IMG/VR virus record: IMGVR_UViG_3300045988_026856
Span: 1 to 44,632 of that record
Direction: 5' to 3' (one strand)
Length of the DNA stretch: 44,632 nucleotides
From: a virus
Lineage: Duplodnaviria > Heunggongvirae > Uroviricota > Caudoviricetes
Positions 1-44,632 of the stretch are shown piece by piece (positions within the stretch are counted from its first letter, which is position 1; each line of letters opens with the position of its first letter). Below the pieces are notes generated by a model, which saw only the letters and a list, made by a program, of their open reading frames with translations, was not told the DNA's origin and made no database searches. A program made the position numbers and the translations under genes.

Positions 1-55
1 GCGTCGTACTCTTCCTTAGTCCACGACGGGTCTACGGACAAACGCTTCGATGTAT
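1..55. repeat. 55-bp sequence identical to 44578..44632 (window ends overlap; circular or terminally redundant genome)
   Basis: Direct comparison of the first and last 55 nt of the window: identical. Confidence 0.9.
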
Positions 56-149
56 CGCAGACATACTCTACGAACTGCTCCAGCGGCATTTCACGAGCTA
101 CAGGGTTTTTATCGAACGTGTTGCGCAGCGTTGCAAAAACAATATTCAT
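56..149 (-). CDS. DNA primase/helicase, 5' end (about 36 N-terminal codons) continuing across the window junction into 42504..44632
   Basis: Reading frame of the 42504..44618 ORF stays open through the junction to an ATG at 147..149 preceded by GGAG (rc of 158..161); in-frame stop further upstream at 225..227. Confidence 0.5.
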
Positions 150-274
150 TTCTTTTTCTCCGCACGTTCTAAGGCTTCCTGCATACGGCGCATTGCGCGG
201 TTCATCTTTACCGGTGCGAAGAAGTCAGCGCCGTGTTTCTGACGGCGTAGCTGTGGAACTATTAACTTCGTCAT
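146..274 (-). CDS. hypothetical small protein (42 aa, MTKLIVPQLRRQKHGADFF...)
   Basis: ATG at 274 with AAGGA RBS; stop TGA overlaps the helicase ATG (ATGA coupling). Below the 60-aa ORF-track cutoff. Confidence 0.4.
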   Translation of the reverse strand: MTKLIVPQLRRQKHGADFFAPVKMNRAMRRMQEALERAEKKK

Positions 275-343
275 TGTATAATCCTTGTGCTTACTTTGAT
301 AATTTGTGCTTTGGCCCCGACGTTCTTGCGTTGGGGTTTCTTT

Positions 344-634
344 TTACCGTTTAGCCAACCCTTCCAGCAAATTTTTATACTCTTCAAAATATTCCTCGAC
401 CAAATCATCGCCGAAATAGAAGTCGATATACTCGAGATTATCTCTTACGTTAAGCGATGCCGACATTGTGCTTAGTTGGCGTAAGCTAATTAGCTTCATT
501 TCTGTTTCTACGCAGAAAGGCCGGTAGGTATCAAGGTGGCAGGAGATGTTGAAGCATAAAGCGAACTCTCCGACCACGGAGTAGACCATATACACTTCGT
601 TTTCTGCCTTATTGTGGAAAATTACACCTTTCAT
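344..634 (-). CDS. hypothetical protein (96 aa)
   Basis: ORF track; AAGGAG RBS; start overlaps stop of upstream gene (ATGA). Confidence 0.55.
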   Translation of the reverse strand: MKGVIFHNKAENEVYMVYSVVGEFALCFNISCHLDTYRPFCVETEMKLISLRQLSTMSASLNVRDNLEYIDFYFGDDLVEEYFEEYKNLLEGLAKR

Positions 635-813
635 TTCACGTTCTCCTTAATCCATGCTTCAACTTTATTACGGTCAAATGTTCCTGGTAAACGGCGACCC
701 ATAACTTTAATACAGCAGTCAGGGAATTTGCCGCTGCGTAACCAGTTATTAATTGTCTGACGTGTCACCCCGATACGCTCGGCTACCTCATTCTGTGTCA
801 TGTAATGTTGCAT
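631..813 (-). CDS. AlpA/excisionase-like (MerR-type) HTH DNA-binding protein, 60 aa
   Basis: Start refined to internal Met (MQHYMTQNEVAERIGVTRQTINNWLRSGKFP...) with AGGAGA RBS; HTH_17/AlpA-like signature. Confidence 0.65.
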   Translation of the reverse strand: MQHYMTQNEVAERIGVTRQTINNWLRSGKFPDCCIKVMGRRLPGTFDRNKVEAWIKENVK

Positions 814-844
814 TTTTATATCTCCTGTTTGTTTAGTGAAACCG

Positions 845-873
845 AGTATAGGATAGCGGGAATGTAAAAGCAA
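845..873 (-). promoter_or_regulatory. sigma70-like promoter (TTGCTT-N17-TATACT) for the leftward operon
   Basis: -35/-10 hexamers on minus strand with 17-nt spacer, about 30 nt upstream of the AlpA-like gene. Confidence 0.35.
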
Positions 874-910
874 CCAATCCCTGCAATATTTAATCTTTAC
901 AAAAAAGTTA

Positions 911-940
911 TTGAAAGTTCTTGACATGTGTTTGTATAAT
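911..940 (+). promoter_or_regulatory. sigma70-like promoter (TTGAAA-N18-TATAAT)
   Basis: Near-consensus hexamers; about 350 bp upstream of the first early ORF. Confidence 0.45.
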
Positions 941-967
941 GGTTTTGGGACTTGTATATATTACGGA

Positions 968-999
968 GTTGACGAACCCTCCCCGAGGGATTCGTCAAC
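968..999 (+). promoter_or_regulatory. long imperfect inverted repeat (GTTGACGAACCCTC...GAGGGATTCGTCAAC) just downstream of the 911..940 promoter
   Basis: About 14-bp stem with one bulge, read directly from sequence. Confidence 0.4.
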
Positions 1000-1139
1000 C
1001 CCTCCCAGACAGCTGAGATGCTTGCCCAACGGTTTAAGGATAAGTGTATCTAAATCTCATTTAAAGAAGTAACCAGCTGAAATATCTACTGTTTCTTAAT
1101 GTGCCGTAGATTCGCAACCGTAAAAATGTAACGATTATC

Positions 1140-1168
1140 GGGCGGGCCTTAAGGCCTGCCCTTTAGTT
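1140..1168 (+). terminator. putative intrinsic terminator (GGGCGGGCC-TTAA-GGCCTGCCC + TTTAGTT)
   Basis: 9-bp GC-rich stem (one G-U) followed by a U-rich tract, plus strand only. Confidence 0.45.
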
Positions 1169-1233
1169 ACCAAGTAATAAGAATAAAGGCACAACCCTAC
1201 CTGAAGAATCACAACGGCAACGTAACTATTCTC

Positions 1234-1262
1234 TTGCGCACCCCAACATAATAGGTTACTAT
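1234..1262 (+). promoter_or_regulatory. early promoter TTGCGC-N17-TACTAT with AATAG-N4-CTATT inverted repeat over the -10
   Basis: Near-identical copy at 21655..21683 (minus) and related copy at 2714..2742. Confidence 0.45.
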
Positions 1263-1296
1263 TCACTTATCGGAACGAAACAGAGGAGTGAGGGTT

Positions 1297-1476
1297 ATGT
1301 TTAAACGTGGTCAAATCGCACGAGATAACAACGGTTCTATTTATTCTATCCGTAGCATGGAGATTTTTAACGGGTTCTATCGTGTGCAGGATGTTGTTTC
1401 AGGTAAGGTGCTTGTACGCCATGCTTCCAATTTAAAGCTCATCGGCAACAATTTTAAATTCAAAGGGGTGGAGTGA
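1297..1476 (+). CDS. hypothetical early protein (59 aa)
   Basis: ORF track; start refined to ATG after GAGGAG RBS. Confidence 0.5.
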   Translation: MFKRGQIARDNNGSIYSIRSMEIFNGFYRVQDVVSGKVLVRHASNLKLIGNNFKFKGVE

Positions 1477-1679
1477 TGATTAAGCTAGAGATTAAATCGA
1501 AAGAGACAAAACAAACTGTAGCCAGTAAAGAATTCAACGGTAAATCTGAAATAGGTCCTTGGCTAAAACAGTACGTACATTTACAGACGGTTTACATCCT
1601 TCTGACTAGCGACAGCGGTATAACTACCGAACTAACGGCATTGGATAAAGAGGGGCGAAGTGATGGAAGAATTATTTGA
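1476..1679 (+). CDS. hypothetical early protein (67 aa)
   Basis: ORF track; GGGGTGGAG RBS; start overlaps upstream stop. Confidence 0.5.
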   Translation: MIKLEIKSKETKQTVASKEFNGKSEIGPWLKQYVHLQTVYILLTSDSGITTELTALDKEGRSDGRII

Positions 1680-1866
1680 AGAACTGAAACATCATAGACT
1701 GGAGAAAGTGCATTTCCAGGTAAACAGATACGAAGTTGTTTTATTAGACGGCCCAACTATTTCTTCCGGGGTATGCGAAGACTTGCTAAAAGTTTTACGT
1801 GCGCTACGAACGGCATCGAATCATGATGCTCGTGCCGAAGACTCTGAGGGAGGTTGCCGTGAATAA
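1663..1866 (+). CDS. hypothetical early protein (67 aa)
   Basis: ORF track; GAGGGG RBS. Confidence 0.5.
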   Translation: MEELFEELKHHRLEKVHFQVNRYEVVLLDGPTISSGVCEDLLKVLRALRTASNHDARAEDSEGGCRE

Positions 1867-1926
1867 TTACCCGTTTATTTTAATTGTCAGCGCAGTTTAT
1901 GTGGTGCACGCGTTATGGGGGTTGGT

Positions 1927-2082
1927 ATGAGAATCCGTATAACTGACCGCAGGCTTATAGATTTCGGTATCTCGGTAGGTGATGTTTTTCTGGCGTTCAG
2001 CAGCAACCATTATGGTTTTATGATTGAGTACAAAGGGTCGTTATTGTTCGTGTATCGGGATGAATGCGAGGTTCTGGTATGA
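1927..2082 (+). CDS. hypothetical small protein (51 aa)
   Basis: ATG with G-rich RBS; stop overlaps next ATG; below ORF-track cutoff. Confidence 0.3.
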   Translation: MRIRITDRRLIDFGISVGDVFLAFSSNHYGFMIEYKGSLLFVYRDECEVLV

Positions 2083-2222
2083 GAGAAGCATTCGAACGGT
2101 GGGCCGTCGTCGAGGGTCTGCCGGTAAACAAGGGTTCAAAGAAAGAGTACCTGAACGCTAAGACACGTCTCGCGTGGCGGGCGTGGAAAGCTGGTGTGCA
2201 AACTGTGATGAATAGGGGGTGA
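2079..2222 (+). CDS. hypothetical small protein (47 aa)
   Basis: ATGA overlap with upstream ORF; tight packing. Confidence 0.3.
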   Translation: MREAFERWAVVEGLPVNKGSKKEYLNAKTRLAWRAWKAGVQTVMNRG

Positions 2223-2225
2223 GAT

Positions 2226-2411
2226 ATGGGTGAGTGGATTAAGTGTAGTGAGCGGATACCGGAGCCTTATGAATACGTTCTTGTAACTGATTGTTTTGTT
2301 GGCTGTGAGGTTATGCGTGTTAATTCAGATGGCTACTGGGGGCCTGCAAAGAGTTTATATCACGGTGATATAACGCACTGGATGCCATTACCGGGGCCGC
2401 CAGAAGTGTGA
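2226..2411 (+). CDS. DUF551-like phage protein (61 aa)
   Basis: W..C..R.PE....VLV...........W.......ITHWMPLPGPP pattern typical of DUF551 (from memory). Confidence 0.6.
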   Translation: MGEWIKCSERIPEPYEYVLVTDCFVGCEVMRVNSDGYWGPAKSLYHGDITHWMPLPGPPEV

Positions 2412-2713
2412 TGTTCAATAGTTTGGGATTTTACTGAGTGACTTACGCTGCTACACAGCAGCGTATCATTTTTCTCATTTTTGTTCTATTTCACCAAACG
2501 CAACAATCGAAGCGACTATTGCAGGAGATGCAACAATGAAACTGAATGACATCGTGACCTGGACCGGTAGAAACGGAGAAAAGCGATTCGGGCTTATTGT
2601 TGAGTCAGACGGCAACAAGTACCGTGTTATGCGATGGCGTCAGTGAGCACGCCGCCCGAGGTACTACTGGATTCGTGGCGAACGATTATCTTTAAAACAC
2701 CAATAAAATTTAC

Positions 2714-2742
2714 TTGCACACTGGGATAGAATAGGCTACTAT
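2714..2742 (+). promoter_or_regulatory. promoter TTGCAC-N17-TACTAT (same family as 1234..1262)
   Basis: Hexamers plus AATAGGCTACTATT inverted repeat; about 30 nt upstream of ORF at 2773. Confidence 0.4.
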
Positions 2743-2772
2743 TCATTTACACAAACGAGAGGAGAGACAGAG

Positions 2773-2940
2773 ATGAAAGCAGTAACTAAAGATGAGTTTT
2801 TCAGCACAGTAGAAGGTCTTATGTATAACATGGTTATTAATGCGGGTACGCCAGAGTCTATCTACATAGATAGCGGTAATAATCTTGTCGCTAAAGCAAC
2901 ATGGAGTTACCCGGAAACCGTGTATGAGGTTGCGCAATGA
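2773..2940 (+). CDS. hypothetical small protein (55 aa)
   Basis: GAGAGGAGAG RBS; stop overlaps next start (ATGA). Confidence 0.4.
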   Translation: MKAVTKDEFFSTVEGLMYNMVINAGTPESIYIDSGNNLVAKATWSYPETVYEVAQ

Positions 2941-3164
2941 CCCCCGCAAAAGCACGTGCGCTGTTACGCCGCAATGGGATTCTTGATGAGGTGGACATCC
3001 TTGTAGAGAAATACGGCATACACATGATAGGTCGCCAGCCGAAAGGCGATATGCGTTGGATGGCGGGGGTCCCCGGTACGCCAGGCGTGTCATACGGCGA
3101 CACATTAACCCATGCGGTCCATACTTACATTATTGAGTCGGTACTAGGAGAAACCAATGAGTAA
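2937..3164 (+). CDS. hypothetical protein (75 aa)
   Basis: ORF track; translational coupling. Confidence 0.5.
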   Translation: MTPAKARALLRRNGILDEVDILVEKYGIHMIGRQPKGDMRWMAGVPGTPGVSYGDTLTHAVHTYIIESVLGETNE

Positions 3165-3609
3165 CAAAAACGAAGTATTCGAGTACCTGATTGGCCAGTT
3201 ACGGCAGCAGGTAAATTGCAACCAGTGTGAAGACCTGGCGCACGAGGTGCAGTCACTTAAGAATCAGTTACGTGATATGTCGGAGCTGGTGGATGAGCTA
3301 CTGGGGACAATAACGTTAATGAACGGGAAATCTAGTCGCCGTAAGGAAGATACTCAGTACAACGCCTGGAGGCCGCATTATGGTGCACGACAACCTGTGC
3401 CGGATGGGACTATGGTATTTATCCGGTATCGCAACGGGGAGGAGCCGAAACACAGTGTAGCAGCAGAAAAGCGGTCGTGGATTTGGGATGGAACATACGC
3501 AGACATAGTGGAATACAAGATTGACACACAGGAATGTGAACATGACTATCGTTTGGTTCTGTGGTGTAGCGACTTACAGCAGTGCTCTAAATGCGGGGTG
3601 ATCAAATGA
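3157..3609 (+). CDS. hypothetical protein (150 aa)
   Basis: ORF track; AGGAG RBS. Confidence 0.55.
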   Translation: MSNKNEVFEYLIGQLRQQVNCNQCEDLAHEVQSLKNQLRDMSELVDELLGTITLMNGKSSRRKEDTQYNAWRPHYGARQPVPDGTMVFIRYRNGEEPKHSVAAEKRSWIWDGTYADIVEYKIDTQECEHDYRLVLWCSDLQQCSKCGVIK

Positions 3610-3809
3610 CCAGCATATTATTTATCTGGGTACTGTCCGCGGGCCAGATGCAACTAGCGGCAGCAGAAACGTTTTATTCGATGGAGGCGTGCCAGTCCGC
3701 GGCACGCGCCGCAGAGAACGCGCACTTCCTGTTTCAGGGCGACAAGCCAAACGATTCAGAGGTACGCGCTATCTGCTCACCTAAGCGACTTGGTAAACAG
3801 GAGAAGTGA
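3606..3809 (+). CDS. hypothetical protein with N-terminal hydrophobic segment (67 aa)
   Basis: ORF track, start refined to ATG at 3606; 3' end lies in the 46-bp repeat. Confidence 0.5.
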   Translation: MTSILFIWVLSAGQMQLAAAETFYSMEACQSAARAAENAHFLFQGDKPNDSEVRAICSPKRLGKQEK

Positions 3810-3814
3810 TTATG
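3769..3814 (+). repeat. 46-bp direct repeat, copy A (CTATCTGCTCACCTAAGCGACTTGGTAAACAGGAGAAGTGATTATG)
   Basis: 44/46 identical to 4182..4227; spans a gene 3' end, the RBS and the next start codon. Confidence 0.8.
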
Positions 3815-4117
3815 AGCGCCGAAGCGATGAAGAAAAAGGTTTTGAACGCTTTGCAAGAAGCAGTGAACTGTGGTGCCATTAAAACATTCACAGAAAGGCA
3901 CGTCGGTGAAGTGACAGTTCACTGCTTTAATAGTAACAAAAACGGAATTGTGGTCATCATGCTTTTAAGGAATAGCGATGATACAGCCATCCTTTACGCT
4001 GGCGGATATGAGCTTATCGTTGATGATTTATTCATCACTTGCGCTGACGGCCTTGACCCAATGTTAACGTTCGAGCGGCGCGGCATCCGTGTTGCAACGT
4101 TTGGAGGGAAGTTATGA
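3812..4117 (+). CDS. hypothetical protein (101 aa)
   Basis: ORF track; start refined to ATG after AGGAGAAG RBS. Confidence 0.5.
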   Translation: MSAEAMKKKVLNALQEAVNCGAIKTFTERHVGEVTVHCFNSNKNGIVVIMLLRNSDDTAILYAGGYELIVDDLFITCADGLDPMLTFERRGIRVATFGGKL

Positions 4118-4209
4118 CATCAAATCTTAAAGCCCGTTTATTACCCATAAAGCCTCACGTGCTGTATAAGATGGACCAGCTCTATCTGCTCACCCAAGCG
4201 ACTTGGTAA
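4114..4209 (+). CDS. hypothetical small protein (31 aa)
   Basis: GGAGGG RBS; overlaps upstream stop; 3' end lies in repeat copy B. Confidence 0.25.
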   Translation: MTSNLKARLLPIKPHVLYKMDQLYLLTQATW

Positions 4210-4227
4210 ACAGGAGAAATGATTATG
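4182..4227 (+). repeat. 46-bp direct repeat, copy B
   Basis: See 3769..3814. Confidence 0.8.
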
Positions 4228-4407
4228 GTACAGAGATATACCTACGACCAGATATTCGGGTTTACTCCCGATGTTGAGGGCGTGTTAGTGCTTTACGAAG
4301 ATTACGCGAAACTCGAAGCTGAGTTACAGAAATACAAAGACCAGTTCCCGGATTACGTCGAGTGCGCGAACTGTGGGTCAGTTACGCATGTGGAAGGGGT
4401 GGAGTGA
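4225..4407 (+). CDS. hypothetical protein (60 aa); paralog of 4407..4601
   Basis: Shared MVQRY...DY.KLEA.L motif with the next gene. Confidence 0.45.
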   Translation: MVQRYTYDQIFGFTPDVEGVLVLYEDYAKLEAELQKYKDQFPDYVECANCGSVTHVEGVE

Positions 4408-4601
4408 TGGTGCAGAGATATGAGGTAAAAGCGTGGGGCCTGCCAGAGCCTGAGATGGCTGAGTACGCATATGGCGATTATGTAGAATACGACGCTTATC
4501 TGAAACTTGAAGCAAAGTTACGTGAATTCGCTGAACAGGTAATGTACGAACCTTGTTCGAAAGTTACAGAAGAAATGGCCCGCGAGATTCTCGGAATATG
4601 A
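4407..4601 (+). CDS. hypothetical protein (64 aa); paralog of 4225..4407
   Basis: Start refined to internal ATG with GGGGTGGAG RBS. Confidence 0.45.
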   Translation: MVQRYEVKAWGLPEPEMAEYAYGDYVEYDAYLKLEAKLREFAEQVMYEPCSKVTEEMAREILGI

Positions 4602-4891
4602 GCCTTGCAACTGACATCCTGAAACGAAGCGGCCTTGCGCCGCTGTCACCGAGAGCTAAAACACAGATATACAAGCGTCGCCGTAACGCGCTGTACCCGG
4701 AGATTCAGGCCAGACGTAAAGCGGTCCGCGCCTGTGGATTCCAGAACGGGAAGGCCGTGAATCTCGGTGAGTTTAAAACACAAGAACGCGCCGCAATCGC
4801 TAATCGACTATTTAATTACTGGAAATCGCTGGGGTACGATGATATTCCGACGAAACCCCAGAGACGACAATACATCTGGAGACACAAATAA
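4598..4891 (+). CDS. hypothetical basic protein (97 aa), possible AP2-like DNA-binding fold
   Basis: Start refined to ATG overlapping upstream stop; NGKAVNLGEFKTQERAAIA segment weakly AP2-like. Confidence 0.45.
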   Translation: MSLATDILKRSGLAPLSPRAKTQIYKRRRNALYPEIQARRKAVRACGFQNGKAVNLGEFKTQERAAIANRLFNYWKSLGYDDIPTKPQRRQYIWRHK

Positions 4892-4966
4892 ACAACTATT
4901 AGGATAATTCCTACCCGTGGTATCCTCCAGTTACTGCATACTTAATACGCACCTGGAGGATTCATC

Positions 4967-5275
4967 TTGGATAAATTTACTGAAACAGTGACAGGCTGGC
5001 TTCTCGCTGCCGCGCTAGCCGGAGGGGTCATCGGACTACGACAACATAAGTCCGTTATTTCTGGACCCATCGACGGCTTATTCTTTATTGTAACCGGCTT
5101 CGCTTGCGCCGTATTCGGTGCGCCTCTCGCTGCCCAATGGTTCGGCATTACCGGGGAGCGTGAAATCGCTGGTCTGGGTTTCATCATCGCTATTCTCTGG
5201 ATGCCTATCTATTCCCGCCTCTCCGGTATCGTCGCCGGGGAATACATCTCACGTCGAGGAGGCCCGGATGAATGA
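4967..5275 (+). CDS. holin (3 predicted TM segments, charged C-terminus)
   Basis: TTG start after GGAGGA RBS; three hydrophobic helices; directly upstream of endolysin. Confidence 0.6.
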   Translation: MDKFTETVTGWLLAAALAGGVIGLRQHKSVISGPIDGLFFIVTGFACAVFGAPLAAQWFGITGEREIAGLGFIIAILWMPIYSRLSGIVAGEYISRRGGPDE

Positions 5276-5540
5276 GTTATTCTGGTTCGGCGGTATGCTG
5301 GCAATCGGGGGTACATCGCTGTTTAATGTGTACCATCCCAGCGTTGATGACGGGTTATTCGGTCGGGTGCTCTATATCCTGACTGCTATCGTCTGCGCCG
5401 CCGGATGTATCCACCTGTTACAGGGCAGCGTGTCACCAACGCTGCCTGAGACATTAATCACATTAGTTGCGCTGCGCCAGATTCGTCAGGCGTGGCTGTC
5501 ATACGGAGGACATAAGCGTGTCTCGAAATATTTCAGATAA
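5268..5540 (+). CDS. second holin-like / antiholin-like membrane protein (2 TM, 90 aa)
   Basis: ATG after GAGGAGG RBS, overlaps holin stop; two hydrophobic helices. Confidence 0.5.
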   Translation: MNELFWFGGMLAIGGTSLFNVYHPSVDDGLFGRVLYILTAIVCAAGCIHLLQGSVSPTLPETLITLVALRQIRQAWLSYGGHKRVSKYFR

Positions 5541-6003
5541 TGGACTGCATTTCACCGCCGCGTTCGAGGGGTTCCGTGGTACTGCATATCGTGCTACGCC
5601 AAATGAGAAGTACCTTACTATTGGATATGGGCATTACGGGCCGGACATAACACCGGGTAAGACCATCACGCCGGGACAGGGCCTTCTGTTACTGAATCGC
5701 GATATGGCTAAGGCCGTAGCCGCGGTTGACGCAGCGGCGCATCATTCATTGACACAGGCGCAGTTCGACGCCGTGTGCGACCTGGTCTATAACGCAGGTG
5801 CGGGTGTTATCGCGGCTACTACCGGCACCGGTAAGGCACTGCGCTCCGGTGATACCGCGACGCTGCGCGCTAAGCTGGCGCTGTTCATCAACCAGAACGG
5901 CAAACCATTACTCGGCTTGCGCCGCCGTACTGCGGGTCGTCTGGCGCTGTTCGACGGCAAACCGTGGCAAGAGGCTGAGGCTATCGGGAGGGCGGTTAAA
6001 TGA
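5518..6003 (+). CDS. endolysin, lysozyme-like (GH24-type)
   Basis: FEGFRGTAY...TIGYGH motif resembling phage lysozymes; probable GTG start after GGAGGA. Confidence 0.7.
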   Translation: MSRNISDNGLHFTAAFEGFRGTAYRATPNEKYLTIGYGHYGPDITPGKTITPGQGLLLLNRDMAKAVAAVDAAAHHSLTQAQFDAVCDLVYNAGAGVIAATTGTGKALRSGDTATLRAKLALFINQNGKPLLGLRRRTAGRLALFDGKPWQEAEAIGRAVK

Positions 6004-6092
6004 CAGAGATTGACTTCATTCTGTTGTCTATCGGAGTTGGTGCGGTAGTTGGCGCTTTCTGGGGTGCTATTGATGCGTTTCGCAAAGGTTGA
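6000..6092 (+). CDS. small hydrophobic peptide (30 aa)
   Basis: ATG overlapping endolysin stop; single TM-like segment. Confidence 0.3.
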   Translation: MTEIDFILLSIGVGAVVGAFWGAIDAFRKG

Positions 6093-6156
6093 CACCTGAG
6101 ACTAATCCGACGATACTTAAATCACCTCCTGTTCCATCCCTCTGCTCTCCAGTTTT

Positions 6157-6188
6157 ATCCCGGCCCTGACCCAGCCGGGATTTTTTTA
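6157..6188 (+). terminator. intrinsic terminator (ATCCCGGC-loop-GCCGGGAT + T7)
   Basis: Perfect 8-bp stem followed by TTTTTTT. Confidence 0.65.
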
Positions 6189-6209
6189 TCTATTTTCTGT
6201 AATGACTAG

Positions 6210-6238
6210 TTGACTATTACCTTAGACCCTATTATATT
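6210..6238 (+). promoter_or_regulatory. sigma70-like promoter TTGACT-N17-TATATT
   Basis: Hexamers with 17-nt spacer just after the terminator. Confidence 0.45.
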
Positions 6239-6271
6239 TACTCCATCGACAACGAGAACGGAGTAGAGAAG

Positions 6272-6397
6272 ATGAAATGCTTTGTTATTACAATTAACCC
6301 CTACGCCAAATATGGACCATTTAAAGACCAGATATCGGCTATTAAATACGGAAACTCTCTTAAGACGCGTTATAAAATAGTGTGGAAGGACTACTAA
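6272..6397 (+). CDS. hypothetical small protein (41 aa)
   Basis: GGAG RBS; coupled to next ORF. Confidence 0.3.
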   Translation: MKCFVITINPYAKYGPFKDQISAIKYGNSLKTRYKIVWKDY

Positions 6398-6546
6398 TGA
6401 AAATCACAGATATCGAGGCATTCAAAGACGCACAACTGATGGCCCGCATCGCCGTTAGTAAACTGAGCAACAGCATTCCAGCGTCCGCGTTCTGGTTCGC
6501 TGCGATGCAGACACTGAAAGCAGCTTATGCCGGAGAGAAGAAATGA
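6397..6546 (+). CDS. hypothetical small protein (49 aa)
   Basis: TAATG overlap; coupled chain. Confidence 0.3.
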   Translation: MKITDIEAFKDAQLMARIAVSKLSNSIPASAFWFAAMQTLKAAYAGEKK

Positions 6547-6701
6547 GCGAACAAGGTCAAGTAAGCCAACCGTTACGAGTAGGCCGTAAAGTCAGTCACA
6601 CCCCGTTCCCGACACGCGAGGAGCTGATGAAACGTAACAGTTTCCCGGGGCCGGACAAGAACAAGTATCTCAATCGCATGTGGGGAGAGCGTAAAGAATG
6701 A
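6543..6701 (+). CDS. hypothetical small protein (52 aa)
   Basis: ATGA overlaps on both sides. Confidence 0.3.
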   Translation: MSEQGQVSQPLRVGRKVSHTPFPTREELMKRNSFPGPDKNKYLNRMWGERKE

Positions 6702-6934
6702 CTGACCGTGAATACGAAAAGATGATGGTAGAGGCCGTTAACGGCGGCGTAGACGTAAGCCACGTGATGCACGTCCTGAATACTAAAATCGCAGTAGCGG
6801 AGCAAATGGTAGAGTCGCTTTACGAGACTCGCCGTGAACTGATTAACCGCTTCAACCTGAACAAGGGGTGCGCTATTTCTGACGATTTCGATGGGGATTA
6901 CCGAAATGGAGATTTTTATGAGGGGGCCGAATAA
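6698..6934 (+). CDS. hypothetical protein (78 aa)
   Basis: ORF track. Confidence 0.5.
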   Translation: MTDREYEKMMVEAVNGGVDVSHVMHVLNTKIAVAEQMVESLYETRRELINRFNLNKGCAISDDFDGDYRNGDFYEGAE

Positions 6935-7173
6935 TGCCTAAAATCACAATCGCATCGCTCGAGCGCCGTATTATGGTGCTTGAGTCAGAGAAACAGACGC
7001 TAGGCGGGCAACTGTCAATTAACGGTGAGTTTCAACTGGAGGCATTTAAGTTGTTGCTTGATAAGTTGAAAGAGGGTGAAAAGCCTTGTGCGCATGACTA
7101 CTACTTACATGTGGTTGGCGGGTTACATCGAGCCACGTGCATTAAATGTGGTGAAGCGTATGGAGTCGCCTAA
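6934..7173 (+). CDS. hypothetical protein (79 aa) with C..H...C..C motif
   Basis: ORF track. Confidence 0.5.
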   Translation: MPKITIASLERRIMVLESEKQTLGGQLSINGEFQLEAFKLLLDKLKEGEKPCAHDYYLHVVGGLHRATCIKCGEAYGVA

Positions 7174-7342
7174 GCCAGTAGTAATTGATGGCGTCCTGTG
7201 GAAACCCTACTCGGTTAACCACATCGACGCCGACGGGAAGAAGTTTAGCTTCTACATTTTTGCAATTAGCCGTGAGCACGCCGCTTGTGTGGTCGATGAT
7301 ATACGAGAAACGGCGTGGCTTGGCGATGAGGTAGTGGGGTGA
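7160..7342 (+). CDS. hypothetical protein (60 aa)
   Basis: Internal ATG of ORF 7076..7342. Confidence 0.4.
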   Translation: MESPKPVVIDGVLWKPYSVNHIDADGKKFSFYIFAISREHAACVVDDIRETAWLGDEVVG

Positions 7343-7344
7343 TT

Positions 7345-7515
7345 ATGTTCAGTGACATCAACGCGGCAATCGAAGAAGCAATATGGCGGCGCTATAACGG
7401 CGAGCAACAGCGGCACTTTTGCCTCGTGCAACGCGGTAACATGATTGCCGTAGTGCAGGACCGGGATAACAAATATCCGAATGCGATGTGGACAACGAGG
7501 AATTTCTTAGGATGA
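7345..7515 (+). CDS. hypothetical protein (56 aa)
   Basis: ATG after GGGGTGA; stop overlaps next start. Confidence 0.35.
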   Translation: MFSDINAAIEEAIWRRYNGEQQRHFCLVQRGNMIAVVQDRDNKYPNAMWTTRNFLG

Positions 7516-7754
7516 TTACCAGCATCCCAAACCTGATTAAAGAATTCGGCACGATGGCCGAGACATGCCGACAAACCGGCATCAACGAAATGACTATTGC
7601 CAAGTACAGCAAAGACGTGAACTGCGAGCGCCACGTAATTTATAACAACCGTCTTATGACGCACGTTAAAACAAGCCCGGTGTTATTCACGCGCCGGGGT
7701 ATCACTAAAACTGAGCAACGTATTGCCAGAGGGGAGAACGAATGCGGCTACTAA
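7512..7754 (+). CDS. small HTH-like protein (80 aa), possible transcriptional regulator upstream of the terminase
   Basis: ORF track, start refined to ATG; IKEFGTMAETCRQTGINEMTIAKYS HTH-like segment. Confidence 0.45.
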   Translation: MITSIPNLIKEFGTMAETCRQTGINEMTIAKYSKDVNCERHVIYNNRLMTHVKTSPVLFTRRGITKTEQRIARGENECGY

Positions 7755-7847
7755 TCATCCCTAACGTCTGGGCTATCGCTGTAGCTAACAACCATTACGG
7801 CGGCGATGGTAAAAGAGCACCACGCAACGGCTTATATAACTGATACC

Positions 7848-7870
7848 AGCCCTCTACGGAGGGCTTTTCT
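7848..7870 (+). terminator. putative intrinsic terminator (AGCCCTC-TACG-GAGGGCT + TTT)
   Basis: 7-bp stem, short U tract. Confidence 0.45.
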
Positions 7871-7964
7871 GTACATCCCGCCCAATCCCCTTATATAATC
7901 CATTTAGACGCGTAGGGCGCGTCTAATGCGATCTGATGGTCAGACGCATATGCAAGGGGATTCT

Positions 7965-8510
7965 ATGAAGCTGAAACTCAAGCAGCCATCGCCAGAGGTG
8001 GTGCAAGCTGCACATGAAGAAGCTGTTAGCGCAAACCGTCGCCGTAAACGACCGCGCGGTAAACAGAGCCTTTATCAATCATCCCGTAATTCCGCCGCGT
8101 TGTGGGACCCGGACTATTGCGACGAATTGATTCGTTTCTTCGACCGCACGTCGTGGGAGCTTGTGCCTACCCCCAAAGGCGACGAACGCCCGCTGATTCA
8201 GGACAAACCGCCGTCACTGGCCCGCTTTGCCTTACGCATCGGCGTCACTATCCCGATTATTAAGCTGTGGCTGCGCGAGATTCCCGCATTCGCAGAAGCA
8301 TGGGAGACAGCGCAGGCATTGGAAGAGGCATACTTCACTGAGACAGGGGCCGCAGGTATCTCTGCTACGTTTGCCGCTGCGAAACTTGGCCTTGGCAAAG
8401 AGAAACCAGTTGAATCCGCCGAAGAAACGGCACCGACTGAGATTATTTTCAGTGTTGCGGAGCCTGTAGGTAAAATTGTAACAACGAACATGGGTGAGGT
8501 AGAGGAATGA
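7965..8510 (+). CDS. putative terminase small subunit
   Basis: Immediately upstream of and overlapping the terminase large subunit; basic N-terminus; AAGGGG RBS. Confidence 0.5.
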   Translation: MKLKLKQPSPEVVQAAHEEAVSANRRRKRPRGKQSLYQSSRNSAALWDPDYCDELIRFFDRTSWELVPTPKGDERPLIQDKPPSLARFALRIGVTIPIIKLWLREIPAFAEAWETAQALEEAYFTETGAAGISATFAAAKLGLGKEKPVESAEETAPTEIIFSVAEPVGKIVTTNMGEVEE

Positions 8511-9757
8511 GTATTCAGCTATCCGCGCCGCAGGCACTGTTCCTGAATTGTGACAACAAATACAAGGCCTACGTAGGCGGCTTCGGTAGTGGCAAGACGT
8601 TTGTCGGCTGCCTTGACCTGCTTACGTTTATGCTCAAGCACCCCGGCACGCGCCTGGGCTACTTCGGCCCGACCTATCCCGCCATCCGTGACATCTTCTA
8701 CCCAACATTCGAGGAAGCGGCTAACCTGCTCGGCCTTGATGTGCTGGTTAAATCCGGAGACAAAGAGGTTGTGGTTACTCGCGGTAAGACGGTGCTCGGA
8801 ACGGTTATCTGCCGATCTATGGATAACCCCGGCTCGATTGTGGGTTTCAAAATCGCCGCAGCATGCGTGGATGAGCTCGATGTATTGAGCCGAGAAAAAG
8901 CTGAACTGGCATGGAACAAAATCGTCGCCCGTATGCGTCTGGTTATCCCTGGTGTAACCAACCACATCTCCGTCACCACGACGCCGGAAGGGTTCAAGTT
9001 CGTCTACGCCAAGTTCAAAGAGAACCCGACACCGAGTTACTCAATGGTGCAGGCTTCCACCCACGAGAACGCGCGATTCCTGCCGCCTGACTACATTAGC
9101 TCGCTGACCGAGACTTACCCAGCGCAACTGATTAACGCGTACCTGAATGGGGAGTTCGTTAACCTGACATCCGGCAGCGTCTACTACGCCTACGACCGAC
9201 GTAAGCATCGCAGCAAAGAGACAATCCAACCGGGCGACACGCTGTACATCGGGCAGGACTTCAACGTTACGAAGAACGCCAGCGCCGTGTATGTGCAACG
9301 TAAAGACGGCTGGCACGCGGTAGCAGAACTGAAGGGCCTGTTCGATACGCCAGATACCGTGCGTGTGATTACCGAGAAGTGGAAGTCGCAAGGCCACCGC
9401 ATCGTCGTTTACCCGGACGCCAGCGGCAAGAACCGCAAAACCAACTCGGCGTCAATCTCCGATATCGCCTTACTACAGCAGGCCGGTTTTGATGTTCGCG
9501 CTAAATCCGCCAACCCACCGGTTAAAGACCGTGTTTTAGCCGTGAATACCGCGCTGGAAAAAGGTAAGCTGTGGGTTAACGACCACTTATGCCCTGAGAT
9601 AGCGAAGACGCTGGAGCAGCAGGCATATGATGATAACGGAGAGCCTGCTAAAGACGGCGTCATTGACCATATGGCGGATGCTCTCGGCTATCCTGTAGTT
9701 TATGAGATGCCGGTGGTTAAACCAGTAATCAACATCCCGGTGACTTTCGCACTTTAA
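8507..9757 (+). CDS. terminase large subunit
   Basis: Walker A-like GGFGSGKT near the N-terminus, size and position typical. Confidence 0.85.
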   Translation: MSIQLSAPQALFLNCDNKYKAYVGGFGSGKTFVGCLDLLTFMLKHPGTRLGYFGPTYPAIRDIFYPTFEEAANLLGLDVLVKSGDKEVVVTRGKTVLGTVICRSMDNPGSIVGFKIAAACVDELDVLSREKAELAWNKIVARMRLVIPGVTNHISVTTTPEGFKFVYAKFKENPTPSYSMVQASTHENARFLPPDYISSLTETYPAQLINAYLNGEFVNLTSGSVYYAYDRRKHRSKETIQPGDTLYIGQDFNVTKNASAVYVQRKDGWHAVAELKGLFDTPDTVRVITEKWKSQGHRIVVYPDASGKNRKTNSASISDIALLQQAGFDVRAKSANPPVKDRVLAVNTALEKGKLWVNDHLCPEIAKTLEQQAYDDNGEPAKDGVIDHMADALGYPVVYEMPVVKPVINIPVTFAL

Positions 9758-9769
9758 GAGGATTATTCA

Positions 9770-11251
9770 ATGTTAACTATGAACGGTCAGAATCAGGGTG
9801 TTAAGACAAAACACCGGGAATGGCTGCATCACTTCAATAAATGGCAGAAGGTGCGCCACGCGCTGGAAGGCGACCTCATCCGTTACCTGCGCAATGTCGG
9901 GAAGAACGAGCCTGACCTGACCTATGCGGCACAGCGCCAGGAAGAATACGAGAACGGCGCTATCTGTTACAACTTCACTAAACGTACCCTGGCGGGGATG
10001 GTCGGCAGTGTCATGCGCAAAGACCCTGAACAGATTATCCCGCCTGAGCTTGAGTATCTGTTACGTAACGCCGACGGTTCCGGTGTCGGTCTGTGGCAGC
10101 ACGCGCAGGATACGCTGATGGAGATTGACTCGGTGGGGCGTGGCGGGTTGCTGGTGGACGCCCCAGAGACAGCCGCGGCGACGGCAGCCGAACAGAACGC
10201 TGGATTATTAAATCCGGTCATCGCATTCTATACCGCAGAGAACATCATCAACTGGCGACTGACTCGCGTCGGTTCAGTGAACCGCGTAACGATGGTCGTG
10301 CTGCGTGAGGTATGGGAATACTCTGAACCGGGAGCAGAGTTCGAAACAAAGTTCGGTGAGCAGTACCGTGTTCTCGATTTGATTGACGGGCGCTACCGCC
10401 AGCGCATTTACCGCTTCGATTCCGAAGGTGGCGCTCAGGGTGACGTAATCGAAATCTTCCCGGAACTCGGTGAACAGTTACGCGGCAAAATCCCGTTCAC
10501 GTTCATCGGGGCAAGCAACAACGACGCGACCATAGATGACGCGCCTTTGCTGCCGTTAGCCGAGCTTAATATCGGGCATTTCCGTAACAGCGCGGACAAT
10601 GAGGAATCCAGCTTCGTTGTAGGGCAGCCTACTCTGTTCATTGCACCTGGTGAGAACATGAGCATGGAGCAGTGGAAGGAAGCCAACCCTCACGGCGTGC
10701 ACATGGGGTCACGTTCAGGTCATAACATTGGTTACGGTGGCAATGCATTTCTTGTTCAGGCAGGAGAGAACAACCTCGCCAAACAGAATATGCTGGATAA
10801 AGAGAATCAGGCCATTCAGATTGGCGCGCAGCTTATCACCCCGACGCAGCAAATCACCGCCGAATCCGCCCGCCTGCAACGTGGCGCTGATACGTCTGTT
10901 ATGGCGACGATTGCACGGAACGTAAGCATGGCGTATACCGATGCGTTGCGCTGGGTAGCTGCGATGCTTGGGCTACGTGAAGGCACAGAGATTGAGTTCA
11001 AACTTAACATGGAATTCTTCCTGCAGCCGATGACAGCGCAGGACCGCGCACAGTGGATGGCGGATATTAACGCAGGCCTGTTACCGGCGACCGCTTACTA
11101 CGCCGCGTTGCGTAAGGCCGGTGTAACCGACTGGACAGACGAGGATATTCAGAACGCTATTGAGGACGCACCGCTGCCGTTGGGTGCGGTTGCTCAGGTA
11201 GCAGGAGAAATTCCGCAGTCCGCGCAGCAACAAGACGCCATTCAGCAGTAA
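9770..11251 (+). CDS. portal protein
   Basis: 493 aa, directly after the terminase. Confidence 0.7.
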   Translation: MLTMNGQNQGVKTKHREWLHHFNKWQKVRHALEGDLIRYLRNVGKNEPDLTYAAQRQEEYENGAICYNFTKRTLAGMVGSVMRKDPEQIIPPELEYLLRNADGSGVGLWQHAQDTLMEIDSVGRGGLLVDAPETAAATAAEQNAGLLNPVIAFYTAENIINWRLTRVGSVNRVTMVVLREVWEYSEPGAEFETKFGEQYRVLDLIDGRYRQRIYRFDSEGGAQGDVIEIFPELGEQLRGKIPFTFIGASNNDATIDDAPLLPLAELNIGHFRNSADNEESSFVVGQPTLFIAPGENMSMEQWKEANPHGVHMGSRSGHNIGYGGNAFLVQAGENNLAKQNMLDKENQAIQIGAQLITPTQQITAESARLQRGADTSVMATIARNVSMAYTDALRWVAAMLGLREGTEIEFKLNMEFFLQPMTAQDRAQWMADINAGLLPATAYYAALRKAGVTDWTDEDIQNAIEDAPLPLGAVAQVAGEIPQSAQQQDAIQQ

Positions 11252-11261
11252 GTTCATCTAT

Positions 11262-11283
11262 AGCCCCGAAAGGGGCTTTCTTA
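11262..11283 (+). terminator. hairpin AGCCCC-GAAA-GGGGCT + TTCTTAT (possible attenuator)
   Basis: GC stem with weak U tract. Confidence 0.3.
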
Positions 11284-11287
11284 TAGT

Positions 11288-12364
11288 ATGCTATTAACTT
11301 TAGCGCCACAGGGTTTATCTATGAGCTTACTTACATCTCTAATCAGCCATCAGATATGGCTGCAACGCGCCGCATCCGGTGAAGTGAAAGACCTCGCACC
11401 GTTCATCAAGGAAATGCGTGACGAAATCAAACGGCAGGTGCTGTTATTTGGTGACGACGGGCGAAGCACCGCGCGACTGAATAAATTGTTACGCGACCTC
11501 GAAGACGCACTGGCGGGTATTACGGGTGACTGGCAAACAAAGCTGACAGAAGACCTTAAGGAACTGGCGGCGTATGAGGCGGAGTGGAACGTAAAGACAC
11601 TGACCGCCAACGTAAACGCGGAATTTGTCACACCTACTGCCGAACAGGTGTGGTCCGCTGCCGAGTTTCAACCCTTATCATTAAGCGACAAGCCTGTTGA
11701 TTTCACTAAGCTGATGTCGGGATGGGGTGAAACCGAAGTAGCACGTCTCGTAACCGGCGTTAAGATGGGCTTTGTACAAGGCCAGACAACACGGCAGATT
11801 GTTAAGAATGTCGTAGGCGCTGGTGGGCTGACGGACATCTCTGAGCGTAACTCGGCTACCGTAATTCGCACCGCGCTGTCTCACGTATCCAACGAAGCGC
11901 GTAACGAGACGTACCGCCAGAACGACGACATCATCGAGAAGTACGAGTGGGTGTCGACGCTGGACAGCCGTACCAGCACGATTTGCAGAGCCAGAGACGG
12001 AATGACGTGGGAAATTGGTAAAGGGCCAATGCCCCCCGCCCATCCGAATTGCCGGTCGTGCACGGCTCCGGTAATCAGTTCAGAGTTCGACTTCCTGGAT
12101 AAAGGCGCAAAACGCGCGGCTAAGGGCGCAGATGGCGGTACTCAGGTAAGCGCGGACACCACCTATTACGAGTTCCTGAAACAACAACCGGCGTGGTTTC
12201 AGGATGAAGCGCTTGGTCCTGTTCGCGGTAAGATTTTCCGTAACAGCGGTATATCGCCGGAAGAGTTTCGCGTAATATCTGTAGATGGTTTCGGGAATCC
12301 GCTTACGCTTAAGCAGATGGCGGAACTCGATAAACGTGTTGCTGATTATCTGAAAGGGGAATAA
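11288..12364 (+). CDS. minor head protein, Mu F-like (head morphogenesis)
   Basis: EWVSTLDSRTSTICRARDGM motif typical of the Phage_Mu_F domain; alternative start at 11321. Confidence 0.75.
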   Translation: MLLTLAPQGLSMSLLTSLISHQIWLQRAASGEVKDLAPFIKEMRDEIKRQVLLFGDDGRSTARLNKLLRDLEDALAGITGDWQTKLTEDLKELAAYEAEWNVKTLTANVNAEFVTPTAEQVWSAAEFQPLSLSDKPVDFTKLMSGWGETEVARLVTGVKMGFVQGQTTRQIVKNVVGAGGLTDISERNSATVIRTALSHVSNEARNETYRQNDDIIEKYEWVSTLDSRTSTICRARDGMTWEIGKGPMPPAHPNCRSCTAPVISSEFDFLDKGAKRAAKGADGGTQVSADTTYYEFLKQQPAWFQDEALGPVRGKIFRNSGISPEEFRVISVDGFGNPLTLKQMAELDKRVADYLKGE

Positions 12365-12825
12365 TGATGGGCTTTTTCAAAGTAACTGATGTACCGTCAC
12401 GCCGCGTAGTCCAGTACGCCCGCGTGTCTGGCTCCGGTGAGAACGTGGTATTTATTGAAGATGAAAGTGTACTCGGTATACCGGTAGATGATATGCCGTT
12501 TGCTGATAAAACCGGTATTGCACTACCTGCGGCGGGCATGCTTTATGAAATTCCGTATCTGGCGGACGCGGGAGACGTGTATTTCTCTGTGCAACCGAAA
12601 GACACCGAACTGGCGGATGGCAGTGCAACTATCACCGTCGAAGTTAAGGCCGGTAAAGCACCATACGCGCTGACCTGGTACAAAGACGGGAAGGAAGTAG
12701 TAAACGCACCCGAAGAGGCTTTGTCTCTGATGGTTAATGCGGTAGGTGAATACTTCGTTAAAGTCACCGATGCCGGTGGAGTGGAGGCTGTGAGTAAAGC
12801 GGCGAAGGTCACTAAGCCAGAATGA
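12364..12825 (+). CDS. Ig-like domain protein (153 aa)
   Basis: C-terminal SATITVEVKAGKAPYALTWYKDGKEV...GEYFVKVTDAGG Ig-like pattern. Confidence 0.55.
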   Translation: MMGFFKVTDVPSRRVVQYARVSGSGENVVFIEDESVLGIPVDDMPFADKTGIALPAAGMLYEIPYLADAGDVYFSVQPKDTELADGSATITVEVKAGKAPYALTWYKDGKEVVNAPEEALSLMVNAVGEYFVKVTDAGGVEAVSKAAKVTKPE

Positions 12826-12829
12826 TAAG

Positions 12830-12851
12830 AGGCCCCGAAAGGGGCTTTTTT
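12830..12851 (+). terminator. intrinsic terminator (GGCCCC-GAAA-GGGGCT + T6)
   Basis: GC stem then TTTTTT. Confidence 0.65.
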
Positions 12852-13168
12852 AATGTCTGTTATTATTCCAGTTATTCCGCTCAATTGTAAATGTTGGAAT
12901 AAACTATTCGAATAGTTGACTTTTCACTAAAAATATGATAAGCTCCACCTGAGCTTGTGAAGTATGAACAAGCGACCGCGGCGCGGGCAGGTAACGGAGC
13001 GGGACGTAAGTCCTGAGTGTAGTTACGCTGACGCGTTCGGAAGGGCCATATTCTATTGCTTGTGTAAAAAGTAACTGGTTTACTGAGATTACGCCGTTTC
13101 TATGTTTAAATGATAAGGACTAGCGCCCCGCTTTAAGGCGGGGCTTTACTTATCAAGAAAGGGGAAAC

Positions 13169-13555
13169 ATGAATCTTAAAGCAACTGTCGTAGCGGGGGC
13201 ATGTTTCATCGTCCTGGCTTACGCACATGGCATCTACCAGTACCACAGCGGCTGGAACGAAGGCCGGGCGAATCTCATTTCGCAGCAACAGCAGAAAGCA
13301 CAGGCTGAGTTAGTGAAGAAAACACAACGGCAGCAGCAGGACGAATCAAAGGCCGCAGCCGCTGACAACGAAGGCAAGACGAAATCAGAGGTGATTACCC
13401 GTGAAGTCGTTAAGTACATTAAAACGCCTGGTCGCAGCGTGTGCACTTTTGACACTGAGCGCGTGCAACTCAAGTCCCGCGCCGTCACCAACGCCAATTC
13501 CATCCCCGGATACGACAATGATGCAGCCGCCGTGCAAACTGGCCGCGCCAAGTAG
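13169..13555 (+). CDS. i-spanin (Rz-like): N-terminal TM, Q/K/E-rich periplasmic domain
   Basis: MNLKATVVAGACFIVLAYAHGIY TM segment followed by charged coiled-coil-like region; o-spanin overlaps its 3' part. Confidence 0.7.
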   Translation: MNLKATVVAGACFIVLAYAHGIYQYHSGWNEGRANLISQQQQKAQAELVKKTQRQQQDESKAAAADNEGKTKSEVITREVVKYIKTPGRSVCTFDTERVQLKSRAVTNANSIPGYDNDAAAVQTGRAK

Positions 13556-13664
13556 CGATGCCGACGAGGATTTGGCTATCGACGTCCAGAACGCCGAATG
13601 TGTACGGCAACTGAGGCTGAAAGTGTTCATGTTGCAGGATTACGTGAGGAATATTCTGGAATAG
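13401..13664 (+). CDS. o-spanin (Rz1-like lipoprotein), overlapping Rz in the +1 frame
   Basis: Signal peptide with lipobox LTLSAC, then proline-rich mature region; GTG start after GAGGTG. Confidence 0.65.
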   Translation: MKSLSTLKRLVAACALLTLSACNSSPAPSPTPIPSPDTTMMQPPCKLAAPSSDADEDLAIDVQNAECVRQLRLKVFMLQDYVRNILE

Positions 13665-13746
13665 TTGCCTTGCATGTTGGAATAATTTATTCTTGACATG
13701 TAAATCCGGGCGGCCCGGGTTCCAACGTCCAGGGGACATACTGACT

Positions 13747-14448
13747 ATGAATCGTTTTTTACGTTATCCGTTCCAGGAAGAAGCTGGGGCAGAAGATAAA
13801 GCCGGTGGTGGAGACGCGCCGAAAATGTTCACCGCTGAAGAAGTTCAGGCGCTGATTGAGAAAGAAGTCGCCGGGCTTAAGGCCAATCAGGAAGCGTTGC
13901 TGGCGGAGAAGAAAGAAGCCGCCCGTAAAGCAAAAGAGGCCGAAGAAGAACGTCAGCGCGCACACCAGGAGGCGTTAAAAGCCGCTGGTAAGATGGACGA
14001 GTTCGAAAAGACGATTCGTAGCCAGTATGACCCGGTGTTAGCCGAGAAAGATGGTCGCATCTCCAAAATGGCAGAGCGCATCCTCGGTAGCGAACGTAAA
14101 GCGGTGCTAGGCTCTTTCGCGGGTGACTTTATTACCCCGGAAGCAGTGGACATTCTTGCACCGTTCGTTAAGACTGAGTTCGAAGGCGATGACGTGGTTA
14201 CTAAGTTTGTCGGCGCAGATGGTAACGTAATCACGACTGACCCGGAACAGTTCCGTAAATATCTGCGTGAACACAAAGCGTTTTCGCATTTGATTAAAGC
14301 GAATGCAGCTTCCGGCGGCGGGGCTTCCGGTAGCAAAGGCGGCGGGGCCGCACAAGCGTTTAAAGACATGAGTGAAGCGGAGCGTTTAGCTCTGTACAAA
14401 TCGAACCCTGCCGAATTTGAACGGCAACTTAAAGCCCTGAGGAAATAA
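13747..14448 (+). CDS. scaffolding protein
   Basis: A/E/K-rich coiled-coil-like protein immediately upstream of the capsid gene; start refined to internal ATG. Confidence 0.55.
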   Translation: MNRFLRYPFQEEAGAEDKAGGGDAPKMFTAEEVQALIEKEVAGLKANQEALLAEKKEAARKAKEAEEERQRAHQEALKAAGKMDEFEKTIRSQYDPVLAEKDGRISKMAERILGSERKAVLGSFAGDFITPEAVDILAPFVKTEFEGDDVVTKFVGADGNVITTDPEQFRKYLREHKAFSHLIKANAASGGGASGSKGGGAAQAFKDMSEAERLALYKSNPAEFERQLKALRK

Positions 14449-14450
14449 TA

Positions 14451-15500
14451 ATGGCAATTACCACTATCGGTGACATCGTAACTGGCAACGTACCCGTCCT
14501 TCTGTCTTACATGACCGAGGACCCGGTAGAGAAAACTGCGTTCTTCCAGTCTGGTATTCTGACCCCGACTCCATACGCTGCCGAGATTGCCCGCGGCCCG
14601 TCCAACGTCGCTAATATTCCTTTCTGGAAAGCGATTGATACTTCTATCGAGCCTAACTACTCGAACGACGTATACCAGGACATCGCCACCCCGCGTAACG
14701 TGCAGACCGGCGAGATGATGGCGCGCGTTGCATACCTGAACGAAGGCTTTGGGCAGGCTGACCTGACTGTTGAACTGACCAGCCAGAACCCGCTGCAATC
14801 CGTAGCGTCGCGTCTGGACAACTTCTGGCAGCGCCAGGCGCAACGCCGTCTTATTGCTACCGCGCTCGGTTTGTACAACGACAACGTAGCCGCTACCGAC
14901 GCGTACCACGAGCAGAACGACATGGTAATCGACGTGTCCTCTACTCTGGGCTTCGATGCAGGTGCGTTCATCGACGCTACCCAGACTATGGGCGATGCGC
15001 TGATGGGCAACGGCGGTGAAGTGCTGGGTGCTATCGCGATGCACAGCTTCGTTTATGCGCAGGCCCGTAAGCAGCAGCTTATTGACTTCATCAAAGACGC
15101 CGACAACGACACACTGTTCGCCACCTACCAGGGTTACCGCGTGATTGTTGACGACAGCATGACCGTAGTCGGCACCGGCTCTAGCCGTAAGTTCATCTCC
15201 ATTATCTTCGGTAACGGCGCTATCGGTTACGGTGAAGGTTCTCCGTCCAACCCGTTGGAATACGAGCGCGAAGCGTCTCGCGGCAACGGCGGTGGGGTAG
15301 AAACCCTGTGGACCCGTAAGACCTGGTTGCTGCACCCACTGGGCTACAGCTTTACCAGCGCAGTAATCACCGGTAACGGCACCGAAACCGTCGCACGTTC
15401 TGCTTCCTGGCAGGACCTGGCGAACGCTTCCAACTGGAACCGTGTGGTTGACCGTAAGCATGTACCGATTGCCTTCCTGGTAACTGGTGTCGGTGCTTAA
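14451..15500 (+). CDS. major capsid protein
   Basis: 349 aa, position after scaffold, followed by a strong terminator. Confidence 0.65.
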   Translation: MAITTIGDIVTGNVPVLLSYMTEDPVEKTAFFQSGILTPTPYAAEIARGPSNVANIPFWKAIDTSIEPNYSNDVYQDIATPRNVQTGEMMARVAYLNEGFGQADLTVELTSQNPLQSVASRLDNFWQRQAQRRLIATALGLYNDNVAATDAYHEQNDMVIDVSSTLGFDAGAFIDATQTMGDALMGNGGEVLGAIAMHSFVYAQARKQQLIDFIKDADNDTLFATYQGYRVIVDDSMTVVGTGSSRKFISIIFGNGAIGYGEGSPSNPLEYEREASRGNGGGVETLWTRKTWLLHPLGYSFTSAVITGNGTETVARSASWQDLANASNWNRVVDRKHVPIAFLVTGVGA

Positions 15501-15516
15501 GGTTAAGATATAATCG

Positions 15517-15541
15517 AGAGGGACTTCGGTCCCTCTTTTCA
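15517..15541 (+). terminator. intrinsic terminator (AGAGGGAC-TTCG-GTCCCTCT + TTTC)
   Basis: 8-bp stem directly after the capsid stop. Confidence 0.55.
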
Positions 15542-15559
15542 TTTACTAAGAGGTAAATT

Positions 15560-15859
15560 ATGGCCAAGACCGGAAAAGGCTTGCCGCGCAGCCTTCAGAA
15601 TGTCGATTTCGGCGACTTTGATATCCCTGTCGCACCTGCTACTACCAGCGTAGTTGGTGGGGTTAAAAAGTCAGCTACTGTGGATGCACCTGCGGCCGTT
15701 ACCGCAGCCGCAAGGGAGCAGTCCGCTGCTGAACCGACTAAAGCCGAGTTCGACGCGCTTGTAGCGGAGTACAACAAACTCCTAACCGATGTTACCGCGC
15801 TGCGCACTACCGTAGCGAACCTGTTAACCGCGCTTAAAAACGCAGGAACTGTAAGCTAA
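15560..15859 (+). CDS. hypothetical structural protein (99 aa)
   Basis: ORF track; AAGAGG RBS. Confidence 0.5.
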   Translation: MAKTGKGLPRSLQNVDFGDFDIPVAPATTSVVGGVKKSATVDAPAAVTAAAREQSAAEPTKAEFDALVAEYNKLLTDVTALRTTVANLLTALKNAGTVS

Positions 15860-15871
15860 AGGAGATTAAAA

Positions 15872-16219
15872 ATGGTTGATGTAATTAAACGTCGTATTAC
15901 CGGTGTTTCTGATGAAGACTCTGACGGTCAGGTTGAAATCGACATGGCAAACATCTCTCCAGCGTCTTTTTCTATCGCACCGAGCGCCACCACAGCAGTT
16001 ACAGCCGGGTAGACTATGACACTGACCGTAGTTGTTACTGGTGGTCTGGAGCCGTATTCCTACCAGTGGTACAAGAACAACAACGCTATCGCCGGGGCAA
16101 ACGCGGCTTCCTATGCGAAGGCGTCCACCACTACCGCCGATTCAGGTACGTATAAAGTGGTTGTTCACGATGTGTATGGTAATATTATCTCCAGCAGCAC
16201 TGTCGCAACTGTGTCTTAA
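15872..16219 (+). CDS. Ig-like domain protein interrupted by an in-frame TAG at 16010..16012
   Basis: ATG 15872 with AGGAG RBS; TAG-ACT-ATG in frame; the Ig-like pattern (SIAPSATTAVTAG / TMTLTVVVTGGLEPYSYQWYK...SGTYKVVVHD) spans the stop. Confidence 0.5.
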
Positions 16220-16255
16220 TACAACGGCCCTTCGGGGCCGTAATAAGGAAAGGTC

Positions 16256-16435
16256 ATGGCAGATAATTATGTAATCCGCGAAAAGTACACACACGTTGAC
16301 GTTGTTGATGGCCAGGTGATGCCTGTTCGCGGTGTGGTAGAAGCGGATGAACTGGTTGCAACGCAACCGGACAACGAAGAAGCGCGCAACAACGGCGGTG
16401 GTACTAAGCGTCGTCGCCGTAAGTCAGAGGAATAA
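16256..16435 (+). CDS. hypothetical basic protein (59 aa)
   Basis: ATG after AGGAAAGG RBS; below ORF-track cutoff. Confidence 0.35.
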   Translation: MADNYVIREKYTHVDVVDGQVMPVRGVVEADELVATQPDNEEARNNGGGTKRRRRKSEE

Positions 16436-16438
16436 TTT

Positions 16439-16951
16439 ATGCCGCTAATCGTGGAAACTGGGGCAATCGTCCCGAATGCCGACAGTTACATTAGTCTGGC
16501 TGACGCCCGCGCGCTAGCGGCTAATTATGGCCTTGAGCTGCCAGAAGACGATACCGCTGCGGAAGTAGCCCTGCGCAACGGCGCTACTTATGTCGGGCTT
16601 GCAGAACCGCAGATGTGCGGTAGACGTGTATCCGCTGAACAGTCGCTGGCGTACCCGCGTACAGGAACAACACTAAACGGCTTCACCGTAGCTGATAATG
16701 TTATTCCGTCGCAGTTAATCCGTGCGCAAGTAATCGCCGCGGTTACATATGGCGCAGGCACTGATGTTCGGGCTAACTCCGATGGACGTTCCGTGCAGAC
16801 TGAGCGTGTAGAGGGTGCGGTAACAGTGACCTACTTCAACAACGGCAGCAGTGGTGCTACGACCGCGATTACCGCTGCGGACGACGCCTTACGCCCGTTA
16901 CTGTGCGGTGGTCTTAACAATGGCTTCTCGTTTAATGTGTACCGGGGTTAA
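16439..16951 (+). CDS. putative head-tail connector/adaptor protein
   Basis: YISLADARALAANYGL...AEVALRNGATYV resembles gp6-like connector N-termini; position. Confidence 0.45.
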   Translation: MPLIVETGAIVPNADSYISLADARALAANYGLELPEDDTAAEVALRNGATYVGLAEPQMCGRRVSAEQSLAYPRTGTTLNGFTVADNVIPSQLIRAQVIAAVTYGAGTDVRANSDGRSVQTERVEGAVTVTYFNNGSSGATTAITAADDALRPLLCGGLNNGFSFNVYRG

Positions 16952-16953
16952 AA

Positions 16954-17568
16954 ATGGCGAAGACTAAATCTGAGATATTCACCCTTATAGGGCAGGAGTT
17001 ACCCGACAACACGACGGGGCTTATCACTCCGGCCAAGCTGCGCGGTGTTCTTACGCAGATGGCTGACTCACCTATTTACGCCACTCCTGGCGTTAAAGAG
17101 GTTGAAGTTCTCCGTGCCGCGTATACCGTAACACAAGCGCCTACCGCGGTAGATACGGCATTGCAGTTAACTTTCGGTCCCGCGCAGGGTAGCGCATCTG
17201 ACCCGGTAATGATTAATGCAGCGGGTCTGGTTACGTTCAACACTGCGGGCAACTACGCCGTTCGCATCAAGTTACAGGCGGGGCGCACTGGAGCGAGCGG
17301 GACGTCCGTCCTGTTATCGCGCATTCTTCTTAACGGCGCACAGTACGGCTCGCCAGCAGCTACTAAACTGGTAAGTGCTGATACTACAATCCCGATTGAA
17401 TCTCGCGTCGTTATTAACACAACCGCAGGCCAGACGTTTGCCGTTCAGATTATGCGGGATAGTGCCGGGACCAACTTCGGCGGCGTATATCCGCAAGTTG
17501 CTACCGTAACCGCATGGGGTACAGCACCATCCGCATTACTGGTTATTTCGAGACTGGAGGCCGCCTGA
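16954..17568 (+). CDS. hypothetical structural protein (204 aa)
   Basis: ORF track; position in neck region. Confidence 0.5.
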   Translation: MAKTKSEIFTLIGQELPDNTTGLITPAKLRGVLTQMADSPIYATPGVKEVEVLRAAYTVTQAPTAVDTALQLTFGPAQGSASDPVMINAAGLVTFNTAGNYAVRIKLQAGRTGASGTSVLLSRILLNGAQYGSPAATKLVSADTTIPIESRVVINTTAGQTFAVQIMRDSAGTNFGGVYPQVATVTAWGTAPSALLVISRLEAA

Positions 17569-17662
17569 TGAATAAGTTCACATGTGGTGTAGTTTTTGGT
17601 TTTCTTACCGCGGTAGTCTTGCACAGTTACGGTGTTCTTTTGACGCTGCAAGAGGTGCTAAA

Positions 17663-18022
17663 ATGAGCACCGCTTTCAGTAAACGTATGCAAGGCGTCGG
17701 TACACGCCTGCTAACCAAATTCGGTAGCACGGTATCTCTTGTTCGCGCTGGCTCGAAAGTGTGGGATGAAGTTCTCGGTGAGTATGTCCGGTCCGCGGAT
17801 GAAGTGCTGCCGTTGAAAGCTGTTCCGGTTCCGGTAAACGCAAGCCTGGTAAACGGTACGACGATTCAGGCGGGCGACATGATTGTTAAAGCCGATTGCA
17901 GCGTCGTTCCGAAGATGGAAGACAAGGTACAATTCGGCGGCGAGCAATGGTCTGTCGTAGGTATCGAGAAGAAGATGGTTAACGATGATGTCGTGGCGTA
18001 TTTTATTCAGGTGAGAAAATGA
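17663..18022 (+). CDS. hypothetical neck protein (119 aa)
   Basis: Start refined to ATG after AAGAGGTG. Confidence 0.5.
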   Translation: MSTAFSKRMQGVGTRLLTKFGSTVSLVRAGSKVWDEVLGEYVRSADEVLPLKAVPVPVNASLVNGTTIQAGDMIVKADCSVVPKMEDKVQFGGEQWSVVGIEKKMVNDDVVAYFIQVRK

Positions 18023-18414
18023 GTTTCGCGCTTGATGTCTCTAAGTTCGTGGAAAAGGCGAAGAAGAATCCTGAGAAGGTGATGCGTCAGGTGTCTATTA
18101 AGCTGTTTTCCGCTATCATAAAGGCGAGTCCGGTAGATACAGGCCGCTTTCGTATGAACTGGATGGCATCTGGCGGTACTCCTGCTTCCGGGGTTACAGA
18201 TGCTACGGATAAATCAGGAAACACGGCAACCGGAAACGCTACGAGTTTCATACTGAAAGCCGCCGACTGGCGCGAGTTCACGCTGACAAATAACCTGCCG
18301 TATGCACAACGGCTGGAGTATGGCTGGTCACAACAGGCTCCCGCCGGGATGGTCAGGACTAACGTGTCTCGCTTCCAGCAACTAATTAACGAAGAAGCCA
18401 ACAAGGTGAAATGA
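18019..18414 (+). CDS. HK97 gp10-like tail-component (neck) protein
   Basis: SPVDTGRFRMNW motif. Confidence 0.65.
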   Translation: MSFALDVSKFVEKAKKNPEKVMRQVSIKLFSAIIKASPVDTGRFRMNWMASGGTPASGVTDATDKSGNTATGNATSFILKAADWREFTLTNNLPYAQRLEYGWSQQAPAGMVRTNVSRFQQLINEEANKVK

Positions 18415-18827
18415 TGGGCTACTTTGAGGACTTAACAAAAGCGTTCGACGTGCCGCTGGTAGCCTTCGGAACCGCCAACGGCATCAAGGTTGCGCTTGAA
18501 AACATCGACGCGCCGACGTCAACTGATACGCCGTATCTGGCAAGTTACATGTTACTTGCGGATACAGAACAGGCGGATTTGTTCTTCACAGAACAACGCT
18601 CAGGTGTTTATCAGGTCGACATTAACTACGCATCGGTGAAAGGTAGCGCGCCAATCAATAAAATGGCAGACTTACTTAACACAGCGTTTAAAGCAGGTAA
18701 GTCATTTTCACGTAACGACATCTGCGCCGAGGTTCAATCGGTTAGCCTGGGGCCGCTGATTGTAGAAAACGGATGGGCCAAAAGACCATTGTCAATTAAC
18801 TTTATTGCATTCACCAAGAGGCTGTGA
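18411..18827 (+). CDS. putative tail terminator / tail completion protein
   Basis: Size and position between neck and major tail gene. Confidence 0.45.
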   Translation: MMGYFEDLTKAFDVPLVAFGTANGIKVALENIDAPTSTDTPYLASYMLLADTEQADLFFTEQRSGVYQVDINYASVKGSAPINKMADLLNTAFKAGKSFSRNDICAEVQSVSLGPLIVENGWAKRPLSINFIAFTKRL

Positions 18828-19996
18828 ATATGGCTACAACTCCTTTTAAGGGCGCGAATACCGCGCAATTCTATGTGGCGGAAACTACCCCGGGCGTAAC
18901 ACCTACTAACCCGGTCTGGTCGCCGTTGCGTAACACGGGCGGTGTTCCGGCTGTAACCCGCGATGCGCTGACTTCCAACGAACTCGACGGCAGCCGTGAA
19001 ACTACATCCATTCGCACCGGTAACAAGCAGGTTAGCGGGGAGTATGCCATCGAACTTAGCTCACGTAGCCAGGATGACTTCCTTGCGGGGGCGATGACTT
19101 CTACGTGGCAAGCTGGGGTAGAGATTACGGGCGCCGAAATTACGGTCGCCCCCGCGGGTAAAACATTCACCCGCGCTGCCGGTAGCTTCATTACTGACGG
19201 TGTAGAAGTTGGTGACCTGATCGCGTTCACCGACTTAACCGGCGACAACGCAAAACCGTTTATCGTGACCGCGGTTTCTGCTCTTGTAGTAACAGGCGCG
19301 GGCATTCAGCACACGCTGACAGCAGAGACAGTAACCACTGACGCAAAAACTGGCGACAAACTGGAAACCGGTAACGCATGTAAGACGTTCTCCATCCTGA
19401 CGTGGTTCAAAGGCCAGTGCGGCAACCCTGACGCATACATGCTGACCAAAGGTGTGGAAATCTCCGGTTTCACCATTGAACAGGCCGTAAACGCGATGGT
19501 GACAGGCAGCTTCCCGTTCATCGGCCTGAGTCAGGAGATTCTTTCCAGGCCGCCGGCAGGTTCCGACTTCTCTCAGGTCACATTCACTGACGAGCCGTTC
19601 TCATCCGTAGATGTGTCTGTGTTCGACGGTTCTACGCCGTTGCGTTGCGATACTCTGACCATCACCAACGACAACGGTGCTTCCGCGCAGTTTGAACTTG
19701 GCAACAGTAGCGTCGCGTTCGTGGAACGCGGCCGCGCAGCTAACACATTCTCCATCTCCGGCAAGCTGTATGACATGGCGATGATTCAGAAGTTTATCAA
19801 CGAGCAGCAGGTAGAGATTAACTCTATTCTGGCGGGGGTAAACGGGGCTATGTCTTTCAGTTTGAAACGTGCAGAGCTTACGGCGGTTACACCTGAGATT
19901 GGTGGGCCTGAGTCAATCACTCAGTCCATTGAAGGCCAGGCTACCGGCAATCAGTACCAGTCGTCTATCGTAATTCAACGTATCACCTACGCATAA
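18824..19996 (+). CDS. major tail protein
   Basis: 390 aa, upstream of chaperone/tape-measure genes, followed by terminator. Confidence 0.6.
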   Translation: MNMATTPFKGANTAQFYVAETTPGVTPTNPVWSPLRNTGGVPAVTRDALTSNELDGSRETTSIRTGNKQVSGEYAIELSSRSQDDFLAGAMTSTWQAGVEITGAEITVAPAGKTFTRAAGSFITDGVEVGDLIAFTDLTGDNAKPFIVTAVSALVVTGAGIQHTLTAETVTTDAKTGDKLETGNACKTFSILTWFKGQCGNPDAYMLTKGVEISGFTIEQAVNAMVTGSFPFIGLSQEILSRPPAGSDFSQVTFTDEPFSSVDVSVFDGSTPLRCDTLTITNDNGASAQFELGNSSVAFVERGRAANTFSISGKLYDMAMIQKFINEQQVEINSILAGVNGAMSFSLKRAELTAVTPEIGGPESITQSIEGQATGNQYQSSIVIQRITYA

Positions 19997-20024
19997 AACT
20001 AAGGCCCCTTTCGGGGCCTTTTTC
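19997..20024. terminator. bidirectional terminator (AAGGCCCC-TTTC-GGGGCCTT, A-rich before, T-rich after)
   Basis: Perfect 8-bp stem between convergent genes. Confidence 0.65.
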
Positions 20025-20255
20025 TTACTCATCAATATTACTTCGGTACTCCCGTAACTTCTCCAGACTTTCAATTGCTTCCGCTAAGTCTGTTCCGGTG
20101 TCCTTGTGCCCGCGAAGGCCCATACACAATAGCTTCTTCAATGCGTGTTGTAACGCCGGGTCGCGGATATCGAAGGCACGTAGCACATCATAAACGTCTA
20201 CTGTCATAGTGCTGCCGTGGGTGTTTGTCATTGTGCGGTTGTATTTTGAAGTCAT
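20025..20255 (-). CDS. small hypothetical protein (76 aa), possibly DUF3310-like
   Basis: VDVYDVLRAF...HALKKLLCMGLRGHKD...DLAEAI pattern (tentative, from memory); ATGA-coupled to upstream gene. Confidence 0.5.
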   Translation of the reverse strand: MTSKYNRTMTNTHGSTMTVDVYDVLRAFDIRDPALQHALKKLLCMGLRGHKDTGTDLAEAIESLEKLREYRSNIDE

Positions 20256-21382
20256 CCCAGCATCTCCGGTGAAATAGTTAAACGTGCGACCTCGCCATAT
20301 TCGGCGCTATAAGTAATTACGTTTGCACTACGGCCTGACATCCATCCGCCGCGAGAGGCGTAGGCGTCTTTAGCCGCCAGGGTGCGGTGCTGCTCAACAA
20401 TCATGTTACGGCTTTCCACAATCTTCTGGTGGTGCAGGTGGCCTACGTGGGCGTAGCTGTAAACACTCTCGCCGAACGCTTTGCGGAACTTGGCAATCAT
20501 AACCGGCTCGATAGCGTCGAATCGTGCTTTATGCCCGTGGTGAAAGAACAACGTCGTTTTTCCGTGTTGCACCATCTTGTAAACATCCGGCGACGTATCG
20601 ACAATCACTCGGCTGTCGTTTGAGTATAAAACCGTGAACATTTCAGCCAGCCATACGGAGCCGACGGGGTCGTGGTTACCTTGAACGATTAAAAGTTTGA
20701 CTGTGTGATGCTTAACGAGAGCCATATCAACGACACGGCGCACCATACGAATCATGTAGCGAACTAGTTTCTGATAGCGAGTATCGGCGTCTAACACATG
20801 ACGCGACTCGGGGGTAACGGCATCAAGACTATCGAAGTGCGCGAAGTCTCCAAGCAGGTTAATAACTCCTGTTCCTGCATCTGGTGCTTTCTGAAACGCC
20901 GCGTCGAACCATCGAGAGAACAGGTCCTCTGCAATCTTCATGTCCCAGTCGTCTCCGCTCTCGTCGGCCCATGCAAGCATACCGAGATGGAAATCAGACA
21001 CAGTGTAAAGATTGAGTAATTTATCGTCGCGTTTGGTGCGAACAGCTTTAACAGGTGCAACGGGGGTAATCTCTGACTTCATGCCTTCAATTACAGCTTT
21101 CATCAACTCGACCTGACGTTCAGCATCGGTGTCAGTCTTAACCCATTGCAACTTAGTGTTGCCGAACTCGTCCACAAGTGACGATGTGCCTTTAATCTTG
21201 TAGCCATCCGGCACAAGGTGGCTAACGTCGCGCCCGTGTCCTATGCCTTTCTTTGCCAGCTTCGCTTTACGGATGCGAATAACGCGGTCTGAGATGCCGT
21301 ATTTACGGGCGATGTCTACATTCTTCATCCCGGCGTTCAATTCTTCCCGTAACTGTTCGTCGGTTATTTTCTTATGAGCCAT
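20252..21382 (-). CDS. N-terminal HTH fused to SbcD/Mre11-like metallophosphoesterase
   Basis: HTH (NVDIARKYGISDRVIRIRKAK); phosphoesterase motifs SDFHLG, GDFAHFD, GNHD, HHGH, GHLHH in canonical order; GAGGAAG RBS. Confidence 0.75.
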   Translation of the reverse strand: MAHKKITDEQLREELNAGMKNVDIARKYGISDRVIRIRKAKLAKKGIGHGRDVSHLVPDGYKIKGTSSLVDEFGNTKLQWVKTDTDAERQVELMKAVIEGMKSEITPVAPVKAVRTKRDDKLLNLYTVSDFHLGMLAWADESGDDWDMKIAEDLFSRWFDAAFQKAPDAGTGVINLLGDFAHFDSLDAVTPESRHVLDADTRYQKLVRYMIRMVRRVVDMALVKHHTVKLLIVQGNHDPVGSVWLAEMFTVLYSNDSRVIVDTSPDVYKMVQHGKTTLFFHHGHKARFDAIEPVMIAKFRKAFGESVYSYAHVGHLHHQKIVESRNMIVEQHRTLAAKDAYASRGGWMSGRSANVITYSAEYGEVARLTISPEMLG

Positions 21383-21421
21383 GCTTTACTTCCTCGTGTT
21401 TAGGATTTGTCCTATACTAGC

Positions 21422-21613
21422 TCACTTCTCTTTGACATTCGAGTTGCACGCCCAGATTAAAATAAATACCCACGGCAGCAGAACCCAACCGAGAAACAGA
21501 TTAGCCATGAATATCGCTAATTTAGCTTTATGGTTGCGCATATGCGCCACGAGAAATGGGATAAAATAAACTAAAACGATAATGATTAAGAAGAACATAG
21601 TAATACCTGTCAT
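21422..21613 (-). CDS. small 2-TM membrane protein resembling superinfection-immunity (Imm-like) family
   Basis: FIPFLVAHMRNHKAKLAIFMANLFLGWVLLPWVFILIWA pattern; AGGAG RBS. Confidence 0.55.
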   Translation of the reverse strand: MTGITMFFLIIIVLVYFIPFLVAHMRNHKAKLAIFMANLFLGWVLLPWVFILIWACNSNVKEK

Positions 21614-21654
21614 GGGGTAGCTCCTGTTTGAGTTAACATTGTTGGTGTAAGTGA

Positions 21655-21683
21655 ATAGTATCCTATTATGTTGGGGTGTGCAA
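21655..21683 (-). promoter_or_regulatory. promoter TTGCAC-N17-TACTAT driving the minus-strand insert; near-identical to 1234..1262
   Basis: About 35-bp element shared with the early promoter at 1234..1262. Confidence 0.45.
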
Positions 21684-21790
21684 GTAATGTGTTAGAATTA
21701 TTTTGCGCCTAGTGTCGCACACGAAAAGCGGGTGGTTCCCGTCTGGCGCATTAACCTTAACCAGTAACCTCTTAACCAAAGGATTAAAGA

Positions 21791-22207
21791 ATGAAACTTT
21801 CTGATTTTTATTACGAAGCTGAGGCAGAAAAAGGCGCCCGTATGCCAATACCACTGAAAGACGGCACCGATTCAGGGGAGTGGCTGAACGTTGTTTCACC
21901 GGAGGCAGACGTTGCTGTTAAAGCTATGAGGGCGTTTACACTTGCGTACCGCGCGGCATTAGGTAAATTGAAACCGCTTCGTGATAAATGCGAGGAACTG
22001 AAAGATTTCTCGGAATACAATATTAAGATGGAAGACGCCGCGACGGACCTTAACCGCCAGTTAGCACTTGAACTGGTTAACGGTTGGAGTCTCGACGATG
22101 AATTTAATAAAGAGAACCTGAACACTCTTTTCTCACAATATAAACGCCTCGCTGAACACGTTGTTGTTTTCCACAACGAACAGCTTCACCAATTGCAGGA
22201 AAAGTAG
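21791..22207 (+). CDS. tail assembly chaperone
   Basis: 138 aa directly upstream of the tape measure gene. Confidence 0.55.
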   Translation: MKLSDFYYEAEAEKGARMPIPLKDGTDSGEWLNVVSPEADVAVKAMRAFTLAYRAALGKLKPLRDKCEELKDFSEYNIKMEDAATDLNRQLALELVNGWSLDDEFNKENLNTLFSQYKRLAEHVVVFHNEQLHQLQEK

Positions 22208-22212
22208 ACGCG

Positions 22213-22572
22213 TTGCTCCAGTTTGCCCGTTGGAACTTCATAACCCGCCACAAACGGCGGGAGTTTGACAGCATTGCCGACGGACATAAAGCCGCGCTAA
22301 TTGCTATGGGGGTTATGCAAGACGCGCCGGAAGCAACGCAGGATACCGGGCCAGAATGCCCCCCTGAGCTATTAACCACCTTCGAGAAGTACCGGGAAAT
22401 CAAATTTACCCGCCGAGTGGATGACGACGGCATCAAGATGTACCCGCGCGAACAGTTAAGATGGTCGGATTTAGTGGCATACAGCACCGTTTCGGGCCAG
22501 AATATAGACATGTTTGAATCTGACATCATCATGAGCTTAGACGCTATTTTCGAGGGCAGAAACGATGGCTGA
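22213..22572 (+). CDS. possible -1 frameshift extension of the tail assembly chaperone
   Basis: Frame open from about 22156, overlaps the chaperone 3' end in the -1 frame, no clear RBS; slippery site not identified. Confidence 0.35.
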   Translation: MLQFARWNFITRHKRREFDSIADGHKAALIAMGVMQDAPEATQDTGPECPPELLTTFEKYREIKFTRRVDDDGIKMYPREQLRWSDLVAYSTVSGQNIDMFESDIIMSLDAIFEGRNDG

Positions 22573-24904
22573 TGTAGCTAGTTTAGTTGTAAAAGTATCA
22601 GAGCAAGGCGCGAAAGCTACCTCAGACCGTCTTGATAACCTTTCCAAGTCCGCAAAGGTAGCCGGGGCCGCGGTAGCGGGCCTCGCTTCCATCGTCGCTG
22701 CTACCGCGTACAAGGCCGCACAGGAACTGGTAGACTCCCAACGGCAACTGGATAAGATGTCCGCCAGCCTGAAAACACTAACCGGAAGCACGCAGGGGGC
22801 AAGACAGGCATTAAGCATCCTGCAAGACTTCGCGCGCGACACTCCGTATGGTCTTGAACAGGCAGTAGAGGGATTCCGTAAACTTGTGGCGCTTGGTCTT
22901 ACACCATCAGAAGAAGCGTTGCGCTCCTATGGCAACACTGCCGCTGCTATGGGTAAAGACCTAAATCAGATGATTGAGGCCGTTGCGGACGCCAGTACGT
23001 TTGAATTTGAGCGCCTTAAAGAATTCGGCATCAAGGCTAAGCAGAACAAAGACGATGTTGAATTTACATTCCAGGGCACTACTACGGTGGTTAAGAAGAG
23101 CGCTGCCGATATCGAGCAATACCTGCTCAACATTGGTAACGTAAACTTCGCTGGGGCTATGGCGGACCAGGCTAACACACTTAACGGGGCCATAGCCAGT
23201 GCCAGCGACTCATGGTCGCAGTTAAAAATGACACTGGCTACCAGTCTTTATGTTGGTGCGCTCGCCGAACCTATCCGATACATCGATGATTTAATCCAGG
23301 AACTTAACGCACAGGTTGCATCCGGTGAACTTGCCGCAGAGATGCGTATGTGGGGTGACATCGCGTCGGAAGTAGGAAGCGCGATAGAGATGTCGTTCGA
23401 CGCGGCATTTGGTTTTGTAGGTGACGCGATAAATGGACTGAATGAACTTTGGGATTTTAGCAGTAAAAGTATCACCGACAGCGGCGAACAAACGGCGACA
23501 ACCATCGCGGAATCAGCAGCCGATGCGCTCGATTTCATCGCGGAAGAATTTACCGCGATGGAGCGCTTCTTTGAAGATATGGTTAAAGGGGCGCAGGACG
23601 CTGGCCGGTTGGTGAAAGCAGCCTTCACACCAGGGGAATCTGTAGACGTAGCAAAAAACATTAACTTCCAGCTAGGGATGGCACTGGATACTCAGCGCGA
23701 TGTTGCGGACCTGACCCGTAAAAGTTTCCGCGAACAGGTGGAGGCTCAGCAAAATATCGTCGCGCTTAAACGCGCGGCATATGACATCGACAAAGAAGCC
23801 GCTAAGGAAGAAGGGCTTAGTAAATTTAAGGTAACTGGTACTGGTGGCGGGTCCGAAGATGATAATGCTGGTGCAAAAGCCGCCAAGAAAGCTGCGGACG
23901 CGTTCGAGCGCCAGAAGAAAGCGGCGGAAGACTTCTACTATCAGTCAATCCATCTTAATGATGACGTATTTCAGAAAATAGAAGCTAACCAGGAAGAGCA
24001 ACTATCTAAGTTGCAGGATTTCTATAGCAATAAGCTTCTTAGCGACCAGCAATACGAAAACGCCAAGACGCAGATTATGCTCTCTGCCGAACAGGCCCGC
24101 CAGGAAGAACTGGATAAGAAAAGGAAGGAGGCCCAGGAGAAGCAACAGAAAGGTGATGATTTCATGGCTCAGATTATGGGCCAGAACGCCACCGAGCTTG
24201 AGCTTCTGGATATTCAGGAACAGCAGAAACTGGCGGTAGCTGATAAGTACCGTGAGCAGGGTCTGATTAGCGAGAAGCAGTATCAGGCTGCGCTTAACGC
24301 CATCAACGAGCAGTACGCCACAAAGCGTGCCGGCGCAACGGCAACTGCCTTTGGTAACATGGCTTCAAACATCGGGTCTGCGTTGGGCGAGGCTTCTGGT
24401 GCGTACAAGGCATTCGCTATCGTACAGGCCACTATAGCCACGTACACCGCCGCCATTGAAGCGTATAAGTCAACGGCGGCTATCCCGGTTGTTGGACCAT
24501 TCCTTGCACCAGTAGCTGCTGCCGCTGCCGTTGGGGCGGGTATGGCTCAGGTTTCCGCTATCAGGTCAGCACGTGAACAGGGCGGTCAGTTATCAGCGGG
24601 ACAGGCTTCCACCATCGCCGAGCGCGGAAAACCAGAAGTTATCATGCCTGCGGGTGCATCGCGTGTGCGCACCGCGCAGCAGATGAAAGAAATTATGGGG
24701 CAAAACGGCGGCAGTACCGGACCAGCCAATATCAGCATTATAAATAACACCAGTGCACAAATTGGCAACACCAGCGTTGAACAGGACGAAGAAGGCCGCC
24801 TACGTATCATCATCGAAGAACAGGTAGCCGCCTCTTTGCAGAATAGCAACAGCAAAATATCGAAAGCGAGGAAGGCTACAAGAAACGCACCGGGCTTTAA
24901 GTAG
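22565..24904 (+). CDS. tail tape measure protein
   Basis: 779 aa, coiled-coil-rich, position after chaperones. Confidence 0.8.
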   Translation: MADVASLVVKVSEQGAKATSDRLDNLSKSAKVAGAAVAGLASIVAATAYKAAQELVDSQRQLDKMSASLKTLTGSTQGARQALSILQDFARDTPYGLEQAVEGFRKLVALGLTPSEEALRSYGNTAAAMGKDLNQMIEAVADASTFEFERLKEFGIKAKQNKDDVEFTFQGTTTVVKKSAADIEQYLLNIGNVNFAGAMADQANTLNGAIASASDSWSQLKMTLATSLYVGALAEPIRYIDDLIQELNAQVASGELAAEMRMWGDIASEVGSAIEMSFDAAFGFVGDAINGLNELWDFSSKSITDSGEQTATTIAESAADALDFIAEEFTAMERFFEDMVKGAQDAGRLVKAAFTPGESVDVAKNINFQLGMALDTQRDVADLTRKSFREQVEAQQNIVALKRAAYDIDKEAAKEEGLSKFKVTGTGGGSEDDNAGAKAAKKAADAFERQKKAAEDFYYQSIHLNDDVFQKIEANQEEQLSKLQDFYSNKLLSDQQYENAKTQIMLSAEQARQEELDKKRKEAQEKQQKGDDFMAQIMGQNATELELLDIQEQQKLAVADKYREQGLISEKQYQAALNAINEQYATKRAGATATAFGNMASNIGSALGEASGAYKAFAIVQATIATYTAAIEAYKSTAAIPVVGPFLAPVAAAAAVGAGMAQVSAIRSAREQGGQLSAGQASTIAERGKPEVIMPAGASRVRTAQQMKEIMGQNGGSTGPANISIINNTSAQIGNTSVEQDEEGRLRIIIEEQVAASLQNSNSKISKARKATRNAPGFK

Positions 24905-24940
24905 TAACAAAAAAAATAAGGCCCGAAAGGGCCTTATTTA
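24905..24940. terminator. bidirectional terminator (A8-TAAGGCCC-GAAA-GGGCCTTA-TTT)
   Basis: Stem-loop flanked by A-run and T-run between convergent genes. Confidence 0.65.
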
Positions 24941-25893
24941 TGCGGAACTTTAGGCTTCACTCCGTCCCTACAAAGGGCCAAAATCTCTGGAATTATCTTA
25001 GGGTCTGAGGTTAGCATCCACTCCGTGGATCCGTCGAAGCTGCCATAGCCCCACTCATTCGACGCTATTTTGTAAGTGTTATGGAAATACACTTCTAGCA
25101 TTCGTATTTTTGCGCCGTTATCGTCGCGATGAATGCCAAGCACTTCGAAACCAAAGGGGGTAGCGTTACGCAGGTGACGTATCCGCTGTTTAGGCCTGTT
25201 TGATAACCCTATCTTCACGAATCGGCCGCATTCACTAAGTAACGCATAGAGGAACCCAGTTTTATTAGGGTCGTACCCGCTAGAGGCACATCCAGGACAT
25301 CCTTGATTCTGATGAATGATATCTGCTATTCGCTGGCTAAACTCACCATGGATATCGCAAAGCCGCACCGCTTTGCTATACTGATTCTTATACCCTCCTT
25401 CGAAGCGCAAGAACTTCCACTTATCACTCACGGCGTAAATCTGCGAGATGCGTTCCTCCTCTGAGTATGAAGGTCTTCCCGCGCAACTAGGACACCCATG
25501 TTCCTTACTAATTGCGTTAGCTATCAAAGTGTCGAACTCCCCGTGTTCGGGACAGAGCCTACGTACCTTAGAATAGGCGTTTCGATAGCCGTTAGGAAAT
25601 CCTACAAAACTGTATTGCGGGGCTACCTTAGCTAGTTCCTCTACTACATTGCTCTCAGGTTTTCGCTGTTTGCTTGATGAAGATTCTTTTCCACACCTAG
25701 GGCACCCAATACCTTTTTTAATACTAGCGGCCGTTGCCGAGAAAGCCCCATGTTCGCGGCAAAATAGGGTTATCTTACTAAACGCACCTGTATACCCCGC
25801 ACCATCGTCCAACAACTCGTATTTACCGCCGTGGTTGGCTAAATCAGCTAATATCCTCTCGCGGCGCTCAGGCCATAGTATTTTCCGGCACAT
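24934..25893 (-). CDS. three zinc-ribbon repeats fused to a C-terminal GIY-YIG-like (T5orf172-type) domain
   Basis: Three repeats of YSK..LC..HGEF...(7-9)...GCP.C; C-terminal GFLYAL...VKIGLSNRPKQRIRHL...GSTEWM; start refined to ATG at 25893 with GAGGT RBS. Confidence 0.7.
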   Translation of the reverse strand: MCRKILWPERRERILADLANHGGKYELLDDGAGYTGAFSKITLFCREHGAFSATAASIKKGIGCPRCGKESSSSKQRKPESNVVEELAKVAPQYSFVGFPNGYRNAYSKVRRLCPEHGEFDTLIANAISKEHGCPSCAGRPSYSEEERISQIYAVSDKWKFLRFEGGYKNQYSKAVRLCDIHGEFSQRIADIIHQNQGCPGCASSGYDPNKTGFLYALLSECGRFVKIGLSNRPKQRIRHLRNATPFGFEVLGIHRDDNGAKIRMLEVYFHNTYKIASNEWGYGSFDGSTEWMLTSDPKIIPEILALCRDGVKPKVPHK

Positions 25894-25923
25894 AATCAAC
25901 CTCAATAAAGAGTATTAACTAGT

Positions 25924-25952
25924 ATACTATTCAACCATGGGGCCCGGGTCAA
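25924..25952 (-). promoter_or_regulatory. sigma70-like promoter TTGACC-N17-TAGTAT for the 24934..25893 gene
   Basis: Hexamers on minus strand about 30 nt upstream of the start. Confidence 0.4.
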
Positions 25953-26038
25953 CATAAACGTCGTGATGTTACGCCCCCTCCATGGTAGCATTGGCTTAAA
26001 GTTATTGCGATGGTATCCAATCTACCGGGGTTTAAATA

Positions 26039-27436
26039 ATGAGCGACTTATACTTTCCACGTAGCCTTAAGCCGGTGGTATCAAAAGGCTACTCAATGAC
26101 CAGACGTAACAACGTCTGGAGTGTAGATTTAGCCGGTGGCGGGGTGCGTCAGGGCCGTGACACATATTACGACGTGTTCCCTGTTAGCGTAACCCTCATT
26201 ACATCCGCAATGGGGCGACAGGCGTTTCTGTCGTTCCTCGAAAAAGTAGACGGCGGTGCGTCAAGTTTCTGGATGGCGCACGACTTCGGCATGGGTATTG
26301 AGGACTACCAGGTAACCATCACGTCAACCATCGCGGAATCCACCGAAGACGGCATTAACTGGACGATTACCTTCACGGCAACCGCCGAGAAATCGCCGTT
26401 CCAGGACCTTGAGAACCAGTGCCTGATTAACAATCTGCCAGATTTGTACGGTTGTTACGGGGATTGTCTGGGTAGTTTCCTGAAAATATACGCGAACTAC
26501 GAAACTACGTTCCCGCGCATCTGGAGCAATGAAGGGCCTGCCGGGTATCCACCGATTAACCTTCTGGCGTCGACTCTTGATAGCCGCATTGTTTACGATG
26601 GGCCACAGGTTTACTACATCAACCGAAATGGCAATCTTGTGCAGTCCGCCGCCAATGAATGGCCTCTTACGTTCATTGATGGTGTTGCGGTCGGGCGTGT
26701 GCCGCCAGAATCCACATCCAGCAATATCCTGATTAAATCGTCGAAATTATCTGACGCATCGTGGGTTAAAACTAGAGCAACAGTGTCGGACGCAGTTGAC
26801 GGATTTCTAAACGGCGGTACGTTCTCACTAGTCCCGACCCAGACAAACGACAGCCATCTCGTATATCAATCGGTGTCTTCCGCTTTTGCGGAGGGTGATG
26901 TATACACTCTCAGTTACGTTGCTAAGGCATATGGTTATAATTATGCGAGACTTCGCGCCGCTGATGATGCTGGGTTTATCGCGGATTGTGTTGCTAACTT
27001 ATCGACAGGGGTTATTTACGCGGGCGCCCCCGGCAGCGATATAGCAGAGCTTGGCGATGGTTGGTATCGATTTACAGAAACGGTAGCTATACGCCAGGGC
27101 GGCGCATCTTCTCTGCTTTTAGCGTCATGGGTGTACAACAACTCCGCCGTTGGTTCATTTGTCGGTGACGGGGTTAGTGGGATATTAGTGTGCGCGATGC
27201 AAATAGAAAAATCACCTTTTGCCACGTCGCCAATAGTAACCGAATCGTCACCGGTAACCCGAACGACGGCATCAGCAAAAGTAACCATGAATGGCGCGAC
27301 AAGCATTGACATTACCTACTCCGACGGCTCCGTGATAAACGTTCCGTCTGTAGATGATTACGCGGCTATCCCTCAAGCGGATTCGGCGTGGGGTAGTAAA
27401 TACATCACTCGTATTGATTTTAATGTGGACGGTTAA
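26039..27436 (+). CDS. minor tail protein, gpM-like N-terminal domain with long C-terminal extension
   Basis: N-terminal about 110 aa resemble lambda gpM (YYDVFPVSVTL...FLSFLEKVDGGASSFWM). Confidence 0.5.
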   Translation: MSDLYFPRSLKPVVSKGYSMTRRNNVWSVDLAGGGVRQGRDTYYDVFPVSVTLITSAMGRQAFLSFLEKVDGGASSFWMAHDFGMGIEDYQVTITSTIAESTEDGINWTITFTATAEKSPFQDLENQCLINNLPDLYGCYGDCLGSFLKIYANYETTFPRIWSNEGPAGYPPINLLASTLDSRIVYDGPQVYYINRNGNLVQSAANEWPLTFIDGVAVGRVPPESTSSNILIKSSKLSDASWVKTRATVSDAVDGFLNGGTFSLVPTQTNDSHLVYQSVSSAFAEGDVYTLSYVAKAYGYNYARLRAADDAGFIADCVANLSTGVIYAGAPGSDIAELGDGWYRFTETVAIRQGGASSLLLASWVYNNSAVGSFVGDGVSGILVCAMQIEKSPFATSPIVTESSPVTRTTASAKVTMNGATSIDITYSDGSVINVPSVDDYAAIPQADSAWGSKYITRIDFNVDG

Positions 27437-27439
27437 TTT

Positions 27440-27955
27440 ATGAGCCAGGAATCTGTAGAAGCCGCCTATCGCCGTAAGCTGGCCTCAAACCCCGACGGCG
27501 AGATGGACTACATCACGTTGCAAATCAGCCACCCGTTGCTGTCAAAGACGTACTATCTTGTGCGCGGGCTACAGGAACTTACGGCAACACTGGAGACAGG
27601 CGAAACAATAACATTCGAGCCAACCCCGATGGAGGCGTCGGGAGCGGCTAACAACAGTGATATGGACCAGACTACGACGTTTACTTTACCGGATATCCTC
27701 AATCAACTGGATGATGAGATGGATAAAATCCCGATGAGCAATACTGAGTTGCCTAAGTTCGTCTTCCGTCGTTATGTCAGCACCGACCTGTCTTACCCGG
27801 CTGACGGCCCTGTCGTGTACGAGTTACAGGCCATCAACCAGGAGAAGGGCGAGTTCTCCGCGGATGTCGGTACACCTATGCTGAACCAACGAAGCACTGG
27901 TATACTGATGACACCTAAAGAGATACCGTTATTACGCGGCCTGTTGACAACATGA
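27440..27955 (+). CDS. minor tail protein (171 aa)
   Basis: Position between gpM-like and gpK-like genes. Confidence 0.45.
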   Translation: MSQESVEAAYRRKLASNPDGEMDYITLQISHPLLSKTYYLVRGLQELTATLETGETITFEPTPMEASGAANNSDMDQTTTFTLPDILNQLDDEMDKIPMSNTELPKFVFRRYVSTDLSYPADGPVVYELQAINQEKGEFSADVGTPMLNQRSTGILMTPKEIPLLRGLLTT

Positions 27956-28317
27956 ATATTAACGACTACACGGGCATACCTTACGACTTTCGCAAGCGCA
28001 ATTGCTGGCATCATGTGCGAATTGTGCGGGCGGATGCCGGGTTAGAAACCCCGGCGTTCGACGTCACAAGCCCAACGGCAATTAATGAAGCGTTCGACGA
28101 AGGACATCGCAACACGAAGGGGCTTACGAAAATAGATAAGCCTGAAAACTTCTGTGCGGTGCTTATGGGGTATCGCCGTGGTGGTCGTATCGTGTGGCAC
28201 GCAGGAGTTTACTTCGACGGGATGGTTAGCCATTGCGAGCTTGCTTCTCGTCAGGTACGGCTTGACAGGCTGGCGGACCTCAGAGACACGTACACGGAGA
28301 TTGAATTTTGGCGATAA
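27952..28317 (+). CDS. NlpC/P60-family tail assembly protein (gpK-like)
   Basis: NCWHHVRIV ... HAGVYFDGMVSHCE Cys/His arrangement. Confidence 0.6.
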   Translation: MNINDYTGIPYDFRKRNCWHHVRIVRADAGLETPAFDVTSPTAINEAFDEGHRNTKGLTKIDKPENFCAVLMGYRRGGRIVWHAGVYFDGMVSHCELASRQVRLDRLADLRDTYTEIEFWR

Positions 28318-30863
28318 TCCTGCACTACACGCGAAACGCTGATGGCGCTTTCGACCGTACAAAACACGTCGGGATGCCGATGGAGTTTGTCGTTAACCGT
28401 ATCCCGGACGGCGTGCCGGTGCGCGTCTACCTCGGCGAAATTGGTGATGATACCGACGTAACTGACGACTTCGACGCACTCAAAGACGAAGACGCCGTGT
28501 ACCACATTATAGAGGGTGCTGGTAGCGGGGCGCTTGGTGCCGTTAGTAAGGTGTTTGGTTTTATCCTTAAGCCAATCGCTAAGTTGTTTGGTCTGAACAT
28601 GTCCGCAAACGCCAACTATACGGCGACTAACAACCAGACAACATCACCAAATAACAGCCTCGCAGACCGCTCAAACAAACCACGCCCTTACGAGCGCTCC
28701 TATGACATCTGCGGGACCGTGCAGACGATCCCTAATGACCTGATGCAGACGTATAAGGCGTTCAACTCCACTGGTGCTTTGCTGGAATATTCGTACTATG
28801 ACGCAGGGCGCGGACATCTGCATATTGAGGCTGATGGCGTCACAGAGGGCGACACCCTGATAAGCGACATCACAGGTTCCTCTGTTGCCATATATGCACC
28901 GTATACGTCACCGAACAACACCACATCGCCGCAACTACAAATCGGCGACGTCATTGACCAGAAACTCTATGCGACATACTCCAACGACGACGTTGACGGT
29001 ATTGTACTGAAAGCACCAAACGACATCGGGGCCAACCCAAGCTCCGGTGGAACCGCCAAACGTATTTCGACCACCGGCTACCTATATGACCCGTCGGGTG
29101 ATTCTGCTTTTTCTGAGTTTCTTAGTGTTGGTGATGTCGCAGTGTTGAGCAATTTCGACGTTAAGGACGTCACTAACCTAAACGGCTCGTTTGAAGTTTT
29201 ATACGTCGACGACTTTGAGGTTCGGTTGTACGTCGGGGATATAGGTAACTGGGGCAATCTTAATAACGGAGAGACTTACGCACTTACAGAGCGTTCTGAC
29301 ACGTTTATCGCCCCGAGCAACACCTATGACGTATCTCTTACGGACTGGTATTACATGGTGCGCGGAGAGGTTGACCGGGTGCTTGCTAACGTTGCCGGGC
29401 AGAACGGCCTCTACAAATACGACGGGGGCTATAACCGCACCAGTGTAACGGTGGAACTCCAGTACCAGATGATTGACTCCCAACGCAACCCTTTGAGCGA
29501 CATTTACACGGTACAGGCTACAATTACAGGCAACAGTACGGATTACGTCGGTACGTCTATCTACGGGCAGTTGCCGACCGCGTCTCGTTTCCGCGCCCGC
29601 ATGCGCCGTATAACTAATTTCGACAAGGACTACGACGGTACAGTAAGCGACGAGATAACGTTCATCAACCTGTACGGTCAGTCACTGGACACTACCCCGC
29701 ACTACGGCAACCGAACTACAGTACATTGCACCCGTAAACAGACACCACGCGCCGCCAGTATCGATAACCCTGAACTGCGCATGATTGCTACAGAGATGTG
29801 CTACAAATACCTCGGCAATGGGGTATTCGATACAGTAATGTCGCCAAACACTCAGGCCGTGCAGTCGCTAATCAGACTGGCTCGCGACCCGGCGGTGGGC
29901 AATCTGGAACTGACAACGGCAAACATGGATAAGTTGCTTGCCGTGCAGGAAGAAATTGAGTCCTATTTTGGCAGTGAATTAGCCGGACAATTCTGCTACA
30001 CGTTCGACGACTACGATACCACGATGCAGGACATAGTTCAGACCATAGCGGAAGCCGTATTCTGTACTGCGTACCGCAAAGGTGCAGATATTATGCTGCG
30101 ATTCGACCGTCCGGTTGCGGGGCCTGAAATGGTGTTCACCCACCGCAGTAAGACGACCGGTACGGAGAAATGGACACGCACGTTCAATGATTCGACAACC
30201 TACGATAGCTTGTCGTTCTCGTACATCGACCCGGATACTAACGTACAGGAAACGATTTATATCCCGGAAGAACTCGGCGCAAACACCGAGGAATACGAAT
30301 CGAAGGGCGTACGTAACTATCAGCAGGCGTATTGGCTGGCGTGGCGGCGCTACCAACGCAATGCGTTAAGTAAAGTTGTCGTAGAGTTCGAAGCTACCGA
30401 AGAAGGCGCTCTAGCTACTCCCGGCGGCGTAATCAGCGTGGTTAAAGGCTCCCGCATCGCGCCGCAGGATGGTTATGTTGTCGCCGTTAATGGGCTTGCG
30501 CTTACGCTGTCGCAGCCGGTTACGTTTACTCCAGGGGATGACCACTCCATCATTCTTAAGAAGCGAGACGGTTCGGTGCAGAGTATCTCTGTTATCAAAG
30601 GAAGCCATGACCGCGAGGTGATTATGCTCTCTGCGCCGGAGGAAGCCATCTACACAGGGAATAGTGCGCTAAAAACTGAGTTTTCATTCGGCAACGAAGC
30701 AAGGCATAATGCTCAGAAGATAGTTGTTTCTTCAATCGACCCCGGCGACGACCGCACGGTCAAGATTACTGGCTACAACTATGACGACGGATTCTATAAA
30801 TACGACGGCGTCGCGCCATACGGCAGCGGTTTCTCCGACGGATTCAGCAATGGTTTTAATTAA
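28308..30863 (+). CDS. tail tip / host-specificity protein (gpJ-like), 851 aa
   Basis: Large protein after M/L/K-like genes. Confidence 0.5.
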   Translation: MAIILHYTRNADGAFDRTKHVGMPMEFVVNRIPDGVPVRVYLGEIGDDTDVTDDFDALKDEDAVYHIIEGAGSGALGAVSKVFGFILKPIAKLFGLNMSANANYTATNNQTTSPNNSLADRSNKPRPYERSYDICGTVQTIPNDLMQTYKAFNSTGALLEYSYYDAGRGHLHIEADGVTEGDTLISDITGSSVAIYAPYTSPNNTTSPQLQIGDVIDQKLYATYSNDDVDGIVLKAPNDIGANPSSGGTAKRISTTGYLYDPSGDSAFSEFLSVGDVAVLSNFDVKDVTNLNGSFEVLYVDDFEVRLYVGDIGNWGNLNNGETYALTERSDTFIAPSNTYDVSLTDWYYMVRGEVDRVLANVAGQNGLYKYDGGYNRTSVTVELQYQMIDSQRNPLSDIYTVQATITGNSTDYVGTSIYGQLPTASRFRARMRRITNFDKDYDGTVSDEITFINLYGQSLDTTPHYGNRTTVHCTRKQTPRAASIDNPELRMIATEMCYKYLGNGVFDTVMSPNTQAVQSLIRLARDPAVGNLELTTANMDKLLAVQEEIESYFGSELAGQFCYTFDDYDTTMQDIVQTIAEAVFCTAYRKGADIMLRFDRPVAGPEMVFTHRSKTTGTEKWTRTFNDSTTYDSLSFSYIDPDTNVQETIYIPEELGANTEEYESKGVRNYQQAYWLAWRRYQRNALSKVVVEFEATEEGALATPGGVISVVKGSRIAPQDGYVVAVNGLALTLSQPVTFTPGDDHSIILKKRDGSVQSISVIKGSHDREVIMLSAPEEAIYTGNSALKTEFSFGNEARHNAQKIVVSSIDPGDDRTVKITGYNYDDGFYKYDGVAPYGSGFSDGFSNGFN

Positions 30864-30875
30864 CGAGGACTCTAT

Positions 30876-33113
30876 ATGTCAAGCGGATGCGGTGACGTTT
30901 TAAGCCTGGCGGATTTACAAACCGCCAAGAAACACCAGATTTTCGAAGCTGAGGTTATCACCGGTAAATCCGGCGGTGTTGCTACGGGTGCTGATATCGA
31001 TTACGCGACAAATCAGGTTACTGGGCAGACACAGAAGACGTTACCCGCCGTGTTGCGTGATGCTGGTTTTTCTCCTGTATCGTGGGATTTCTCCTCTGGC
31101 GGCACGCTAACCGTTAACGACCGGGACAAAGTTGTCTATGACCCTGTAAGTAAAGCATGGTACTCGTACGGGGGCGCACTGCCAGTTACGGTTCCTGCTG
31201 GTTTTAGCCCAGTCGGAAACGCGGATTGGGCGCCGCAGACAGACCCTGACTTAAGGGCGGAGTTATCCATCATTGAAAACATAGCTGAGCTTATGTCTAA
31301 AACGCCAAACCCAGAACTCACGTACACCGTGAAAGGCTATGCCCCCGGTACCACTTTCGGCGGGGGCATTTTCTACTGGGACGCCACCCTCCCTAAGTCA
31401 CAACACAACGGCATCACTGTATTTAGTCCAACGGTGCCATGGGACGGGACCTACACCACTCTCGCGACCTTCTTAGCTGGCACAGGGGAAACCACCCCAT
31501 CCGGCAGCGGATGCTGGGTCCGTATGCAGAACAGCCGCGACATGCTCGTTTCTTGGGGCGGCGTTGACATCACAGGGACGAACGTTGCGGACGCCGCTGT
31601 AACCGCTGTTATTAAGTATGCTAATACGGTCAAGCGTTCTGTTAGATTTGACTCTGGTGCAAATATTAAATGGGGCTTCTCTACCCTTGTCCAGCACTTT
31701 GACAAGTTTAATCTTAATGTGCAATGTTCTGTTGTTCTGGAGAATATCAGCGGGATTAAGGTTTACGCGGAGAATGACGTTGAGTTCAACACTGACCACC
31801 CTACTTATGCGGAGCGTGTTGTCTTTCGCCTTAAAAACTGTAGCGAAGTGGAATTCTCTGGATTCAACTTCAACTCCAATTTCGCCGACTATTCGACGAC
31901 GACATCGGACACTACGTACAAGCCCCAAGAATGGTGGCAGGGCTTCACAGCCGAAGGTTGTTCTAATCTAGAAATCACTAAGCATCACGTTAATGCGTGC
32001 CAAGTATTTGTAAGGGCTGATTGTACAAACTTAGCAGCAAACCTTCATAACATAGATATTCATGTTACAGATAACATGTTTAAGTATGTAACGAATTACT
32101 GCGTTATTTCCAGAAACATAAATCTGGTTGAATTCAGCCGCAACAAGGTTTCATTTAATGGGCGTAACTGGCACACATTCGGAGAGGCGTTCGCCCCTAC
32201 GACAGGCTCCCTTAATATAATTGCCAAAGATAACATTTTTACTAACCAAATTGCGCAGCAGTCGTGTATTACGCTAACTCTGGGCGCTTTATCTGTAACT
32301 ATTCAGGGTAACTATTGCCGCCGGCAGTATGGTATTTTTGTTGAACTCGGTAGTTCAAGCAATGTGTTAATTTCTGGTAATACATCGATAAGTACCGGTG
32401 AGCGCGCTGATACAACACACATTCTTTTGACTGGGGCGGTAGATGGCAATCCGGCAGGTGGGCTTTCAAACGTAAACATTACCGCAAACTATTTTCAAGG
32501 CGGTGGTTTTGCCATTCAAGAATACAATACCGGAAACGCATTGCGCACTGGGTTCAGTATAACTAATAATCATATGATTGACTGCAAATTACCAGCCATC
32601 ACTAACCAATCTTACATTGGTGTTGTAGTTCGCGGTAACTATATGGAAGCACCCACTAACTTTCCTGATTTAGCTATCGCAGGACAGAGGCCTGTTATAG
32701 ACGGTAACATGTTTGTTGGTGTTAGGGTGCGTGCAAGAGATTTAGGGTATAGCGTAATAGCTCCTAAGGTAACCAACAATGTATGGAGAGCAAACTCCCT
32801 GGGGGAATCATATCCAGCACTTATCGACTATACCGAATTCACCGCATTAGTGGCGGATGGCAACGACTCAACAGCAGCGGCGTACACGGACTTCATTGTC
32901 CACCCTTCAAATTGTAATAATGTAGGGTTCCGCAAGGTAGGACCAACTGAAGGGTTTACTGTCAGTCCTACCGCAAGATTCGCGGCAAAACTAACTGATG
33001 CCAGGGTAGGTGATTTCGTGGCTAATGCGTCTCCTACCGCATCTGGTGCTTATGCGTGGGTATGCGTTAACCAATCAACAAAAGCGTTCAGTTCTATCGC
33101 ATTGAGCGCATAA
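30876..33113 (+). CDS. tailspike / tail fibre with right-handed beta-helix (probable depolymerase)
   Basis: 745 aa; repetitive N/G/T-rich beta-helix-like segments; last gene of the tail module. Confidence 0.6.
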   Translation: MSSGCGDVLSLADLQTAKKHQIFEAEVITGKSGGVATGADIDYATNQVTGQTQKTLPAVLRDAGFSPVSWDFSSGGTLTVNDRDKVVYDPVSKAWYSYGGALPVTVPAGFSPVGNADWAPQTDPDLRAELSIIENIAELMSKTPNPELTYTVKGYAPGTTFGGGIFYWDATLPKSQHNGITVFSPTVPWDGTYTTLATFLAGTGETTPSGSGCWVRMQNSRDMLVSWGGVDITGTNVADAAVTAVIKYANTVKRSVRFDSGANIKWGFSTLVQHFDKFNLNVQCSVVLENISGIKVYAENDVEFNTDHPTYAERVVFRLKNCSEVEFSGFNFNSNFADYSTTTSDTTYKPQEWWQGFTAEGCSNLEITKHHVNACQVFVRADCTNLAANLHNIDIHVTDNMFKYVTNYCVISRNINLVEFSRNKVSFNGRNWHTFGEAFAPTTGSLNIIAKDNIFTNQIAQQSCITLTLGALSVTIQGNYCRRQYGIFVELGSSSNVLISGNTSISTGERADTTHILLTGAVDGNPAGGLSNVNITANYFQGGGFAIQEYNTGNALRTGFSITNNHMIDCKLPAITNQSYIGVVVRGNYMEAPTNFPDLAIAGQRPVIDGNMFVGVRVRARDLGYSVIAPKVTNNVWRANSLGESYPALIDYTEFTALVADGNDSTAAAYTDFIVHPSNCNNVGFRKVGPTEGFTVSPTARFAAKLTDARVGDFVANASPTASGAYAWVCVNQSTKAFSSIALSA

Positions 33114-33141
33114 AACTAAGGCCCCAAACGGGGCCTTTTCT
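33114..33141. terminator. bidirectional terminator (AAGGCCCC-AAAC-GGGGCCTT + TTCTC)
   Basis: 8-bp stem between convergent modules. Confidence 0.65.
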
Positions 33142-33142
33142 C

Positions 33143-33279
33143 TACTCTTCTGATAACTTCTCCAGTACAAACGCCAGTTGCGCATTAGCAGCGTCTCTCT
33201 GCTGCCGTAGTCGTAGAACCTCTTCCTCGAGTTCCTTGATACGTTTTTGCAATGCTGGAATTGGGGCTATGATGTTCAT
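33143..33279 (-). CDS. small coiled-coil protein (45 aa)
   Basis: ATG overlapping upstream stop (ATGA); below ORF-track cutoff. Confidence 0.3.
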
Positions 33280-33461
33280 TTATTACCTTCGCTTTTCTTA
33301 AAACTGCGCTTTATATCCGGCAGCGTGTAGCATCGCGACTTTTCGTATTTACCGTCCGCGCTTACCAAAACAAAGCTGTTGCCGTCTTTTGATATGTACT
33401 CGATGGTGAAAGTATTGAATGAATGTACACTGTATATTTCATCGCCAACATTAAGTTTCAT
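33276..33461 (-). CDS. hypothetical protein (61 aa)
   Basis: ORF track; coupled to helicase gene. Confidence 0.45.
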   Translation of the reverse strand: MKLNVGDEIYSVHSFNTFTIEYISKDGNSFVLVSADGKYEKSRCYTLPDIKRSFKKSEGNK

Positions 33462-34882
33462 TTCTTACCTCGTCTCTTCATGTAATTAAGCAATTCTTCC
33501 TGGACCGATTTCTTCTCGTCAGTACGCGCGGCAACAACCTCGTCCAGCGTGTCTTTAGCAACGATGTGGTAAAGGAATACCGGGCGCTCGTGTCCCGCCT
33601 GTTTCTGGCGTACCGGGCCTATACGCTCAACGACCTGCAAATAGTGCTCAAGGTTCCAGCCTTGTGAAATAAACGCCAGATGATGCCCACCGTCCTGTAA
33701 ATTGAGGCCGTGGCCCGCTGACGCCGGATGTACGCATAAGATTTCGATTTCACCGCGGTTCCACGCTTCCATCTGCTTATTGCCCTTAGCACCTTTTGCA
33801 AACGCCTGGGCTTGAGGGAATCGCTTAAGGATACGTTCCAGTTCGTGCTTGAACTGATAGGCGACCAGTAGCGGTGCGCCCTGTAACTCCTCGACAATGG
33901 ACTCAAGCGCATCCAGTTTCGTATCGTGCACTTTCTCCCAGTCTTTGGTTGCTTCTCCGTCCGGCCCCGACACATACACGGCACCAGATGCAATCTGCAA
34001 ACACTTCGACGTCTTCGCCGCTGCGTTAGCTGCTTCAACTTCTCCGCTCTCCAGTTCTGCAAATAGCTTCTCCTCCATATCTATGTACGCCTGACGCGCT
34101 TTCTTCGGCAGGTCGATTTCAACCGGTACGATAATCGGCGCTTCACAACCGAACCACTCAGCGGCGTCAATCGTGAGACTAATGTCCTTCATCTTCTGGT
34201 GAATCTCAGTATCCGCGCCCGGGCGGGCGTGATACTCTCGTGCCATAGCGGACTTACCCTTCTGTACCGAATTAAACCAGCGGTCGGTGAACGCGGTGTA
34301 TGAAGAACCCAGGCGCTCGCCAGCGTCGATAAACCAGTTCTGGCCCCACAGGTCTTTGAGGCCATTTGGTGATGGCGTACCGGTAAGGTTGATGAAACGC
34401 TTAACCTTACCGAATGCCACTTTACTAAGCGCCTTTGCCCGCTTGCTGCCACCTGAACGGCTACGGAAAGATTTCAGTTTCGTGCTTTCATCGGCAACAA
34501 TAACCGTAAAAGGCCAGTCGTCTTTGCCGTAGTAGTCAATCAGCCACTCGATAACTTCGTAGTTAGTGCACACCACGTTAGCATCTGACTCCAGCGCCGC
34601 GATGCGGCGCTTCTCTGAACCGGTCGCATCTACGACACGCAGACACGGGAAACCCCACTTAGTTTGTTCTGAGGGCCATGTGCCGGACGCAACACGTAAA
34701 GGGGCCAGAATTAACACTCTGTCGCCGTCGTTAAGCTGACCATTACGGAACAGCCTGTTCAACGCCCACAGTACGCTGCCAGTCTTCCCGGCGCCCATGC
34801 TTGCCCAAATATTACAGCGAGGGTGCTGCAACATGAACGAAGTCATGAGCTTTTGGTACTCGCGCCTTTGGAACCTACTCAT
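33458..34882 (-). CDS. SF2 (SNF2/DEAD-like) helicase
   Basis: Walker A GAGKTG and DEST box (VIVADESTKLK). Confidence 0.8.
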   Translation of the reverse strand: MSRFQRREYQKLMTSFMLQHPRCNIWASMGAGKTGSVLWALNRLFRNGQLNDGDRVLILAPLRVASGTWPSEQTKWGFPCLRVVDATGSEKRRIAALESDANVVCTNYEVIEWLIDYYGKDDWPFTVIVADESTKLKSFRSRSGGSKRAKALSKVAFGKVKRFINLTGTPSPNGLKDLWGQNWFIDAGERLGSSYTAFTDRWFNSVQKGKSAMAREYHARPGADTEIHQKMKDISLTIDAAEWFGCEAPIIVPVEIDLPKKARQAYIDMEEKLFAELESGEVEAANAAAKTSKCLQIASGAVYVSGPDGEATKDWEKVHDTKLDALESIVEELQGAPLLVAYQFKHELERILKRFPQAQAFAKGAKGNKQMEAWNRGEIEILCVHPASAGHGLNLQDGGHHLAFISQGWNLEHYLQVVERIGPVRQKQAGHERPVFLYHIVAKDTLDEVVAARTDEKKSVQEELLNYMKRRGKK

Positions 34883-35669
34883 TTACCGCCCCCATGAATG
34901 CCTTTATAAATTCAGCGGCTACTTGCGGGACGATGGCATTGCCGTAACCGCGCAATCGTCCCACTCTGGCGGGTACCCCATTAGCCAGCGGGAATGTGCT
35001 GGGTTCAACTGGCCTGAATTTCCCATCCCGGCATCCGAGCCAGTCAGCATCTGACCAGAACCCGTTAGGCGGATTGGCTGTGCCAGAGATGCCTCTGTTT
35101 GCAGATTGTGGCCCCCGTTCCTGCCCTGATGGCCTGCTCCCGCCGAGTTGTTCGCACACGGTGTTGGCCAGTTGCTGCGCTCCGAAGAACAATCGATTCC
35201 TTTTGTGCGGTGCGCCGACGCTACAAGCTGGGAGTACGGCAAACCCGACGGCGTAGTCTTCTCTTTCCAGGTGAGTTTGTAAATCGCACATCCACGATTT
35301 TGCAATTGCTGCCGCAACCTGCTCCCCAAAGATAACTGGAGGGCGGCACTCGCTGATGAGGTCGAGGAACACAGGTGCGAGGTGTCTCTGGTCGAACTGT
35401 CCGAGTTGCTTTCCTGCCGTGCTAAACGGTTGGCAAGGCGGGCTTCCCGTCCAGAGAGGCGCATCTTCCGGAACTCCAGCAAGTCTGAGCGCGAGAGGCC
35501 AGCCGCCGATACCAGCGAAAAAATGACACTGGGTGAACCCGTCAAGGTCTTCTGGTCTAACTTCGGTAATGCTTCTTTCATCTACAACTCCAAAAGGTAT
35601 GTGACCCTGTTTTATTAATTCACGCAGCCACGCGGCTGCGCCTTTATCCCATTCGTTGTAATAGTTCAT
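34875..35669 (-). CDS. DNA (cytosine-5)-methyltransferase, orphan
   Basis: Motif I FAGIGG, motif IV PCQPFS, HKRNR, C-terminal GNAIVPQV; no restriction partner nearby. Confidence 0.8.
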
Positions 35670-35857
35670 TTTGCCACCAGAACTAACTCTTTACGCCCGA
35701 ACGCTGTAACATTGCCTGTTACATCTTCGATGACCAGTTTACCGTTCGACTCGACGAACACCGTATCAACGGCAACAGGACGACGGGTCTTAACGCTGAA
35801 AATCATGTCGCCCGGTACGATGTCACGTGCTGGCTTGCGGTCATATTCGTGTTTCAT
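35666..35857 (-). CDS. hypothetical protein (63 aa)
   Basis: ORF track; ATGA-coupled. Confidence 0.45.
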   Translation of the reverse strand: MKHEYDRKPARDIVPGDMIFSVKTRRPVAVDTVFVESNGKLVIEDVTGNVTAFGRKELVLVAK

Positions 35858-35887
35858 TTCTCAATTCCTTATATTGTTGGTGTGTGA

Positions 35888-36175
35888 TTAACTATAATAG
35901 CTCGCTATTAGGTCGTCAACCTGTTTAAACGAACCAACGACAAAAACATTTGCACCACGTTTGCTCATCCGCTCGTGCTCTCGTAGCTGATGCGGGTCTG
36001 GCTTCGTGTTTTCGTCTTTCTTAACCTCGACAAACCAGACTATGCCGCCTGGGAGAATTACCAGCAGGTCAGGAGCGCCCGCTCTATTTTCGTAGGAAAG
36101 TTTACGAACGAGGCCGCCAATGGCCTCGAATTGCTCTTTTGCGTATTTCTGCACACGCCCCTCAGGCGTACTCAT
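35888..36175 (-). CDS. VRR-NUC domain nuclease
   Basis: GAPDLLVILPGGIVWFVEVKK...Q motif. Confidence 0.7.
   Translation of the reverse strand: MSTPEGRVQKYAKEQFEAIGGLVRKLSYENRAGAPDLLVILPGGIVWFVEVKKDENTKPDPHQLREHERMSKRGANVFVVGSFKQVDDLIASYYS
35891..35919 (-). promoter_or_regulatory. promoter TTGACG-N17-TATAGT with AATAG-N4-CTATT in spacer
   Basis: Same family as 39845..39873 and 42178..42206. Confidence 0.45.
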
Positions 36176-36256
36176 CTACGCACCCCTCACGTTTCGTATG
36201 CTCAATCCCGCAGCGCGGACAGATTCGGCAGTCTTCTTCGTAGAACCAGTAAATTT

Positions 36257-36388
36257 TCATTCCGGCACCCACAGATAAATTGCGATGAACATACCCAATA
36301 CGGCTACCATCATGCCGTATTGCCCCTCGTGACAGTAGACACCGGCGGCGAATCCCGCCAGTACCGCGATACTTAGTTTACTTAGCAT
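36257..36388 (-). CDS. small membrane protein (43 aa)
   Basis: ATG after GGAGG RBS; hydrophobic. Confidence 0.35.
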   Translation of the reverse strand: MLSKLSIAVLAGFAAGVYCHEGQYGMMVAVLGMFIAIYLWVPE

Positions 36389-36389
36389 T

Positions 36390-36905
36390 CTAACCTCCGT
36401 GATTCTCATGAAAGCCGTAGCGAACAATCGCAGATTTCCGTGCACAAGCCGCGTCAAATATATTGTCATGATGCCCCAGGAATATAAGTTTACCACCAAC
36501 AAATATACATGCTTTCCATTTAGCCGCTCGTGCGTTCCAGTGCACACCTGTGATACCTGACTTGTTATCTTTTCTCCGAGATGCGTTTCTGTTGTTATCA
36601 GTACGGGATACTTTACGAAGGTTGCATGCACGATTATCATCCAGGATGTGATTTATATGGTCTACTTCATCGTCAGGCCCTAAACGGTCATTGTTATGCA
36701 TCTCCCACGCGATGCGATTAGCCCTGTAACTAACCCCTCTGACGACGATACAGATGTAGCCCCTCTTACTTGGGCTACCGGCTTCGTCTCCGGCGTTTAT
36801 ACTGTGCCTCGGGGAATACTTCCATCGTATCTTCCCCGTGTCAGGTTCGTAGTAGAAATGGTCATGCCAATTAATTAAATCTCTCATAAACCACCCCATC
36901 ATCAT
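36390..36905 (-). CDS. HNH homing endonuclease with AP2-like DNA-binding domain
   Basis: VDHINHILDDNRACNLRKVSRTDNN HNH motif; GITGVHWNARAAKWKA...GKLIFLG AP2-like. Confidence 0.8.
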   Translation of the reverse strand: MMMGWFMRDLINWHDHFYYEPDTGKIRWKYSPRHSINAGDEAGSPSKRGYICIVVRGVSYRANRIAWEMHNNDRLGPDDEVDHINHILDDNRACNLRKVSRTDNNRNASRRKDNKSGITGVHWNARAAKWKACIFVGGKLIFLGHHDNIFDAACARKSAIVRYGFHENHGG

Positions 36906-39103
36906 TTAGCATATCTGTACATTTCGCTACCTTCCGCTACAAGAGGGAACCCCTCCGCCCACTCTGGCAACGCACACATTAATTTTTCCAGTTCAGGCAC
37001 CGTGTAATCCGGCGTATCTGGAGTTTCACATACCAGTTCATCGTGTACCGAAAGCACGATGGGATACCCGCCACCCTCAACATTAATCATCGCATATGCG
37101 AGTAAATCACGGCACAGCGCCTGAACAATGTTTTCGCAGGCTTTGCCGCCGTGGGTGTACAGGGTAGTCCATTGGCGGGTTAACTGGTTTTCACCCTGAT
37201 ACTTGATTCGCACATTCGTGTTTACCCGTCCGTCTTCGTCTGTTTCTTTTGTCACGCTAACGCCGATTCCTGGATACGAGAGGATACGGCCCGACGGCAA
37301 CTCCATACACAACCACCAACCGGGAACCTTCCTACCGGATGAATCGGTTTCTACTGTTCTCCAGATTCGGATAGCGCGCTCGCCATTCTTGCGCAGATGC
37401 GCCCCCGCCCAAAATTCACGACCCGGATTTCTTACAGCGGCTAAAATACCGTCTTTGAGGTCGCGCCAGAACGCTACTGTTTCCGGGTGTGACTCGCGCC
37501 ACATACGCTTGATTGCGTCGCAGGTGCGCCACACTTTCTTGTCCAGAATATACGATGGTCGGTCATCCTTCTCACCTGGATGCGGGGGGCGCTTGGCTTC
37601 CTGGATGCGCGCCCATTCATATCCTCTCGCGGTGGCTGACCAGATGTGGTCCGGGAATGTACCGTCCATTGTTTTAGCCATCTCAATAAGGTCGAGGCCT
37701 AAGTTTTTGGCGAACGTAACGAATGCTCCGACGCCTCCCTCGTAGCCGAGGCCCAGTTCGCATGCTTTGCCTATCTGTCTGATTTCCTTAAAGTTTTTCT
37801 TAATATCGTCGGGGTCCATGCCAAACATCTTACCTGCAGTTACGCAATAAATATCCAACCCGGCGCGGAAAGTATCAAGCGCGGTTTCTTCGCCTGCCAA
37901 CCACGCAAGCCCACGACCCTCAACGTTAGAGTAATCGGCAACAACAAACTTATGCCCCACTTCCGGTATGATGCAGCTACGTACCGTCGATGCCGTTAGC
38001 TTGGCTACATCAAAACGGCGGTGTGCCCGGCCTTTAAGTAACGCTGAAATGCCTTTATCCAGTTCATCATCGTGATAGTACCCGCGCGCCAGGTTCTGTG
38101 GTTGGAAGCCTTTACCCGCCCACCGCAAAGTGCGTTTTGCCCCACCGTACTGTAAACAACCCCGGCGGCGGTCGTCCGATGAGCGGCCCAACAGCAGTGG
38201 GTTATATTTCGTTGACGCGGTGGATGCGGCCCCGAGGCGCATTTCGATAATCGTGCGAGCATCGTCCGGTAAATCATCGTCCGCCAGCAGGTCGTTAAGC
38301 GTAGACTTCTGCGCGTTGTGGATGCGGTGCGCAGGGGCCAGTTCACGAAGAATCGGCAGAAAGTCCTTACCAGTAAGCGAGCCGCCGTATTTGCGTTGGG
38401 CTTCCTCCTGTAACTGCGCTTTGTGTTTCTCCACGGCTTCAATAGCGGCTTCCGCCAGTGCAACGTCAACCTTAAACCCGCGGTCGTTGATTAACTGGTC
38501 CAGTTCCAGTACACGGTCTTCGAACTCAGAGTTACCCCAACGCGGCAGCTTATGGAAGACTTCACGCATCGCAGTGATGTCGCTCACGGCGTACTTGATG
38601 AACCGCGCCCACTCGTCCGGGTGTGTTTCTGCGGTGTAGCGGCGGATTTTGTAATTCTTCGGTGTCGGTTTAGAGAAACGCTGAATCAGCGCCTTGCCGC
38701 GTTTATCTTTTGCATTGTCAGCAGACACGCCAAGCACTTCACACAGCGCATCAAGCGAACCCGGCAGCGCGTGACGAAACGCCCAAATCATCGTATCAAT
38801 GGTGTTGCTTACGGGAATATCAAAGCCCCAGCAGTGTTTCATGATGGGCCTATCGAACATTGAGCCGTTGTGCCACACCATCTTAATACGACTGTTTGGC
38901 TTAACCAGCCGGCGCAAGGCGCGGTGCAAATCGCCCGGCATGTCACTGCCGTCGGTGCAGTCCCATGCCTGCACAGGCTCGTCGTCAAAAGCATAGGTAC
39001 AGATAAGCACTTCGGTAGTTGGGTGTTCGGCGTAAGCGTAGGAGCCGACTTTCTTCAAATCGGCTTCGGAGAATGTTTCAAAGTCTAAGAACAGGTAACT
39101 CAT
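36902..39103 (-). CDS. family A DNA polymerase with 3'-5' exonuclease domain
   Basis: N-terminal FLDFETFS exonuclease motif; DYSNVEGR motif A-like. Confidence 0.85.
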   Translation of the reverse strand: MSYLFLDFETFSEADLKKVGSYAYAEHPTTEVLICTYAFDDEPVQAWDCTDGSDMPGDLHRALRRLVKPNSRIKMVWHNGSMFDRPIMKHCWGFDIPVSNTIDTMIWAFRHALPGSLDALCEVLGVSADNAKDKRGKALIQRFSKPTPKNYKIRRYTAETHPDEWARFIKYAVSDITAMREVFHKLPRWGNSEFEDRVLELDQLINDRGFKVDVALAEAAIEAVEKHKAQLQEEAQRKYGGSLTGKDFLPILRELAPAHRIHNAQKSTLNDLLADDDLPDDARTIIEMRLGAASTASTKYNPLLLGRSSDDRRRGCLQYGGAKRTLRWAGKGFQPQNLARGYYHDDELDKGISALLKGRAHRRFDVAKLTASTVRSCIIPEVGHKFVVADYSNVEGRGLAWLAGEETALDTFRAGLDIYCVTAGKMFGMDPDDIKKNFKEIRQIGKACELGLGYEGGVGAFVTFAKNLGLDLIEMAKTMDGTFPDHIWSATARGYEWARIQEAKRPPHPGEKDDRPSYILDKKVWRTCDAIKRMWRESHPETVAFWRDLKDGILAAVRNPGREFWAGAHLRKNGERAIRIWRTVETDSSGRKVPGWWLCMELPSGRILSYPGIGVSVTKETDEDGRVNTNVRIKYQGENQLTRQWTTLYTHGGKACENIVQALCRDLLAYAMINVEGGGYPIVLSVHDELVCETPDTPDYTVPELEKLMCALPEWAEGFPLVAEGSEMYRYAK

Positions 39104-39162
39104 TATTTTCGACCCTTAGTAAAAAGGCCCAATGAAGGGCCTTAGTTAAATTGATTCAGATA

Positions 39163-39789
39163 TTAGCGACGGCGACGTTCGCGGCGTGGTGCTTCATCTT
39201 CTTCGTCATCCTCAAGGTCATTGACGCTTGCAGCGACTTTAGAACCACCGAACGCTTTACCTTCGCCTACGTATTTAATCGCCAGCAGGTTAACCCCGAG
39301 AACTTTATATTTCTGGCTGAACCAGATTTCGACGCTTACGTTAGCGACGCAGCCGCTGTAAACTTGTTCACCTTCAATCTGTTCGCCGTCTACATTGAAG
39401 TCCTGCTCTACCTGAGTCTCACCTTTTTTAGAGGTAACAATCAGCGGCTGTTTCTGTGCCTTCGCTTTGAAGTAGAAGCCCTCCGGGAAGTCTTCAAACG
39501 GATTGTCACGCTCAGCAATGTCTTTAATCGCACATTTATCCATGTGCTTACCTTCGCCGTAGTTAGACTTCATCCACTTCTCAGCGGCGGCTGCACCTAA
39601 CGCTTCTTCAACTACAGCGTAAACGGTGTCGTAGAGCGCGTCGATTTGCGCGTGGTCGGACGGCAGGATAATAGTCGCGCTGTACTGACCTTTAGTGATT
39701 GAACCATCATCATTTTCACGGTCTTTTTCGCGTTCGAATACGTTAACCCAAGCAGTGTTTACTTTACGCAGATTTAATTTCAGCCCCAT
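39163..39789 (-). CDS. DUF2815-like protein (putative ssDNA-binding)
   Basis: Position between Pol A and DUF2800-like nuclease; GAGGAA RBS. Confidence 0.55.
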   Translation of the reverse strand: MGLKLNLRKVNTAWVNVFEREKDRENDDGSITKGQYSATIILPSDHAQIDALYDTVYAVVEEALGAAAAEKWMKSNYGEGKHMDKCAIKDIAERDNPFEDFPEGFYFKAKAQKQPLIVTSKKGETQVEQDFNVDGEQIEGEQVYSGCVANVSVEIWFSQKYKVLGVNLLAIKYVGEGKAFGGSKVAASVNDLEDDEEDEAPRRERRRR

Positions 39790-39844
39790 TTCTCGATTCC
39801 TCAGTTTTCAGTTTACTCCGGGAGCTGCCCGGCCAGTGATTAGA

Positions 39845-39873
39845 ACTATAATAGCTAACTATTCAGGTGTCAA
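39845..39873 (-). promoter_or_regulatory. promoter TTGACA-N17-TATAGT with AATAG-N4-CTATT
   Basis: Consensus -35, 17-nt spacer. Confidence 0.45.
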
Positions 39874-39877
39874 CACT

Positions 39878-41140
39878 TTATTCCAAATCTTCTTCACTAA
39901 CCTGATTCCACTCAGGCCGTTTGTCGTCTGCCGTTGTGATGCATGGGGCACCTGGCTTACGTGTGATGAAGTCTTTCAGTTCTTCTTCCGGTATCACTTT
40001 AACAGCTTCGGTTGGCGTCATGAGCACTTCTTTAGTCAGCTTGTCGCCGTAGAGTTCTGTTACTTTCTCCGCGTCTTTCCACGCACGATTGCCCATCTTA
40101 CCTTCAACCAGCTTGTACCCAGGAACTTTCTTACCGGAATGCAACGCGGCAGCCATAGCTTTCTCAACCTTATCGATGTGCTGGCGCAACAGCGGCAGCT
40201 TCTCATACTCAGCTACGAGTTGCTCCGGCGTAAGTTCCAGTGCAAAGTCGTCTTCCAGTTCTTCCGCCAGTACAGAATTAACCGTCTTTGTGCGCGCTGC
40301 GCACTGTTCAGAGAACCGGCACCACTGACAACCATCTACGGACGGCTTGAAGTCAGACGCTTTCAGGTTCTTCTTGCCGCGGTAATACGCATCAAGGGCC
40401 AACAGTGCACGTTTCTGTGCGAACTTAGCGAACAGTTCCAAACCTTCAACCGAGATGTCCCACTCCGACGCACCCCCGGCATACGGCTGGAAGATTACCA
40501 GGCGCACGACTGTGATGTTATACCGTCTCTTGAGCCGGCGATAAACACCGAGAGCGTAAAGCATAAGCTGCTTGTTTTCTTTCGCTTCTACACGATGCCG
40601 TCCTGTTTTCAGGTCGCCAATGATTAGCATATGCTCATCGGTGTTAGCCAGTTCCTGAACGGCAACAAGGTCGGCGGTTCCGAACGTCTCAACGCCTTCG
40701 TAACCAGGATGCAACACCTCAGTAAGATTTACCCGCATCTCGAGCTTGGCATAAGTCGCTACGTCTATAATCGCTTTGCAGTAGTCGGTGTACTTGCGCA
40801 CCTGCTCAATCATGTCCGCCGTGATTAGTACAGCGCCTTTCATCGGACTAATTAGCGCCTTAATCTGGCCTTTACCCTCGTCCAGCACGTAAGCGCCGAC
40901 TTCACGCTCTAGCGGCAGTGCATTGCCGCGGATATAGGCGTTGAGATGTACCTCAGCTATGGTGTGCATAGCCGTGCCTAATACCGCGGCTTTACCGGAC
41001 GTGTTGGGGATATCTTTCTCACAGGCCAGTGATGCGGCGCAGCTTAGCCACTTTTTAGCCCCGGACGGCGATAGTAAAGCGTGTACGTCGTTATTGCCAC
41101 CGCGTTCTTTTAGTTTCATGCTCTTAAACTCCCACCCCAT
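39878..41140 (-). CDS. PD-(D/E)xK / Cas4-like nuclease (DUF2800-like) with C-terminal Cys cluster
   Basis: LLSPSGAKKWLSCAASL start region; CQWCRFSEQC; likely true start at 41119 (GGAG RBS). Confidence 0.65.
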   Translation of the reverse strand: MGWEFKSMKLKERGGNNDVHALLSPSGAKKWLSCAASLACEKDIPNTSGKAAVLGTAMHTIAEVHLNAYIRGNALPLEREVGAYVLDEGKGQIKALISPMKGAVLITADMIEQVRKYTDYCKAIIDVATYAKLEMRVNLTEVLHPGYEGVETFGTADLVAVQELANTDEHMLIIGDLKTGRHRVEAKENKQLMLYALGVYRRLKRRYNITVVRLVIFQPYAGGASEWDISVEGLELFAKFAQKRALLALDAYYRGKKNLKASDFKPSVDGCQWCRFSEQCAARTKTVNSVLAEELEDDFALELTPEQLVAEYEKLPLLRQHIDKVEKAMAAALHSGKKVPGYKLVEGKMGNRAWKDAEKVTELYGDKLTKEVLMTPTEAVKVIPEEELKDFITRKPGAPCITTADDKRPEWNQVSEEDLE

Positions 41141-41314
41141 TTAACTTTACGCGTTTTGCGTTTATATGCGCACGTGTCGCCGCTACGGTTGAATATAATC
41201 AGCCAAGTCGAGTTGCTTACTCGAAAAGGCTGGTGGCGTTTAATAAAGAGAAGTCGCGCTTTACGGTTCGTCATTCTGTAAACTCCTAAATCCACGCGAA
41301 ATCAGAATACATAA

Positions 41315-41593
41315 TTACAAACATGCTCTGTTCTCCCACTGGTCAATTAAATGTCTGGTCTGGTGCTGGCAATGCATGGCCCATCCATACATCGACTCGA
41401 AGACATAAAAGTCAGGCTTGGCAAAAGTCGTGCGCTTAATCTGCGACACATGACGGCCTATATCTTTAGCCCGCGGTACTTTGCCTAAGTACGCCATCTC
41501 TTCCATCTGGTGCGCACCTGACGGCGCACGCAACAGCCACAACGCCTCTGTGTTATCCCGCCTGTCAACGGCGCGGTAGAGTTGGTAAATCAT
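41315..41593 (-). CDS. hypothetical protein (92 aa)
   Basis: ORF track; GAGGG RBS. Confidence 0.5.
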   Translation of the reverse strand: MIYQLYRAVDRRDNTEALWLLRAPSGAHQMEEMAYLGKVPRAKDIGRHVSQIKRTTFAKPDFYVFESMYGWAMHCQHQTRHLIDQWENRACL

Positions 41594-41636
41594 AATTACG
41601 ACCCTCAGTTAAAGCGGCCCGAAGGCCGCGAGATAA

Positions 41637-42146
41637 TTATTCTTCTTCGAAATACTTGTTCTTGATTGCTGTCAGGCGTTCCAGGTACTCGGCCAGGTCT
41701 TCGTCTTTAATCGCGGCAATCTTCATCTTCTTACCTGTGAACTCTTCCAGCAGTTCATCAGAATCGTCGCACGCGGCATCGCTCGGACCTTCGTTAATTG
41801 CATCGTCGATAGCCTGAATCTGGTCACGAAGAGACTGGTAATCGACCTCTTCTTTCTCTTCTTCTGGTTCTGGCGTCGACTCCTCTACTTTAGCTTTACG
41901 CTGCTTACGTTTTGGCTTCTCTTCTTCTGCCGGTTTAGTGTCGACGATGTCTTCACCTTCTACCGGGATTTCTTTCCCGATACCAGTGCCTGGGTCGACT
42001 TCAAGTACCTCCCCCGTAACCGATACGTCTACAAGCATTTCACCTACATGCTCAGTTGGGGCCACAGGACGTTTTGCACTGTTCGCAGCAATCAGTTCAT
42101 GTGCAACTACGAAACGTTCCAGTAATACTAAGAATTTCTCTAACAT
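41637..42146 (-). CDS. highly acidic protein (169 aa), first gene of the leftward operon
   Basis: D/E-rich C-terminal half; immediately downstream of tandem promoters. Confidence 0.55.
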   Translation of the reverse strand: MLEKFLVLLERFVVAHELIAANSAKRPVAPTEHVGEMLVDVSVTGEVLEVDPGTGIGKEIPVEGEDIVDTKPAEEEKPKRKQRKAKVEESTPEPEEEKEEVDYQSLRDQIQAIDDAINEGPSDAACDDSDELLEEFTGKKMKIAAIKDEDLAEYLERLTAIKNKYFEEE

Positions 42147-42177
42147 TTGTTTCTCTCCTCTCGTTTGGTATGGGCTA

Positions 42178-42206
42178 ACTATAATAGTGAACTATTCACA
42201 TGTCAA
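42178..42206 (-). promoter_or_regulatory. promoter TTGACA-N17-TATAGT with AATAGTTCACTATT palindrome
   Basis: Consensus -35, 17-nt spacer. Confidence 0.5.
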
Positions 42207-42221
42207 TGGGCTTTTCTAAAA

Positions 42222-42250
42222 TAATTAATATGGTACTATTCACATATCAA
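42222..42250 (-). promoter_or_regulatory. second tandem copy (TTGATA-N17-TAATTA); promoter or operator
   Basis: 16-bp direct repeat of ACTATTCACAT(G/A)TCAA 44 bp from the first copy. Confidence 0.3.
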
Positions 42251-42270
42251 CTGACTAAGGAGTAACTGAC

Positions 42271-42486
42271 ATGCAACCATCTGAATTAGGCATCCGTGTA
42301 GAACAACGCCGTAAAGAACTCGGCATCTCCCAGCGCCGTCTGGCGGTGCTGACCGGGGTTTCCCAGGGCGCAATTAACCAGCTGGCACTTGGGGTAACCC
42401 AGGACGTCCGCCCGGCAACGCTGTTTAAACTGGCGGAAGTGCTGGAGGTAGACGCCAAGTGGCTGGCGCTAGGTGAAGGGGCTTAA
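42271..42486 (+). CDS. XRE-family (Cro/CI-type) HTH regulator
   Basis: LGISQRRLAVLTGVSQGAINQL HTH; AGGAG RBS. Confidence 0.7.
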   Translation: MQPSELGIRVEQRRKELGISQRRLAVLTGVSQGAINQLALGVTQDVRPATLFKLAEVLEVDAKWLALGEGA

Positions 42487-42500
42487 TGCCCCTTTCTTTT
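42478..42500 (+). terminator. intrinsic terminator (GGGGC-TTAAT-GCCCC + TTTCTTTTT)
   Basis: Stem overlapping the XRE stop codon. Confidence 0.45.
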
Positions 42501-42503
42501 TAC

Positions 42504-44632
42504 CTACTCCAAATCCTCTTCTGTCACTATCAGCATCTCATTCGGTTCGTATAGTGTCTTCGGCCTTAATCTATCCCCTATTCTTTCGGGTATACGATAT
42601 GTTCTCGGTACTACTTCGCCGTTAGCATCGCAACCAAGCATTAGTTCTCCATCTTTCAACATTTTATCAAGATGGGTGTTAGTCACAGAGAAGTCACCGG
42701 AACGAGCCACTATCTGCTGCTGAGTAAAACCACGACCTGTATCATCTGACTGTTGCAGGTCTTCCAGTGCCGAAAGTATTGACTCCTTCCTTACCTCATC
42801 CCTGCCGCGTTTAACTTCTTCCTTTACTTTTTGTTTACCTTCGTTAGTTAGCCCTTCTTCCCGCTCTTTCTCCTCGTCAGTTTTGAACGGTTCGAAACCC
42901 CACGGCATCAGCACAAGCGCTTTGTGCGGCTCCGGCAGGTCGAGGTTTACGATTGTGCCATATTCCTCTGTGTTACCCAGGAACTCAACCGCACGGTACT
43001 CTTTCGGCGGCGGGGCTTCACGGAACTGTACAGACTCCAGCACCATGCCAACCGTCTTCTGTTGAGGCCCGTGCTTAAATTTAGAGTGGTATACGTTTAT
43101 CTGACGGTCGGTCGCGCGTTCGATTGTCAGTTCCACGTCGACCCCCGCATACAGAGCGCCACTACCACGGGCTTTCTTTCCGCCCTTCGGCGTATGGTGA
43201 ACAACGCCTACCGCGGCTTTAGTCGCGTCGCGTACTTCTTTCAGGATAGCGATAACTTTGCCCATACCGATTGCCGTTGATGAACTGTTCTCGTCGAACT
43301 TATCAATCGTCAGGGCCAGGGTCTGGTTAAGGGTGTCGAACGCAACCATGCCGATAGGTTCATCGCCCGCAGTTTCGCGCATTAACTTAATCAGGCTTTT
43401 CAGTTTGCCGACTTCACCCATATCAATGACATGTACATAATCTTTACCTTCCACGCCGTATTTAGCCGCGAGTGCATCAATACGGGTGCGCGTAGCAGCA
43501 CCACCTTCGCCATCAATATAGAAATGGTGGCAACGCTGTGTATCAGCCCCTGCGAACCGGTATCCCGCCGCGCTAAGGTACATCATCCCCAGCGTATAGA
43601 ACGATTTGTACGTGCCAGATTCCCCGACAATATCCCATATACAATCCGACGGCATGTACCCTTCAACGACGAAATCAGCCTTTACCGGTTCCGGTAACTC
43701 GTCCTCCTCTGAGTCCTCGTCGTCTTCCAGGTCGTACAGGCTGCAAGTTACAGGATCCTCGTTCTCTGCGCGGTGTAGTTCTTCAATCTCTTCATCCGGT
43801 AAATCAGGCAAAGCAGCACGAATGCTGTTAATGCTAATAGGTTGCTTGTCTACGTTAAGCTCGTCCGGAAGGCCGCACATACGCAGGGCCAAATGTTGTC
43901 GGCGGTTAAGCTCGGTGCAGGCACCGTTGTTCGTATGCTGGCATACAAAGCGCACTTCTTTGCCGTCGAGCATGATGCTGGTGGAGCCTTTGCCGGTGTG
44001 CAGATGCTCATTAGGGCATGGCACTTCATACCCTCGACCGGAAGATAAAGCGTCAAGGCCCAGCTCGGCTTCGCAGAAATGCGCTATATCTGCGTTAAGC
44101 CCGTGCTCATCGGCGGCAAGTGTCTTAGCTTCGCGTTTACGCAGCCCCATCTCTTCTGCTTTCTTGATGTACCGCTCCGCACGTATAACACGCCCTTCTG
44201 TAACAGTTATCTTCGACTCTTTATGTGGCAGGTAGATAAGGCGGTTGCCATCTTCTGTGCAGTGGTCACGCAAGGCCTCGTCTATTTCCAACTCTGCACA
44301 AATAGCACGTTGCACCATCCACGCATCGTTAGAGTTAAACGGCGTGCGAGCCGGAACCAGAACGCGGAATGCGTAATCACCGTTTTTACACGCGTGCTGA
44401 TGCGACGCCGTTGTATGCAGAATATTGAAGAACGGTGCGTTCTTGAATTTGCGTATCAGGTCGCGGTACTGAGTACGGTTGAGATGGTCAAAGTCGAACT
44501 TAACCACACTGTCTTCCAGGATAGCGTTCTTACGGCGACCACCAACAGGCGCAATTGCTTTCTGCTTAATCTTGGCCGCGTCGTACTCTTCCTTAGTCCA
44601 CGACGGGTCTACGGACAAACGCTTCGATGTAT
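42504..44632 (-). CDS. DNA primase/helicase (N-terminal primase-like region with zinc-binding motif plus RecA/DnaB-like ATPase); 5' end continues at 56..149
   Basis: Walker A GESGTYKS, Walker B-like MVAFDTL; C..H...C..H motif; ORF open through the window junction. Confidence 0.75.
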   Translation of the reverse strand, partial: TSKRLSVDPSWTKEEYDAAKIKQKAIAPVGGRRKNAILEDSVVKFDFDHLNRTQYRDLIRKFKNAPFFNILHTTASHQHACKNGDYAFRVLVPARTPFNSNDAWMVQRAICAELEIDEALRDHCTEDGNRLIYLPHKESKITVTEGRVIRAERYIKKAEEMGLRKREAKTLAADEHGLNADIAHFCEAELGLDALSSGRGYEVPCPNEHLHTGKGSTSIMLDGKEVRFVCQHTNNGACTELNRRQHLALRMCGLPDELNVDKQPISINSIRAALPDLPDEEIEELHRAENEDPVTCSLYDLEDDEDSEEDELPEPVKADFVVEGYMPSDCIWDIVGESGTYKSFYTLGMMYLSAAGYRFAGADTQRCHHFYIDGEGGAATRTRIDALAAKYGVEGKDYVHVIDMGEVGKLKSLIKLMRETAGDEPIGMVAFDTLNQTLALTIDKFDENSSSTAIGMGKVIAILKEVRDATKAAVGVVHHTPKGGKKARGSGALYAGVDVELTIERATDRQINVYHSKFKHGPQQKTVGMVLESVQFREAPPPKEYRAVEFLGNTEEYGTIVNLDLPEPHKALVLMPWGFEPFKTDEEKEREEGLTNEGKQKVKEEVKRGRDEVRKESILSALEDLQQSDDTGRGFTQQQIVARSGDFSVTNTHLDKMLKDGELMLGCDANGEVVPRTYRIPERIGDRLRPKTLYEPNEMLIVTEEDLE
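44578..44632. repeat. 55-bp terminal copy identical to 1..55
   Basis: Direct comparison. Confidence 0.9.

What the first reader, a model, noticed from the sequence alone, without database searches (positions are those of the whole stretch)
42147..42500. Divergent regulatory switch: XRE regulator facing tandem operator-like repeats in a genome without integrase
The only plus-strand gene in the replication half is an XRE HTH protein (42271..42486) with its own terminator. It is divergent from tandem 16-bp direct repeats ACTATTCACAT(G/A)TCAA (42191..42206, 42235..42250) that coincide with the leftward early promoters. Together with the AlpA-like HTH at 631..813 this suggests a repressor/anti-repressor-type early switch even though no lysogeny genes are present.
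Basis: partly seen in the sequence, partly recalled or inferred. Interest (0 to 1): 0.4.

Follow-up and report, generated by a model that had tools for sequence, protein, structure and literature searches.

The report
Cro-like repressor with genome-wide promoter operators
The two "direct repeats" beside this lytic phage's small XRE gene are two copies of a 14-bp palindromic operator found inside about ten of the phage's promoters, so the gene most likely encodes a 434-Cro-like repressor that turns down early and replication-gene transcription, not a lysogeny switch.

Summary
The window is a near-complete Kagunavirus (Guernseyvirinae) genome. There is a 71-aa HTH_3 gene at 42271..42486 with its own terminator. 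The two 16-mers are exact at the stated coordinates. A near-consensus leftward promoter overlies repeat 1.

The conserved unit is not the direct repeat. It is a 14-bp palindrome, AATAG-N4-CTATT, at 42183-42196 and, with one mismatch, at 42227-42240.

The palindrome occurs 6 times perfectly (0.02 expected) and 13 times with at most 1 mismatch (1.15 expected). Nearly all copies lie inside sigma-70-type promoters of early, replication and moron genes. The arms are invariant and the centre variable in 36/36 Kagunavirus loci. Jerseyvirus keeps the arms. Pantoea phage AH01 changes them at its sites (AATAC/GTATT, 5 perfect copies). Cornellvirus uses ATTAS/STAWT.

The protein aligns end to end with phage 434 Cro. 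More distant homologues that are CI-type repressors sit beside OR/OL-like arrays of the same AWTAS-N4-STAWT palindromes.

Best reading: a stand-alone Cro-like, autoregulated repressor of dispersed promoters in a phage that shows no CI or integrase. Binding is inferred, not shown. No evidence supports an anti-repressor role for the AlpA-like gene.

The parts
42271..42486 (+). XRE/HTH_3 gene, 71 aa, 434-Cro-like; putative repressor. Recognition helix is SQGAINQL, residues 31-38.
   Evidence: HTH_3 2.3e-12; full-length alignment to 434 Cro, E 8e-6; five-helix model with pLDDT 85; 2cro TM 0.77/0.83 at 36% identity.
42257..42262 (+). Shine-Dalgarno AAGGAG, 8 nt before the ATG
   Evidence: Conserved in 36 Kagunavirus loci and in Jerseyvirus.
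42475..42501 (+). Intrinsic terminator of the XRE transcript: AAGGGGC-UUAAU-GCCCCUU hairpin followed by a U-run. The stop codon lies in the loop.
42183..42196 (.). Operator O1, perfect palindrome AATAG-TGAA-CTATT, lying in the spacer of the leftward promoter.
   Evidence: Arms invariant in 36/36 Kagunavirus loci.
42178..42206 (-). Leftward promoter P_L1, TTGACA-17-TATAGT (11/12). It drives the 169-aa gene, the 92-aa gene and the DUF2800 nuclease.
   Evidence: The same promoter is present in Jerseyvirus, AH01 and Cornellvirus.
42227..42240 (.). Operator O2, AATAT-GGTA-CTATT, one mismatch. The mismatch T is the T of the extended -10 TG. The site overlaps the XRE gene's own promoter.
   Evidence: 36/36 loci
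42231..42239 (+). Probable XRE promoter, extended -10 TGgTACTAT. No good -35 in this genus; Jerseyvirus has TTGCAC-17-TACTAT at the same place.
   Evidence: Read. TG and TACTAT are invariant while the middle base is G/A/C. Inference only; no TSS data.
41637..42146 (-). First gene of the leftward unit in this window: acidic 169-aa protein, PHROG 3127, function unknown
39845..39873 (-). Promoter TTGACA-17-TATAGT (11/12) with a perfect operator at 39850-39863, upstream of the ssDNA-binding protein and DNA polymerase genes
35891..35919 (-). Promoter TTGACG-17-TATAGT (10/12) with a perfect operator at 35896-35909, upstream of 35666..35857, the C5-methylase gene and the SNF2-type helicase gene
21655..21683 (-). 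Promoter TTGCAC-17-TACTAT with a perfect operator at 21654-21667 covering the -10, upstream of the Imm_superinfect gene and the metallophosphatase-like gene
   Evidence: Hexamers read by eye.
1234..1263 (+). Promoter TTGCGC-17-TACTAT with a perfect operator at 1250-1263, about 35 nt before the first rightward small gene
2714..2743 (+). Promoter TTGCAC-17-TACTAT with a perfect operator at 2730-2743, about 30 nt before the gene starting at 2773
25918..25952 (-). Promoter TTGACC-17-TAGTAT with an operator-like site at 25918-25931 (1 mismatch), upstream of the inserted 323-aa CapR/MUG113 gene
12911..12944 (+). Operator-like site at 12911-12924 (1 mismatch) overlapping the -35 of TTGACT-17-TGaTAAGCT
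6205..6238 (+). Operator-like site at 6205-6218 (1 mismatch) overlapping the -35 of TTGACT-17-TATATT (10/12)

Best explanation
Proposed mechanism:
- The 71-aa XRE protein is a 434-Cro-like, single-domain HTH repressor.
- As a dimer it binds 14-bp palindromic operators, AATAG-N4-CTATT, embedded in the core of host-RNA-polymerase (sigma-70-type) promoters.
- Perfect operators lie between -35 and -10, or over the -10, of three leftward replication/recombination promoters (42183, 39850, 35896), two rightward early-gene promoters (1250, 2730) and the Imm/nuclease operon promoter (21654).
- Weaker copies lie at a few moron promoters and over the XRE gene's own extended -10 promoter (42227).
- As XRE accumulates after infection it occludes RNA polymerase at these promoters. 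This turns down early and DNA-metabolism transcription, and at higher occupancy its own synthesis. Cro does the same at PL/PR in lambdoid lytic growth.
- There is no CI partner and no integrase, so the circuit sets timing or dosage. It is not a lysis-lysogeny switch.

Shown computationally: the fold and family of the protein; the existence, enrichment, promoter context and conservation pattern of the palindromes; and the operator arrays of homologous CI repressors.

Inferred: binding, dimerisation, repression, order of occupancy and timing.
For: 1. Enrichment. AATAG-N4-CTATT occurs 6 times perfectly against 0.02 expected, and 13 times with at most 1 mismatch against 1.15 expected, using dinucleotide shuffles. 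It is the top non-terminator 5-N4-5 inverted repeat in the window and in fBC-Eco01.

2. Promoter context. The sites lie inside promoter-like elements about 30-45 nt upstream of start codons. The register relative to -35/-10 differs between promoter classes: in the spacer, over the -10, or over the -35. The palindrome is therefore the common denominator, not a by-product of one promoter sequence.

3. Footprint. In 36/36 Kagunavirus loci both arms of O1 and O2 are invariant across 27 and 12 distinct variants. The second N4 position and the bases beyond CTATTCA vary, including indels.

4. Same geometry in other genera.
- Jerseyvirus keeps AATAG/CTATT.
- Pantoea AH01 has 5 perfect AATAC-N4-GTATT copies, 10 with at most 1 mismatch against 1.0 expected, including both sites flanking its XRE gene.
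- Cornellvirus uses ATTAS-N4-STAWT.
- The family-level motif AWTAS-N4-STAWT gives 6, 6, 8 and 5 perfect hits against 0.5-0.7 expected in the four genomes.
- Jerseyvirus and Cornellvirus both infect Salmonella yet differ in motif, which argues against a host factor.

5. Conserved candidate. XRE is the only HTH gene tested that is found in all four lineages. It always sits between a good site on the leftward promoter and a site on its own promoter.

6. Link between protein and site. More distant homologues (HTH_3 plus Peptidase_S24, CI type) have all their perfect AWTAS-N4-STAWT sites in lambdoid-style arrays. Two or three sites lie at -62/-38/-14 from the repressor start with a 24-bp period. 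A second pair spaced 24-25 bp lies elsewhere in the locus. Repressors with helix QGAIGH (L111, L113) and the 64-aa L117 protein (QGAISH) carry AATAC/GTATT or ATTAC/GTAAT arms, as AH01 (QGGIGH) does genome-wide. L115, with the same QGAIGH helix, instead carries AATAG-N4-GTATT.

7. Protein. It aligns end to end with 434 Cro, which is also 71 aa (E 8e-6). The model is a five-helix XRE fold; 2cro gives TM 0.77/0.83 at 36% identity. 434 operators are also 14 bp (established knowledge).
Against: No binding, transcript or TSS data exist for any Guernseyvirinae phage in the searched literature.

Kagunavirus and Jerseyvirus share operator arms although their XRE recognition helices differ at four positions (SQGAINQL versus SQSLITHL). 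They also share an 82%-identical AlpA-like HTH, so correlation alone does not exclude that protein.

No simple residue-to-base code emerged. His at helix position 7 goes with a C inner base in AH01 but with G in Jerseyvirus.

The right arm overlaps -10-like sequence, so part of the conservation is owed to RNA polymerase.

The promoters of the TTGCAC-17-TACTAT class share about 40 nt beyond the operator (ACCCCAAYAT). That could mean recent duplication or a second factor.

The temporal class of the regulated genes is unknown.
Confidence: 0.65

Rival explanations
1. The repeated motif is only a promoter signature: a family of duplicated promoter cassettes read by host, or phage-modified, RNA polymerase. 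No repressor binds it, and XRE regulates something else or only itself.
For: The right arm overlaps -10-like hexamers (TATAGT, TACTAT). PHIRE found the same repeats in fBC-Eco01, and the authors called them phage promoters with consensus tgAATAGTa-ccTATTat-T. The TTGCAC-17-TACTAT copies share about 40 nt, as duplicates would.
Against: The left arm has no known role in RNA polymerase recognition, yet it is as invariant as the right arm. The palindrome sits in different registers relative to -35/-10. The inner arm base differs in AH01 at its sites, which include promoters of at least two classes. The same palindromes form OR/OL arrays beside homologous CI repressors. No RNA polymerase gene is annotated in any relative, and no ORF of that kind is present in the window.
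Confidence: 0.12
2. A different phage protein binds the palindromes: the AlpA-like HTH_17 protein (634..813) or an unrecognised DNA-binding protein. XRE has a narrower role.
For: Kagunavirus and Jerseyvirus share both the AATAG/CTATT arms and an 82%-identical AlpA-like protein, while their XRE proteins are only 48% identical.
Against: No AlpA-like homologue is detectable in AH01 or Cornellvirus (tblastn, E up to 1), yet both keep operator-in-promoter sites flanking XRE. Xis/RDF-type HTH proteins characteristically bind direct repeats one helical turn apart, not 14-bp palindromes (PMC7498355 abstract). The CI-type XRE homologues tie this HTH_3 subfamily to AWTAS-N4-STAWT sites.
Confidence: 0.1
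3. Two tandem 16-bp direct repeats are the operators of a local divergent switch, in which XRE is the repressor and the AlpA-like protein the anti-repressor.
For: The repeats are real and 15/16 identical in this window. Both overlap -35-like hexamers on the minus strand.
Against: In other Kagunaviruses the repeat at site 1 keeps only ACTATTCA plus the -35. The bases between vary in sequence and length. The symmetric left half, AATAG, is conserved but lies outside the repeats. Sites are genome-wide. There is no evidence of any XRE-AlpA interaction, and AlpA is missing in two genera.
Confidence: 0.05
4. XRE is a remnant or functional immunity repressor that lets the phage establish a carrier or pseudolysogenic state, that is, a CI-like maintenance function.
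For: Many records annotate the gene as 'repressor' or 'DicA'. Dispersed operators over lytic promoters recall the temperate phage P1 C1 regulon (from memory).
Against: The protein is 71 aa with no oligomerisation or S24 domain. No integrase, partition or CI-type gene was found. The subfamily is described as virulent (and other papers). The repressor also represses its own promoter, with no sign of positive autoregulation.
Confidence: 0.05

Closest known systems
Phage 434 Cro (and the 434 repressor N-terminal domain) with the 14-bp operators of OR/OL
   Same: Same length (71 aa) and five-helix HTH_3 fold. The sequences align end to end at 36-40% identity. Operators are 14-bp palindromes with contacted outer arms and a non-conserved centre. 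The operators overlap divergent early promoters, and the protein's own promoter is among the targets. In Cornellvirus and AH01 the gene heads the rightward operon that contains the replication primase-helicase, as cro does.
   Different: The operator sequence differs: AATAG-N4-CTATT rather than ACAA-N6-TTGT. There is no CI partner, no tripartite OR and no lysogeny module. The two local sites are 44 bp apart rather than adjacent. At least nine further sites are dispersed over the genome. In this window the gene is monocistronic, has its own terminator, and converges on the inverted primase-helicase gene.
CI-type (HTH_3 plus Peptidase_S24) repressors of temperate phages related to Bordetella BPP-1 cI and others (IMG/VR loci L104-L115)
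   Same: Homologous HTH domain with a similar recognition helix, (S/T)Q(G/S)xIxxL. The operator geometry and arms are identical: AWTAS-N4-STAWT.
   Different: Those proteins carry a C-terminal S24 domain. They sit in cI-cro modules with operators at a 24-bp period, and they maintain lysogeny. The window protein is the bare DNA-binding domain in a lytic phage.
Dispersed-operator regulons of temperate phages: P1 C1 repressor, and the mycobacteriophage L5 gp71 'stoperators' (recalled from memory, not tested here)
   Same: One phage repressor has many single operators scattered through the genome, each overlapping or following a promoter of lytic functions.
   Different: Those repressors maintain lysogeny, belong to other protein families, and recognise asymmetric sites. 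Here the sites are palindromic, the protein is Cro-like, and the phage is virulent.
Restriction-modification controller (C) proteins such as C.BclI and C.AhdI
   Same: Small XRE-fold dimers among the best structural matches. They bind palindromic sites in their own promoter and act as timing devices.
   Different: They work mainly by concentration-dependent activation followed by repression of a single operon. Sequence identity is only 20-28%.

Membership tests
XRE / Cro-C1-type HTH (Pfam HTH_3, PF01381) | Significant match to the HTH_3 profile above the curated cutoff | tested here: met
   47.2 bits against a cutoff of 23, E 2.3e-12, residues 11-65. PHROG 4 and PHROG 8 'transcriptional repressor/regulator'.
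434-Cro-like single-domain repressor | About 60-75 aa, five-helix fold with no additional domain, alignable over its full length to 434 Cro | tested here: met
   residues 6-68 against 4-64 of 1zug, E 8e-6; helices at 5-17, 21-28, 32-39, 48-57 and 62-66; 2cro TM 0.77/0.83.
434-Cro-like single-domain repressor | Binds as a dimer to about 14-bp palindromic operators overlapping early promoters, including its own | not testable with these tools
   Indirect support only: enriched 14-bp palindromes in promoters and operator arrays beside CI-type homologues.
434-Cro-like single-domain repressor | First gene of the rightward early operon, divergent from the leftward early operon | tested here: inconclusive
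   Divergent from the leftward unit in all genera. It heads the primase-helicase operon in Cornellvirus and AH01. In this window it is monocistronic with its own terminator.
CI-type maintenance repressor | C-terminal oligomerisation / S24 self-cleavage domain | tested here: not met
   71 aa with only the HTH_3 domain. Homologues that do have S24 are 226-260 aa.
Lysis-lysogeny switch | Partner repressor (CI) plus an integrase or other prophage-maintenance genes in the genome | tested here: not met
   None among the ORFs scanned or in the annotations of relatives. PMC9825357 reports none. Not every small ORF was scanned.
Xis/AlpA-type HTH_17 (gene 634..813) | Match to HTH_17 or an excisionase-family profile | tested here: met
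   HTH_17 at 35.1 bits against a cutoff of 27. PHROG 66 at 3.6e-11.
   No homologue in AH01 or Cornellvirus, although both keep XRE and its operators. Interaction is not testable here.
Phage-RNA-polymerase promoter (published reading of the motif) | A phage-encoded RNA polymerase | tested here: not met
   No such gene is annotated in fBC-Eco01, phi135, AH01 or Shemara. The largest window ORFs lie in the tail-gene block (851, 779 and 745 aa, by position and relatives' annotation) or are PolA and the AAA_25 primase-helicase homologue.
Sigma-70-type promoter (elements carrying the operators) | -35 and -10 hexamers with a 16-18 bp spacer | tested here: met
   11/12, 11/12 and 10/12 matches at 42206..42178, 39873..39845 and 35919..35891. 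The TTGCAC-17-TACTAT class falls below the scan threshold and was read by eye. There are no TSS data.

The most novel reading that the evidence does not exclude
The Cro-like repressor and its roughly ten operator-bearing promoters may act as a transcriptional 'immunity group' among strictly virulent phages. A cell already infected would hold enough XRE to silence the early and replication promoters of a superinfecting relative with the same operators. Divergence of operator arms between lineages, including Jerseyvirus and Cornellvirus on the same Salmonella hosts, would then reflect selection for heteroimmunity between competing lytic phages. Incoming morons and homing-endonuclease genes would acquire the operator-promoter cassette to fit the resident timing programme.
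Probability: 0.15. Interest if true: 0.7.

Novelty: new variant of a known kind. Interest (0 to 1): 0.45.

Why it matters
Jerseyvirus and Kagunavirus phages are among the most frequently isolated candidates for Salmonella and E. coli phage therapy and biocontrol. Their conserved 'repressor' gene is routinely flagged in safety and lifestyle screens.

Three consequences follow from reading it as a Cro-type lytic regulator with a defined operator and regulon:
- It explains why a 'repressor' sits in a genome without lysogeny genes.
- It revises a published reading of the motif as a phage-RNA-polymerase promoter.
- It gives a first testable map of the transcription programme of the subfamily, naming which promoters are under phage control and which are not.

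It also supplies compact promoter-operator parts and a matching small repressor for engineering these phages. In addition, it offers a natural series of operator and recognition-helix variants in the 434-like HTH family.

Tried and rejected
1. The + strand promoter proposed by the scan (TTCACA-16-TAAAAT, 42195..42222). Its -35 lies in the hypervariable stretch and is not conserved. I prefer the invariant TGnTACTAT.

2. A second leftward promoter at repeat 2 (TTGATA-18-AATTAT, 9/12). It is weak, and in Jerseyvirus and Cornellvirus the position holds the rightward XRE promoter.

3. A residue-to-base recognition code, Gln versus His at helix position 7 against a G versus C inner arm base. It holds for Kagunavirus, AH01 and some CI homologues but fails for Jerseyvirus, so no claim is made.

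4. VSiP and TS6 as possible mosaics that swap the XRE allele within one genus. Both proved to be Cornellvirus-type, so they give no such test.

5. The genome-contig scan with the XRE alignment used only a C-terminal pattern. It returned distant, uninformative hits.

6. Literature searches for transcription or repressor studies of Guernseyvirinae found only genome reports. One search was too broad to be useful.

7. Rfam found nothing in the window.

The single-sequence model was adequate.

9. Bidirectional-promoter symmetry as the source of the palindrome. This was rejected on geometry: the arm centres are 9 bp apart, whereas by my recollection of published work (not tested here) the -10 elements of bidirectional promoters almost completely overlap.
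Full report
**What the window is.** The region 41600-42700 matches 438 phage records at 80-95% identity. Almost all are Escherichia Kagunavirus and Salmonella Jerseyvirus of the subfamily Guernseyvirinae. The 44.6-kb window is essentially a whole Kagunavirus genome. Its gene order matches the annotated relative fBC-Eco01.

**Checking the observation.**
- ORF: 42271..42486 (+) encodes 71 aa, with AAGGAG 8 nt upstream. It matches HTH_3 at 2.3e-12.
- Terminator: the ORF ends in a hairpin plus T-run at 42475-42501.
The similarity extends to 25 nt.
- Chance: with up to 3 mismatches the 16-mer gives 4 hits against 0.46 expected. All four are in intergenic regions.
- Promoters: on the minus strand repeat 1 is the -35 and spacer of TTGACA-17-TATAGT, 11/12. 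Repeat 2 gives only a 9/12 match.
- Strand layout: XRE is the only credible + strand gene in the replication half.
- AlpA-like gene: 634..813 is an HTH_17 / PHROG 66 protein.

**What the repeats really are.**
- ACTATTC is over-represented, 14 copies against 4.5 expected. Aligning the copies showed an inverted repeat, (T/G)AATAG-N4-CTATT(C/A).
- A blind count of all 5-Nx-5 inverted repeats puts AATAG-N4-CTATT first among non-terminator palindromes in the window (6 perfect) and in fBC-Eco01 (7 perfect).
- Against dinucleotide shuffles, 6 perfect copies compare with 0.02 expected. Thirteen copies with at most 1 mismatch compare with 1.15 expected.
Each repeat continues through CA, two variable bases and a -35-like hexamer.
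- In 36 further Kagunavirus genomes from IMG/VR, O1 and O2 are present in 36/36. Both arms are invariant over 27 and 12 distinct sequence variants. The second central base varies. The 2-3 nt between CTATTCA and TGTCAA vary in sequence and in length.
- The conserved unit is therefore the palindrome. The 15/16 identity of the 16-mers in this window is partly incidental.

**Context of the sites.** All six perfect sites, and at least five of the seven one-mismatch sites, lie in promoter-like elements 30-45 nt upstream of start codons. There are three registers.
- (A) Operator in the spacer, right arm abutting the -10. TTGAC(A/G)-17-TATAGT at 42206..42178, 39873..39845 and 35919..35891. These are the three strongest leftward promoters of the replication/recombination module.
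- (B) Operator over the -10. TTGC(A/G)C-17-TACTAT at 1234-1262, 2714-2742 and 21683..21655. TTGACC-17-TAGTAT at 25952..25924 is similar. Hexamers in this class were read by eye.
- (C) Operator over the -35. TTGACT promoters at 6210 and 12916.

Downstream genes include:
- the 169-aa acidic protein and the DUF2800 nuclease;
- the Enc34-type ssDNA-binding protein and PolA;
- a C5 methylase and an SNF2-type helicase;
- an Imm_superinfect protein and a metallophosphatase-like protein;
- the rightward small early genes;
- an inserted CapR/MUG113 gene.

O2 covers TGgTACTAT (42231-42239). In that element TG and TACTAT are invariant while the middle base is G, A or C across Kagunaviruses. Jerseyvirus has TTGCAC-17-TACTAT, and AH01 has TTGCCG-18-TATAGT, at the same place. 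I read this as the XRE gene's own extended -10 promoter. The single operator mismatch is the T of the TG. The strong rightward promoter at 911..940 and the likely promoter of the AlpA-like/primase-helicase unit carry no palindrome.

**Other genera.**
- Jerseyvirus phi135 keeps AATAG/CTATT: 3 perfect copies, 9 with at most 1 mismatch against 1.0 expected.
- Pantoea phage AH01 has AATAC-N4-GTATT instead: 5 perfect, 10 with at most 1 mismatch against 1.0 expected. These include both sites flanking its XRE gene and promoters of at least two of these classes.
- Cornellvirus (Shemara, VSiP) carries ATTAS-N4-STAWT at its corresponding promoters.
- The degenerate motif AWTAS-N4-STAWT gives 6, 6, 8 and 5 perfect hits against 0.47-0.71 expected in the four genomes.

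A change that recurs at many unlinked sites implies a trans-acting, sequence-specific, two-fold symmetric binding protein. Jerseyvirus and Cornellvirus share Salmonella hosts yet differ in motif, so the factor is more likely phage-encoded.

**Which protein?** XRE is the only HTH gene tested that is found in all four lineages. The AlpA-like gene has no detectable homologue in AH01 or Cornellvirus. XRE always sits between a strong site on the leftward promoter and a site on its own promoter.

The best link comes from more distant homologues in IMG/VR.
- Nine are HTH_3 proteins of 217-260 aa; the six scanned against Pfam also carry Peptidase_S24, that is, CI type.
- In each locus of 4-20 kb, every perfect AWTAS-N4-STAWT site falls in one of two places. 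One is an OR-like array just upstream of the repressor gene, at -62/-38/-14 with a 24-bp period. The other is a pair spaced 24-25 bp elsewhere in the locus.
- Repressors L111 and L113 (helix QGAIGH) and the 64-aa L117 protein (QGAISH) use AATAC/GTATT and ATTAC/GTAAT arms. These are the arms that AH01 (QGGIGH) uses genome-wide. L115 (also QGAIGH) is an exception, with AATAG-N4-GTATT.

The window protein aligns end to end with the 71-aa phage 434 Cro (E 8e-6). A single-sequence model (pLDDT 85) has the five-helix XRE fold. 434 Cro is among the top structural matches and has the highest identity of them. 434 operators are likewise 14 bp with contacted outer arms (established knowledge).

**Most likely mechanism.** XRE, made from its own promoter, binds as a dimer to the operators and blocks host RNA polymerase. 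It acts at the replication/recombination promoters, at two early rightward promoters and at several moron promoters. At its imperfect operator it blocks its own promoter. This is a Cro-type turn-down and autoregulation circuit in a phage where no CI or integrase was found.

In Cornellvirus and AH01 the gene heads the rightward operon that contains the primase-helicase. This mirrors PR-cro-replication in lambdoid phages. In Kagunavirus and Jerseyvirus the primase-helicase gene is inverted and converges on XRE.

The sequence facts above are shown. Binding, dimerisation, repression and timing are inferred. I put 0.65 on this model.

**Caveats and rivals.**
- Kagunavirus and Jerseyvirus share operator arms although their XRE recognition helices differ (SQGAINQL against SQSLITHL). 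They also share the AlpA-like protein. On correlation alone that protein cannot be excluded. However, it is absent from two genera that keep the system, and RDF-type HTH proteins bind direct repeats one turn apart (PMC7498355).
- Part of the right arm is -10 sequence. Even so, a pure promoter-signature reading does not explain the invariant left arm, the different registers, the concerted change in AH01, or the CI-linked arrays.
- The published description of the motif in fBC-Eco01 as promoters for a phage-encoded RNA polymerase (PMC9825357) conflicts with the absence of any such gene.

**Novelty.** The gene is routinely annotated 'transcriptional repressor', and the motif has been reported once under another interpretation. 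In the literature I could search, nothing links the two, identifies the palindrome as an operator, or describes the regulon and its genus-specific variants.

The mechanism belongs to the Cro/CI HTH-operator kind. The variant features are a stand-alone Cro-like protein in a strictly lytic subfamily, and operators dispersed over about ten promoters rather than clustered in an immunity region.

Noticed in passing
window 911-1263: A near-consensus rightward promoter (TTGAAA-18-TATAAT, 11/12, 911..940) carries no operator. It is followed by a strong hairpin (969-1000) and a terminator-like hairpin (1140-1161) before the operator-bearing promoter at 1234-1262. This gives a roughly 350-nt non-coding leader of unknown function, with no Rfam match.
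   Followed up: partly
window 12903-12944: A perfect 14-bp palindrome, ACTATTCGAATAGT (two CTATT-type half-sites head to head), overlaps an operator-like site at 12911-12924 and a TTGACT-17-TGaTAAGCT promoter. It lies in the gap between head-gene blocks.
   Followed up: partly
window 24934-25952: A 323-aa minus-strand gene with a CapR/DUF723 zinc-ribbon and a weak MUG113 (T5orf172) match is inserted between the tape-measure and distal tail genes. It is absent from fBC-Eco01. It has its own promoter (TTGACC-17-TAGTAT) carrying an operator-like site. It is probably a mobile nuclease-type gene that has adopted the phage's promoter-operator cassette.
   Followed up: partly
window 41637-42177; loci L053-L088: The first gene downstream of the leftward promoter is a variable slot. 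In 34 of 36 Kagunavirus loci where the script called a first ORF, it is either the 156-178-aa acidic MLEKF-type protein directly (21 loci), or one of at least five different small ORFs (37-75 aa, judged by N-terminal sequence and length only) in 13 loci. In XY1 such an ORF lies between the promoter and the acidic-protein gene.
   Followed up: partly
window 42197-42200 and the same position in L003-L038: A 2-3 nt hypervariable stretch with indels lies between the operator and the -35 of the leftward promoter. It toggles the promoter spacer between 17 and 18 bp in an otherwise nearly invariant 120-bp region.
   Followed up: no
window 1234-1249, 2714-2729, 21668-21683; also Jerseyvirus L048 near 5480-5500: The TTGCAC-17-TACTAT promoters share a conserved block (ACCCCAAYAT) upstream of the operator. 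It is present in both Kagunavirus and Jerseyvirus. It is either an extra recognition element or a trace of cassette duplication.
   Followed up: no
window 42475-42504: The XRE terminator has its T-run only on the + strand. The convergent primase-helicase transcript (42504..44618, minus strand) has no obvious intrinsic terminator. It may therefore read antisense through XRE into the leftward unit.
   Followed up: no
L046/L049 (Pantoea AH01), L050 (Shemara), L051 (VSiP), L052 (TS6): In Cornellvirus and AH01 the primase-helicase gene is co-directional with XRE and downstream of it. In Kagunavirus and Jerseyvirus it is inverted and converges on XRE. An inversion of this block therefore separates the genera.
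   Followed up: partly
literature: PMC9825357 (fBC-Eco01): The paper reports the same motif (tgAATAGTa-ccTATTat-T, seven copies) as promoters used by a phage-encoded RNA polymerase, although no such gene is annotated in that genome.
   Followed up: yes
window 34878-35669: A C-5 cytosine DNA methylase domain protein (PF00145, 1.9e-16) lies within the leftward replication module, downstream of the operator-bearing promoter at 35919..35891.
   Followed up: no
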